From the NCBI GenBank assembly GCA_018829335.1, contig JAHJUD010000054.1:1-39916 (forward strand): a DNA stretch of 39,916 bases, in the 5' to 3' direction. Shown here piece after piece: positions 1 through 39,916 of the stretch. Each line of letters opens with the position of its first letter. Within the stretch, counting starts at the first letter, position 1. The stretch comes from Candidatus Micrarchaeota archaeon (GTDB lineage: Archaea; Iainarchaeota; Iainarchaeia; Iainarchaeales; 1-14-0-10-31-34). A program made the translations under genes and the position numbers. The notes beneath the pieces were generated by a model that saw nothing but the letters and a program-made list of their open reading frames with translations, was not told the origin of the DNA and ran no database searches.

Positions 1-1
1 A

Positions 2-103
2 AAAGGATTTGAAAGAGCAGGAATAAAAAAAGCTTTTTCTGTGGGCGGGGCTTTAGGGTACAGGGCATCAGAAATTAACAGGCTGATAAACAAAATGATT
101 TAG
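2..103 (+). CDS. rpl30: 50S ribosomal protein uL30 (L30p), C-terminal fragment (5'-partial)
   Basis: Manual translation [45 protein letters not shown] is the archaeal L30p C-terminus; precedes uL15-secY. Confidence 0.92.
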
Positions 104-112
104 GGTGTTTGA

Positions 113-526
113 ATGGTTGTAAGAAGAAGAAAAAAAACAAACAAATTAAGAGGAAAAAGACATCATGGAAAAGGAAACACAAAAAACAGAAGAGGATCAG
201 GAATAAGAGGAGGAGTAGGAAAAGCCGGAAGCCACAAACACAAGTACAGTAAATATTACACTGAATTCGGAATAAAAATCAGGTTAAAACCCAAAGACAA
301 AGGAGACAACATTAACATCTCTGAACTGGAAAACTACCTGGAAAAAAAACTGAAAAAAGAGCTTGTTGCAAAAAACAACGAAGTTTTTGTTGTAGACGGA
401 AAAAAATGCGGATTGCATAAAATACTTGGAAGAGGAAACACTAAAATTAAAGTTGAAACAAAAAATGTCAAGGTCACACCAGACGCAAAAACAAAAATAG
501 AGACAGCAGGAGGAAAAACAGAATGA
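113..526 (+). CDS. rpl15: 50S ribosomal protein uL15
   Basis: LRGKRHHGKG...RGSGIRGGVGKAG, KILGRG, AKTKIETAGG motifs; between uL30 and secY. Confidence 0.96.
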   Translation: MVVRRRKKTNKLRGKRHHGKGNTKNRRGSGIRGGVGKAGSHKHKYSKYYTEFGIKIRLKPKDKGDNINISELENYLEKKLKKELVAKNNEVFVVDGKKCGLHKILGRGNTKIKVETKNVKVTPDAKTKIETAGGKTE

Positions 527-1872
527 GCATTTTGGATATAATGGAACCATTTTATAAAATGCTTCCAGAAGTAAAGGTTCCAGAAATTGCGCCTCCACTG
601 AAAAAAAGATTAATGTGGAGCGGTCTTGCATTAATTTTATTTTACATATTAGGCCAGATCACTGTAATTGGATTAAGCGCTTCATCTGCTGGAGCATTGG
701 CAAACTTGCAGGTAATTCTTGCATCAAAAATTGGCTCATTGATTACAGTAGGAATCGGCCCAATTGTACTGGCTTCAATCATACTTCAGCTTCTTGTAGG
801 CGGAAAAATACTTGACATTGATTTAAGCAACCCAAAAGACAAAGCAAGGTTTTCAGGACTACAAAAACTTTTTGCAGTAATTTTGTGTTTTTTTGAAGCA
901 GCAGTTTATACTATTTCAGGAATGCTTCAGCCTGCAGCAGGAATGTTTATTCCAATAATACTTCAAGTATCATTTGGTTCAATTATATTATTGTATTTAG
1001 ATGAAGTGGTATCAAAATACGGAATAGGTTCAGGAATAGGGTTATTTATTGCAGGGGGAGTTTCAGAAACAATTTTTTGGAGAATTTTTGCTCCAGGAAC
1101 CCCAGAAACAGGAGGAATTGCTCCAGGAATAATATGGCAGTTTATTGCATCTTTTTCAACAGGAATTGATTTCCTGTTACTGCTTCCAATTCTTTCAACT
1201 TTAATTGTGTTTTTTGTTGTAGTTTATGCAGAAGGAATGCATGTAAATATTCCAATTACAATGGGAAGAAAAGGAACCGGAGGAAGATTTCCTGTAAAGC
1301 TTTTATATGTTTCAAACATTCCTGTAATTTTAGCTGTAGCCTTGTTTGCAAACATTCAGTTATGGTCAATGATTGCACCAGGAATTCCATTAATAGGCCA
1401 GTTTATTTCTCCAATACTTAATATAGTTGCATTTTATGTGAGTTCACCTTATGGGTTAATTGAAACCCTTGCAAGAGGCGGCCTTCAGTTAGACTTGATT
1501 TTCCACGGAATAGTTTACCTGATAATTTTAGTTTTGGTTTGTGTTGTTTTTGGAAGGTTTTGGGTTGAAATGGGAGGACAAGGGCCAGAAGCAGTAAGCA
1601 ATCAGTTAAGCAATTCAGGAATGTATATTCCAGGATTCAGAAGAGACCCAAGAATTATCAGAGGAATATTAGACAGATATATCCCGCCAATAACCATTTT
1701 AGGGTCAGCTTTTGTGGGATTGCTTGCAGGATTAGCAGATTTTACTTCAGCTTTAGGTTCAGGAACAGGAATCTTACTGACAGTAGGAATAGTTTATCGT
1801 TTATATGAAGAATTAGCAAAACAACAGTTAATGGAAACAAATCCGTTAATGAAAAAATTATTTGGAGGATAA
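523..1872 (+). CDS. secY: Protein translocase subunit SecY (archaeal Sec61alpha)
   Basis: GIGPIV, LDEVVSKYGIGSGIGLFIA, KLLYVSNIPVIL, IPGFRRD, GSGTGILLTV; multiple TM segments. Confidence 0.98.
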   Translation: MSILDIMEPFYKMLPEVKVPEIAPPLKKRLMWSGLALILFYILGQITVIGLSASSAGALANLQVILASKIGSLITVGIGPIVLASIILQLLVGGKILDIDLSNPKDKARFSGLQKLFAVILCFFEAAVYTISGMLQPAAGMFIPIILQVSFGSIILLYLDEVVSKYGIGSGIGLFIAGGVSETIFWRIFAPGTPETGGIAPGIIWQFIASFSTGIDFLLLLPILSTLIVFFVVVYAEGMHVNIPITMGRKGTGGRFPVKLLYVSNIPVILAVALFANIQLWSMIAPGIPLIGQFISPILNIVAFYVSSPYGLIETLARGGLQLDLIFHGIVYLIILVLVCVVFGRFWVEMGGQGPEAVSNQLSNSGMYIPGFRRDPRIIRGILDRYIPPITILGSAFVGLLAGLADFTSALGSGTGILLTVGIVYRLYEELAKQQLMETNPLMKKLFGG

Positions 1873-1945
1873 ACAAGGTTTAAAACAATGATGTTAAAGA
1901 AAATAATAAGTGCATTAAACCTTATTTTATGCTTTTATAGGTGAA

Positions 1946-2404
1946 TTGATGGTTGTATTTAGTCCAGTAATTGATGTTGCATTGCTTGCAGTTGTAGTGG
2001 GAATAATCTCACAAATACTGCAGAGAAAATTAATGGACAAAAAAGGGCAAAAACAAAAACAAGATGCAATGAAAGAAAAGCAGAAAAAATTAAAGGAATT
2101 AATGAAACAAAACGATGAAAAAAGCAGAAAAGAAGCAGAAAAAATTAACATGGAATTAATGTCAGACATGAAGGAAATGTTCAAAGGAATGCAAAAATTC
2201 ATGCTTGCATCATTTGTGTTTATTCTTCCAATATTTTATCTTGGAGTAAGCACATACAAAGAAGAAGTTTTTGTAGTTTTTGGATGGACTGTTCCAGAGT
2301 TTATTTTCCCGCCATATATTGTATGGTATTTTATTTGCAGCATTGTTTTCAGCTTGATTTTTAATGCAGGAATGAAAGTAATAGAAAAAAGTGAAATGAA
2401 ATAA
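1946..2404 (+). CDS. DUF106 / EMC3-TMCO1 (Oxa1 superfamily, Ylp1-like) membrane insertase
   Basis: TM-coiled coil-TM-TM layout, WYFICS motif, conserved position between secY and eL34. Confidence 0.85.
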   Translation: MMVVFSPVIDVALLAVVVGIISQILQRKLMDKKGQKQKQDAMKEKQKKLKELMKQNDEKSRKEAEKINMELMSDMKEMFKGMQKFMLASFVFILPIFYLGVSTYKEEVFVVFGWTVPEFIFPPYIVWYFICSIVFSLIFNAGMKVIEKSEMK

Positions 2405-2414
2405 AAGTGATTGA

Positions 2415-2756
2415 ATGACACAACCAAAAGACAAAAACAGGAAAAAAAAATTCAGAAGAAGCGTTAAAGGAAAAAGTAAAGTATACTATGATGACGCAAA
2501 AAAAGGAAAACACAAGTGCGCTTTATGCAAGAAAGTATTGCATGGAACACCTCATTCAAAAAGCAGAGGAAAAATAACAAAATTAAGCAAAACACAAAAA
2601 AGGCCTTCAGTTCCTTTTGGCGGAATTTTATGCAGTGCATGCAGGACAAAAATAATAGATGAAGCAGTAAAAGTTTCATTAAAAGAAAAAAAAGAAGAAG
2701 ACGTTCAATTAAAAGAAAAAAATTATGTAAAGCAGATGATTGAGAGGATAAAATGA
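2415..2756 (+). CDS. rpl34e: 50S ribosomal protein eL34
   Basis: CALC...LHG...KTQKRPSVPFGGILCSAC. Confidence 0.95.
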   Translation: MTQPKDKNRKKKFRRSVKGKSKVYYDDAKKGKHKCALCKKVLHGTPHSKSRGKITKLSKTQKRPSVPFGGILCSACRTKIIDEAVKVSLKEKKEEDVQLKEKNYVKQMIERIK

Positions 2757-3265
2757 TTATAACAATAACAAGCTATCCGGGAACAGAAACAAAAGAATTA
2801 AGCAAGCTGCTTGCATTACAAGTAGGATTAAGGTATTTTTCTGCACAAGAAATAAAGAAAAGGCTTGCAGTGGAAACAAACTTCCCAATAGAAAAAATAA
2901 AAGAAGAAGAATTCACAGAAAAAATAAAGCAGATAATAGAAGGAGAAGCAAAAAAAAACGACATAATAATAGACCACACTTTAGGGGCATGGACAATAAA
3001 TAACGCTGACTTAAAAGTGTTTTTGAAGTCATACAAAAAAGTAAGGGCAAAAACAATGTCAGAAAAACAAAAAATTCCGGTAGGAGACGCTTTAGAAGAA
3101 ATTGAATTAAAAGAAAAAGAACAAGAAAAAAGCTTTCTGAACAACTATGGAATAAACATTTATGATTTACAAGTGTATGATTTGGTAATTAACATGGACA
3201 AACTAAACCAGGACAGCACAATAGGAATAATAAAAAAATATCTTGAAAAAATGCACAAAGAGTGA
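2753..3265 (+). CDS. cmk: Cytidylate kinase-like protein with degenerate Walker A
   Basis: MIITITS.PG, ADLKVFL, YGINIYDLQVYDLVIN; canonical eL34-cmk-eL14 position; P-loop reads SYPGTETK instead of GxPGSGKS/T. Confidence 0.8.
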   Translation: MIITITSYPGTETKELSKLLALQVGLRYFSAQEIKKRLAVETNFPIEKIKEEEFTEKIKQIIEGEAKKNDIIIDHTLGAWTINNADLKVFLKSYKKVRAKTMSEKQKIPVGDALEEIELKEKEQEKSFLNNYGINIYDLQVYDLVINMDKLNQDSTIGIIKKYLEKMHKE

Positions 3266-3269
3266 AAAA

Positions 3270-3446
3270 ATGGCTTTAATTGAACCAGGAAGAATATGCA
3301 TTAAAAGAAAAGGCAGAGAAACAGGAAAAAAAGTAGTTGTAACATCAGTTAAAGGAGACTATGCTTTCATTGAAGGAAAAGGAATAAAAAAAAGAAGATG
3401 CAATATAAGGCACTTGTATCCTACCCCAGAAAAAAAAAAGGTGTAA
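3270..3446 (+). CDS. rpl14e: 50S ribosomal protein eL14
   Basis: IEPGRICIKRKGRETGKKVVV...KRRCNIRHL.PT; ATG at 3270 preferred over upstream TTG. Confidence 0.93.
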   Translation: MALIEPGRICIKRKGRETGKKVVVTSVKGDYAFIEGKGIKKRRCNIRHLYPTPEKKKV

Positions 3447-3450
3447 TTAA

Positions 3451-3918
3451 ATGGCAGAATTAAGATTAATTGTAAGAATAGCAAACAAAGACTTAAACGG
3501 GAAATCTACAATACAAAAAGGATTAATGGAATTAAAAGGAATAGACCACAGAATGGGAAAAATGATTGCAAAAGCATTTGAAAAAGAAACCGGAATCAAA
3601 TGGAATTCAAAAATAGGGGAAATAACAGAAGACAAAGACAAAAAACTAGAAGAAATAGTATTTCATCCGGAAAAATTCAGCATCCCTTTATGGGCATTAA
3701 ACAAACAAAAAGAATATAATACGGGAGAAAACAAACATTTGATAATGTCTGAACTAGATTTTGATCAAAGAAACACACAGCAAAGATTAAGCAAAATAAA
3801 AAGTTACAGAGGCTTAAGAAGAAGCTGGGGATTAACCGTAAGAGGACAAAAAACAAAATCAACACACAGAGGAAAAGGACCAGTAGTAGGAGTACTCAAA
3901 AAAGACGCAAAAAAATAA
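3451..3918 (+). CDS. rps13: 30S ribosomal protein uS13
   Basis: IVRIANKDL.G, IP.WALN, SYRGLR..WGL.VRGQKTKS. Confidence 0.97.
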   Translation: MAELRLIVRIANKDLNGKSTIQKGLMELKGIDHRMGKMIAKAFEKETGIKWNSKIGEITEDKDKKLEEIVFHPEKFSIPLWALNKQKEYNTGENKHLIMSELDFDQRNTQQRLSKIKSYRGLRRSWGLTVRGQKTKSTHRGKGPVVGVLKKDAKK

Positions 3919-3935
3919 ACTTAAGGTGAATTAAA

Positions 3936-4961
3936 TTGGGAGATCCAAAAAAAACAAAAAAGAAATATGTTAAACCCAGAAGGCCATGGAATAAAACAAG
4001 ATTAGACGAAGAAAGAACAGTAAAAGAAACATACGGCCTGAAAAACAAGAAAGAGTTATGGATGCTTGAACAAAAACTGAAAAACAAAAGGCAGAATGCA
4101 AGAAAACTGCTTGCATTAGAATTAGAGCAAAGAATACAAAGAGAAAAAGAATTAGTTGACAGCCTGAAAAGAATAGGCATACTAAAAGAAAACGCTTCAT
4201 TAGATGATGTACTAGGATTAAAAATAGAGGAATTCCTTGAAAGAAGACTACAGACAATAATATGGAGAAAAGGGTTAGCTAATACGCCAAAACAGGCAAG
4301 GCAATTTATTGTTCACGGACACATAGCAATAAAAGGAAAAAAAATAACAGTCCCATCATATACTGTTAAAGCAGAAGAAGAAAACAATATTTCATATTAC
4401 GGAAAAGAAATGAAAATAAAAACAGAAAAACCAAAAACAAAAAAAGACCTGAAAAAAGAATTCGAAAAAACAAAAGAAAAAACAGAAAGCCAAGAAAAAA
4501 AAGAAGAAAAAGCAAAAGAAAAACCGGTTTCCAAAGAAGAAAAAGTGATTAAGAAAAAAGAAGAACCAAAAGAAAAAAAAGAAGAAAAGAAAACAGAAAC
4601 AAAAAAAGAAGAAACTGAAGAAAAACCCAAAAAAGAAGATTCAAAAAAAAAGCCGGAAGAAAAAAAGAAAGAAGAAATTGCTAAAGAAAATTCCGAAGAA
4701 AAAAAAGAGATTAAAAAAGAAGAATTAAAAGAAGAAAAAGAATCAAAGGAAACAAAAAAAGAAAAAACAGAGGAAAAAATCTCTGAAGAAAAGAAAGAAG
4801 ACAAAAAAATTCAAAAAGAAAAAGAAACCAAAGAAGAAAAGAAAATAGAAAATACAAAAGAAAAAAAAGAAACCTCAAAAAAAGAAGAATTAAAAGAAGA
4901 AAAAAAAGAAGAAGACACAAAAGGGAAAGCTGAAGAAGAAAAAGAAGGTGCAGAAAAATGA
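3936..4961 (+). CDS. rps4: 30S ribosomal protein uS4 with ~180-aa E/K-rich C-terminal extension
   Basis: MGDPK, YGLKNKKELW, LERRLQT, ARQFIVHGHI; TTG start after GGTGA SD. Confidence 0.96.
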   Translation: MGDPKKTKKKYVKPRRPWNKTRLDEERTVKETYGLKNKKELWMLEQKLKNKRQNARKLLALELEQRIQREKELVDSLKRIGILKENASLDDVLGLKIEEFLERRLQTIIWRKGLANTPKQARQFIVHGHIAIKGKKITVPSYTVKAEEENNISYYGKEMKIKTEKPKTKKDLKKEFEKTKEKTESQEKKEEKAKEKPVSKEEKVIKKKEEPKEKKEEKKTETKKEETEEKPKKEDSKKKPEEKKKEEIAKENSEEKKEIKKEELKEEKESKETKKEKTEEKISEEKKEDKKIQKEKETKEEKKIENTKEKKETSKKEELKEEKKEEDTKGKAEEEKEGAEK

Positions 4962-5341
4962 GTAAAAAAGGAATAATACACATTTATGCATCACATAACA
5001 ATACAATAATATTGCTTACAGATATTACAGGACAAGAAACAATAGCAAAATGTTCTGGAGGAGTAGTAGTAAAAGCACAACACAAAGAAGGCTCTCCTTA
5101 TGCAGCAATGAAAGTAGCAGAAATAGTTGCAGAAAAAGCAAGAGAAAAAGGAATCACAGAAATAATAGTTAAAGTAAGAGGTCAAGGCGGAATAAGATCA
5201 AAAAATCCAGGCCAAGGAGCAGAAGCCGCAATAAGAAGCATTACAAGAGCAGGATTAAGGATTAAAACAATAGAAAACGTTACTCCAATGCCACACAACG
5301 GCTGCAGGAAAAAAAAGAGATTTAGAGGAAAGAAAAAATAA
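4958..5341 (+). CDS. rps11: 30S ribosomal protein uS11
   Basis: HIYASHNNTI, SPYAAM, PGQGAEAAIR, VTPMPHNGCR. Confidence 0.97.
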   Translation: MSKKGIIHIYASHNNTIILLTDITGQETIAKCSGGVVVKAQHKEGSPYAAMKVAEIVAEKAREKGITEIIVKVRGQGGIRSKNPGQGAEAAIRSITRAGLRIKTIENVTPMPHNGCRKKKRFRGKKK

Positions 5342-5353
5342 AAAGGTGATTGA

Positions 5354-5926
5354 ATGGAAATAAAGCAGGTAAAAAAAGGAGACAAAACAATAAAATTCAC
5401 AATAAAAGGAACAAACCCTGCATTTGTAAACGGAATAAGAAGAGCCATTCAGACAAGCGTAAAAAACCTTGCAGTGGAAAATGTCAATGTTTATGAAAAC
5501 ACTTCAGTAATGTTCAATGAAATGTTAGCACACAGATTAGGAATGCTTCCAATACAAGTTGACGCAAAAACCTACAAAAAAAAAGACAAAGTAACATTAA
5601 TGGTTGAAAAAGACGGGCCAGGAACAGTTTACTCAAAAGACATTAAAAGCACTGACCCAAAAATAGAAGTAGTAGACAAAAAAATTCCAATAGTAAAACT
5701 TGGAAAAAATCAGAGAATAAAAATAGAAATGGATGCAGTAGTTGACTCAGGGAAAACCAACAGCAAATGGATTCCAGGAATAATGAGTTACAATTACGAT
5801 AAAGATGTTTTTACAGTAAACATTGAATCATTCGGAGGAATGGAACCAAAAGAGTTACTGGAAGAAGCAGTAACAGAAATAAAAATTAAAACAGAGGAGT
5901 TAAAAAAAGCATTAAGCAAAAAATAA
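5354..5926 (+). CDS. rpoD: DNA-directed RNA polymerase subunit Rpo3 (D), short form lacking the Fe-S domain
   Basis: FVNGIRRA, NTSVMFNEMLAHRLGMLP, GPGTVYSKD, IESFG. Confidence 0.96.
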   Translation: MEIKQVKKGDKTIKFTIKGTNPAFVNGIRRAIQTSVKNLAVENVNVYENTSVMFNEMLAHRLGMLPIQVDAKTYKKKDKVTLMVEKDGPGTVYSKDIKSTDPKIEVVDKKIPIVKLGKNQRIKIEMDAVVDSGKTNSKWIPGIMSYNYDKDVFTVNIESFGGMEPKELLEEAVTEIKIKTEELKKALSKK

Positions 5927-5962
5927 CCGCTTTAATGGGAATAAACCGGCAGAAGCGGTTTT

Positions 5963-6109
5963 GCAGGGGTACCCAAGCGGTCAACGGGGCAGGACTTAAG
6001 AAAACTTTTGAAAAAAGTTTTATCAAAAGAACAAAAAAAACTTTTTAAAAAAAGTTCGAAGAAATCCTGTGGCTTAGTGCCTTCGAGAGTTCGAATCTCT
6101 CCTCCTGCA
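5963..6109 (+). tRNA. tRNA-Leu(UAA) with 63-nt intron at position 37/38 (intron 6001-6063)
   Basis: Acceptor GCAGGGG/CTCCTGC+A73; anticodon arm CAGGA-CT-TAA-G^A-TCCTG; long variable arm GGC-TTAGT-GCC; T arm GAGAG-TTCGAAT-CTCTC; no encoded CCA. Confidence 0.93.
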
Positions 6110-6110
6110 T

Positions 6111-6204
6111 AAATGTTTCGCCGTTTAAGCACAAAGTCCAGCATAAAGCTGGACTAGCACGGTTTTATGCCGTGCACCGTGACTCGCGAGCGGAATCGCG
6201 AAAA
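6111..6204 (+). repeat. 94-nt GC-rich multi-hairpin repeat element, copy 1
   Basis: 85/94 identical to the reverse complement of 32706-32799; hairpins AGTCCAGC-ATAAA-GCTGGACT and GCACGGT-TTTAT-GCCGTGC; near-terminal TTTCGC/GCGAAA inverted repeat. Confidence 0.92.
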
Positions 6205-6216
6205 AAGTGAAAAAAA

Positions 6217-6573
6217 ATGAAAAGAACAGGACCAACAAAAGAAAAAACAAGAAAAACAATTTTCCTCTTGAAAAAAGAAGGAAAAAATAAAGATTTATGG
6301 AAAGAAGTAGCCAAAAGAATAAACGCCCCAAGAAGAAAAAGGATTAACATTAATTTATGGAAACTAGAAAAGCTTTCAGCAAAATTCCAGAATAAAACTT
6401 TTCTTGTAACCGGAAAAGTTTTAGCTAAAGGAGAAATAACAAAAGCAATAAATGTTGCTGCATTAGAGTTCTCAGAAAAAGCAAAAGAAAAAATAAACAA
6501 CGCAAAAGGAAAAACATTCAGTTTAGAAGAAGCAACGAAAATAAAAGCATCAGAATTAATGCTTGTAAAATAA
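6217..6573 (+). CDS. rpl18e: 50S ribosomal protein eL18
   Basis: LWKEVAKRI..PRRKRININL.KL, GKVLAKG, VAALEFSEKA.EKI. Confidence 0.96.
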   Translation: MKRTGPTKEKTRKTIFLLKKEGKNKDLWKEVAKRINAPRRKRININLWKLEKLSAKFQNKTFLVTGKVLAKGEITKAINVAALEFSEKAKEKINNAKGKTFSLEEATKIKASELMLVK

Positions 6574-6585
6574 AACGGTGAAAAA

Positions 6586-7005
6586 ATGATAATAAACGCA
6601 AAAGGACTTATCATGGGAAAGCTTGCATCAAAAGTAAGCGAAAAACTGCTTAAAGGAGAAAGAATAGAAATAGTTAATGCAGAACAGGTTTTGATTACAG
6701 GAACAAAAGAGTTTATTATTAAAAGATACAATAAAAAAAGAAACGCTTCAGTTAAAAGCAATCCAAGATTCGGGCCAAAATATCCTAGAAAGCCTGATGC
6801 ATTATTAAAAAAAGCAATTACAGGAATGCTTCCAAAAAAAACAAAAAGAGGAACAGAAGCTAAAAAAAGGCTTAAAATTTATATTAGAGAACCAAAAGAA
6901 CTAAACAAAGAAAAATTTGTTTCAATAAAAGAAGCCCAAAGCAAAACAAACGAAAAAACATGGAAATTAGGCGAAATAAGCAGGCTTTTAGGGGCAAAAT
7001 GGTGA
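6586..7005 (+). CDS. rpl13: 50S ribosomal protein uL13
   Basis: IINAKGLIMGKLAS.V...LL.GE, GPKYPRKPD, GMLP. Confidence 0.96.
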   Translation: MIINAKGLIMGKLASKVSEKLLKGERIEIVNAEQVLITGTKEFIIKRYNKKRNASVKSNPRFGPKYPRKPDALLKKAITGMLPKKTKRGTEAKKRLKIYIREPKELNKEKFVSIKEAQSKTNEKTWKLGEISRLLGAKW

Positions 7006-7009
7006 TTAA

Positions 7010-7708
7010 ATGACAGAAACTGAAAAAAAAGAAGAAAAAATTCCTGTAAAAGACGAATCCAAAGAAAAAACAGAAGAAAAGAAAACAGAAATTGAAGAAA
7101 AAAAGAAAGAAGAAACCCCAAAAGAAAAAGCTGAAGAAAAAAAAGACCCCAAAAAAGAAATTAAAAAAGTACACGAAGAAAAAAATAAGGAAACAGTCAA
7201 AGAAAAGAAAACAGAAAAAGAACCAAAAGAAAACAAAACAGAAGAAATTGAAGAAGAAACTGAAACAGTTTCAAAAAAAAGCAAGAAAAAGAAAGTCAAA
7301 AGAAGCAAAAAGTATGGAATGCTTGTAAAATCAAAAAAGAAAGAAGCTATTGCAAGAGCAGTAATAAAAACAGGCAAAGGAAGAATAACAGTAAACAAAA
7401 AAAACATTGAATTCCTTGAGCCAGAATACGCAAAAGAACTTATTTTTGAGCCGGTAAAGCTTGCAGGAGACACAATAAAAGAAACAGACATAAAAATAAT
7501 CGTAAAAGGCGGAGGATTTATGGGGCAAGCAGTGGCTGCAAGAAGCGTAATAGCTAAAGCAATAGTGGAATACACTAACGACAAAAAATTAAAAGAAAAA
7601 TTCATTAAATACGACAGGCTGTTAATGGTTGATGACCACAGAAGAGTTGAACCAAAAAAGCCTTTAGGAACAAAGGCAAGAAAAAAGAAGCAGAGCTCAA
7701 AGAGGTGA
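7010..7708 (+). CDS. rps9: 30S ribosomal protein uS9 with ~100-aa E/K-rich N-terminal extension
   Basis: [45 protein letters not shown]. Confidence 0.96.
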
Positions 7709-7716
7709 ATGAAAAA

Positions 7717-7911
7717 ATGATAATTCCTATAAGATGTTTTTCCTGCGGAAAAGTAGTAGGAGAATACTATGAAGAATTTGAGAAAAGGACCTCAAAAGGA
7801 GAAACAGCAGAAAAAGTATTAGATGATTTAGGCATTACAAGATACTGTTGCAGAAGAATGATTTTAAGCAACGTTGACTTAATGGATAACATAATAAAAT
7901 ACACCAGATGA
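7717..7911 (+). CDS. rpoN: DNA-directed RNA polymerase subunit Rpo10 (N)
   Basis: [12 protein letters not shown]...[14 protein letters not shown]. Confidence 0.97.
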
Positions 7912-7921
7912 GGAGAAAAAA

Positions 7922-8662
7922 ATGAATGAAGAAACAACAGCAACTGACGCGGAAAAATACCTTAAAACAGGTGCCCACATAGGAACAAAATACAAGACTT
8001 GGGGAATGAAAAAATACATTTACAAAAGAAGAGAAGATGGATTAAAGGTAATGGATATTCAGATATTACACCAAAGAATAGAACTTGCCGCAAAAATGAT
8101 TTCAAAACACGAAAAAGAAAAAGTTGCTGTTGTCTCAAGAAAATTATATGGCAAAACCCCAATAAAAAAATTCACAGAACTAGCCGGCGGAAAATCACTG
8201 GCTTCAAGGTTCATTCCTGGAACATTCACCAACCCTGAAGCAAAAGAATTTGTTGAACCTTCACTGCTTATAGTAACAGAACCAGACGCAGACTTTCAGG
8301 CAGTAAAAGAAGCCAAATCATTAAGGATTCCAATAATTGCCTTGGCTTCAACAAACAATTCAACAAAAGACATTGATTTAATTATTCCTGTAAACAACAA
8401 AGGAAGGAAAAGTTTGGCTTTAGTTTACTGGATGCTTGCAAAAAAAGTTCTTCTAGAAAGAGGAGAAATAAAAAACGAAAAAGAATTCAAAAACGAAGTA
8501 GAAGACTTTGAATACAAAATAAAAGAAGGAAGAGAAGAATTAATGAAAGAAAAAAGAGAAGAAGAAAGAAGAAGAAGAGGGACAAGAGGCTCAAGAATGA
8601 GTAGAGGAAGAGACACAGGACGAGATTTCGGAAGAGATACAGGAAGGCGAAACAGGGAATGA
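7922..8662 (+). CDS. rps2: 30S ribosomal protein uS2 with R/G/D-rich tail
   Basis: YLKTGAHIGTK, RFIPGTFTNP, IPVNNKGRKSLAL. Confidence 0.97.
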   Translation: MNEETTATDAEKYLKTGAHIGTKYKTWGMKKYIYKRREDGLKVMDIQILHQRIELAAKMISKHEKEKVAVVSRKLYGKTPIKKFTELAGGKSLASRFIPGTFTNPEAKEFVEPSLLIVTEPDADFQAVKEAKSLRIPIIALASTNNSTKDIDLIIPVNNKGRKSLALVYWMLAKKVLLERGEIKNEKEFKNEVEDFEYKIKEGREELMKEKREEERRRRGTRGSRMSRGRDTGRDFGRDTGRRNRE

Positions 8663-9465
8663 AAAGAGAAAGCATCCTGAAAGGACGCTTTTATCCAAAA
8701 ACAAAAGAAGAAATTTTATTGCAGTTAAAAAAATTCGTCTCAAACGTAAAGAAAGAAAAAAAAACTGATTTTATAGTTTCACCACATGCAGGAACAATTT
8801 ATTCAGGCCAGACAGCAGCAAAAGCCATTTCTTTATTGAACAAACCAGAAACACTAGTTATTCTTTCACCAAACCACACTGGTTATGGAGAAGAAATTTC
8901 AGTTTATCCTGAAGGGGAATGGGAAACGCCTTTAGGGGAAATTGAAGTTGATGCTGAAGCTGTTGATGCAATAACAAAAAATTTTTCTGATGCAAGAAAA
9001 GATGAAACAGGTCATTTACAAGAGCATTCAATTGAAGTCCAACTGATTTTTTTGCAGTATTTGTTTAAGGAATTCAAAATTGTTCCAATTACTTTAATGA
9101 CTGAAGATTCACAAAAACTTGAAAAATTAGCTAAAACATTAATTCAAGCAGAAAAAGAAAGTAAAAAAAAGTTTAGTGTAATTGCTTCAAGCGATTTCTC
9201 TCATTTTATTTCAGCAGAAAAAGCAAAGGAAAAAGACTTAAAGGCAATAGAACTGATTAAAAAAATGCAAGTACAGAAATTCCACGATTTAGTTCAAAAT
9301 GACAGGTTAAGCATTTGCGGGCATTCTCCAATAGAAGTTTTAATGCATTACTGCAAAAAGAAAGGAATAAAAAAAGCAGAATTAATAGATTATACTAATT
9401 CAGGAAACACAACAAAAGATTTCAGTTCAGTTGTGGCATACGCTGCAATAGGATTCTATAAGTGA
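8659..9465 (+). CDS. amrB: MEMO1-family protein (AmmeMemoRadiSam system protein B)
   Basis: GRFYP, PHAG..YSG, PNHTG, WETPLG, EHSIEVQL, ASSDFSH, SICG, VV.Y. Confidence 0.93.
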   Translation: MKRESILKGRFYPKTKEEILLQLKKFVSNVKKEKKTDFIVSPHAGTIYSGQTAAKAISLLNKPETLVILSPNHTGYGEEISVYPEGEWETPLGEIEVDAEAVDAITKNFSDARKDETGHLQEHSIEVQLIFLQYLFKEFKIVPITLMTEDSQKLEKLAKTLIQAEKESKKKFSVIASSDFSHFISAEKAKEKDLKAIELIKKMQVQKFHDLVQNDRLSICGHSPIEVLMHYCKKKGIKKAELIDYTNSGNTTKDFSSVVAYAAIGFYK

Positions 9466-10499
9466 AAAAAATGAAAACAGGAAAAAGAAAAGACAAACAC
9501 ATTAAACTGGCAACCCAGAAAAAAAACCAGTTCAAAAAAACAAATCTGCTGGAAGAAGTTGAACTTATACATAATCCTTTGGCTGGTTTTGAATTAAGTG
9601 AAATTGATACAGCCACTTCCTTTTTAGGGGAAAAATTCTCTTTTCCTTTAAGTGTAAGGCCTATTACCGGCGGAACAAAAAAAAGTTTCAAGTTCAATAA
9701 AAATATTGCTTTAGCGTGCGAAAAAAAAGGAATAGGGTTTTCCCTTGGTTCAATGAGAACAGCATTAGAAAACAAAAATAAAATAAAATATTTTAAAATG
9801 AGAAAATTCTGTCCTGAAATTTTTCTGGAAGCAAATATTGGAGCATTAGAATTGAACAAATATTCTGTTCAAAAAATCGATTCTTTTTTAAATGAAATTC
9901 AGGCTGACGCAATTTCAGTTCATTTAAATCCTGCACAAGAATTAATGCAAAATCCTAAAGCAAAAGGTTTTTCAAAACAGTTTTCTAATATTAAGAAGTT
10001 TGCTGAAGAAAGCAGTTTTCCTGTAATAGTAAAAGAAGTCGGAAACGGAATCTCTTTTGAAACAGCAAAAAAATTGAATTCAACGAAAATTAAAGCAATT
10101 GATGTTGCTGGCTCTGGAGGAACTTCTTTTGTTAAAATTGATTCAGCTCTTTATTCAAGAAAAAGACTAAGTGAAGTTTTCGGAGAATTTGGAATTCCAA
10201 CTGCTGCATCAGTTTTAATGACAAAAAAAGCAAGTAAAAAAAAGATTATTGCTTCAGGCGGAATAAGAAATGGATTAGAAATAGCCAAAAGCTTGATTTT
10301 AGGCGCTGATTTGGCTGGAATTGCGACTCCTGCACTGATTAAAGCAAAAAAAGGAGAAAAAGCAGTTGAAAAACTAATTGAAATACTTGAAGAAGAATTA
10401 AGGATTTCGATGTTTTTGTGCGGGGCAAAAAATATTCAGGAATTAAAAAAGAAAAAAGCTGTCTTGCAGAATAATCTGCTTGAATGGAATAAGCCCTAA
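9462..10499 (+). CDS. fni: Type 2 isopentenyl-diphosphate Delta-isomerase (FMN-dependent)
   Basis: RKDKHI, TGG, ANIG, HLNPAQE, PVIVKEVGNG, DVAGSGGTSF, GIPTA, IIASGGIRNG. Confidence 0.94.
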   Translation: MKKMKTGKRKDKHIKLATQKKNQFKKTNLLEEVELIHNPLAGFELSEIDTATSFLGEKFSFPLSVRPITGGTKKSFKFNKNIALACEKKGIGFSLGSMRTALENKNKIKYFKMRKFCPEIFLEANIGALELNKYSVQKIDSFLNEIQADAISVHLNPAQELMQNPKAKGFSKQFSNIKKFAEESSFPVIVKEVGNGISFETAKKLNSTKIKAIDVAGSGGTSFVKIDSALYSRKRLSEVFGEFGIPTAASVLMTKKASKKKIIASGGIRNGLEIAKSLILGADLAGIATPALIKAKKGEKAVEKLIEILEEELRISMFLCGAKNIQELKKKKAVLQNNLLEWNKP

Positions 10500-10503
10500 T
10501 TCT

Positions 10504-10529
10504 TTCACTCTAAGGAGTAAATTTATATA
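10504..10529 (+). promoter_or_regulatory. TATA box (TTTATATA, 10522-10529) preceded by inverted repeat ACTC-TAAG-GAGT; putative TrmB operator
   Basis: TATA ~30 nt upstream of the TrmB ATG; the short palindrome overlaps the BRE position. Confidence 0.5.
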
Positions 10530-10559
10530 GTGGTTTGTATATCTAATTAAATGATTTAA

Positions 10560-11288
10560 ATGGACTCAGAAACTGTTTCTTTTTTTGGCTCTCTTGGCTT
10601 GACTGAATATGAATCAAAAGCAGTTCTTGCATTAATCCATAAAAGCTCTTTGGAAGCCCCTGAAATAAGCAGGAATGGGGAAATACCTAAAACAAGAGTT
10701 TATGACATTTTAGAAAAACTTGAAGGAAAAGGATTAGTGATTGCATTAGAAGGAAGGCCAAAAAAATATCAGGCAATAGAAACAGAAAAAATAATTGAAA
10801 AACTAATGGAATCAAAGAAAAAAGAATTCACTGAAACACAAAAAAACGCTGAAAAATTAAGAGAAAAACTTAACTTTCAGGGAAAAAACGAAGCAAAAGA
10901 AAGCATTTTAAGAGTAAAACATTTAAGCGATTTTGACAGGATTTTAGGACAGGAAATACTTAAAGCAAAAAAAACTGTTATAGGCTTTACTGAAATAAAA
11001 GAAAAAAGACATTACTTGGACGAAGCATTAGGAAAAGCAATGGAAAAAAAAGTTCAGGTTCAGTTAATTTCAAGTGACAGAGAAGCAGAAAAATTTTTTT
11101 CAAATACAAAACTGCTTACAAAAAATTCCTCACATTCATTAAATGCTTTTGTGATTGACGGAAAAAAAATTGTTTTAGGGTTGGACAGCTTTAAAGAAGA
11201 AAAACCACATTACCATTTAGCAATACTGCAGAATAAAAGCCTTGCAGAAGCAATTACAGGGCATTTTAAAAGCAAATGGAAAGATTAA
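10560..11288 (+). CDS. TrmB-family transcriptional regulator
   Basis: LGLTEYESKA..AL, EIS....IPKTRVYDILEKLE.KGLV...GRP..Y wHTH, followed by a PLD-like effector domain (FVIDGK). Confidence 0.9.
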   Translation: MDSETVSFFGSLGLTEYESKAVLALIHKSSLEAPEISRNGEIPKTRVYDILEKLEGKGLVIALEGRPKKYQAIETEKIIEKLMESKKKEFTETQKNAEKLREKLNFQGKNEAKESILRVKHLSDFDRILGQEILKAKKTVIGFTEIKEKRHYLDEALGKAMEKKVQVQLISSDREAEKFFSNTKLLTKNSSHSLNAFVIDGKKIVLGLDSFKEEKPHYHLAILQNKSLAEAITGHFKSKWKD

Positions 11289-11605
11289 AGGAAAAATTTA
11301 AAAAGAAAGAAAACAAAGATGATATTATGGAACCAGATTACCTGCAAAAACTAAAAAAACAAGTAGAAAAAGGAATGGATGTAAAAGGATACGGCACATT
11401 TATTTTGATTATTTTAATGATTGGATTTTTTTTTAATTTAGGGTTAGGGAATCCAGTAGGCAATGCATTAGAAGGAAAAACAGGAACACAAGAAAAAACC
11501 TGTGAACAAATAAACGGCATATGCTCTGAAAATTCCTGCATTGAAGGCTATGCTGAAAAAGAAAATTACTGCCCTAAAAGCCTTTATTGCTGCAAAAAAG
11601 CCTGA
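11276..11605 (+). CDS. Small membrane-anchored protein with C-terminal six-Cys beta-defensin-like motif (start uncertain)
   Basis: Single TM (FILIILMIGFFFNLGL), then C-x6-C-x4-C-x10-C-x5-CC. Confidence 0.65.
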   Translation: MERLKEKFKKKENKDDIMEPDYLQKLKKQVEKGMDVKGYGTFILIILMIGFFFNLGLGNPVGNALEGKTGTQEKTCEQINGICSENSCIEGYAEKENYCPKSLYCCKKA

Positions 11606-11657
11606 CAATAAAAATTAAACTCTTTTTATTTAAGCATATTTCTGGGCAGGGTTAATT

Positions 11658-13352
11658 ATGGACGAAAAACTAAAAGAAATGACATTCAAGTATGCAGTAA
11701 AAAATGCAGCAGAACATTTAGGTAAAGCAGACTTAAAAGCAGTAATAGGAAAATTAGTGGCAATAGATAAAGAATTAGGCAAAAATTTAGGCAAACACAT
11801 AAAAGAAATAACAGAAATAGTCGAAAAAGTAAATGCAATGGACAAAAAAACATTAGAAGAAAAATTCAGTTCATTTGAAAGTTTTAATGAGCTTCCTGAA
11901 AGAGAAAAAAAAGAAGAAATGTTTTTGGATTGGGCAGACAAACAAAGAGTAGTTACAAGATATGCTCCTAATCCAAATGGGCCGTTTCATTTAGGCAATG
12001 CAAGAGCTTTATTGATGTCTTATGATTATGCAAGAAAATACAAAGGAAAATTTATTTTAAGGTTTGATGATACCGATCCTAAAGTAAAAAAATCAATTAA
12101 AGAACCAGAAAAAGTATTTAAAAAAGACTTGGATTGGCTTGGAGTAAAAGTAGACGAAACATTTTTTGCCTCTGACAGAATGGAAATATACTATAATTAC
12201 ATGAAAAAAATTATTTCAATGGATAAAGCTTATGTATGCAAATGCGAAAAAGAAAAATGGAAAGAAAAAATTGATGAAAACAAATCCTGTAAATGCAGGG
12301 AAAAAAATTCTAAAGAGCAGTTAAAAGAATTCGAAAAAATGCTTTCACATGAATTAAAGGAAGGCACAGCTGTTTTAAGGATTAAAACAGATTTGGACGC
12401 AAAAGACCCTTCTTTAAGGGACTGGTGGGCGGCAAAAATAGTTGACAACCCAGAGCACCCAAGAGTTGGAGACAAATATAAAGTATGGCCTTCATATAAT
12501 TTTGCTTCAGCAACAGACGACCATGAAATGGGAATAACCCTGATAATTAGAGGGCAAGAGCATGCACAAAATGCAGAAAAACAAAAATTTTTGTATAAAT
12601 ATTTTAATTGGGTTTATCCTGAAACATTTCATACAGGAAGAATTAAACTAAAAGAAATGGTTTTAAGCACATCCAAAATAAAAGAAGGCATTGAAAAAGG
12701 AATTTATTTTGGCTGGGATGATCCTCGCTTGGGAACAATACAGGCTTTGAGAAGAAGAGGGTTTAATCCTAACACAATAAAAGAAATCATTAAAGAAATA
12801 GGAGTGAAAAGCTCTGATGTCACAGTTGATTTCTCCAGAATCGTTGATGTAAATAAAGGATTTATTGACGCAAAATCTGACAGGTATTATTTTATTGAAG
12901 ACCCAATAAAATTAGAAGTGAATTTTGTGCCTGAAATGCAAATAGAAAAACCATTGCACCCAGATTACCCTGATCAAACCAAAACATATGAGGTAAGCAA
13001 AGGAACACAGACTTTTTTGATTTCAAGAAAACAAACAGAAAAACTTGAATTAGGAAAAATTGCAAGATTAAAACATGCATTAAATTTTCGTGTAATAAGA
13101 AAAGACGAAATGCAGATTTTTGGAGAATTTGTTGGAATACAAAAACTAGAGAATAAAACTTTGATTCCATGGATTTTAAAAGAAACTTCAGCCGAAATAA
13201 TGATGGATAATGCAGTAAAAAAACATGGAATAATTGAAAAAGAAATTCTCGAAGAAAAAGAAGGAAATACTATTCAATTAGAAAACTTTGGATACGCAAG
13301 AATAGACGAAATAGAAAAAGAAAAAATTGTTTTATGGTTTGCGCACAAATAA
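11658..13352 (+). CDS. gltX: Glutamate--tRNA ligase (archaeal type)
   Basis: TRYAPNPNGPFHLGNAR (HIGH), LRFDDTDP, IRGQEH, LSTSK, GWDDPRLGT. Confidence 0.97.
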   Translation: MDEKLKEMTFKYAVKNAAEHLGKADLKAVIGKLVAIDKELGKNLGKHIKEITEIVEKVNAMDKKTLEEKFSSFESFNELPEREKKEEMFLDWADKQRVVTRYAPNPNGPFHLGNARALLMSYDYARKYKGKFILRFDDTDPKVKKSIKEPEKVFKKDLDWLGVKVDETFFASDRMEIYYNYMKKIISMDKAYVCKCEKEKWKEKIDENKSCKCREKNSKEQLKEFEKMLSHELKEGTAVLRIKTDLDAKDPSLRDWWAAKIVDNPEHPRVGDKYKVWPSYNFASATDDHEMGITLIIRGQEHAQNAEKQKFLYKYFNWVYPETFHTGRIKLKEMVLSTSKIKEGIEKGIYFGWDDPRLGTIQALRRRGFNPNTIKEIIKEIGVKSSDVTVDFSRIVDVNKGFIDAKSDRYYFIEDPIKLEVNFVPEMQIEKPLHPDYPDQTKTYEVSKGTQTFLISRKQTEKLELGKIARLKHALNFRVIRKDEMQIFGEFVGIQKLENKTLIPWILKETSAEIMMDNAVKKHGIIEKEILEEKEGNTIQLENFGYARIDEIEKEKIVLWFAHK

Positions 13353-13362
13353 GCAAAAAAAA

Positions 13363-13409
13363 ACACCTTTTCCAAAAGGTGTAACAAAATGTACGGCGTA
13401 AAGCCGTAC
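13363..13409. repeat. Tandem perfect hairpins ACACCTTTT-CC-AAAAGGTGT(+AACAAAA) and GTACGGC-GTAAA-GCCGTAC
   Basis: Directly visible palindromes after the gltX stop; each resembles a hairpin type at 6001-6204. Confidence 0.75.
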
Positions 13410-13468
13410 TGAAAAAATAAAGAAAAGCAAAGGATTAAAAGAAACAAAAAACAAATTAATGAAGGAAA

Positions 13469-14281
13469 ATGATTAAAATGAAAAAAATAATTTTAATTGG
13501 AATTGTATTGCTTATTTTTTTGGCTGCCTGCATTCAGCAGAATTCAGTTACAGAAGTGAACAATTCCAACACAAACACAAATGGCAATCAGACAAATGAA
13601 ATACAAAAAAAAGACTGTGTTTCAATAACTGATTCAATGATTTTTGATGAAAGCTTTAATGGAAAAACAATAAAGTTATGTGAAGGAATTCAAAACATAT
13701 CCCAAGGAATCCTTGTAATAGGCAATGACATGACAATTGAATGTGATGGAACTGTAATTCAGGGAGAAGAGGAATTAGAAGGAATAAAAATCACAGGAAA
13801 CAACAATACAATAAAAAACTGCATAATACAAAATTTCAGGTATGGCTTGCTTTTAAGGGGAGAAAACAACAAAATAACAAACAACACTCTGAAAAACAAC
13901 TTTTACGGCATTGCATTAGAATACTCTTATAACACTGAAATCACAGGGAATACAGTTTCAGGCAACTCACAGCAGGGAATTTTGCTTAAAGCTTCAGGAA
14001 ACAATTCAATTCGAAACAATACAATAACAGGAAACGCCTGGGGAATCTGGTTAGACAGAGCTGAAAGCAATATAATCGAAAACAATACAATAACAGGAAA
14101 CGCATTAGACGGAATAAGATTATACAATAATTCAGTTAACAACAATTTAAGCCAGAATACAATAACAGGCAACACAACAGGAATAAGAATGGAAAACCCT
14201 GAAAACAACACAATAGGAAACAATACACTTCAGGACAATAACACTTCAACAATAACAGGAAACAACGATATACAGGAATGA
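13469..14281 (+). CDS. Putative lipoprotein with NosD/right-handed parallel beta-helix (PbH1) repeats
   Basis: Signal MKKIILIGIVLLIFLAA-C; ~22-aa N..I..NTI.GN..GI.L repeats. Confidence 0.85.
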   Translation: MIKMKKIILIGIVLLIFLAACIQQNSVTEVNNSNTNTNGNQTNEIQKKDCVSITDSMIFDESFNGKTIKLCEGIQNISQGILVIGNDMTIECDGTVIQGEEELEGIKITGNNNTIKNCIIQNFRYGLLLRGENNKITNNTLKNNFYGIALEYSYNTEITGNTVSGNSQQGILLKASGNNSIRNNTITGNAWGIWLDRAESNIIENNTITGNALDGIRLYNNSVNNNLSQNTITGNTTGIRMENPENNTIGNNTLQDNNTSTITGNNDIQE

Positions 14282-14335
14282 AAAAAGCGTCTTGATTACC
14301 TTTAAAAAGCTTTTTTTACACGGTTTTTATACTTG

Positions 14336-14388
14336 TTTTGCCGATGACAATGAACAGCCGTAAATGGCTGCAAGGAGGTTGATTTTTA
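14336..14388 (+). promoter_or_regulatory. Putative L7Ae-binding K-turn/K-loop leader of rpl7ae mRNA
   Basis: GCC-GAT-GA-CAAT-GA-A (tandem GA, C/D-box-like) followed by hairpin CAGCCG-TAAA-TGGCTG and the GGAGG SD; TATA-like TTTAAAAA at 14301. Confidence 0.55.
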
Positions 14389-14757
14389 ATGGCAGAATAC
14401 ATAAAGTTCAGCGTAGGCAAAGAACTAAAAGAAAAACAATTAGAACTAATTGAAACAGCAAAAAAAACAGGAAAAATACGCATTGGAGTAAATGAAACAA
14501 CCAAAGCAGTGGAAAGAGGAAAAGCAAAAATAATTTTCATTGCAGAAGACATTACACCACAAGAATTAGTAATGCATTTGCCTTTGTTATGCGAAGAAAA
14601 AAAAATTCCTTACAGTTATATAACCACAAAAAAAGAATTAGGCGAAAAAGCAGGAATAGAAGTCGGAACAGCTTCAATTGCAGTAATGGAAGAAGGAAGC
14701 GCAAAAAAGCAGTTAGAAGATGTAGTCAAAAAAGTAAGCGCTTTAAAGAAAGGGTGA
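14389..14757 (+). CDS. rpl7ae: 50S ribosomal protein L7Ae (eL8)
   Basis: GKIRIGVNETTKAVERG.AK...IAEDI.P.E.V.HLP.LCEEK.IPY. Confidence 0.98.
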   Translation: MAEYIKFSVGKELKEKQLELIETAKKTGKIRIGVNETTKAVERGKAKIIFIAEDITPQELVMHLPLLCEEKKIPYSYITTKKELGEKAGIEVGTASIAVMEEGSAKKQLEDVVKKVSALKKG

Positions 14758-14761
14758 CTGA

Positions 14762-14971
14762 ATGGCAGACGAAAGAGGAACACCAGCTGAAGTAGTTGAA
14801 GTAATCCAAAGGACAGGAGTTCATGGAGAAATCATTCAGGTTTTATGCAAAATTCTGGAAGGACCAGAACAAGGAAGAGTAAAAAGAAGAAACGTCAAAG
14901 GCAACCTGAAAAAAGGAGACATAATAATTTTGCTTTCAACTGAAAGAGAAGCAAAAGAAATAAAGGCATGA
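14762..14971 (+). CDS. rps28e: 30S ribosomal protein eS28
   Basis: AEVVEVI.RTG.HGE..QV, RNVKG...GDI..L..TEREA. Confidence 0.96.
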   Translation: MADERGTPAEVVEVIQRTGVHGEIIQVLCKILEGPEQGRVKRRNVKGNLKKGDIIILLSTEREAKEIKA

Positions 14972-14986
14972 ATTGGAGGTTAGAAA

Positions 14987-15175
14987 ATGAATTGCAGTTT
15001 TTGCGGTAAAGAAATAAAAAAAGGAACCGGAATAATGTTTGTCAAAAAAGACGGCACAACCTTCAATTTCTGCTCAAGAAAATGCGAAAAAAATTTGCTG
15101 AAACTGAAAAGAAATCCAAGGAACACTAAATGGACAAACGAATACCATAAAATAAAAAAAGGAACAAAAAAGTAA
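14987..15175 (+). CDS. rpl24e: 50S ribosomal protein eL24
   Basis: CSFCG..I..GTG.MFV.KDG....FCS.KC.KN...R.PR..KWT. Confidence 0.97.
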
Positions 15176-15186
15176 AAGGTGATTAA

Positions 15187-15750
15187 ATGGAAAAAACCTT
15201 GATTTTAATAAAACATGATGCAGTGCAAAGGGGATTAATAGGAGAAATCCTGAAAAGATTTGAACAAAAAGGTCTGAAAATTGCAGGAATGAAAATGGTC
15301 CAGCCAACAGAAGAGATGGTAAAAAAGCATTACATTGTAACAGATGAATGGGCAAAAAAAGTAGGAGAAAATACTAGAAAGTCCGCAGAAAAAAAAGGAA
15401 TTAAAGTAACTGAAACAGACAAACAAATCGCAAAGAGAATACAGCAATACAATGCAGACTATTTAATGGAAGGGCCAATAATTGCAATAGTCTTTGAAGG
15501 ATACCATGCAATAGAAATAGGAAGAAAAATAATTGGAAACACTGAAGCAAGAAAAGCAGATATAGGCACAATAAGAGGAGATTATTCAGTTGACTCATAT
15601 GATTTGGCGGAACAGAAAAAAAGAAGCGTAAGGAATTTGATTCATGGCTCGGAAAATTCAGAGCAGGCAGAAAATGAAATGAATTTATGGTTTACAAAAA
15701 AAGAACTGCATGAATACAAGAAAAAAGAATGGGAAGTAATGCACAAATAA
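15187..15750 (+). CDS. ndk: Nucleoside-diphosphate kinase
   Basis: EKTLILIK.DAVQRGLIGEI..RFE.KG, GTIRGDY, NLIHGS (catalytic His). Confidence 0.96.
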   Translation: MEKTLILIKHDAVQRGLIGEILKRFEQKGLKIAGMKMVQPTEEMVKKHYIVTDEWAKKVGENTRKSAEKKGIKVTETDKQIAKRIQQYNADYLMEGPIIAIVFEGYHAIEIGRKIIGNTEARKADIGTIRGDYSVDSYDLAEQKKRSVRNLIHGSENSEQAENEMNLWFTKKELHEYKKKEWEVMHK

Positions 15751-15851
15751 AAAACACAAAAAAAAGAATAAGCGGGAAAAAAACAAAATAAAAATTAAGT
15801 GGATTAAAAAAATAAGAAAACAGAAAATTAAATGAAAATTGAGTGAATTAA

Positions 15852-16277
15852 ATGAAAGTACAGGTAAAAAAGTTAAGTGAAGAAACAAAAATGGAATTTG
15901 CGCATAAAGGAGACGCAGGAATAGATTTGTATGCCGCAGAAACAGTTGAAATTCTTCCAGGAGAAATCAAATTAGTCAAAACAGGAATAAAAATTGCAAT
16001 TCCAGAAGGATTTGAAGGACAGGTAAGGCCAAAATCTGGTTTAGCATTAAACAATGGAATAACAGTCCTTAATACTCCTGGAACAATTGATTCAGGTTAT
16101 AGAGGAGAAGTCTGTGTAATAACAATAAACCACAGCAAAAAAAAATTCACTGCAGAAAAAGGAAAAAAAATTGCTCAGTTAGTATTCAACAAAATTGAAA
16201 TTCCTGAAATAGAATTGGTTGAAGAATTAGACGATACTGCCAGAGGAGAAAATGGTTTTGGTTCAACTGGATTGTGA
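15852..16277 (+). CDS. dut: Trimeric dUTP diphosphatase
   Basis: All five motifs: AGIDL, RPKSGLA, GTIDSGYRGE, IAQLV, RGENGFGSTG. Confidence 0.96.
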   Translation: MKVQVKKLSEETKMEFAHKGDAGIDLYAAETVEILPGEIKLVKTGIKIAIPEGFEGQVRPKSGLALNNGITVLNTPGTIDSGYRGEVCVITINHSKKKFTAEKGKKIAQLVFNKIEIPEIELVEELDDTARGENGFGSTGL

Positions 16278-16283
16278 GAATAA

Positions 16284-18029
16284 ATGATTAGAAAGCCGAT
16301 AATCACTGTATTAGGTCATGTTGATTCAGGAAAAACAAGTTTTCTTGACAGGATTAGAGGCACAAAAATTGTTGCAAAAGAAGCAGGAGCAATCACACAA
16401 CATATTGGAGCAACAGAAGTGCCGATAGAAATAGTAAAAGAAATGGCTGGCACTTTAACAAAAAAATATGGTTTTGAATTAAAAATTCCTGGATTGCTTT
16501 TTATTGACACTCCAGGACACCAAGCGTTTTCAAATTTAAGGAAAAGAGGAGGAAGCATTGCAGACTTGGCTGTATTAACAGTTGACGCAATAAAAGGATG
16601 TGAAAATCAGACATTAGAAGCAATAGATATACTCAAAGCATTTAAGGTTCCATTTATTATTGCAATGACAAAAATAGACAGACTGCAGGGCTGGGAATCG
16701 AAAAATTTAAGCTTTACAGAAAACAAAGAAAACCAAAGCAAAAATGTTTTAGAAGAATTAGACAGAAAATTGTATTGTATTGTAGGAGAAACACACAAAA
16801 AAGGATTTCAGACAGAAAGATTTGACAGAATAACAGATTTCACAAAAGAGGTTCCAATAATACCATTATGCAATAAAACAGGAGAAGGGTTTCCAGAAAT
16901 ATTAATGTTTCTTGCAGGATTAAGCCAAAGGTATTTAGAAAAAAAATTAACCATTGAAGTAAAAGGAAAAGGCAAAGGAACAATATTAGAAGTCAAAGAA
17001 GAAAAAGGCCTTGGAAAGACTATTGATGTAATTTTATACGACGGAACAATTCGAACAGGAGACAAAATATCTTTAGGAGGAAAAGAAGGAATCATTACAA
17101 CAAAAGTAAGAGCCTTGCTTTTGCCTAAACCATTAGATGAAATAAGGGCACCGCAAGAAAAATTTGATTCAGTTAAAGAAGTTCATGCAGCTTCAGGATT
17201 AAAGATTTCAGCGCCAAATCTAGAGCATGCATTGGCAGGCTCTCCTTTAAGAGTTGAAGCAGACGAAAAAGAAATTGAAGCAATAAAAAAAGAAATTCAG
17301 GAAGTAAAAATCGATTCAGAAGAAATCGGCCCAATAATTAAAACAGACACTTTAGGGTCATTAGAAGCAACAGTAAAACTGCTTGAAGAAAAAGGAATTA
17401 AAGTAAGAAAAGCAAATGTAGGAGAAGTTACAAGAAGAGATGTAATTGAAGCCGAAGGAGTAAAAGAAAAAGAAATAATAAAAGGAGTAATCCTTGCATT
17501 TAACACCAAAGTAAACGCTGATGCAAAAGAAGAAGCAAAAAAACACGAAATAAAAATTTTCAGTGAAAAAATAATTTATGCTTTAATTGAAAACTATGAG
17601 AAATGGATTCAAGAAGAAAAAGAAAAAGAGAAAAGAGAATTCCTTTCAGGGATTATACTGCCTGCAAAAATAAAATTAATGCCTGAAAATGTTTTCAGGA
17701 ACGCAAAACCAGTAATAATAGGAGTTAAAATACTTGAAGGAAAACTAAAAATTGGAACCCAGTTAATGAAAAAAGGAAAAATAATAGGAAAAGTTCAGGC
17801 AATACAAAATAAAGGAGAAGCAAAAGAAAAAGCAGAAAAAGGAGAAGAAGTTGCAATATCAATAAGTGATGCAGTATTAGGGAGAAGCATTGAAAAAGAC
17901 GATGAACTAATAAGTTTTATTCCAGAAAAACAAATAGAAAAACTGGAACAGTCCCAAGAAGTTTTAACCATCGGCGAAAAAGAACTACTCAAAAAAATAA
18001 AGGAATTGCAAAAAACAGGAGGCAATTAA
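16284..18029 (+). CDS. infB: Translation initiation factor aIF5B (IF-2)
   Basis: RKPIITVLGHVDSGKT, EAGAITQHIGAT, IDTPGH, DTLGSLEA. Confidence 0.97.
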   Translation: MIRKPIITVLGHVDSGKTSFLDRIRGTKIVAKEAGAITQHIGATEVPIEIVKEMAGTLTKKYGFELKIPGLLFIDTPGHQAFSNLRKRGGSIADLAVLTVDAIKGCENQTLEAIDILKAFKVPFIIAMTKIDRLQGWESKNLSFTENKENQSKNVLEELDRKLYCIVGETHKKGFQTERFDRITDFTKEVPIIPLCNKTGEGFPEILMFLAGLSQRYLEKKLTIEVKGKGKGTILEVKEEKGLGKTIDVILYDGTIRTGDKISLGGKEGIITTKVRALLLPKPLDEIRAPQEKFDSVKEVHAASGLKISAPNLEHALAGSPLRVEADEKEIEAIKKEIQEVKIDSEEIGPIIKTDTLGSLEATVKLLEEKGIKVRKANVGEVTRRDVIEAEGVKEKEIIKGVILAFNTKVNADAKEEAKKHEIKIFSEKIIYALIENYEKWIQEEKEKEKREFLSGIILPAKIKLMPENVFRNAKPVIIGVKILEGKLKIGTQLMKKGKIIGKVQAIQNKGEAKEKAEKGEEVAISISDAVLGRSIEKDDELISFIPEKQIEKLEQSQEVLTIGEKELLKKIKELQKTGGN

Positions 18030-18518
18030 ATGAATATAGTGTTAAGCGACCCAAAAACAGGAAAAGCATTTGGAAAAAAAGTAGAGGTTACGGCATTGTT
18101 TTTAAACAAAAGAATAGGAGAACAAGTCAAGCTTGATTCTCTTGGATTAGAAGGATTTGAAGCAAAAATTGCAGGCGGCAGCGACAAGCAAGGCTTTCCA
18201 ATGAGAAAAGATATTCCAGGAATGGCAAGAAAAAAGATTTTCATAAAAAAAGGAACCGGCTTTCACCCCCAAAGAAAAGGAGAAAGAAAAAAAGTAAGTG
18301 TTAGAGGCAACACAATAAGCGAAGAAATAGAACAAGTTAATTTAATCATCACAAAACAAGGAAACAAAAAATTAGAAGAACTTTTCGGAACAGAAAAAAA
18401 AGAACCAGAACAAGAAATAAGCGCAAAAGAAAAATTAGTGAAAGATTCACTTGAAAACGTCGGTAATGTTGAAATTGCAGGGGACGCAAAAGAAGCAAAA
18501 GGAAAAATAAGAAGGTAA
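18030..18518 (+). CDS. rps6e: 30S ribosomal protein eS6
   Basis: SDPKTGK, GGSDKQGFPMR.D, GERKKVSVRGNTI. Confidence 0.95.
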   Translation: MNIVLSDPKTGKAFGKKVEVTALFLNKRIGEQVKLDSLGLEGFEAKIAGGSDKQGFPMRKDIPGMARKKIFIKKGTGFHPQRKGERKKVSVRGNTISEEIEQVNLIITKQGNKKLEELFGTEKKEPEQEISAKEKLVKDSLENVGNVEIAGDAKEAKGKIRR

Positions 18519-18523
18519 AAAAA

Positions 18524-19720
18524 TTGAAGAAAGAACCAGAACAAGCAGAAGTAAACATTGGATTAATAGGCCATGTAGACCACGGAAAAACCTCAATAAC
18601 CCATGCATTAAGCGGCAAATGGACTGACACGCATTCAGAAGAACTAAAAAGAGGGATTTCCATTAGGTTAGGCTATGCAGATGCAGTATTCTATAAATGT
18701 CCTACCTGCAAAGGAGCAGAAGCATATACAACAAAAGAAACCTGCCCAAGCTGCGGAAAAAAAGCAAAAAAATTAAGGAAAGTAAGTTTTGTTGATGCTC
18801 CAGGACACGAAACATTAATGACTACAATGCTTTCAGGCGCAGCATTAATGCATGGCGCAATTTTAGTTATTGCAGCAAACGAATTCTGCCCGCAGCCAAG
18901 AACAAAAGAACATCTTATGGCATTAAAACTAAGCGGAATAAAAAACATTATAGTGGCACAAAACAAAATCGATTTAGTAGACAAAAAAAAAGCAATGGAA
19001 AACTATAACCAAATAGAAAACTTCCTTAAAGAATTTGATTACACAACAGAAATAATTCCTACTGCAGCACATTTTGGGACAAACATGGATTTACTGATTG
19101 AAGCAATAGAAAAACACATTCCTTCACCTAAAGTTGACTCAAAAGACGCAGTAAAAATGTATGTTGCAAGAAGCTTTGACATAAACAAGCCGGGCTCAAA
19201 ACCAAAAGAACTGGTTGGAGGAGTTTTAGGGGGAACAATAATTCAGGGAAAAATAAAAGAAGGAGACACACTTGAATTAAGCCCTGGAATAAATAACCAG
19301 AAAACAAAAATCAAAGCAACAGAATTAAATATTGCAGAAGGAAAAATAAAAGAAGCAACCCCTGGAGGATTAATTTCGATTAGAACATTACTTGACCCTA
19401 ATTTAACAAAAAACGACCAGATGAAAGGGAATATTATTGGAAAAATCGGAACCTTAGCTGAAGCCACAGCAGAAATAAAAATGAAAATAAATTACTTTAA
19501 AAGAGAAATAACAGACATTAACCCAGAAGTAAGGCAAGACGAAACAATTGTTTTAAGTGTAGGAACAGCAACAACAATAGGAAACATTATTTCAATAAAA
19601 AAAGACGAACTAGAAGTTGCATTAAAGGTTCCAATTACAGTGGAAAAAAACCAGAACGTTGCAGTAAGCAAAAAAGATGGAACCAGATGGAGATTAATTG
19701 CTTATGGGACAATCCAGTAA
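18524..19720 (+). CDS. eif2g: Translation initiation factor aIF2 gamma subunit
   Basis: VNIGLIGHVDHGKT, WTDTHSEELKRGISIRLGYA, Zn CxxC pairs, SFVDAPGHE, RSFDINKPG. Confidence 0.97.
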   Translation: MKKEPEQAEVNIGLIGHVDHGKTSITHALSGKWTDTHSEELKRGISIRLGYADAVFYKCPTCKGAEAYTTKETCPSCGKKAKKLRKVSFVDAPGHETLMTTMLSGAALMHGAILVIAANEFCPQPRTKEHLMALKLSGIKNIIVAQNKIDLVDKKKAMENYNQIENFLKEFDYTTEIIPTAAHFGTNMDLLIEAIEKHIPSPKVDSKDAVKMYVARSFDINKPGSKPKELVGGVLGGTIIQGKIKEGDTLELSPGINNQKTKIKATELNIAEGKIKEATPGGLISIRTLLDPNLTKNDQMKGNIIGKIGTLAEATAEIKMKINYFKREITDINPEVRQDETIVLSVGTATTIGNIISIKKDELEVALKVPITVEKNQNVAVSKKDGTRWRLIAYGTIQ

Positions 19721-20084
19721 AGTTGTATTAGACACAAACATGCTTTTGGCAGTAGGAGAACTAAAAATAGATGTTTTTTCAGGAATAGAAAAAGAAATCG
19801 GAAAAACAGAATTTTTTGTGCCGGAAGAAGTCATTCAGGAATTAAAAAAATTAAAAGAAGAAAACAAGACAAAAAAAAAACACGCAGTAATAGCAGAAAA
19901 ATTAATTGAAAAAAAATGTGTTGTGCTGGAAGGAAAAGGCAAAAACGCAGATAAAAAAATGATTGAACTTGCTAAAAAAGGATTTATAATTGCAACAAAC
20001 GACAAGGAATTACGGAAAAAAATAAAAAGCCAAGGGTTTAAGACAGCGTTCGTAAGGCAAAAAAAGGTTATTGTTGTTGAATAA
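19704..20084 (+). CDS. PIN-domain nuclease (Fcf1/Utp24-like)
   Basis: VVLDTNML, V..EL, AD, IATNDKEL; conserved location between aIF2gamma and rpoE. Confidence 0.9.
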   Translation: MGQSSKVVLDTNMLLAVGELKIDVFSGIEKEIGKTEFFVPEEVIQELKKLKEENKTKKKHAVIAEKLIEKKCVVLEGKGKNADKKMIELAKKGFIIATNDKELRKKIKSQGFKTAFVRQKKVIVVE

Positions 20085-20099
20085 TAAAGGAGGAAGAAA

Positions 20100-20717
20100 A
20101 TGTACGCAATAATTTCAATGAAAGACACTGTAAGAGTGCCGCCAAAAGAATTTGGCGGAAAATTAGATGAAGCAATCAAAAAAATACTCAAAGAAGAATA
20201 CGAAGGAATAGTAGATGAAAGCGTAGGCGTAATAGTCGCAGTATTAGAAGTGGAAAAAGTAGGCCAAGGAAAAGTTGTGCCAGGAGACGGTTCAGCATAT
20301 TATGAATCACAATACAAAGCCCTTGTTTATAAGCCAGAAATAAAAGAAATAGTTGAAGGCGCAATAACAGAAATAACAGAATTCGGCGCATTTGTAAGAA
20401 CAGGCCCAATAGAAGGATTAATTCACGTAAGCCAAATAATGAATGATTACATTAATTATGACGCAAAAGGGCCAGGATTTATAGGAAAAGAATCAGGCAA
20501 AAAATTAGGATTAGAAGACCAAGTAACTGCAAGAATTGTAACCTGCTCTCTGAAAGGAAACATTCCAAACTCAAAATTAGGTTTAACCATGAGGCAGCCA
20601 GGATTAGGAAAAGAAGAATGGCTTGCAGTAGACTTAAAGAAAAAAGAAAAACAAAAAAAAGCAAAAGAAGAAACAAAAAAACCAGAAAAAAAAGAGGAAA
20701 AAAGAAAAAAGAAATAA
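20100..20717 (+). CDS. rpoE1: DNA-directed RNA polymerase subunit Rpo7 (E')
   Basis: DTVRVPP..FG, PGDGSAYY, FGAFV..GPIEGLIHVSQI, GLTMRQPGLGK.EW. Confidence 0.97.
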   Translation: MYAIISMKDTVRVPPKEFGGKLDEAIKKILKEEYEGIVDESVGVIVAVLEVEKVGQGKVVPGDGSAYYESQYKALVYKPEIKEIVEGAITEITEFGAFVRTGPIEGLIHVSQIMNDYINYDAKGPGFIGKESGKKLGLEDQVTARIVTCSLKGNIPNSKLGLTMRQPGLGKEEWLAVDLKKKEKQKKAKEETKKPEKKEEKRKKK

Positions 20718-20737
20718 TTAAGAGAGGAGTTGGTTGA

Positions 20738-20932
20738 ATGGGAAAAGGAAAAGCATGCAGGGACTGCAGGAAAGTAATAGAAGAAGGAGACAAATGCCCT
20801 AACTGCGGAAGCACAAGCTTTACTACTTTCTGGAGAGGATATGTTGTAATAACAAACCCGGAAAAATCAGAGATAGCAAAAAAAATGGGAATTACAACAA
20901 CAGGAAAACATGCATTAAGGTTAAGCAGATAA
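20738..20932 (+). CDS. spt4: Transcription elongation factor Spt4 (RpoE'')
   Basis: KACRDC...CPNCGS...W.G.V.I..PEKS.IA. Confidence 0.95.
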   Translation: MGKGKACRDCRKVIEEGDKCPNCGSTSFTTFWRGYVVITNPEKSEIAKKMGITTTGKHALRLSR

Positions 20933-20957
20933 AAAAACAACAAAAAGAGGAGATACA

Positions 20958-21320
20958 ATGAAAGTCGAAATAACAAACAAAAAAAGCAATCCATTGCTTT
21001 CAAGAGAAGAAATAGAATTTAAAGTAACTGAAATAAATGTCACCCCAAAAATAGCTGATTTAAAGGCAAAAATTTCTTCAATGATTGAATCAGAAACTGA
21101 ATCAACAGTAATAACTGAAATAAAACAAAATTTTGGTTCAAAAGACTGCATTGGAAAAGCAAGAGCATACAAAACCAAAGAAAAAATGAAAGAAATTGAA
21201 TTAGAATATGTTATTGGAAGAAACTTCAGCGAAGACAAAGAAAGAATAAAAAAAATAAAACAAGAAAAAAAGGCATTAAAAGAAAAAAAGAAACTTGAAA
21301 GCAAGAAAAAGAAAAAATAA
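20958..21320 (+). CDS. rps24e: 30S ribosomal protein eS24
   Basis: NPLLSREEI.F, TP, FG....G.A.AY. Confidence 0.92.
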   Translation: MKVEITNKKSNPLLSREEIEFKVTEINVTPKIADLKAKISSMIESETESTVITEIKQNFGSKDCIGKARAYKTKEKMKEIELEYVIGRNFSEDKERIKKIKQEKKALKEKKKLESKKKKK

Positions 21321-21476
21321 GAAAAAAAATCAACCAGCAAAAATTAGAAAAAATCAGGTCTAAAAAAACAAAAAGAAATTAAATAAAAAAGAAAAAAGAA
21401 ATTAAAAGAAAAACTGGAAAAAAAACAAAAGAAATTCAGGAAAAAAATTACAAAAAAACTTTAAAGTGGTGAAATA

Positions 21477-21671
21477 ATGGCAAAAAAAAAGAAAAAAAAG
21501 AGCCCAAGAATGAAAAAATCAGCAAAATATGAAGTAAAAGACGGACTGAAAAGAAAAAGCAAGTTTTGCCCTAAATGCGGGCCTGGAATTTTTCTGGCAG
21601 AACACAAAGGAAGAGAATACTGCGGAAAATGCTCTTACACTGAATGGAACAAAAAAGGGGAACAAAAATAA
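21477..21671 (+). CDS. rps27ae: 30S ribosomal protein eS31 (S27ae)
   Basis: [22 protein letters not shown]. Confidence 0.96.
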
Positions 21672-22207
21672 TTGAAAAAATTATTCAAATAGTCTTTCTG
21701 GATTTGCTTCTTGTTTTTCTTCCATTAATTTACTTTTACAGAAAAAACCATTCAATAAAAGACTCATTCAAGGAACTTGGAATAAAAAAAATTCAAATAA
21801 AAGAATTAATAAAAAAATCAGTTAATTTAATTGGAATATTGCTTGCAATCGCTTTTTTGATTTCAATTGCAAGCACTTTAATTGGAGTCAATGACTTAAA
21901 TAAAGTTAATGAAGCAGTTCAGGCAATAAGCACAACAAGCCCTGCATTATTATTTTATTATCTGACTATAAGGGTTTTTTCAGAAGAAATTTTCTTTAGG
22001 GGATTTTTAGTAAAAAAAACAGGCGTGCTTTTTTCTTCACTGATTTTTGGCTTGGCACATTTATTATATGGTTCAATAATTGAAATAATAGGGGCTTTTA
22101 TTGCAGGACTCTTTTTAGCTTATTTCTATCAAAAAAACAATAACCTGCTTCCAAATATTATAGGGCACATGATGTATAATGCAATAACTTTAGCTTTGGT
22201 GTTTTAA
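21644..22207 (+). CDS. CPBP (Abi / type II CAAX) family intramembrane glutamic endopeptidase
   Basis: [15 protein letters not shown] motifs with TM helices. Confidence 0.9.
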
Positions 22208-22785
22208 TGGAAAAAATCCAGGTAAAAACTGCAGTTTTTGTGCTGAAAAAAAACGGAATAATAATTTATCCAACAGAAACAAGCTATGGAATAGGCTGCA
22301 TGGTTTCAGATATTGACTCGATTAAAAGAATTAGAAGAATCAAAAAAGACAGAAAAAAGCCTTTTTTAATTCTTGTTTCATCAAAAAAAATGGCAAAAGA
22401 ATACGCTGAAATTAATTCTGAAGCAGAAAAATTAATTGATGGGTTCAAAGGACATTTAACTCTTATTGTTCCTGCAAAAGAAAAAATTCCTTCAGAGGTA
22501 AGCAAAAAAACAATTGCCTTAAGGATTTCATCTAACGAGACTGCAAATGCAATAGTTGAAGGAATAAATGAACCAATTATTTCAACCAGCGCAAACTTAA
22601 CAGGAAAAAAGCCTATTTATTCTTTTAATGAAGCGGTCAAAGTTTTTGGAAAAAAAGTTGATTTTATTTTAGATGCAGGAAAATTAGAAGAAAAAAAGCC
22701 AAGTACGATTTATGATGTGGAAGAAAAAAAAATTGTAAGGCAGGGAGAAATTTCAGAAAAAGAAATACGAAAAGCTTTGGGTTAA
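22207..22785 (+). CDS. tsaC: L-threonylcarbamoyladenylate synthase (YrdC/TsaC domain only)
   Basis: YPTETSYGIG, IK.R.KP, TIALRI, STSANLTG, PSTI. Confidence 0.93.
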   Translation: MEKIQVKTAVFVLKKNGIIIYPTETSYGIGCMVSDIDSIKRIRRIKKDRKKPFLILVSSKKMAKEYAEINSEAEKLIDGFKGHLTLIVPAKEKIPSEVSKKTIALRISSNETANAIVEGINEPIISTSANLTGKKPIYSFNEAVKVFGKKVDFILDAGKLEEKKPSTIYDVEEKKIVRQGEISEKEIRKALG

Positions 22786-23492
22786 ACCTGAAATTCTATT
22801 TTGCGGTTAGCTTCATCCAGAATAAAGTAAGTTATGTTTCCGCCGCAAAATTTTTCCACTAAGTCCTTCAGCTCTTTTATGGCAGATTCAACTTCTTCTC
22901 TTGTAACAGGATCCAATCCTTCAATGACCAGAATGCAGTTTTTTGTTTCTTCAGTTAATTTTGTCCTGTCTGCTTCCCTCCAGTTCCATCTCCTGCAGAC
23001 AGCAGAAATTGCATCTTTGTAAATAACTTCGCCTTCCTTCGGAAGCCTTTCTTCTTTTTCTCCTAAAAGCAAAACAAGCGCTTCAGTTGTTCCTGCAAAA
23101 GTTAAAGTAATATAATCTTTAACCTTGTCCAAGTCTTCTCCTCCTACAGGAAGCAAGTGCTTTAAAGAAATGAAATTATAAATATCAACAAGTTTGTTTA
23201 TGTGCCTTAAATCATTGCCGTTCAAAACTAACCTATACAAACTTTCAACAGAAGATTTATTCTTTTTTGGTTTTCCTCCAAAAACAGAATAAGCTTTCCT
23301 CCATACTTCAATTTTAGGGTTCTGAGACAAAGTTTCAGTGTTAAAGTTTGACCTTATTTCTTTTTCTTTTTCACTGACCATACTCTGAATTTCTTCAGGG
23401 TTGCCTTTATTGTCAGCATTTTTTACTAATAATACCCCAACAGCCAAGCCGCCGAATTTTTCAAAAATTTGTTCATCTATTTCAAACTTCAT
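22782..23492 (-). CDS. Stand-alone B3/B4 (PheRS beta editing-like) domain protein
   Basis: True start MKFEI at 23492; WRKAY..FG, SSVESL, INKLVDIYNFISL...PVGGEDLD, GEVIY.D, CRRWNWRE. Confidence 0.88.
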   Translation of the reverse strand: MKFEIDEQIFEKFGGLAVGVLLVKNADNKGNPEEIQSMVSEKEKEIRSNFNTETLSQNPKIEVWRKAYSVFGGKPKKNKSSVESLYRLVLNGNDLRHINKLVDIYNFISLKHLLPVGGEDLDKVKDYITLTFAGTTEALVLLLGEKEERLPKEGEVIYKDAISAVCRRWNWREADRTKLTEETKNCILVIEGLDPVTREEVESAIKELKDLVEKFCGGNITYFILDEANRKIEFQV

Positions 23493-23521
23493 ATAAAAAC
23501 GTATTTGCATAAAATATAAAT

Positions 23522-24511
23522 ATGATTTGCCTTGCCTTTGAAAGCACCGCGCATACCTTTGGCTGCGGAATCGTCTCTGATGAAAAAAACAAATGCAGAA
23601 TTCTTGCAAACACAAAAAAAAGTTACATAAAAGAAGATTCAGTTGGAATTCATCCAAGGGAAGCCGCAGACTTTCATTATGCAAATGCAATAAATGTATT
23701 GGATAATGCATTAGAAAAAGCTAATTTAAAAATTGAAGAAATTGACCTGATTAGTTATTCAATCGGGCCGGGACTTGGAAACTGTTTGAAAGTAGGCGCA
23801 GTAATGGCAAGAACTCTTTCTCTTCTGCATAATAAGCCTTTGGTTGGGGTAAACCACTGCATTGCACATATTGAAATCGGAAAAAAATTAACTAAAGCAA
23901 GAGATCCAATAACCTGTTATGCTTCTGGAGCAAACACTCAAATAATTGGATTAGAAAAAAAAAGATACAGGATTTTCGGGGAAACTCTTGATATAGGAAT
24001 AGGGAATTTTCTTGATGTGTTTGGAAGGGAAATTAATTTAGGTTTTCCTGCAGGGCCAAAAATGGATGAAATGTACTTTACAGGAAAAGAATTAATTACA
24101 CTGCCTTATACTGTCAAAGGAATGGATTTAGCTTTTTCCGGCCTGCTGACTGCAGGAAAAAAAATGATTGGAAAAGAAAAACAAAGTGATTTAGTTTTTA
24201 GTTTAATGCATAATGCTTTTGCAATGCTTACTGAAGTAACTGAAAGGGCTTTAGCCCATACAGGAAAAAAAGAGGTTTTGCTTACAGGAGGCGTAGCTTC
24301 AAGCAATGCTTTAAGGGAAATGATGAAAGAAATGTGCAAACAAAGAAAAGCAAAATTTTTTGTTCCAGAAAGAAGTGTCTGTGTAGACAATGCAGCAATG
24401 ATAAGCTGGCTTGGAATTTTGATGTATAAAAGCGGGATTGCAACAAAAATAAGTGAAAGCAGAATTCTGCCTAAACAGAGAACTGACCAGATTGAAGTTA
24501 TTTGGAAATAA
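23522..24511 (+). CDS. kae1: KEOPS t6A transferase Kae1
   Basis: ESTAHT, GIHPREAA..H, GPGLG, VNHCIAHIEIG, SGANTQ, GETLDIGIGN, DNAAMI. Confidence 0.97.
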   Translation: MICLAFESTAHTFGCGIVSDEKNKCRILANTKKSYIKEDSVGIHPREAADFHYANAINVLDNALEKANLKIEEIDLISYSIGPGLGNCLKVGAVMARTLSLLHNKPLVGVNHCIAHIEIGKKLTKARDPITCYASGANTQIIGLEKKRYRIFGETLDIGIGNFLDVFGREINLGFPAGPKMDEMYFTGKELITLPYTVKGMDLAFSGLLTAGKKMIGKEKQSDLVFSLMHNAFAMLTEVTERALAHTGKKEVLLTGGVASSNALREMMKEMCKQRKAKFFVPERSVCVDNAAMISWLGILMYKSGIATKISESRILPKQRTDQIEVIWK

Positions 24512-24524
24512 AAAAGAAGGGAAT

Positions 24525-25085
24525 TTAATTCCCTAATAAAGTTTCAATTACTGCCTTAAATTCTTTTTCTTCTGAAACAAGGTCTTTTGAACTTTCAAAA
24601 CCGTTTCCTACTCTAGAGTATTTACAGCCAAACACAAAAGTTGGAATTGTGGCTTTTGGATTAAATTCCCTGTAAATTGCAGTTTCTGAATCAGGAACAA
24701 CTGTTTCAACTTCTTCAGTTAAAGTATTGTCGCCTGTGTCTAGTTCCCAATGATATGCAATAATTTTTCCTGAATCAACATATTCTTTTACAACTGAATC
24801 AAAAGTGTCTTTAATCCAAACACAGTGAGGACACCAAGTAGTGGAAAACAACCTTATCACAGGTTTTCCGTCTTCAAGGCAAGCTGAACCATCTTTTGCA
24901 GAAAAAGTTTTTATTTCAGCGGTTTCTTTTGTTCCCAAATCATCTGTTGTTGTGGAATCATTTCCAGTCAAATCATCTTGTTTTATCTGAACGTTGCCAG
25001 TGTTTTTGTTTTCCTGCTGAACTGTATTAGCCAAACAACCTGAAATCAATACAAACAAAACTAACCCAATAATTAAATGCTTCAA
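24525..25085 (-). CDS. Thioredoxin-fold lipoprotein (CPHC)
   Basis: TTG start at 25085 after GGGTGA; signal KHLIIGLVLFVLISG-C; FSTTWCPHC and IPTFV cis-Pro loop. Confidence 0.85.
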   Translation of the reverse strand: MKHLIIGLVLFVLISGCLANTVQQENKNTGNVQIKQDDLTGNDSTTTDDLGTKETAEIKTFSAKDGSACLEDGKPVIRLFSTTWCPHCVWIKDTFDSVVKEYVDSGKIIAYHWELDTGDNTLTEEVETVVPDSETAIYREFNPKATIPTFVFGCKYSRVGNGFESSKDLVSEEKEFKAVIETLLGN

Positions 25086-25248
25086 TATATCACCCAAAAA
25101 AATTAGTTGTGAAGTCATTAAAAAACATCCTGAAAAAAACAAGAAAACCTTAACACAAACGCGTTTTTACCTCTAAAAAAAGCAAGGGTTTAAATATAGA
25201 TTTTACTTTAATTAATTGTTAATTTTAATTTTTTAGGAGGAAAAAATT

Positions 25249-25404
25249 ATGGCAGTAAAAAAACCTTTTGGCGGATACACAATATGTTTTAAGGGATGTA
25301 CAGATTCAATGGAGAAAGTTTTTGGTTCAGGAAAAATCACTCCAAGCGAAATGACCAAAGCAATCTGGAAGTACATTAAAGGCAAAAAATTGTCTTCAAA
25401 ATAA
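25249..25404 (+). CDS. 51-aa SWIB/MDM2-like small basic protein (not in ORF track)
   Basis: MAVKKPFGGYTICFKGCTDSMEKVFGSGKITPSEMTKAIWKYIKGKKLSSK; AGGAGG SD, TTTAAATA TATA at ~25188, long T tract downstream. Confidence 0.75.
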   Translation: MAVKKPFGGYTICFKGCTDSMEKVFGSGKITPSEMTKAIWKYIKGKKLSSK

Positions 25405-25410
25405 AATAAC

Positions 25411-25457
25411 TGTTTTTTAGGGATTTTTTCCCTTTCTTTTTCTTTTTTTCTTTTTTA
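25411..25457 (+). terminator. Oligo-T archaeal intrinsic terminator
   Basis: Several T runs (T4-T7) plus a small AGGGA/TCCCT hairpin immediately after the 25249-25404 stop. Confidence 0.6.
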
Positions 25458-25548
25458 TACACCTTGTTTTTCGCTGTTTTTAAAGAACACAAATATTTAA
25501 AAAAATTAAGGTTTAGGAGTATTTTAGTTTATTTGCGAGGAAAACAAA

Positions 25549-25725
25549 ATGAAAGTCAAATGCGCTAAATGCGAAGAACCTTTTGAAATAGATCCTGAAA
25601 TATACGAAGAAGGGGATTCAGTTGAATGCCCTGCGTGCGGGGTAGAATTATTTGTTGCAAGAAAAGGCAAAAAAATAAATGTAGTTGAAACATTTGAAGA
25701 AGAAGATTCAGAAGGCTGGGATTAA
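25549..25725 (+). CDS. 58-aa LysW-like zinc-ribbon protein (not in ORF track)
   Basis: MKVKCAKCEEPFEIDPEIYEEGDSVECPACGVELFV...EEEDSEGWD; two CxxC motifs, acidic tail, GAGG SD. Confidence 0.75.
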   Translation: MKVKCAKCEEPFEIDPEIYEEGDSVECPACGVELFVARKGKKINVVETFEEEDSEGWD

Positions 25726-26009
25726 ATTTTTTTTCTTTCAATCCTGAATTCTTTGGTTTTATGGAAAACTACTGCCAGCAAAAACATTAAAACCCCAAAA
25801 ACAAATACACTTAAAGGAAAAGGAACCACATTAGTTTCAGGGTCAAGATAAAAATAAATGCTTAAGGCGATTGCAACAGAAATAGCAAATTCAACAAAAA
25901 GCAATGCAAAAATTCTCTTGTCTTGTTTTCCTTCACTTAAAGTTTCTTTAATGCGATTTTTGTCATTAACAAGTTCTTGTTTTTCTTTTACAAGCCTTTC
26001 TTTAATCAT
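25722..26009 (-). CDS. Hypothetical membrane protein (2 TM)
   Basis: Charged N-terminus plus two hydrophobic helices; co-oriented with the upstream gene. Confidence 0.65.
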   Translation of the reverse strand: MIKERLVKEKQELVNDKNRIKETLSEGKQDKRIFALLFVEFAISVAIALSIYFYLDPETNVVPFPLSVFVFGVLMFLLAVVFHKTKEFRIERKKI

Positions 26010-26026
26010 GCACTAAAATTAAAGGT

Positions 26027-26620
26027 TTAGCTGAATAAAAAGCTTACTATTGAGTCAAAGAAAAAAGCAATTGAACTGATGAATTCATATAACAAAACCT
26101 GATTAAATGCAGCCAAAAAAACACACAAAATCCACAACAGCCTTAACTTATAAGAATAATTAAACAAAAGCAATAAACCCAAAAGAATAAATAAAGGAAA
26201 AAAAACAAAAGGAATTGAAATCAGCAAAATTAATTTTACCAGAATATTTCCTTTAACCAGATTAAAAGAATAAAAGTCCTTGAATGCATTAAAAGTGTTG
26301 CCTGCATCCTGGTCAGAAGGAAAACAATAATGAACTAAACTGAATGCAAGCCACAAAAAAACAAAACCAAAAAAATTCCCTGCAAACAACAAAGAAAAAG
26401 AAAAAGAAAACAAAAAAAAAGCAATCCAGTTTCCTAAAATAAAAGGTGCAAGAGTAATCATAATTGACTTGAAGACATTAGGCTGTTCATGAACAACATA
26501 AGCTTCATTCAAGCCAAAAAACTTTACTTTCTTCACCTTAACGCCAAAAAGAATGCATGCAATTAAATGACTGAATTCATGGAAAATCATGCCAGGAAAA
26601 AAAACAATATTATATTTCAT
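26027..26620 (-). CDS. Membrane zinc metalloprotease-like protein (M50/DUF3267-like)
   Basis: PGMIFHEFSH (HExxH), ITLAPF, FPS.QD, several TM segments. Confidence 0.8.
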   Translation of the reverse strand: MKYNIVFFPGMIFHEFSHLIACILFGVKVKKVKFFGLNEAYVVHEQPNVFKSIMITLAPFILGNWIAFFLFSFSFSLLFAGNFFGFVFLWLAFSLVHYCFPSDQDAGNTFNAFKDFYSFNLVKGNILVKLILLISIPFVFFPLFILLGLLLLFNYSYKLRLLWILCVFLAAFNQVLLYEFISSIAFFFDSIVSFLFS

Positions 26621-26692
26621 TGAATAAGAAAAAGAGAAAACATAAATAAAATAGTAACTGCTTGCAGATTAAAGAAAAAAAATGGAAAAAAA

Positions 26693-26881
26693 TCATTTGA
26701 ATAAATGAAAGACAGCAAAAGAAAAAAGAATAACCATTAATCCTGTCTGCACAAAAGCAACATCATTAAGCCTATACCATTCAATTACGCCGGTAACTGA
26801 ATAAAAAGCTGTTACGCCTAAAACAAGTAAAATACTGCCAAAAGCCCTTGAAGTCATTTTATCACTTTCCAGTAAAAACAA
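26693..26881 (-). CDS. Possible small membrane protein
   Basis: Two hydrophobic segments; no recognisable family; start uncertain. Confidence 0.4.
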   Translation of the reverse strand: MFLLESDKMTSRAFGSILLVLGVTAFYSVTGVIEWYRLNDVAFVQTGLMVILFSFAVFHLFK

Positions 26882-26926
26882 ACAATATTCTGTTTAGACC
26901 TCTTTTTAATTTTTTCTCTTTTTTAA

Positions 26927-28324
26927 ATGATTAGAAAAGGGGGGAAAACTACGAAAAACAATCAAACACCTAATTTTAAGATTAAAAGCATTGAAGCAAT
27001 AAAACTTATTTCAAAAGAAGAAAGAATTAAAGCAATAGAAAAAGCAGGATTAAATATTTTTCTGCTGAAATCAAATGAAATATTCATTGATTTATTGACT
27101 GATTCAGGAACAAATGCAATGAGCCAAGAACAATGGAGTGCAATAATGAAAGCAGATGAAAGCTATGCTGGAGCAAAAAGCTTTGACAATTTTAAGAATT
27201 CAGTTTCAGAAGTAACAGGGTTTGAGTTTGTTCTGCCAGTACATCAGGGAAGGGCAGCAGAACATATTCTTGATTCAGTTTTAATAAAAGAAGGAAATGT
27301 AATTCTTGGAAACATTCATTTTGACACAACTTTAGCGCATATTGAATACAGAAAAGGAATTGGGATAAATTGTGTAATAAAAACAGCATTTGACTGCGAA
27401 AAAAAATGCGATTTCAAAGGAAACATAGATTTAGAAAAGCTTGAGGAAGTGCTTGAAAAAAATAAAGGAAATGTTGCTTATGTTTTGACTACAGTTACAT
27501 GCAATTCAGGCGGAGGCCAGCCTGTTTCAATGGAAAATATCAGAAAAACAAGCGAGTTATGCAAAAAATATTCTGTTCTTTTTTTTCTTGATGCAGCAAG
27601 ATTTGCAGAAAACTGTTTTTTTATTAAGAAAAGAGAAAAAGGATTTGAAAACAAAAGCATTAGAGAAATTGCATTAGAAATGTTTTCTTTTGCTGATGGA
27701 TGTACAATGAGTGCAAAAAAAGACGCAATAGTAAATATGGGAGGATTTATTGGTTTCAGAGAAAAAGAATTATTTGATAAATGCATTCCTTTCTGCATTT
27801 TATTTGAAGGGTTTCCCACTTACGGAGGATTAAGCGGAAGGGATTTAGAAGCAATAGCTGTAGGGTTAAAGGAAGGAATACAAGAAGACTACTTAAGGTA
27901 TAGAATTGGACAGGTTAAGTATTTAGGAGAAGAACTTGAAAAAATTGGAGTGCCAGTAATGAAGCCAATTGGAGGCCATGCAGTTTTTGTTAATGGAAAA
28001 AAATTTCTTTCGCATATTCCACAAGAACAATATCCTTCACACACTCTTGCAGTAGAATTATATATTGAATCAGGAATTAGAGCAGTAGAAATCGGAACAC
28101 TTTTAGCCGGCAGAGATCCAAAAACAGAAAAAGAAATAATGCCTGAATTAGATTTAATGCGTTTGACTATTCCAAGAAGAGTTTACTTAAAAGAACACAT
28201 GGATTATATTGTTGAAGCATTCAAAAAATTAAAGGAAAGAAAAACAGAAATCAAAGGATTAAAATTCAAATTTGAAAGCCCGATCTTAAGGCATTTCCAG
28301 TCAACTTTTACAAGAGCTGAATAG
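26927..28324 (+). CDS. tnaA: Tryptophanase (PLP-dependent beta-eliminating lyase)
   Basis: IDLLTDSGT, HQGRAAE, HFDTT, GGQPVS, DAARFAEN, MSAKKD (PLP Lys), GGHAVF, RLTIPRRVY, LRHF (His as in tryptophanase rather than Phe as in TPL). Confidence 0.9.
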   Translation: MIRKGGKTTKNNQTPNFKIKSIEAIKLISKEERIKAIEKAGLNIFLLKSNEIFIDLLTDSGTNAMSQEQWSAIMKADESYAGAKSFDNFKNSVSEVTGFEFVLPVHQGRAAEHILDSVLIKEGNVILGNIHFDTTLAHIEYRKGIGINCVIKTAFDCEKKCDFKGNIDLEKLEEVLEKNKGNVAYVLTTVTCNSGGGQPVSMENIRKTSELCKKYSVLFFLDAARFAENCFFIKKREKGFENKSIREIALEMFSFADGCTMSAKKDAIVNMGGFIGFREKELFDKCIPFCILFEGFPTYGGLSGRDLEAIAVGLKEGIQEDYLRYRIGQVKYLGEELEKIGVPVMKPIGGHAVFVNGKKFLSHIPQEQYPSHTLAVELYIESGIRAVEIGTLLAGRDPKTEKEIMPELDLMRLTIPRRVYLKEHMDYIVEAFKKLKERKTEIKGLKFKFESPILRHFQSTFTRAE

Positions 28325-28358
28325 AAACTAATTTAAGTTTTCAAAACAATAAGTTATT

Positions 28359-29318
28359 ATGGCTTGGACTATTGTTGAAACACCTAATGCAAAATATATT
28401 TTGGTTTTTGGAGCGCATGACAGGAGAAATATCCCTCCGCCTGCAAAATTTGATGCATTAATATTAGAAACGCCTATAGAACATGCATTCTATTCAGATT
28501 ACCTTGGATATACGCCAAATTTAGACAGAATAGATATGATAAATAAAGCTGTTGCAGAAAACAAGCAAATATGGCTGACTGATGTAAATTTAACTAAGAA
28601 ATCTCATCAGGATTATGAACAGAAGAAACTTAAAATGCCAGAGATTAGAGAAAAAACCGTAAAAAAAATAATAGCTGGAAGTGGTCTTTTATCTTTAATT
28701 TCTTCATTATTATATGTTAAAAAAAAGGTAAATAATAAAATGAACAGAAGAAAGTTCATAAAAAAAGCAGCAATAAGTGTGGCAATTCTTGCAGTCCCTC
28801 CTATTGTGGCAACACCAATAGCAAACAAAATAATTTACAACCTAAATATAAACGATGGCGAAATAAGAGTTCCTATTTTATGGGATTTAACTACACAATT
28901 AGACAAAATATTATATGGAGAAGAAGCGTTAAAAGGGATAGTAACAATAAGAAATGCAATTACAGCACAAAAAGCAGAAGCATTTCTTGCACCAAAACTA
29001 AAACAAGAACTAAACAGAAAGCCGGTAATAGCAATGGTCTGGGGCGCAGGGCATTATGAAATAAAAAGACTTTTAAAGCATCCTAATGAAAGATACAGGA
29101 TTCTAAAGAAAAATAAACTAGAAGATTATGTGCAAAAAGATTACCCAAAAAGCTACAGAGTACAATTTAATGAAAAAGGACAAATAACAAGAACTAAAGA
29201 ATTCAAAGAAACACTCAAAATTCCTGAAACCCCAAAAAAAAGAATCACAAGAGGAAGTGGAAACACTAAAATAAGCAGAAGGGAATTTTTTAGGACAATG
29301 ATAAGAAGAAGAGTTTAA
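28359..29318 (+). CDS. Hypothetical protein, TraB/Tiki/ChaN-like motifs, internal TM pair with RRxF motifs
   Basis: FGAH, LILE, RNAI.A, MVWGAGH; internal MNRRKFIK+hydrophobic segment; C-terminal SRREFF. Confidence 0.6.
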   Translation: MAWTIVETPNAKYILVFGAHDRRNIPPPAKFDALILETPIEHAFYSDYLGYTPNLDRIDMINKAVAENKQIWLTDVNLTKKSHQDYEQKKLKMPEIREKTVKKIIAGSGLLSLISSLLYVKKKVNNKMNRRKFIKKAAISVAILAVPPIVATPIANKIIYNLNINDGEIRVPILWDLTTQLDKILYGEEALKGIVTIRNAITAQKAEAFLAPKLKQELNRKPVIAMVWGAGHYEIKRLLKHPNERYRILKKNKLEDYVQKDYPKSYRVQFNEKGQITRTKEFKETLKIPETPKKRITRGSGNTKISRREFFRTMIRRRV

Positions 29319-29319
29319 T

Positions 29320-29814
29320 TCATTCTCTTGAAAATAACCCCATTTCTTCATCTAATTGTTTTGCAGTTTCTTCCATTCTTTTAAAAACCAAGTCAATTTC
29401 GTCTTGAAGCTCTTTAATTGTTCTAAACATTGACTTGCTTCTTGCCCTGAACTTGCTTCCCTGCCTTAATATAAGCCCAGACCTTAAAAGATTATTTAAA
29501 TGATTAATTACTGCTCCTCTGCTCATTCCAACTCTTTCAGAGATTTCAGTTGAAGTCAAGAGTTTACCTTCAGCAGCATCAGCCCCCTTAACAAGTTCCT
29601 TAAAGACTAAAGCAGCTGTTTTACCTTTATCTATAGGCTCAAAAAAGCCAAGGCATTGCAATAACCAGTTAAATTCTTCATCCATTTGGCTTGAAAAAGG
29701 CTGTTCCACCCTTCTGATAACAATCTGAAACCTGTGATTGCCTCTGGAATCAGGTTTCCTGTGAGTTAAAAAAAACCTTTGATTAAAAGAAAGCAGTTTA
29801 GGGTCTTGTTCCAT
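29320..29814 (-). CDS. Winged-helix transcriptional regulator divergent from grpE-dnaK-dnaJ
   Basis: LTSTEISERVGMSRGAVINHLNNLLRSGLI wHTH plus C-terminal coiled coil; start uncertain. Confidence 0.8.
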   Translation of the reverse strand: MEQDPKLLSFNQRFFLTHRKPDSRGNHRFQIVIRRVEQPFSSQMDEEFNWLLQCLGFFEPIDKGKTAALVFKELVKGADAAEGKLLTSTEISERVGMSRGAVINHLNNLLRSGLILRQGSKFRARSKSMFRTIKELQDEIDLVFKRMEETAKQLDEEMGLFSRE

Positions 29815-29888
29815 GAGAAAATAATAAGACAAAAGATTTAAAATGATTTTGTTTAAAGAGTTTAGTCATTGTTGAATCTTTTTGGACA

Positions 29889-30479
29889 GTGGTTGATTTG
29901 ATTGAGCAGAAAAAAGATGATGAAAAAAACAAAAAACAGCATGAACAGCCTGAAGAAATAGGAAAACAGGAAACTGACCTAAAACAAGCTAAAATAGAGG
30001 AATTAACTGAATTAGTCAAAAGAATTCAGGCAGAATTCGAGAATTTCAAGAAAAGAGAAGAAAAAGACAGAATGAAATTTGTTGAATACAGTAATGCAGG
30101 ATTAATGCTTGACCTGCTTCCTGTCCTTGATTCAATTGAATCAGGAGAAAAAAACTGGGATGAAAAAACAATCAACGCATTTGAACCAATAAAAAAACAA
30201 TTAACTGAAGTGCTCAAAAAAAACGGATTAAAAGAAATTAACTCAAAAGGAAAAAAATTTGATCCAGAAATCCATGACTGCTTAATGCAAGAACACAACG
30301 AAAAAAAAGAAGATTATGAAGTATTAGAAGAACTGCAGAAAGGCTATTTTTTGAAAGATAAAGTGTTAAGGCACTCAAAAGTTAAAATCAACAGAAAACC
30401 CGAAAAAGAGACAGAAAACAAACAAGAAAAAACTGAAGAAGAAACAGGAAACCAGAAAACCATGCCTGAAAAGGAGTGA
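29889..30479 (+). CDS. grpE: Nucleotide exchange factor GrpE
   Basis: RIQAEFENFKKR, LLPVLDS, FDPEIHD, LQKGY.L.DKVLR.SKV. Confidence 0.96.
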   Translation: MVDLIEQKKDDEKNKKQHEQPEEIGKQETDLKQAKIEELTELVKRIQAEFENFKKREEKDRMKFVEYSNAGLMLDLLPVLDSIESGEKNWDEKTINAFEPIKKQLTEVLKKNGLKEINSKGKKFDPEIHDCLMQEHNEKKEDYEVLEELQKGYFLKDKVLRHSKVKINRKPEKETENKQEKTEEETGNQKTMPEKE

Positions 30480-30484
30480 TTGAA

Positions 30485-30616
30485 ATGAAAGAAAAAAAAT
30501 TGCAGGAAGAATTAAATGATTTTGACGACGAGATTCCATTAGAAATCCCTGAAGAAATAAAGCCTGAAATAAGCGAAGAAGAAAAAAAATTAAGGTTTAA
30601 AGTTTATGCTAACTGA
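30485..30616 (+). CDS. 43-aa acidic small protein between grpE and dnaK (not in ORF track)
   Basis: MKEKKLQEELNDFDDEIPLEIPEEIKPEISEEEKKLRFKVYAN; GGAGTGA SD overlapping the grpE stop; host-like codons. Confidence 0.55.
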   Translation: MKEKKLQEELNDFDDEIPLEIPEEIKPEISEEEKKLRFKVYAN

Positions 30617-30655
30617 AATTCAAAATTTAGGAGCAATAATTAAAAAGGTGATAAA

Positions 30656-32533
30656 ATGAGTAAAGTGATTGGTATTGATCTCGGCACAAGTAATTCTGCA
30701 GCAGCAGTATTAGAAGGAGGAAAACCAAAAATAATTCCTTCAGCTGAAGGCGCAAGTTTGTATGGAAAAGCTTTTCCTTCTGTTGTGGCTTTTACAAAAG
30801 ACGGGCAAATGCTTGTAGGAGAACCGGCAAAAAGACAGGCAGTAAGCAATCCAGAAGGAACAATTACTGGCGCAAAAAGAAAAATGGGAACTTCATTCAA
30901 ATACAAAGCCCAAGGAAAAGAATATACCCCTCAACAGATTTCTGCTTTTATTTTACAAAAAATAAAAAAAGACGCTGAAAGCTTTTTAGGAGAAAAAATA
31001 GAAAAAGCAGTTATAACAGTTCCAGCATATTTTGACGACAACCAAAGACAAGCAACAAAAGACGCAGGAAAAATTGCAGGATTAGAAGTTATTAGAATTG
31101 TAAATGAACCAACTGCAGCATCACTTGCTTATGGATTAGACAAAAAAGGAAAAGACAGGAAAATTTTAGTGTTTGATTTTGGCGGAGGAACATTAGATGT
31201 AACAGTAATGGAATTCGGCGACGGAGTATTTGAAGTAAAATCAACTTCAGGAGACACTCAATTAGGCGGAAGAGACATGGACGAGGTTGTACAAAAATAC
31301 ATTATAGAAAAATTCAAAACAGAAGAAGCAGCAGACTTAACAAAAGACAAAATGGCAATGCAAAGATTAAATGAAGCAGCAGAAAAAGCAAAAATTGAAT
31401 TAAGCAATGTAATTGAAACAGAAATTAATCTGCCTTATATTACTGTAACACAAGAAGGCCCAAAACATTTAGTAATGAAATTAAACAAAGCAAAATTAGA
31501 AGAATTAGTTAAACCAATTGTTTCAAAATGCGAAAAACCAGTAAACCATGCTCTTGCAGACGCAAAACTTACTCCGGCAGAAATAGACAAAGTAATAATG
31601 GTCGGAGGCCCTACAAGAATGCCTATAGTACAAGAATTCGTGGAAAAAATCGTAGGCAAAAAAGTTGAAAGAGGAATTGACCCAATGGAATGCGTTGCAA
31701 TGGGTGCAGCAGTACAGGCAGGAGTATTATCAGGAGAAGTAAAAGATATTTTATTGCTTGATGTAACTCCATTAAGTTTGGGAATAGAAACTCTTGGAGG
31801 AGTTTTTACAAAACAAATTGAAAGAAACACTACTATTCCAACAAAAAAAAGCCAGATTTTTTCAACTGCAGCAGACAATCAGACTGCAGTAGACATTCAT
31901 GTATTACAAGGAGAAAGAACAATGGCTTCAGACAACAAAACTTTAGGAAGATTCCAGTTAATTGGAATTCCTCCTGCGCCTCGTGGGATACCTCAAATTG
32001 AAGTGACTTTTGACATTGATGCAAACGGAATAGTGCATGTAACAGCAAAAGACATGGGAACAGGAAAAAGCCAGAAAATTTCAATTGTTGCATCAGAGAA
32101 ATTAAATGAAACAGAAATAGAAAAAATGAAAAAAGAAGCAGAACAGTTTGCTGAAACAGACAAAAAGAAAAAAGAAGAAATAGACACAATTAATCAGGCA
32201 GATGCAATAGTATACCAGACAGAAAAAACTTTGAAAGACATGGAAGGAAAAGTTGACTCAAAAAAAATTCAGGGAATAAAAGATGAAGTAGCAGAACTCA
32301 AAAAACTGCTTGAACCAAAAGAAAAAGATGTTACAGCAATCAAAACAAAATTAGATGAAGTGAATAAATTATTTCAGGAAGCTTCAACTGAATTATACCA
32401 GAAAGCCTCTCAACAAGCACAAGGGCAAACAGGAGAAAAAGAAGAAAAAAACAAAGACGAAAAAGTAGTTGACGCAGACTATAAAATGGAAGACGAAAAC
32501 AAAGACGAAAAAAAAGAAAAAAAGAAAAAATAA
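30656..32533 (+). CDS. dnaK: Molecular chaperone DnaK (Hsp70)
   Basis: [58 protein letters not shown]. Confidence 0.98.
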
Positions 32534-32705
32534 GGAAAAAAAGAACCGAAAAAATAAATTCAAATAAAAAAAGCAAAATCAGAAAAAGAAGAAAATAGTT
32601 GAAAAAAATTAAAAAGAAAAAAATAATTTAAAAACCCTCGCGAAAAAAAAAGGAAAGGAAAAAAAATAATTCAGGTTAAATTACTTTCCTTCCTTTTTTT
32701 TATTC

Positions 32706-32799
32706 TTTTCGCGATTCCGCTCGCGAGCCACGGTGCACGCCGTAAAGGCGTGCTAGTCCAGCTTTATGCTGGACCTCGTGCTCAAACGGCGAAACGTTT
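32706..32799 (-). repeat. 94-nt GC-rich multi-hairpin repeat element, copy 2 (inverted relative to copy 1)
   Basis: Reverse complement is 85/94 identical to 6111-6204; hairpins GCACGCC-GTAAA-GGCGTGC and GTCCAGC-TTTAT-GCTGGAC. Confidence 0.92.
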
Positions 32800-32811
32800 G
32801 CGTGACAGTTT

Positions 32812-33936
32812 ATGAGTGAGAAAAGAGAGTATTACGAAATTTTAGGATTAAAAAAAGGCGCTTCAATTCAAGAAGTAAAAGAAGCCTACAAAAAACTGGC
32901 AAAAAAATACCATCCGGATATATCCAAAGAAGAAAACGCAGAAGAAAAATTCAAAGAAGTATTAGAAGCTTATTCTGTTTTAAGCAATCCGCAAAAAAAA
33001 GAAAATTACGATAAATTCGGCCATGCGGCAGAAGGCTTTCAAGGATATGGCGGATTTGGAGGCCAAGGATTTGATTTTTCTGCAATGGACTTTGATTTCG
33101 ATGACTTATTCAAGAATTTTGGCTTTGGAGACATTTTTGGTTCAAGGCAGAGAAGAGGGCCAAGAAAAGGAGTTGACTTAAGGTTTGACTTAAGCATTGA
33201 ATTTGAGGAATCAGCTTTTGGAGTAAAAAAAGAAATTGAAATAGAAAGAATTGAAGCATGCGATAAATGCAGTGGTTCTGGATCAGAAAAAGAAGAAGAC
33301 CTGGTTTCTTGTTCTCAATGCAATGGAACAGGAATGCAGACTCACTCGCAAAGAACTCCTTTTGGAACATTTAATACAAGAACTACCTGCAGGAAATGCA
33401 GAGGAGAAGGAAGAACAGTAAAAAATCCCTGCACTAAATGCAATGGAACAGGAAGAATAAGAAAAAAAAGAAAAATAACTGTTGCAATTCCAGAAGGAAT
33501 ACAAAACGGTGCATATTTAAGATTAAGAAATGAAGGAAATGCAGGAGAAAGAGGCGCAGGAAACGGAGACTTATATGTTGTAATATTCATTGAACCCCAT
33601 GAATTCTTTAAAAGAGATGAAGCAGACATTTACGGAGAAGTGCCAATAACTTTTTCTTTGGCTGCATTAGGCGGAGAAATTGATGTTCCTACATTAAAAG
33701 GAAAAGCAAAATTAAAAGTCCCTTCAGGAACACAGACAGGAACAATTTTCAGATTAAAAGAAAAAGGAATAAAAGACATTGAAGAAGGCGGTTTTGGAGA
33801 CGAATACATTAAAGTTATTTTAAGGACTCCGGAAAAGCTTTCAAAAAAACAAAAAGAATTATTTGAGGAATTAAAAGAAGGGGAAAAAACAACAGAAAAC
33901 GGTTTTTTTAAGAAATTCAAGAAAGTATTTAAGTGA
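32812..33936 (+). CDS. dnaJ: Molecular chaperone DnaJ
   Basis: J domain with HPD, G/F-rich region, four CxxCxGxG repeats. Confidence 0.98.
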
Positions 33937-33970
33937 AAGAATTAATATAAGAAAAACTATTCTATTAAAG

Positions 33971-34546
33971 ATGATTCCAGAAAAAATAAAGAAAGAGTTT
34001 AGAATCGGCTTTGTGATTTTTGCCTTGATTATTTTAATAAGCTATTATCTGATTTTAGGAGAAAGTCCTTTTTTTGATTCATTAGAAGCAAGAATTTATT
34101 TTGTTTTGATGGTTACTTCAATGGTTGTTTTTGCTTCACTTCTGGAAAACTATATTGGATGGAACAATAAAAGACCTGAAAAATTAAAGGAAAGATTCAA
34201 GCAGATTACTTTCCTGCTTTCAGTTCCATTTCTTTTTCTTGTGTTAACCAACTGGGGTTATACGTTTTTTTTAATTCTTTTAATGGGAATTCCTTTAGGG
34301 CTTTCAATAGCTGAAGGGATTCCAATATTCCATTACATTAAACCAACAGCAAAAAAAGTGTTATTGGCTTTTGCTGTATTTGCATTGCTTTATTTTACTG
34401 CAAAAACATTTTATTCAATTAAATTACTGGATAAAGAAACAGTTTATGTTTTTCTGATAAGTTATATGGTTTCAAGCATTCTGGCTAATTTCTTTTATGT
34501 AATCAAAAGAGCGAGAAAAAGTTTTAATAAGAAGAAAAGACAATAA
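33971..34546 (+). CDS. Hypothetical multi-pass membrane protein
   Basis: About 6 hydrophobic segments; no family recognised. Confidence 0.7.
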   Translation: MIPEKIKKEFRIGFVIFALIILISYYLILGESPFFDSLEARIYFVLMVTSMVVFASLLENYIGWNNKRPEKLKERFKQITFLLSVPFLFLVLTNWGYTFFLILLMGIPLGLSIAEGIPIFHYIKPTAKKVLLAFAVFALLYFTAKTFYSIKLLDKETVYVFLISYMVSSILANFFYVIKRARKSFNKKKRQ

Positions 34547-34560
34547 TATGAAGTGATTAA

Positions 34561-35091
34561 ATGAAAACAAGAGGAAAATTATTGCTAGTGCTTCTTGCAG
34601 CATTAATACTTTTATATTTTGTTTACGTTGAAGGAATATTCAATGTAGTTTCATTTGAAAATGGATTAGAAAAACTAAGTGCAATAGACCAGGAATTTGA
34701 ATTAGAAGGAAAACTTGTTCCAGCACAAAAAGAAAAAATAAGCCAATACAACACAAAACTGGTTGACCTGGAAACAGAATTAAGCAAAAAAACATCAAAT
34801 GAAGACATTAAGGCATTAAATTACTTGATTGATGCAAGAAAAGAACTTGTTTTAATGCAGCTGAATTTAATTGAATTCCAGGAAACAAGAGAATGCTCAA
34901 GACAACTTGAATTAATTGACTCAATAATGAGTTCAGCAGTTTCAGCAAGAGATTCAGTGCAAAACTACCTTACAAATTATTCTTCTTTTTCAGACAAAAC
35001 AACAGAATGGAATCAAAACGTTTTAGATACAACAAATTCTGTTGAGCTTTCATTCAGGGAATTGCAGGAAAGCATTTCACAAACTTGTTAA
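34561..35091 (+). CDS. Hypothetical membrane-anchored helical protein
   Basis: N-terminal TM/signal then amphipathic helices; two Cys. Confidence 0.7.
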   Translation: MKTRGKLLLVLLAALILLYFVYVEGIFNVVSFENGLEKLSAIDQEFELEGKLVPAQKEKISQYNTKLVDLETELSKKTSNEDIKALNYLIDARKELVLMQLNLIEFQETRECSRQLELIDSIMSSAVSARDSVQNYLTNYSSFSDKTTEWNQNVLDTTNSVELSFRELQESISQTC

Positions 35092-35114
35092 GCTTTTTCA
35101 CTTAAACTGTTTTT

Positions 35115-35717
35115 ATGAAAAAGCTTGTATTTGAAGGCGCAGAAGCAAGAACATATTTAACTGAATTCGATGGAAGACAGGCAATAGAAAAAAAAAGAAT
35201 CCCAAAAAAATACAGGCACAAAAAACTTGATGACAAAATAAGAAATACACGGACAAGAGATGAAGTTAATTTGCTTCACAAAGCAAAGCTTGCAGGAATA
35301 AGGACTCCAGTAATTTATTCAGTAGACAAAAAAAATTCAGTTATTGTAATGGAATACTTAAAAGCAAAAAAACTCAAAGAACAAATTAATTCAATGAAAA
35401 TAAAAAATTTCAGCCAAACAGGAAAAGAAATTGCATTGCTTCACAAGGCAGGAATCGTCCACGGAGATTTAACCACAAACAATATTCTTTTAGAAAAGGA
35501 AAAACTCTTTTTCCTTGATTTTGGGCTTGGATTTAACTCAAATAAAATAGAAGATTTTGCTGTTGACTTGCTTGGATTCAAAAAAACTTTTCTTTCAGGC
35601 AATCCTGAAAAAAGAAAAGAATGGAAGGAAATAGAAAAAGGCTATTGTTTCTGGGAAAAAAGAAAAGAAGTTATTGGCAGGATAAAAGACATTGAGAAAA
35701 GGGCAAGATACCTTTAA
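35115..35717 (+). CDS. bud32: KEOPS kinase/ATPase Bud32
   Basis: GAEA, K.R.PKKYRH..LD..IR..RT..E, HGDLTT.N, DFGL, EDFAVDL, IEKRARY. Confidence 0.95.
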   Translation: MKKLVFEGAEARTYLTEFDGRQAIEKKRIPKKYRHKKLDDKIRNTRTRDEVNLLHKAKLAGIRTPVIYSVDKKNSVIVMEYLKAKKLKEQINSMKIKNFSQTGKEIALLHKAGIVHGDLTTNNILLEKEKLFFLDFGLGFNSNKIEDFAVDLLGFKKTFLSGNPEKRKEWKEIEKGYCFWEKRKEVIGRIKDIEKRARYL

Positions 35718-35914
35718 ATCAGACTAATGTATAAAGACGGAAGAAAAAAATAAATAATAAAAAAATCAAGAATGTTTAACACAAGCTTGGCATGCGTTAA
35801 GCTTGTCATCCCCTAATTTGTATGTTGCAACGATTGATTAACCTATGATTATTGTTTCAGCGGCAATGCGGTCTCCCAAATAGTTTATTAATGAGTTTTC
35901 CGATTCTGTTGTAT

Positions 35915-36745
35915 ATGATGTATAACAGGCAGAAGCTTTTGCTGCAGGTTGTTAATAGTATGGCAGAAAAAGGAATTTCTTCCAAAACATTTTTAGTGAA
36001 AGCTGTGTTCTTGTTGAGGCAAAGGCTTGGATTTGAAAGCATTGGGTATGACTTCTTTCCATACAAGTATGGCCCTTTTTCTAATGTAATTTATGAGGAT
36101 TTTACTGCCTTAGAAAAAGAAGGCTTGTTTGATGAAGCTAATCTGTGCTTGACCAAAAACGGGAAAACTTTTGTTGATTCATTAAAAAAAAGCAATGAAG
36201 TTTCTTCTGAAATACAAGGCATTCTTTCCAATTTTTCCGGCACCTTAAAAATAAAGAGTTTTGTTTATGAAAATTACCCGGAGTTTACTGTCCGCAGCAC
36301 TTCCCAAAAAAAAGAGGCAGTAAAAGAAAATGGTTTTTGTTCCATTGGTTATGAAGGCAAGACCATTGATTCTTTTTTGAATGAATTAATCCAGCATAAT
36401 GTTTCCTTGCTTGCTGATGTAAGGCAAAATGCCTTTAGCATGAAAAAGGGATTTTCCAAGAGCCTGTTGAAGAATTACCTTGAAAAGGCAGGCATTGCTT
36501 ACCTGCATTTTCCTGAACTTGGCATTGAATCTGAAAAAAGAAAAGGCCTGAATTCTGCTGCAGATTACAAGGAATTATTTGAGGATTACAGGAAAAACCT
36601 GCCTGCAAAAAAAGAGAAAGTTGCAGAGGTTAAGGAATTAAGTAAAAGTGAAAAAGTTGCTTTGATGTGTTTTGAGGCTGACAAGAATTTTTGCCATCGC
36701 GGGGTTTTAGCAGATTTCTTAAATGCAGAGGTTGTTCACATTTGA
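35915..36745 (+). CDS. DUF488 family protein with N-terminal wHTH (Panacea/YwgA-like) domain
   Basis: N-terminus K..FLL...YDFFPYKYGPFS..IY.D...L...G; C-terminus SIGYEG, LADVR, S.K.GFSK, YLHFPELG, LMCFE....CHR; TATA-like TTTATTAA at 35884 suggests a start at 35915/35918. Confidence 0.85.
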   Translation: MMYNRQKLLLQVVNSMAEKGISSKTFLVKAVFLLRQRLGFESIGYDFFPYKYGPFSNVIYEDFTALEKEGLFDEANLCLTKNGKTFVDSLKKSNEVSSEIQGILSNFSGTLKIKSFVYENYPEFTVRSTSQKKEAVKENGFCSIGYEGKTIDSFLNELIQHNVSLLADVRQNAFSMKKGFSKSLLKNYLEKAGIAYLHFPELGIESEKRKGLNSAADYKELFEDYRKNLPAKKEKVAEVKELSKSEKVALMCFEADKNFCHRGVLADFLNAEVVHI

Positions 36746-37509
36746 AGGAAAAAATCCTGGTTCTCGCAAAAACATATCCAAATCTTAGCAGGAAGTATGT
36801 TGAAACAGTGTGTGTTGCAGGAATCACTAATAAAGGGGAATGGAGGCGCCTTTACCCGATTCCTTTCAGGAAGCTTCCTTTTATTCAGCGTTTTAAAAAG
36901 TTTGAATGGATTGAAGTTGAAACAATAAAAAACACTAAAGAGAAGCTACAGCGAAAAGAATCCTGCAAGGCTGATGCTGGCTCAATAAAGGTTTTAGGCA
37001 ATGTTGGAACGGGTTTTAATCGTAAATGGAATGAAAGAAACCGGCTTTTGCTTTCTCATGTGAATAAATCCCTTGAAGACTTGGAAGAGCAAAAGAAAAG
37101 CAGGAAAGTTTCCTTGGGGTTAATCAAGCCTGCTGAATTAATGGATTTTACTTTGACTCCTTTGGAGGAATGCCGCGACTGGGAAAAAGATTTAATTAAG
37201 GGAACACAAAAAACATTATTTGGGAATTATAATTCTCCATTAGACCGGATTCCATGGAAGTTTTCCTATGTTTTTAAGTGCAATGATTCAGAATGCAAAG
37301 GGCATTGTTTGATGTGCGAAGACTGGGAACTTCTTGAATCATGGCGTTCTTGGAAAAACAAGTACCAAAACGAAACTCTTTTGTGGGAAAAAATAAAGCA
37401 AAAGTATTTTGAATGGATGAAAAACAGAAACCTGCATTTTATTGTTGGCACTGAATCAAGATTCAACAAATTTCTCATAATCGGGCTTTATTATCCGCCA
37501 AAATTGTAA
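36742..37509 (+). CDS. Conserved hypothetical DUF488 partner (dual-OB-like) protein
   Basis: TTG start overlapping the DUF488 TGA (TTGA), GAGGT SD; KTYP...Y.ETVCVAG....EWRRLYP, SLGLIKP, C..x.C..H....DWE, IIGLYYPPK. Confidence 0.8.
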   Translation: MKEKILVLAKTYPNLSRKYVETVCVAGITNKGEWRRLYPIPFRKLPFIQRFKKFEWIEVETIKNTKEKLQRKESCKADAGSIKVLGNVGTGFNRKWNERNRLLLSHVNKSLEDLEEQKKSRKVSLGLIKPAELMDFTLTPLEECRDWEKDLIKGTQKTLFGNYNSPLDRIPWKFSYVFKCNDSECKGHCLMCEDWELLESWRSWKNKYQNETLLWEKIKQKYFEWMKNRNLHFIVGTESRFNKFLIIGLYYPPKL

Positions 37510-37658
37510 CCCATTTTTTATGCAGATGTGGTGAAGGCCCGAAAAAAGCTATAAAAACCTAATGTTTCAGAAATAATAGTATACAAGCATTTGATTAGTG
37601 CTGTTTTTTAATGCATTTTTTTGTTGTTAAAAATTATTGTGTAAAGGAGTAGATTTAA

Positions 37659-38114
37659 TTGGCTAGAATTCATGGAAGAAGCAAAGGAAAAAGCGGTTCA
37701 AAAAAACCGGTAAAAAAAATTCACCCTGAATGGGTTGAATTAAAACCAAAAGAAATAGAAGAAAAAGTGGCTGAATTAGCACATAAAGGCAATACTGCAG
37801 CAGAAATAGGAAAAATTTTAAGGGATGTTTATGCTGTTCCGTCAGTGAAAACTGCAACAAAAAAGAAAATTCAGAAAATAATTGAAGACGCAGGAATAAA
37901 ACAGGATTTTCCAAGAGACTTGCTTAATTTGATTAGAAAATCAGTGAATGAAAAAAAGCATTTTGAATCAAACAAGCATGACAAAACAGCCCAAAGAGGT
38001 TATAGGTTAACTGTTTCTAAAATCAGAAGATTAGCGAAATATTATTCAAAAAAAAGAAAAATCCCTGAAGGCTGGAGATATTCAGAAGAAGAAGCAGAAC
38101 TAATGGTGAAATAA
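37659..38114 (+). CDS. rps15: 30S ribosomal protein uS15
   Basis: MARIH...GKSGSKKP, IG.ILRD.Y, H...NKHD..A.RG..L..SKIRRL.KYY; TTG start after GGAG. Confidence 0.96.
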   Translation: MARIHGRSKGKSGSKKPVKKIHPEWVELKPKEIEEKVAELAHKGNTAAEIGKILRDVYAVPSVKTATKKKIQKIIEDAGIKQDFPRDLLNLIRKSVNEKKHFESNKHDKTAQRGYRLTVSKIRRLAKYYSKKRKIPEGWRYSEEEAELMVK

Positions 38115-38221
38115 TGCAGTATTCAATGAAAATTAAAACAAAAAATTTTGAAAAAAAAGCTGCAGGAAATTCACTTAAAGAAATGCTTGAACAAGGCGAA
38201 AAAATAATTCAGGAAATGTGA
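38114..38221 (+). CDS. 35-aa possible truncated KEOPS Pcc1 (not in ORF track)
   Basis: MQYSMKIKTKNFEKKAAGNSLKEMLEQGEKIIQEM; TAATG coupling to uS15; occupies the usual pcc1 position upstream of rps3ae; AA.NS resembles the Pcc1 C-terminal helix. Confidence 0.5.
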   Translation: MQYSMKIKTKNFEKKAAGNSLKEMLEQGEKIIQEM

Positions 38222-38225
38222 TTTA

Positions 38226-38846
38226 ATGGCAAAAAAAGAAGTAAAAGAAGCAAAAGAAAAACCAAAAAAAGTTGATTCAAGAAGGACAACAGATAAATGG
38301 AAGAAAAAAAAATGGTTTACTATTTTTGCACCAAAAATGTTTGACCAAAAAGAAATAGGAGAAACAGTTGCAGAAAAACCTGAAACATTAATTAACAGGA
38401 CAATAAATTTAAGTGCAAGAGACTTAACAGGAAACCCGAAAAAACAGCACATAAGCCTGCACTTTAAAATCTATGACGTGCAAGGGCTTAAAGCATACAC
38501 AAAGTTAACAGGCCATGAAATCAACCCTAATTTTTTGAAGAGAATTATCAGGAGAAGGATAAGCAAAATGGAAACAGTACAAGTTGTTAATTTAAGAGAC
38601 GGAGAAAAAGCAAGAGTCAAAACAATTGTTGTTTCAGGAAAAAAATTAACAAAAATAAAAGAGACTGCAGTAAGGAAAATAATGATGGAAAAAATAGCTT
38701 ATGCTTCAAAAAAAAGAGACTTTGATGATTTTGTAAACGAAATGGTTTTTGGGAATATTGCATTCAAAATACAAAATGAAGCAAAAAAAGTTGGTTTGAT
38801 TAAAAGAATTGAAATAGTTAAAACAAAATTAATTGAAGGTAAGTAA
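38226..38846 (+). CDS. rps3ae: 30S ribosomal protein eS1 (S3Ae)
   Basis: DKWK.K.WF.I.AP..F...IGET.A..P..L..R, L.FKI..V.G..A.T...GHE. Confidence 0.96.
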   Translation: MAKKEVKEAKEKPKKVDSRRTTDKWKKKKWFTIFAPKMFDQKEIGETVAEKPETLINRTINLSARDLTGNPKKQHISLHFKIYDVQGLKAYTKLTGHEINPNFLKRIIRRRISKMETVQVVNLRDGEKARVKTIVVSGKKLTKIKETAVRKIMMEKIAYASKKRDFDDFVNEMVFGNIAFKIQNEAKKVGLIKRIEIVKTKLIEGK

Positions 38847-38848
38847 AA

Positions 38849-39535
38849 GTGCTTACTGCCCCTGAAATACTGATAATAATTATGGTTTTGGGTTTTTTTT
38901 CTTTTATTTCTTTAAGGAAAAAAAGCTTTGACAAAAAAGGAATTTTAATTGGAATATTAATCGGATTAATAACTGTTTTTTTGGGTTCTTTGACTTCAGT
39001 TGGAGGATTAACTGCTTTTCTTTTCATAACATATTTTTTTATTATAGGAGAATTAAGCACCAGATATTGTTCAAAGAAAAGAAAAAAAGAACATGAAACA
39101 AGAAGCACAGGAAACATTTTAGGGAATTCTCTTGCTTCAGTTATTGCTTTAGGATTAAATTTTCCTTTAGGGTTTTTTGCAGGAATTTCAGCTGCATTAG
39201 CCGATACAATGAGCTCTGAAATTGGAATGCTTTCAAAAAAAAAGCCTTTATTGATTACAACTTTTGAAGAAGTTGAAACAGGAACAGACGGAGGAATAAC
39301 AGTTTTAGGCTGGGTTTCAGCTTTTATCGGCGCAGGGCTTGTCGCATTAATGCATTATGCTTTATTCAAAAGCATTTTTTTTGCAGGAATAATTTTATTG
39401 GCTGGATTAATCGGAACATTAATTGACAGCATTTTAGGCGCATTATTTGAAAGAAAAGGAAAAATGAGCAACACTTGGGTTAATTTTCTTTCAACTTCAG
39501 TAGCCGTAATATTTGCAATCGGAATTGCAGGCTGA
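38849..39535 (+). CDS. DUF92 / TMEM19 family membrane protein
   Basis: R...NILGN, AALADT.SSEIG, P.LITT...V..GT.GGIT..G, IDSILGA..E, N..VNF. Confidence 0.9.
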   Translation: MLTAPEILIIIMVLGFFSFISLRKKSFDKKGILIGILIGLITVFLGSLTSVGGLTAFLFITYFFIIGELSTRYCSKKRKKEHETRSTGNILGNSLASVIALGLNFPLGFFAGISAALADTMSSEIGMLSKKKPLLITTFEEVETGTDGGITVLGWVSAFIGAGLVALMHYALFKSIFFAGIILLAGLIGTLIDSILGALFERKGKMSNTWVNFLSTSVAVIFAIGIAG

Positions 39536-39565
39536 ATTATTTTACTGCAACTATTTGATAAAAAC

Positions 39566-39916
39566 CTACTCTACCTCTAATAACATTCCATAATCCTGGG
39601 CTATATTTTGGCGCACCCCACCTTGTGTCCAATTAGTTCTCCCAAGCTCTTTTTTAGTGAGTTTTTTTACTTGAATTTTTTTTTCATCAAATCCTGCTTC
39701 TTTAACAGAAGTTGTTACCACATCAAGAACATCTCTTGAACAAGCAACCATTAGTTTGCCTCCTTTTTTTAGTTTTTCTCTAGCAAGTTTTACTGTTGCT
39801 TTGGTATACTCTTTATAATTTCCCATTTTATGTCGTCTAATGCCAAATCTAGAAAACAAACTTTTTGAACCATAATAACCTAAAGCCATTTCAGAACTAA
39901 TAATATCAGCATGATT
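39566..39916 (-). CDS. Hypothetical protein, possibly C-terminal part of a class I SAM methyltransferase (5'-partial)
   Basis: Frame is open to the window end (NHADIISSEMALGYY...); AREKLKKGGKLMV resembles the MTase post-II strand motif. Confidence 0.5.
   Translation of the reverse strand, partial: NHADIISSEMALGYYGSKSLFSRFGIRRHKMGNYKEYTKATVKLAREKLKKGGKLMVACSRDVLDVVTTSVKEAGFDEKKIQVKKLTKKELGRTNWTQGGVRQNIAQDYGMLLEVE

Follow-up and report, generated by a model that had tools for sequence, protein, structure and literature searches.

The 94-nt sequence described here is one composite copy of a modular family of hairpin repeats rather than a separate gene. It occurs twice in the window, by which we mean the whole 39,916-nucleotide stretch of DNA that was analysed, and its host belongs to a Ca. 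Iainarchaeum-like genus of the Iainarchaeota/Diapherotrites within the DPANN archaea. Copy 1, which is pressed against a tRNA-Leu gene, represents the typical case of the family, and copy 2, which lies between dnaK and dnaJ, is an exception. With moderate confidence, we interpret the family as a modular repeat system of the REP/BIME/REPIN kind that is copied as DNA and co-transcribed within processed spacers, where its hairpins perhaps cap RNA ends.

Much of the preliminary description of this sequence holds when the two copies are compared directly. It had reported a structured repeat in two inverted copies that differ at nine of 94 positions, and these differences fall at 6114, 6127, 6133, 6135, 6162, 6163, 6168, 6170 and 6182. 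A repeat search recovers the copies as one long inverted pair (6111-6216 and 32694-32799) that extends over 106 nt and is 89% complementary. Both are GC-rich as claimed (fractions of 0.50 and 0.57 vs 0.323 for the window), and each ends 12 nt before a start codon. Two 7-bp inner hairpins with RTAAA-type loops in opposite orientations are present, and the compensatory change reported for the second is borne out: G6162-C6170 becomes C-G in copy 2, where T6163.G likewise becomes C-G. The near-terminal TTTCGC and GCGAAA sequences had been described as inverted repeats, a reading that does not stand. They are instead loops or arms of two further hairpins, modules A and D (Table 1), giving four hairpins per element.

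Table 1. Coordinates of the repeat copies, their parts and the neighbouring genes in the window
Feature	Position	Strand	Details
Copy 1, inverted doublet of two ~46-nt units	6110..6204	+	Fills the tRNA-Leu to eL18 spacer
Copy 1, outer hairpin (module A)	6111..6126	+	Stems AAATG/CGTTT, loop TTTCGC
Copy 1, inner hairpin 1	6136..6154	+	GTCCAGC/ATAAA/GCTGGAC, 7-bp stem
Copy 1, inner hairpin 2	6157..6175	+	GCACGGT/TTTAT/GCCGTGC, 7-bp stem with one T.G pair
Copy 1, outer hairpin (module D)	6184..6201	+	TCGCGA/GCGGAA/TCGCGA; mirror of module A
Copy 2, same doublet	32706..32799	-	In the dnaK-dnaJ spacer
Copy 2, module A	32784-32799
Copy 2, hairpin 1	32756-32774
Copy 2, hairpin 2	32735-32753
Copy 2, module D	32709-32726
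Copy 2-to-dnaJ stretch, GCGTGACAGTTT	32800..32811	+	Contains a GTGA Shine-Dalgarno-like motif
Third family member, single unit	13367..13411	+	Half-match to model R1, 20.6 bits
tRNA-Leu(UAA) gene	5963..6109	+	Rfam tRNA model, 38.1 bits vs cut-off 29
tRNA-Leu intron, ~63 nt	~6001-6063	+	Boundaries by eye
eL18 gene	6217..6573	+	Pfam Ribosomal_L18/L27A; first gene past copy 1; ATG at 6217
dnaK	30656..32533	+	Pfam HSP70, E 5.9e-228
dnaJ	32812..33936	+	Pfam DnaJ, DnaJ_C, DnaJ_CXXCXGXG; ATG at 32812

Each copy consists of two ~46-nt units in inverted order around a CTAG junction, which is also the centre that joins inner hairpins 1 and 2. A unit comprises an outer hairpin (stem base AAAC/GTTT or TCGCGA, loop TTYCGC), a linker that reads RAGCACGAKG or its mirror, and an inner hairpin with a 7-bp GC stem and an RTAAA loop. 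Copy 1 starts with the first base after the discriminator of tRNA-Leu. The stem of its module A can be extended by T6110-A6127, and the family consensus for this stem is AAACG...CGTTT. Folds of both copies on both strands beat 200 of 200 dinucleotide shuffles in all four cases, with z-scores from -3.3 to -5.4. Perfect GC hairpins with a 7-bp stem and a 5-nt loop number four in the window, compared with a mean of 0.1 and a maximum of one in 50 shuffles. At seven of the nine differing positions copy 1 has A or T and copy 2 has G or C, and copy 2 corresponds to the family consensus. Because copy 2 is the closer to this consensus, it is probably the younger of the two.

The surroundings of the two copies also contain material of this kind. 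The tRNA-Leu intron is composed of AT-rich hairpin modules of a sister family, including an AT-type unit at 6002-6027, and eL18 is followed by uL13 and uS9 (Pfam L13 and S9). Between copy 2 and dnaJ, the stretch GCGTGACAGTTT looks like the 3' half of a hairpin, AAACTG/GGCGTGA/CAGTTT, that would abut the start codon and is complete in a relative, a reading based on comparison by eye with the loci L101/L123 and the genome G005. The third member in the window, located in the spacer after an ORF that ends at 13352, consists of an AT-rich hairpin (CACCTTTT/CC/AAAAGGTG) that the linker TAACAAAATG connects to a GC hairpin whose loop is GTAAA. A search of the whole window with Rfam at gathering thresholds gave no matches and missed even tRNA-Leu. 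ARAGORN in its default mode likewise found no tRNA in the window, and a run over the whole genome with introns allowed still missed tRNA-Leu. Default tRNA finders miss such genes probably because their introns are filled with hairpins.

Far more than two copies exist in the genome, which yields 26 partial BLAST matches and 59 matches to model R1 when both strands and weaker single hairpins are included. By our own count from the strong R1 matches listed, there are 16 distinct double-hairpin cores with a CTAG centre. Family loops are carried by 84 of 315 GC hairpins in the genome, and 59 of these 84 lie outside ORFs, although the gene calls used are crude long-ORF calls. A unit may stand alone, form a doublet or belong to a short tandem array, including arrays of 39-40 nt. 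Copies occur in both orientations, and they are patchworks of exchangeable modules instead of being uniform and full-length. These counts are lower bounds, since this metagenome bin is split into 158 contigs and many of them break in family repeats. Beyond this genome, the exact 22-mer consensus of module A is found at 26 loci in six other assemblies. The GC-rich type is confined to one genus, and an AT-rich sister module extends across the whole taxonomic family, with the AT-type motif in all nine genomes of that family and a reversed-pattern control giving zero.

What the preliminary description missed is that the family is modular and that its repeats are tied to stable-RNA genes. Of the 84 family-loop hairpins, 41 have a tRNA gene no more than 300 nt away, judged from an incomplete list of 39 such genes. 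That zone makes up 1.8% of the genome and takes in only 19 of the 231 other GC hairpins. By inspection we place 14 of the 16 doublets next to or within stable-RNA genes. Outer-hairpin units near tRNAs are upstream and inverted in 13 cases, downstream and direct in seven, within introns and direct in seven, upstream and direct in two, and never downstream and inverted. Their distance from the tRNA end is 0-4 nt in nearly every case, and the rule is that the outer hairpin faces the tRNA. Hairpins abut 25 of 38 tRNA 5' ends and 22 of 36 3' ends, versus 13.7% of 3000 random intergenic positions. In other assemblies, 16 of 28 exact module A sites abut a tRNA end as judged by eye. Units also flank RNase P RNA and 16S rRNA and fill tRNA introns, and they occur only rarely in the spacers of protein operons. 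A co-oriented downstream neighbour is present for 18 of 20 tRNAs with a 3' abutting hairpin, compared with seven of 12 without one (Fisher p = 0.07), a weak hint at the RNA level. The 5' hairpins have no link to the orientation of the upstream gene (13 co-oriented, 11 opposite).

The stems of these elements vary while remaining paired. Pairing is intact in 98.6% of cells across 22 double-hairpin cores, and at 11 of 14 pairs both partners have changed, a result that none of 500 shuffles match. Such pairing percentages are inflated, since hairpin formation was part of the selection behind the hairpin catalogues and alignment A1. Six of the 27 sources examined have no accepted doublet, and three of those six carry variant doublets. 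When ten full composites are aligned, RNAalifold recovers all four hairpins with compensation at 17 of 26 pairs, and the module D stem covaries in relatives. Together with the multiple copies and the inverted doublets, this compensatory variation supports the original suggestion of a REP/REPIN-like structured repeat. It is also true that palindromic DNA repeats can keep complementary arms without any RNA function. At the RNA level there is a weak hint in copy 1, where both stem substitutions give U.G on the sense strand. Hairpins with a single mismatch comprise nine with A.C, five with G.T and seven with others, although these are few cases and the direction of transcription is often unclear.

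Module A differs from the other three stems, which vary freely yet stay paired, in that its sequence is invariant. Upstream of tRNA-Gly(UCC), 24 nt are identical in four genomes, and the next hairpin has the same structure with different stems. That module A is conserved to the letter at orthologous tRNA sites suits a sequence-specific role at the DNA level or in protein binding more than that of a mere protective hairpin.

Comparison with relatives reveals turnover of the modules as DNA. Copy 2 is missing from the dnaK-dnaJ spacer in all five congeners (G001-G005), and it is therefore a lineage-specific addition. Among five metagenome loci, one (L100) repeats the G001 spacer, two (L102 and L114) have no modules, and two that are identical to each other (L101 and L123) carry a different, shorter module set. 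A DnaJ scan of metagenomes returned nothing closer than ~82% protein identity. Between tRNA-Leu and eL18, a tRNA-abutting hairpin is present in all four readable congeners, with different modules in each.

We favour an explanation in which the cassettes would be copied and exchanged as DNA, by means of a putative enzyme or recombination route, and would persist in transcribed spacers that are removed by RNase P, RNase Z and the splicing endonuclease. The searches described below found no mobilising enzyme. Because RNase P RNA and Rpp29 are present in the genome, the leaders should be removable. The cassettes would be co-transcribed with their neighbours and fold as RNA, such that a hairpin beside a cleavage site might cap the RNA end left by tRNA excision. 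For copy 1, the capped end would be the 5' end of the eL18-uL13-uS9 mRNA. Capping may then stabilise or insulate the neighbouring transcript, as REP sequences do in enterobacterial operons.

One alternative, which we judge unlikely, is that the units act on the DNA level as gene-boundary cassettes, serving as promoters, insulators or protein-binding sites that mark stable-RNA genes. Either the T-rich tail of a unit would be a TATA box near -30 with the hairpin spanning down to the start site, or the palindromes would bind a factor. In about eight genes, judged by eye, TTTTTGAT within AT-rich sister units starts 25-31 nt before the tRNA +1 position, and tRNAs that lack units carry TATA-like boxes at that distance (also by eye). 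The orientation rule is mirrored across the two sides of the tRNA, as would be expected of a DNA-level feature, and both the invariance of module A and the presence of the AT-type motif throughout the taxonomic family speak for this reading. However, GC-type units have CTCGTGCT at the expected TATA position, and a promoter makes no sense for the direct-orientation units inside introns and downstream of tRNAs. Moreover, compensated stem variation is incompatible with a sequence-specific site for duplex binding. The promoter and terminator scan used here covers bacterial consensus patterns only and is uninformative for an archaeon.

It is also quite unlikely, in our estimation, that the repeats are purely selfish REP/REPIN- or PATE-like DNA moved in trans by a hairpin-recognising single-strand transposase (HUH/Y1, RAYT-like or IS200 TnpA), with the tRNA association reflecting only where insertions are tolerated or targeted. 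Their anatomy resembles that of REPINs, with an inverted doublet, near-terminal palindromes and no target duplication, and copy 2 is a lineage-specific insertion. A precedent is provided by the haloarchaeal PATEs, which, according to the accessible text of the source, are very short, palindrome-ended elements that derive from IS605-type transposons and cause no target duplications (PMC3119063). The preliminary description had proposed a MITE-like element and a link to HUH or RAYT enzymes, and neither proposal is supported. Against a MITE in the strict sense, the ends of the family elements are separate hairpins rather than one long terminal repeat pair, and the ends of the only IS found match no family member. 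Nor was a target-site duplication seen, as no bases are duplicated between the flanks of either copy. Y1_Tnp was sought in five genomes of the genus, a set that did not include G003. This genome has four matches, with the C29 gene confirmed by Pfam, whereas the four other repeat-carrying members (81-96% complete) have none. The hairpins that flank the Y1 gene are those of the IS itself. When both IS ends were compared with the genome by blastn-short, only the second IS copy was matched and no family member, which marks the Y1 genes as ordinary IS200 copies. TnpB (PF07282) was not found in any of the five genomes, nor did we see a RAYT-style single gene flanked by family repeats. Purely selfish spread also fits poorly with copies that are mosaics rather than uniform full-length units, and with a module A that is invariant at an orthologous tRNA site in four genomes.

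We regard it as very unlikely that the units are substrates or building blocks of bulge-helix-bulge helices that are cut by the splicing endonuclease and spread with, or as, tRNA and rRNA introns. The idea draws on the tRNA introns that are filled by units whose start is the 5' splice site, and on a doublet located just within the long leader-trailer complementarity that flanks 16S rRNA. Nevertheless, inspection by eye revealed no bulge-helix-bulge motif at the ends of free-standing copies, and the stems are continuous and lack the two 3-nt bulges. In no tRNA did we find units on one side that complement those on the other, and the presence of RNase P also argues against this idea.

A free-standing small non-coding RNA gene in two copies, one of the options originally raised, is highly improbable. 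The stable predicted folds and covarying stems would suit such a gene, yet the copies are oppositely oriented relative to neighbouring genes. There are also many mosaic copies, some inside introns, with neither orientation nor synteny fixed, and no promoter or terminator of their own was recognised with the bacterial patterns mentioned above. At or above the gathering score, Rfam matches neither copy. Below it, copy 1 aligns over all 84 positions of freshwater-2 (RF02980), a candidate cis-regulatory motif from environmental sequence, and shares with it two adjacent hairpins of which the first has an AAUAAG-type loop, a third stem, an A-rich stretch, a ribosome-binding site and an AUG. However, this match scores 28.6 bits vs the 49.9 that are needed, copy 2 has no match, and none of 41 genomes reaches the cut-off, with three weak matches in relatives driven by the ribosome-binding site. 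Our literature search found no paper that names the freshwater-2 motif. For copy 2, permissive E-values gave miRNA-like matches on the adjoining AT-rich palindrome, which we attribute to chance.

Finally, an assembly or binning artefact has a negligible probability even for a fragmented bin in which several contigs end in family repeats, given that the copies differ at nine positions and have unrelated flanks, that the same composite exists in five other assemblies under different record names, and that eight sequencing runs from several studies, none of them an RNA run, contain half or more of the words sampled from a 2-kb stretch around copy 1 (a measure of word sharing only).

There is also a bolder proposal that we regard as possible although rather doubtful. 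The Iainarchaeota might use a single system of exchangeable hairpin cassettes as punctuation for compact polycistronic transcripts, with a hairpin placed exactly where RNase P, RNase Z or the splicing machinery cuts. In this proposal a dedicated protein would read the invariant stem base, the RNA ends that tRNA excision releases would be capped, and mobile cassettes would be the raw material for the long tRNA introns of these archaea. To our knowledge, small palindromic repeats have been well studied in bacteria and hardly at all in archaea. For the small repeats of DPANN archaea, the accessible text of one census offers only automated MITE counts (PMC11602168). Our literature search found no description of tRNA-abutting hairpin cassettes in the Iainarchaeota or other DPANN lineages, although the supplementary tables of this census and of the PATE paper might list such elements.

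Three characteristics of the system are unusual. A single cassette family links tRNA leaders, trailers and introns with operon spacers and with the sequences on either side of rRNA and RNase P RNA; its members obey a strict rule of position and orientation at tRNA ends; and a module of 22-24 nt is conserved to the same degree as the adjoining tRNA. These repeats offer a sequence handle on two questions, namely how the tRNA introns of archaea acquire and swap their sequence, and how ultra-compact genomes protect or separate RNAs that are excised from shared transcripts. On the practical side, the repeats of this family break assemblies.

Elements that associate with tRNA genes are familiar from eukaryotes, where the tRNA-gene-targeted retrotransposons of Dictyostelium and yeast Ty3 are autonomous, employ reverse transcriptase and rely on factors of RNA polymerase III. 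The family described here resembles them in keeping a set distance from tRNA genes and a set orientation, whichever side of the gene it occupies, but no reverse transcriptase or machinery of the RNA polymerase III type was seen here. Closer in host are the transposed tRNA introns of the Thermoproteales, for which Fujishima and colleagues reportedly found in 2010 that related sequences are present in introns at different sites, implying that intron sequence moves. Related sequences are likewise common to introns at different sites here. However, it is a hairpin cassette that is shared, and it is also present in leaders, trailers and protein operons and beside rRNA and RNase P RNA, with no bulge-helix-bulge boundary seen by eye for free copies.

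The PATEs of Haloquadratum walsbyi, to the extent that the accessible text describes them, have palindromes that resemble the ends of resident IS605-type transposons and form heterogeneous families of elements as short as 52 bp, without terminal inverted repeats or target duplication (PMC3119063). The present repeats are similarly archaeal, heterogeneous as a family, too short to encode a transposase, equipped with near-terminal palindromes, and devoid of the same two features. They differ in their association with tRNA genes, which that text does not describe for PATEs (PMC3119063). In addition, the sole IS200-like elements in our genome have unrelated ends, and no TnpB was found.

The BOX elements of pneumococci and the Correia elements of Neisseria are composed of exchangeable sub-modules, adjoin genes, are co-transcribed with them and can carry expression signals, and Correia elements also carry a TA duplication and terminal inverted repeats. 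Our family shares with them a variable number of exchangeable sub-modules and a position next to genes, whereas BOX and Correia elements are bacterial and none is known to be tied to tRNA ends or introns. Nearest in overall character are the REP, BIME and REPIN elements of enterobacteria and pseudomonads, which come with a cognate RAYT (Y1/HUH) transposase gene, typically single-copy and flanked by the repeats, and of which REPs stabilise upstream mRNA within operons. The host here is instead an archaeon in which we found neither a RAYT-type gene between repeats nor a conserved GTAG-like head, and its units press on tRNA ends in fixed orientation and build tRNA introns, neither of which REPs are known to do. 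In other respects the likeness is extensive: both consist of short, GC-rich, imperfect palindromes that are mostly extragenic and present in tens of copies, both form inverted doublets and mosaic clusters with defined linkers, and in both the arms vary while staying complementary, including in copies that lie inside operons.

The 94-nt repeat put forward in the preliminary description is real, and we confirm the observation behind it. A repeat search finds a single long inverted pair in the window (6111-6216 against 32694-32799, 106 nt, 89% complementary), with nine differences over the 94 nt first delimited. Both copies are GC-rich (0.50 and 0.57) against a window value of 0.323, and both stop 12 nt 5' of a start codon. 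The compensatory change claimed for hairpin 2 also stands, with G6162-C6170 becoming C-G, and T6163.G becoming C-G, in copy 2. Folded on either strand, both copies are more stable than every one of 200 dinucleotide shuffles (z -3.3 to -5.4). The two hairpins originally recognised are present, but each copy comprises four; likewise the TTTCGC and GCGAAA sequences exist, but as parts of the outer hairpins rather than as terminal repeats. Seven of the nine differences are A or T in copy 1 and G or C in copy 2. Copy 2 matches the family consensus and is therefore the younger. Pfam identifies the neighbouring genes as rpoD-like, eL18, uL13 and uS9, and as grpE, dnaK and dnaJ. A local Rfam search ends tRNA-Leu at 6109, so that copy 1 starts at the first trailer base. 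This tRNA-Leu(UAA) gene, with an intron of ~63 nt composed of AT-rich hairpin modules, was overlooked by default ARAGORN and by window-scale Rfam.

The element is a REPIN-like doublet. Module A, one outer hairpin, is the mirror image of module D, the other, so the 94 nt resolve into two units of ~46 nt in inverted order, joined at CTAG. Further copies, for which BLAST had been proposed, were found in the window's own genome (158 contigs, 1.45 Mb, 32% GC), where copy 1 as query gave 26 partial matches covering differing sub-segments; the modules are exchangeable. Genome-wide, 315 hairpins have a 7-bp stem with no more than one mismatch, a 5-nt loop and four or more G/C per arm, 84 of them with family loops. 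A covariance model of the doublet core yields 59 matches in this genome, counting both strands and weaker single hairpins, and 16 distinct doublets stand among the strong matches listed. Tandem arrays, in which an AT hairpin and a GC hairpin form a 39-40-nt unit repeated three to five times, lie directly 3' of tRNA-Ser and tRNA-Ile; the units are identical and lack unique spacers. Elsewhere in the window, long Lys/Glu-rich low-complexity coding repeats (AAG/GAA-type), in an ORF at 3936-4961 and in the uS9 N-terminal extension, dominate the direct-repeat output.

Features of the cassette family and its surroundings (plain positions refer to the window; G000, the window's own genome; G005, a congener; C, contig of G000; L, locus in another assembly or metagenome)
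Feature	Location	Description
Copy 1	6111-6204 (+)	tRNA-Leu/eL18 spacer
Copy 2	32706-32799 (-)	dnaK/dnaJ spacer
Third family member in window	about 13367-13411	single unit
Outer hairpin A	6111-6126 (copy 1)	family form AAACG/TTTCGC/CGTTT + RAGCAC
Inner hairpins		7-bp GC, variable stems; loop types ATAAA, GTAAA, CTAAA, ACAAG, TGAAA or complements
Outer hairpin D	6184-6201 (copy 1)	variable stem; SCGRAA loop
tRNA-Leu(UAA)	5963-6109
Start-codon-abutting hairpin, dnaJ leaders	32800-32814; G005 (L045); L101	GTGA loop
Tandem arrays	G000:C14:22289-22463; C93:6467-6565; C134:3719-3857
RNase P RNA match	G000:C84:231-613
16S rRNA match	G000:C47:383-2615
Module A, Nanoarchaeia-labelled contig	L080 2616-2637
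Full IS200-like copy	G000:C29:9641-10105	Pfam-confirmed; within ~30 nt of tRNA-Thr 3' end
Second Y1 copy	C30:6-221 + C100:11-262	split over two contig ends
Chimeric Y1 remnant	C123:3326-3745	C-terminal part resembles DDE integrase tail
Lys/Glu-rich coding repeats	4398-4975; 7010-7300

Across the family, structure is kept and sequence varies. From 27 sources (the window, six loci of its own genome and 20 congener loci) we accepted 22 doublet cores, allowing no more than two mismatches in either of the two hairpins; six sources gave no accepted core, and three of those six hold variant doublets. Standard pairs fill 98.6% of cells in the 22 cores, a percentage that is partly circular because cores were selected on hairpin formation, although the relatives were first found by sequence similarity. 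Both-side changes occur in 11 of 14 pairs (59 cells), none of 500 shuffles reached this pairing and covariation, and sliding the partner columns lowers pairing to 16-41%. Ten of the 22, supplied to RNAalifold as full composites without a structure, yielded four hairpins with 26 pairs, 17 of them compensated; module A is invariant and the other three stems covary.

Family hairpins gather at stable-RNA genes. The zone reaching 300 nt from each of 39 tRNA genes makes up 1.8% of the genome and contains 41 of the 84 family hairpins, compared with 19 of 231 others. The nearest inner hairpin is 25-31 nt from the tRNA end because the outer hairpin occupies the gap, and outer-hairpin units sit 0-4 nt from that end in nearly all cases. 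Their orientation follows a rule: 13 are upstream and inverted, seven downstream and direct, seven intronic and direct, two upstream and direct, and none downstream and inverted. Under a less strict test, 25 of 38 tRNA 5' ends and 22 of 36 3' ends have a hairpin directly next to them, compared with 13.7% of random intergenic positions (n=3000). Of the 16 listed doublets, 14 were placed by inspection next to or within genes for stable RNAs: at tRNA flanks, within a tRNA-Gly(CCC) intron, at RNase P RNA and on either side of 16S rRNA. Copy 1 is thus typical and copy 2 atypical; the one other exception, on C93, separates two convergent genes. Here and in the congener G001 the match to RNase P RNA is 383-384 nt long, compared with 294-324 nt in G005 and G004. 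In the window's own genome AT-type hairpin modules lie near the 3' end of this match with a GC doublet directly after, and in G001 a family hairpin lies inside the matched gene. The 16S rRNA match of 2233 nt, for a model of 1478 positions, implies an insertion of ~750 nt, perhaps introns, and a doublet with module A is placed just inside the leader-trailer processing complementarity.

BLAST matches to the element occur in all five same-genus genomes; none occur in the three genomes that represent other genera of its taxonomic family, nor in 32 that represent other families within the order. The structural model agrees, with just two weak matches in one sister genus and one in one other family. 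A search of 185,579 species genomes, which leaves out the record of the window itself, finds the exact module A 22-mer at 26 loci in six assemblies, five being congeners (named Ca. Iainarchaeum/Diapherotrites or 'archaeon'). The sixth, assigned to a different class, holds it, 22 of 22 nt identical and abutting the tRNA-Gly(UCC) 5' end, on a contig labelled Nanoarchaeia, which may reflect mis-binning, wider distribution or transfer; the next tRNA there seems to carry several introns. Visual inspection puts 16 of the 28 module A copies at these loci directly against a tRNA end, 10 of them upstream and inverted and six downstream and direct. An AT-rich sister module (hairpin + GTTT-DATCAAAA) occurs 7-28 times per genome in all nine genomes that represent the taxonomic family and 1-4 times in eight of the 32 that represent other families within the order, and a reversed-pattern control scored 0 in every genome. 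The GC-rich type seems to derive from an older cassette and to be specific to the genus.

Turnover is evident at individual sites. Empty sites, proposed earlier as a check, do exist: the dnaK-dnaJ spacer lacks the element in all five congeners, where an AT-rich palindrome and T-run after dnaK are followed by about 15-50 nt to dnaJ. The palindrome and T-run, at about 32644-32701 in the window with copy 2 inserted directly after, are possibly a dnaK terminator, dnaJ promoter or heat-shock operator. Among five metagenome loci with this spacer (DnaJ identity 78-81%), L100 equals G001 letter for letter; L101 and L123, mutually identical, have a different, shorter set of one inner hairpin and one start-codon-abutting hairpin with GTGA in its loop; and L102 and L114 carry none of these modules. 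This GTGA, a Shine-Dalgarno-like motif, recurs in the loop of the hairpin ending at the dnaJ start codon in several species. Directly after tRNA-Leu, a hairpin is found in all four readable congeners (the fifth locus meets a contig end), built from different modules in each, and the module content of the tRNA-Leu intron also differs among congeners. Four genomes, one of them with a differing tRNA, share exactly the same 24 nt 5' of tRNA-Gly(UCC); beyond these the next hairpin has the same structure with different stems, and sequences further upstream are unalignable. Such invariance argues against drift alone and against selfishness alone.

We suggest that cassettes are copied and exchanged at the DNA level, persist in transcribed spacers removed by processing, and fold in RNA. 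RNase P RNA and Rpp29 are present. Given a TATA-like box seen by eye ~30 nt 5' of tRNA-Leu and no promoter visible between tRNA-Leu and eL18, the element at copy 1 would most simply be an internal transcribed spacer. An RNase Z cut would leave eL18 mRNA with module A at its 5' start; a 5'-terminal hairpin is a classical guard against 5'-dependent decay, and bacterial REPs stabilise mRNA ends. The copy 1 stem substitutions are both U.G on the sense strand, and the downstream gene is co-oriented for 18 of 20 tRNAs with a 3' abutting hairpin and for seven of 12 without (p = 0.07), which together lean weakly towards RNA-level selection. The invariance of module A and the mirroring of the placement rule across the tRNA are also compatible with a DNA-level or protein-binding role, and AT-type tails are positioned where a TATA box is expected.

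Mobilisation by an HUH gene flanked by family hairpins, as the preliminary description envisaged, fares worse. PF01797 (Y1_Tnp) matches at four places in the window's own genome and nowhere in four further genomes of the genus (81-96% complete; G003 left out), and PF07282 matches nowhere in the same five genomes. The IS terminal hairpins match only each other and no family member. Given bin incompleteness, a transposase link keeps a small probability.

Literature searches, supplements aside, returned no account of tRNA-abutting hairpin cassettes, and a MITE census, in its accessible portion, records high densities in some DPANN genomes without characterisation (PMC11602168). REP/BIME/REPIN elements and, as far as the accessible portion of their description goes, haloarchaeal PATEs (PMC3119063) are the closest kinds. 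For want of a transposase link in the genomes searched, these cassettes do not qualify as either RAYT/REP or PATE elements. The earlier REP-like reading is thus half right: the RAYT/HUH connection finds no support, and what stands is a REPIN-like doublet family.

Follow-up and report, generated by a model that had tools for sequence, protein, structure and literature searches.

The locus between bud32 and rpS15 in the genome of a Candidatus Micrarchaeota archaeon holds two additional genes, named here gene A and gene B, and raises the question of what these genes are, how they reached this site and which function they may have. The window, i.e. the whole stretch of DNA that was analysed, comprises 39,916 nucleotides (contig JAHJUD010000054.1, assembly GCA_018829335.1). 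An original prediction, made from the sequence of the window, had described the pair as a candidate DNA-lesion or anti-virus system of horizontal origin.

Organisation of the locus

The locus contains the following features.

35115..35717, + strand: Bud32/RIO-type small kinase, left flank (Pfam RIO1 1.3e-12, Pkinase 2.4e-12); housekeeping, outside the cassette
35718..35848: left junction DNA, A-rich, unlike both the intergenic region of relatives and the cassette
~35781-35806: hairpin with an 11-bp stem, within the left junction DNA
35849..35914, + strand: cassette-borne promoter region; nucleotide homology to cassette copies elsewhere begins at 35849/35856
35884-35891, + strand: TATA-like TTTATTAA, 23 nt upstream of the gene A ATG
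35915..36745, + strand: gene A, 276 aa, ATG start
36742..37509, + strand: gene B, 255 aa, TTG start
37541..37578, + strand: conserved, TATA-containing rpS15 upstream block, located directly after bud32 in 5/5 same-genus genomes
37659..38114, + strand: rpS15, right flank (Pfam Ribosomal_S13_N 8.2e-22, Ribosomal_S15 4.4e-12); housekeeping, outside the cassette

Both genes are intact and carry all the motifs quoted in the original prediction, at the same positions (35915-36745 and 36742-37509). The TGA stop of gene A and the TTG start of gene B share the letters TTGA at 36742-36745, and this 4-nt overlap is the layout on which translational coupling had been proposed. The public call of the gene B protein (P0003) is likewise 255 aa long. 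The predicted TATA box is also present upstream of gene A, and the octamer TTTATTAA is the same in five of six aligned sequences, namely the window and five cassette copies elsewhere; the sixth, from locus L007, has a shifted TTTATAAA in its place. This TATA-like region is expected to have promoter activity. Pfam identifies the flanks, in agreement with the proposed placement, as a Bud32/RIO-type kinase and rpS15, the latter followed by rpS3Ae and then DUF92. The Bud32 orthologue is found in 5/5 same-genus genomes with 67-71% identity.

The stability of the hairpin upstream of gene A is no greater than that of shuffled sequences (z -1.54). The search with Rfam over 35000-38300 returned only chance-level matches, far under the gathering scores, and no NCBIfam model matched the gene A or the gene B protein. 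A short resemblance was seen between 35850-35860 and positions 37560-37570 of the rpS15 upstream block. Contigs assembled from sequencing runs of two other studies match both junctions without differences (X6 over 35400-36755, X5 over 36283-37572), which rules out a chimeric assembly as the source of this gene order.

Gene A, a Panacea-like domain fused to DUF488

Gene A encodes two domains, with the following features.

35915..36289, + strand: N-terminal domain, residues 1-~125, Panacea/DarG-C-terminal-like, helical winged-helix
36047-36082, + strand: YDFFPYKYGPFS, residues 45-56, invariant Y.F.P..GP.S motif
36329..36742, + strand: DUF488 domain, residues ~139-276 (Pfam DUF488, DUF488-N3a)
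36416-36424, + strand: D168-V-R170
36668-36670, + strand: C252, start of C252-F-E
36692-36700, + strand: C260-H-R262

The protein matches the PADLOC model PDC-M19A (PDLC04505) at 5e-77, with residues 2-271 aligned to model positions 1-283 of 294, and 323 homologues have an identical architecture. In the predicted structure (pLDDT 93.3), the N-terminal domain resembles Panacea and the C-terminal part of DarG by fold. Among PDB structures, the DarTG complex 7yk3 (chains D/B) is closest to it by fold (prob 1.00, TM(target) 0.47), and positions 161-229 of the PADLOC DarG model weakly match residues 2-73 (E 0.0056). The Pfam model SocA_Panacea (PF13274) gave 14.6 bits (E 0.064), under its cut-off of 25.7 bits. 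Hence, the Panacea-type N-terminus that had been predicted holds by fold but not by sequence score.

The DUF488 domain, which had been described as intact, exceeds the Pfam cut-offs with 103.5 bits for DUF488 (22.2 required) and 37.7 bits for the active subclade DUF488-N3a (27 required), whereas the inactive N3i model gives 16.8 bits and stays under its cut-off of 27. Residues D168, R170, C252, E254, C260, H261, and R262 are invariant across 31 sequences, and all of them are kept in the window protein. The domain matches PTP/DSP folds in the PDB (prob 0.8-0.99); C252 ends a strand and the loop closes with C260-H-R262, with D168/R170 completing the site. The DUF488 domain of gene A is an intact, active-type site of the cysteine-phosphatase fold, and this predicted fold and the motif suggest phosphatase-type chemistry. 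To our knowledge, no activity has been demonstrated for the large DUF488 family. The Pfam search detected no macrodomain in gene A, and the gene A profile found only chance-level matches among PDB sequences, i.e. no solved relative by sequence.

The N-terminal modules of the DUF488 partners differ among loci, being Panacea-like in the window, MazE/AbrB in locus L017, and ParB_N plus HTH_ParB in locus L072. These modules are interchangeable domains of DNA-binding or antitoxin type. An archaeal ParB-CTPase fusion termed 'DUF488-HTH' is described as binding CTP (bioRxiv 10.1101/2025.10.10.680097).

Gene B, a tandem-OB protein

Gene B, whose relatives form 1904 clusters, has the following conserved features.

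36811..36813, + strand: Cys24, invariant in 68/68 sequences
37279..37329, + strand: C180-x4-C185-x2-H188 and D194-W-E196

Similar to gene A, gene B matches a PADLOC model, PDC-M19B (PDLC04508), at 2.2e-66, with residues 2-254 aligned to model positions 3-262 of 269. The original prediction of an OB-like N-terminus, with CVAG...WRRLYP at residues 24-39, was borne out and extends further: in the predicted structure (pLDDT 93.3) two OB folds of the RPA, telomere-end-binding, or HIN type make up the entire protein. The PDB fold matches include RPA, TEBP-alpha, CST, HIN-200, and LEF-3 (E 4e-5 to 1e-3, prob 0.9-0.99). Residues C180, C185, and H188 are conserved in 65, 58, and 63 of 68 sequences, and the DWE motif in 66/68 (D194), 67/68 (W195), and 65/68 (E196). 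From this pattern, Cys24 is a candidate fourth ligand of a putative Cys3-His metal site. Invariant basic and aromatic residues were K10, Y12, R36, R71, W96, and R99, and we infer that gene B binds DNA.

Gene B itself does not match Pfam DuOB (PF22557) at E<=1. Three relatives with 51-55% identity, P0026, P0030, and P0043, reach 29.3, 25.6, and 25.5 bits at a cut-off of 27, and two others, P0005 and P0012, have no match. The gene B profile gave only chance-level matches to PDB sequences, with no solved relative by sequence. One natural DUF488-DuOB fusion of 409 aa (P0269) exists. The search for longer fused relatives of gene B scored none, which is weak evidence because this 409-aa fusion turned up among the representatives. 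The prediction of a complex of gene A and gene B gave a score of 0.00, below the mark, and speaks neither for nor against binding.

The two PDC-M19 models were thus matched at full length by adjacent genes on the same strand. The pair is a copy of the widespread, already catalogued candidate PDC-M19 and is no new kind of system. The novelty implied by the original prediction does not stand. The prediction had itself named a match to a characterised system as evidence against it, and PADLOC together with Pfam (DUF488-N3a and, through relatives of gene B, DuOB) provides half of this, a match to a system that is catalogued but is itself only a candidate.

Insertion and mobility of the cassette

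The GC3 of gene A (0.357) and gene B (0.379) are the highest values in the window, the other 45 ORFs having 0.232 +/- 0.033 (maximum 0.317), which corresponds to z-scores of 3.8 and 4.4. The lower A-skew noticed earlier is true as a value (0.015 for gene A and 0.10 for gene B, mean 0.254) but lies within the spread (z -0.9 and -0.6).

The horizontal acquisition that had been proposed agrees with the related genomes. The pair is missing from the bud32-rpS15 site in 5/5 same-genus genomes, where bud32 leads straight into rpS15, and one same-genus genome carries a different gene inserted between the two. Gene B is present in 3 of 41 related genomes, its own genome counted, and was detected in 0/5 same-genus and 0/3 further same-family genomes searched. 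The cassette recurs together with ~60 bp of its own promoter in other contexts, at 65-77% nucleotide identity. These results support the horizontal acquisition of a ~1.66-kb cassette, composed of its own archaeal promoter and two overlapping genes, between bud32 and rpS15. The bud32-rpS15 interval is a recombination-prone spot and an insertion hot spot, and the insertion is bounded on the right by the rpS15 upstream block (37541..37578), which directly follows bud32 in the same-genus relatives.

No convincing direct or inverted repeats flank the insert. The tRNA scan of the whole window detected no tRNA, and the window therefore has no tRNA-linked integration site. The reads provided no same-strain contig joining bud32 directly to rpS15. 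In run X5, a 227-nt contig joins a bud32-like end to the rpS15 leader, but its sequence differs from that of the window, and it is therefore from a relative.

The pair also occurs in twenty-three plasmid records, eleven of which are conjugative, in seven records of temperate Gordonia phages, and on IMG/VR contigs. The gene A and gene B proteins each match, at full length, PHROG families of unknown function. The pair moves among archaea, bacteria, plasmids, and temperate phages. In phage Nymphadora it has the immunity repressor on one side and the integrase on the other; gene 43 is on the same strand as the immunity-repressor gene, follows it and touches its end. In the accessible text of the Gordonia phage CarolAnn paper, Nymphadora serves only as target phage and genes 42 and 43 are not assayed.

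Linkage and gene neighbourhood

Of 80 related loci, 76 have a DUF488 gene directly beside the gene B homologue, and two of the four remaining loci are cut by contig ends. Gene A is upstream in sixty-nine of the seventy-six pairs and gene B in four, and three pairs are convergent. Twenty-one of the seventy-six DUF488 partners lack the Panacea-like domain, and some are a bare DUF488 of 150-180 aa.

The pair has type I restriction-modification (R-M) genes next to it in 10/80 loci, with HsdR immediately upstream in six, and ~70/80 loci have no type I R-M gene among the annotated neighbour clusters. Six of the 146 immediate neighbours match type I REase models, whereas the families listed for 150 distal genes include no such model; this descriptive comparison covers, for both sets, the 25 families with the most members, and draws on loci that are not independent. 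Genes of PDC-S01 and Schlafen/AlbA_2 recur close to the pair. Many copies, including that of the window, are found amid housekeeping genes such as SHMT and aminoacyl-tRNA synthetase. There is no conserved third gene across the loci; the largest neighbour cluster comprises nine loci, with a DDE transposase as representative, and in seven loci a DDE transposase directly adjoins the pair.

Proposed role and alternative explanations

The designation of the pair as a candidate defence unit fits these results. The reading that we tentatively put first, at somewhat less than an even chance, is that the transferred PDC-M19-type cassette acts as a DNA-directed conflict module, which combines an OB sensor with a predicted phosphate-directed DNA-end enzyme. 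The ~70/80 loci with no type I R-M gene among the annotated neighbour clusters, and the many copies in housekeeping surroundings, speak against this reading. The pair would be an anti-virus or anti-mobile-element module, in which invading or replicating DNA is recognised by the OB protein through exposed single-stranded stretches or ends, and these are handed to DUF488. The latter would remove or transfer a terminal phosphate or sugar-phosphate group, and the processed end would then be blocked from replication, ligation, or packaging. The active site of gene A sits behind an N-terminal domain of a kind found in antitoxins and DNA-binding proteins; this domain may tether the enzyme to DNA or to the gene B protein, and would probably autoregulate the operon.

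The same domain is the starting point for a toxin-antitoxin or addiction module similar to DarTG, which we regard as improbable. Here, the gene B protein would arrest growth by coating or blocking single-stranded DNA at forks, and gene A would be the antitoxin, with the N-terminal domain binding the gene B protein and DUF488 reversing the damage; such a module would stabilise mobile elements and may abort infection. The best PDB match of the N-terminal domain to the DarTG complex, its weak similarity to the PADLOC DarG model in the C-terminal part of the latter, the MazE/AbrB antitoxin-type domain on other gene A variants, the antitoxin-first order with overlapping genes in 69/76 pairs, and the presence of the pair on plasmids and prophages are in agreement with this explanation. 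However, gene B has two OB domains and no recognisable toxin fold, the Panacea-like domain is missing from 21/76 partners, some of them bare DUF488, and a DUF488-DuOB fusion in a single polypeptide would be unusual if the two were toxin and antitoxin.

To a similar degree unlikely is a role in accessory DNA repair, where an SSB/RPA-like protein would bring to damaged host DNA a phosphatase that cleans DNA ends, e.g. those with a 3'-phosphate or an adduct, and the distribution would be patchy because the function is useful but dispensable. An RPA-like fold next to a PTP-fold enzyme, the housekeeping neighbourhoods at many loci, and the intact cassette of the window with every conserved residue present point in this direction, whereas the strong mobility, the phage and plasmid carriage, the copies located within type I R-M loci, and the antitoxin-type domains are unexpected for a repair function, and the pair is missing from 8/8 other same-family genomes searched.

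A more novel reading, which we consider decidedly unlikely, is a new class of immunity based on reversible 'marking' of DNA ends or single-stranded DNA, with a DarTG-like build and different chemistry. In that case, the OB effector would lock onto viral replication intermediates, DUF488 would be a cysteine-dependent phosphotransferase or phosphatase that adds a terminal phosphate-linked group to DNA or removes it, and the N-terminal domains (Panacea-like, MazE/AbrB, ParB-CTPase) would be off-switches in uninfected cells.

Finally, plasmid and phage carriage suits a function serving the element equally well, and conjugative plasmids (11/23 records), the location beside the integrase in temperate phages, the DDE transposase as immediate neighbour in seven loci, and the ParB-type N-terminal domains would agree with protection or processing of single-stranded or terminal DNA belonging to the element (in transfer, replication, or integration) or with countering host restriction, but we hold this for very doubtful, as the cassette stands without other element genes here and at many loci and the position of Nymphadora gene 43 points to expression in the lysogen, not during transfer.

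Significance

The strictly linked OB partner is the clearest handle on the substrate of DUF488, proposed to be DNA. The pair is common in archaea, for which a survey describes few recognised defence systems and urges archaeal-specific discovery (PMC12988326). The window provides a natural 'before and after', with empty sites in 5/5 congeners, a promoter-bearing cassette, and a defined hot spot, and the analysis also yields a catalogue of partner-domain swaps. The value of the window copy is that of an experimental lead, not of a discovery.

Comparison with known systems

PDC-M19 is one of 145 'guilt-by-embedding' candidates catalogued as 'untested' (Payne et al., bioRxiv 10.1101/2024.01.29.577857), the PDCs being described there as single- and multi-gene candidates, defined through their position inside BREX, DISARM, and type I R-M loci. 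The literature search revealed no paper naming PDC-M19; judged by title, none of the DUF488 papers among the matches listed concerns this pair, and none of those on DuOB is relevant. Similar to PDC-M19 in PADLOC-DB v2, related loci of the pair are embedded in type I R-M systems. There is no structural difference, and the window copy lies in a DPANN-type archaeon, alone amid housekeeping genes.

Gene A passes the cut-off of Pfam DUF488-N3a (PF22751), and the model of gene B is tandem OB like DuOB, which comes near its cut-off only in relatives. Both families are said to originate from work of Burroughs and Aravind in 2023, which reportedly predicted DNA-end processing in conflict systems. Gene A also matches the PADLOC models PDC-M45B (6.3e-16) and PDC-M45C (7.9e-12); the window locus has a single DUF488 gene, with an N-terminal Panacea-like domain.

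With DarTG the pair shares an N-terminal domain resembling the DarG chain of 7yk3, the combination of a toxin-binding-type domain with an enzyme domain potentially reversing a nucleic-acid modification, and a proposed action on, or proximity to, single-stranded-DNA binders. The absence of an adjacent DarT-like toxin, stated in the original prediction, was confirmed: the neighbours are the kinase and rpS15, and no DarT model matched gene A or gene B. The pair differs from DarTG in lacking the DarT ADP-ribosyltransferase and the macrodomain, and in having an enzyme of phosphatase/rhodanese fold and an OB protein as partner.

The RPA, telomere-end-binding, and HIN-200 binders are the top fold matches of gene B, with low TM-scores (0.2-0.43) and no sequence similarity. 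Unlike these binders, gene B possesses the Cys3-His set, the DWE motif, and the obligatory pairing with DUF488.

Gene content

The gene pair is encoded between a kinase gene and a ribosomal protein gene, in the following arrangement:

35115-35717: left flank, Bud32/RIO-type small kinase (bud32)
35915-36745, plus strand: gene A, DUF488 gene, intact, 276 aa (protein P0001)
36742-37509, plus strand: gene B, tandem-OB gene, intact, 255 aa, TTG start
37659-38114: right flank, ribosomal protein S15 (rpS15)

The start codon of gene B (TTG) and the stop codon of gene A (TGA) overlap as TTGA, and the public protein call for gene B, P0003, has equal length (255 aa). All motifs quoted for both genes by the original prediction were found where it had placed them. 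Further upstream are genes for DnaJ and two small proteins without annotation, and further downstream those for S3Ae and a DUF92 membrane protein. Contigs from sequencing runs of two other studies reproduced both junctions in the window exactly.

The DUF488 protein

Gene A matches Pfam DUF488 with 103.5 bits (cut-off 22.2) and the Pfam model of the active DUF488-N3 subclade with 37.7 bits (cut-off 27); its score for the inactive subclade model is below the cut-off. An alignment of 31 full-length relatives showed D168, R170, C252, E254, C260, H261 and R262 to be invariant, as is the N-terminal motif Y.F.P..GP.S. The DUF488 domain is intact, as predicted, with scores above the Pfam cut-offs and all active-site residues kept. 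In the confident AlphaFold model (pLDDT 93.3) a strand ends at C252 and the next helix begins with the C-H-R triplet, which is, as modelled, the geometry of a cysteine phosphatase. The C-terminal half also has fold matches to atypical dual-specificity and PTP-fold phosphatases in the PDB (prob 0.8-0.99).

Chains D/B of the DarTG complex 7yk3 gave the best PDB fold match of gene A, covering its N-terminal half (prob 1.00, 151 columns, TM on target 0.47), and residues 2-73 align with positions 161-229 of the PADLOC DarG model (E 0.0056). Since Pfam SocA_Panacea gave only 14.6 bits (cut-off 25.7), the proposed Panacea or antitoxin-type winged helix is valid at fold level, but not as Pfam membership. 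Residues 25-129 of P0001 also match positions 431-546 of 554 in the PADLOC Specificity_I model PDLC03184 (E 1e-6). This match lies in the C-terminal tail of the model and suggests a fused Panacea-like domain in some HsdS proteins.

The tandem-OB protein

Gene B itself matches no Pfam and no NCBIfam model. Its family is large: a word-indexed search gave 453 matches, and an exhaustive search with a limit of E<=0.001 gave 1904 clusters. Pfam DuOB ("Dual OB-containing domain") matches three relatives of 51-55% identity with 29.3, 25.6 and 25.5 bits (cut-off 27), and gave no match in two closer relatives. The model of gene B (pLDDT 93.3, pTM 0.90) matches the folds of archaeal and eukaryotic RPA, the Oxytricha telomere-end-binding protein, CST, HIN-200 domains and baculovirus LEF-3 (E 4e-5 to ~1e-3, prob 0.9-0.99, TM 0.2-0.43), all tandem-OB DNA binders, in agreement with the predicted OB-like character.

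Among 68 sequences, P13, C24, R36, P39, R71, R99 and G236 are invariant, conservation is 90% or more for K10, Y12, S16, S74, W96, C180, H188, D194, W195 and E196, and C185 is kept in 58. The conserved basic and aromatic residues would lie on the usual OB binding face, and C24, C180, C185 and H188 form a putative metal site.

Linkage of the two genes

We surveyed 80 loci encoding gene B relatives in archaeal and bacterial genomes. A DUF488 gene directly adjoins the gene B relative in 76, located upstream on the same strand in 69, downstream on the same strand in four, and convergent in three. Two of the other four loci end at a contig edge (L011, L070), and two truly lack a DUF488 gene (L024, L043). 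The DUF488 and gene B families are a strictly linked pair, and no conserved third gene was found beside it in the 80 loci.

Fifty-three DUF488 partners possess the full gene A architecture, and 23 match the DUF488 part only, two of them clipped by contig ends. The N-terminal module is MazE/AbrB in a Thermoplasmataceae locus and ParB_N with HTH_ParB in an Asgard locus; it is missing from the phage copies and unrecognised in the Micrarchaeota copies. A preprint describes an archaeal ParB-CTPase "DUF488-HTH" fusion that binds CTP (bioRxiv 10.1101/2025.10.10.680097).

Two variants were also observed. In the archaeal locus L043 (8979-9992, plus strand) a ParB_N-ASCH gene replaces DUF488 upstream of the DuOB gene, possibly as a functional replacement of the enzyme partner. 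The metagenomic representative P0269 (409 aa) carries DUF488-N3a (residues 14-133) and a dual-OB part (152-405) in one polypeptide, being either a natural fusion of both genes or a read-through gene call.

Insertion between bud32 and rpS15

Gene B was found in three of 41 related genomes, including its own. It was detected in none of the five same-genus genomes (81-96% complete) and none of three further same-family genomes, and is present in two of 32 other genomes of the order, adjoined by a DUF488 gene in both. The order hyp176-bud32-rpS15-rpS3Ae is kept in all five same-genus genomes, together with more flanking genes within reach of the fetched 3.6-kb loci. The bud32-rpS15 spacing is 126-137 bp in four of the five, in contrast to 1941 bp in the window.

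The closest copies of the cassette, with protein identities of 65-80% (B) and 55-75% (A) and nucleotide identity of 65-77%, are located in other MAGs, where none of the genes flanking the cassette in the window is present. Nucleotide homology extends from 35849/35856 to 37503/37521; therefore, the cassette includes ~60 bp upstream of gene A, shared among the copies, with a conserved TATA-like TTTATTAA. This agrees with the TATA box of its own predicted for the pair. In GC3 both genes exceed all others in the window (z 3.8 and 4.4). Their lower A-skew, also proposed, is real but no outlier in the window. The cassette is an insertion, and its absence from the same-genus genomes, the copies elsewhere and the outlying GC3 support the predicted horizontal acquisition.

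The site itself looks like an insertion hot spot. In the same-genus genome G002, a 176-aa Methyltransf_11-like gene is inserted at exactly this spot (L086:2073-2738), flanked by a ~70-nt direct duplication (85-98% identical) of the bud32 3' end and the rpS15 upstream block. A groundwater sequencing run of another study (X5), also containing the window sequence, yielded a 227-nt contig of a related population at window 37543-37684, in which a bud32-like 3' end leads directly into the rpS15 leader, an empty site.

An imperfect palindrome (35781-35806; 11-bp stem, 4-nt loop) lies downstream of the bud32 stop and ahead of the cassette promoter. It occurs neither in the intergenic region of the relatives nor in other copies of the cassette, and might be either a terminator or a relic of the junction. 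Upstream of rpS15, ~100 nt ahead of the TTG start, all six genus genomes conserve a TATA-containing block with a short hairpin and a T-run behind it (37541-37610 in the window). This stretch is possibly a leader of the ribosomal-protein operon or has a regulatory role there. In the window its fold is no better than shuffles, and it has no Rfam match.

Restriction systems, plasmids and phages

Type I R-M genes adjoin the pair in ten of the 80 loci, with HsdR as the immediate upstream gene in six and HsdM and HsdS beside the pair in others. PDC-S01 genes are near the pair in five loci, Schlafen/AlbA_2 genes in three, and seven loci have a DDE transposase directly beside it; other loci have housekeeping surroundings. 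Among 146 immediate neighbours, 191 PADLOC families were matched at 1e-10 and six proteins match type I REase models. Ninety families were matched by 150 genes eight or nine positions off, each by at most two proteins, and the 25 families listed include no type I REase. This contrast is no more than a hint.

Gene B relatives are present on 23 plasmid records (eleven conjugative; Sulfolobus and Rhizobium plasmids included), on IMG/VR contigs, and on seven records of Gordonia CZ1 temperate phages. PHROG families of unassigned function match both window proteins full-length. In phage Nymphadora, gene 43 (DuOB) is encoded directly downstream of the immunity repressor, in the same orientation, and is convergent with gene 42, with the integrase nearby:

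L095:4819-5271, minus strand: gene 42, 150-aa DUF488 protein, DUF488-N3a (Pfam 1.2e-29), annotated "HipA toxin, toxin-antitoxin system?"

Judged by its domain match, the HipA annotation looks wrong, and genes 42 and 43 are a prophage-borne candidate.

Predicted function and comparison with known systems

The enzyme encoded by gene A is of the active type, has a cysteine-phosphatase fold and is tethered to a domain of DNA-binding or antitoxin type; its tandem-OB partner is obligatory. The pair is mobile and shows a partial association with restriction systems and with the immunity regions of prophages. Our tentative reading, held at somewhat below an even chance, is a conflict module. The OB protein would recognise single-stranded DNA or DNA ends of the invader, DUF488 would next process a terminal phosphate-linked group, leaving the invader DNA unusable, and the N-terminal domain of gene A would serve tethering and autoregulation. 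A toxin-antitoxin pair like DarTG, the complex matched by that domain, is unlikely, and an accessory end-cleaning repair module is equally doubtful. Less likely still is that the pair serves the mobile element itself.

The pair was catalogued in earlier work. The Pfam names DUF488-N3a, DUF488-N3i and DuOB presumably originate from Burroughs and Aravind in 2023, who reportedly predicted that this clade processes DNA ends in conflict systems. Both window proteins match the two-component PADLOC phage defence candidate PDC-M19 full-length (gene A 5e-77, gene B 2.2e-66), a name not found in the literature searched. According to Payne et al. (bioRxiv 10.1101/2024.01.29.577857), the PDCs are 145 single- and multi-gene candidates, explicitly untested, selected because they are found inside loci of BREX, DISARM or type I R-M systems. 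The observation behind the original prediction was confirmed, and its reading is largely right, but the system was already in PADLOC. The window pair, which merits experiment on DUF488 chemistry, is a further copy of this catalogued, uncharacterised candidate system rather than a new discovery.
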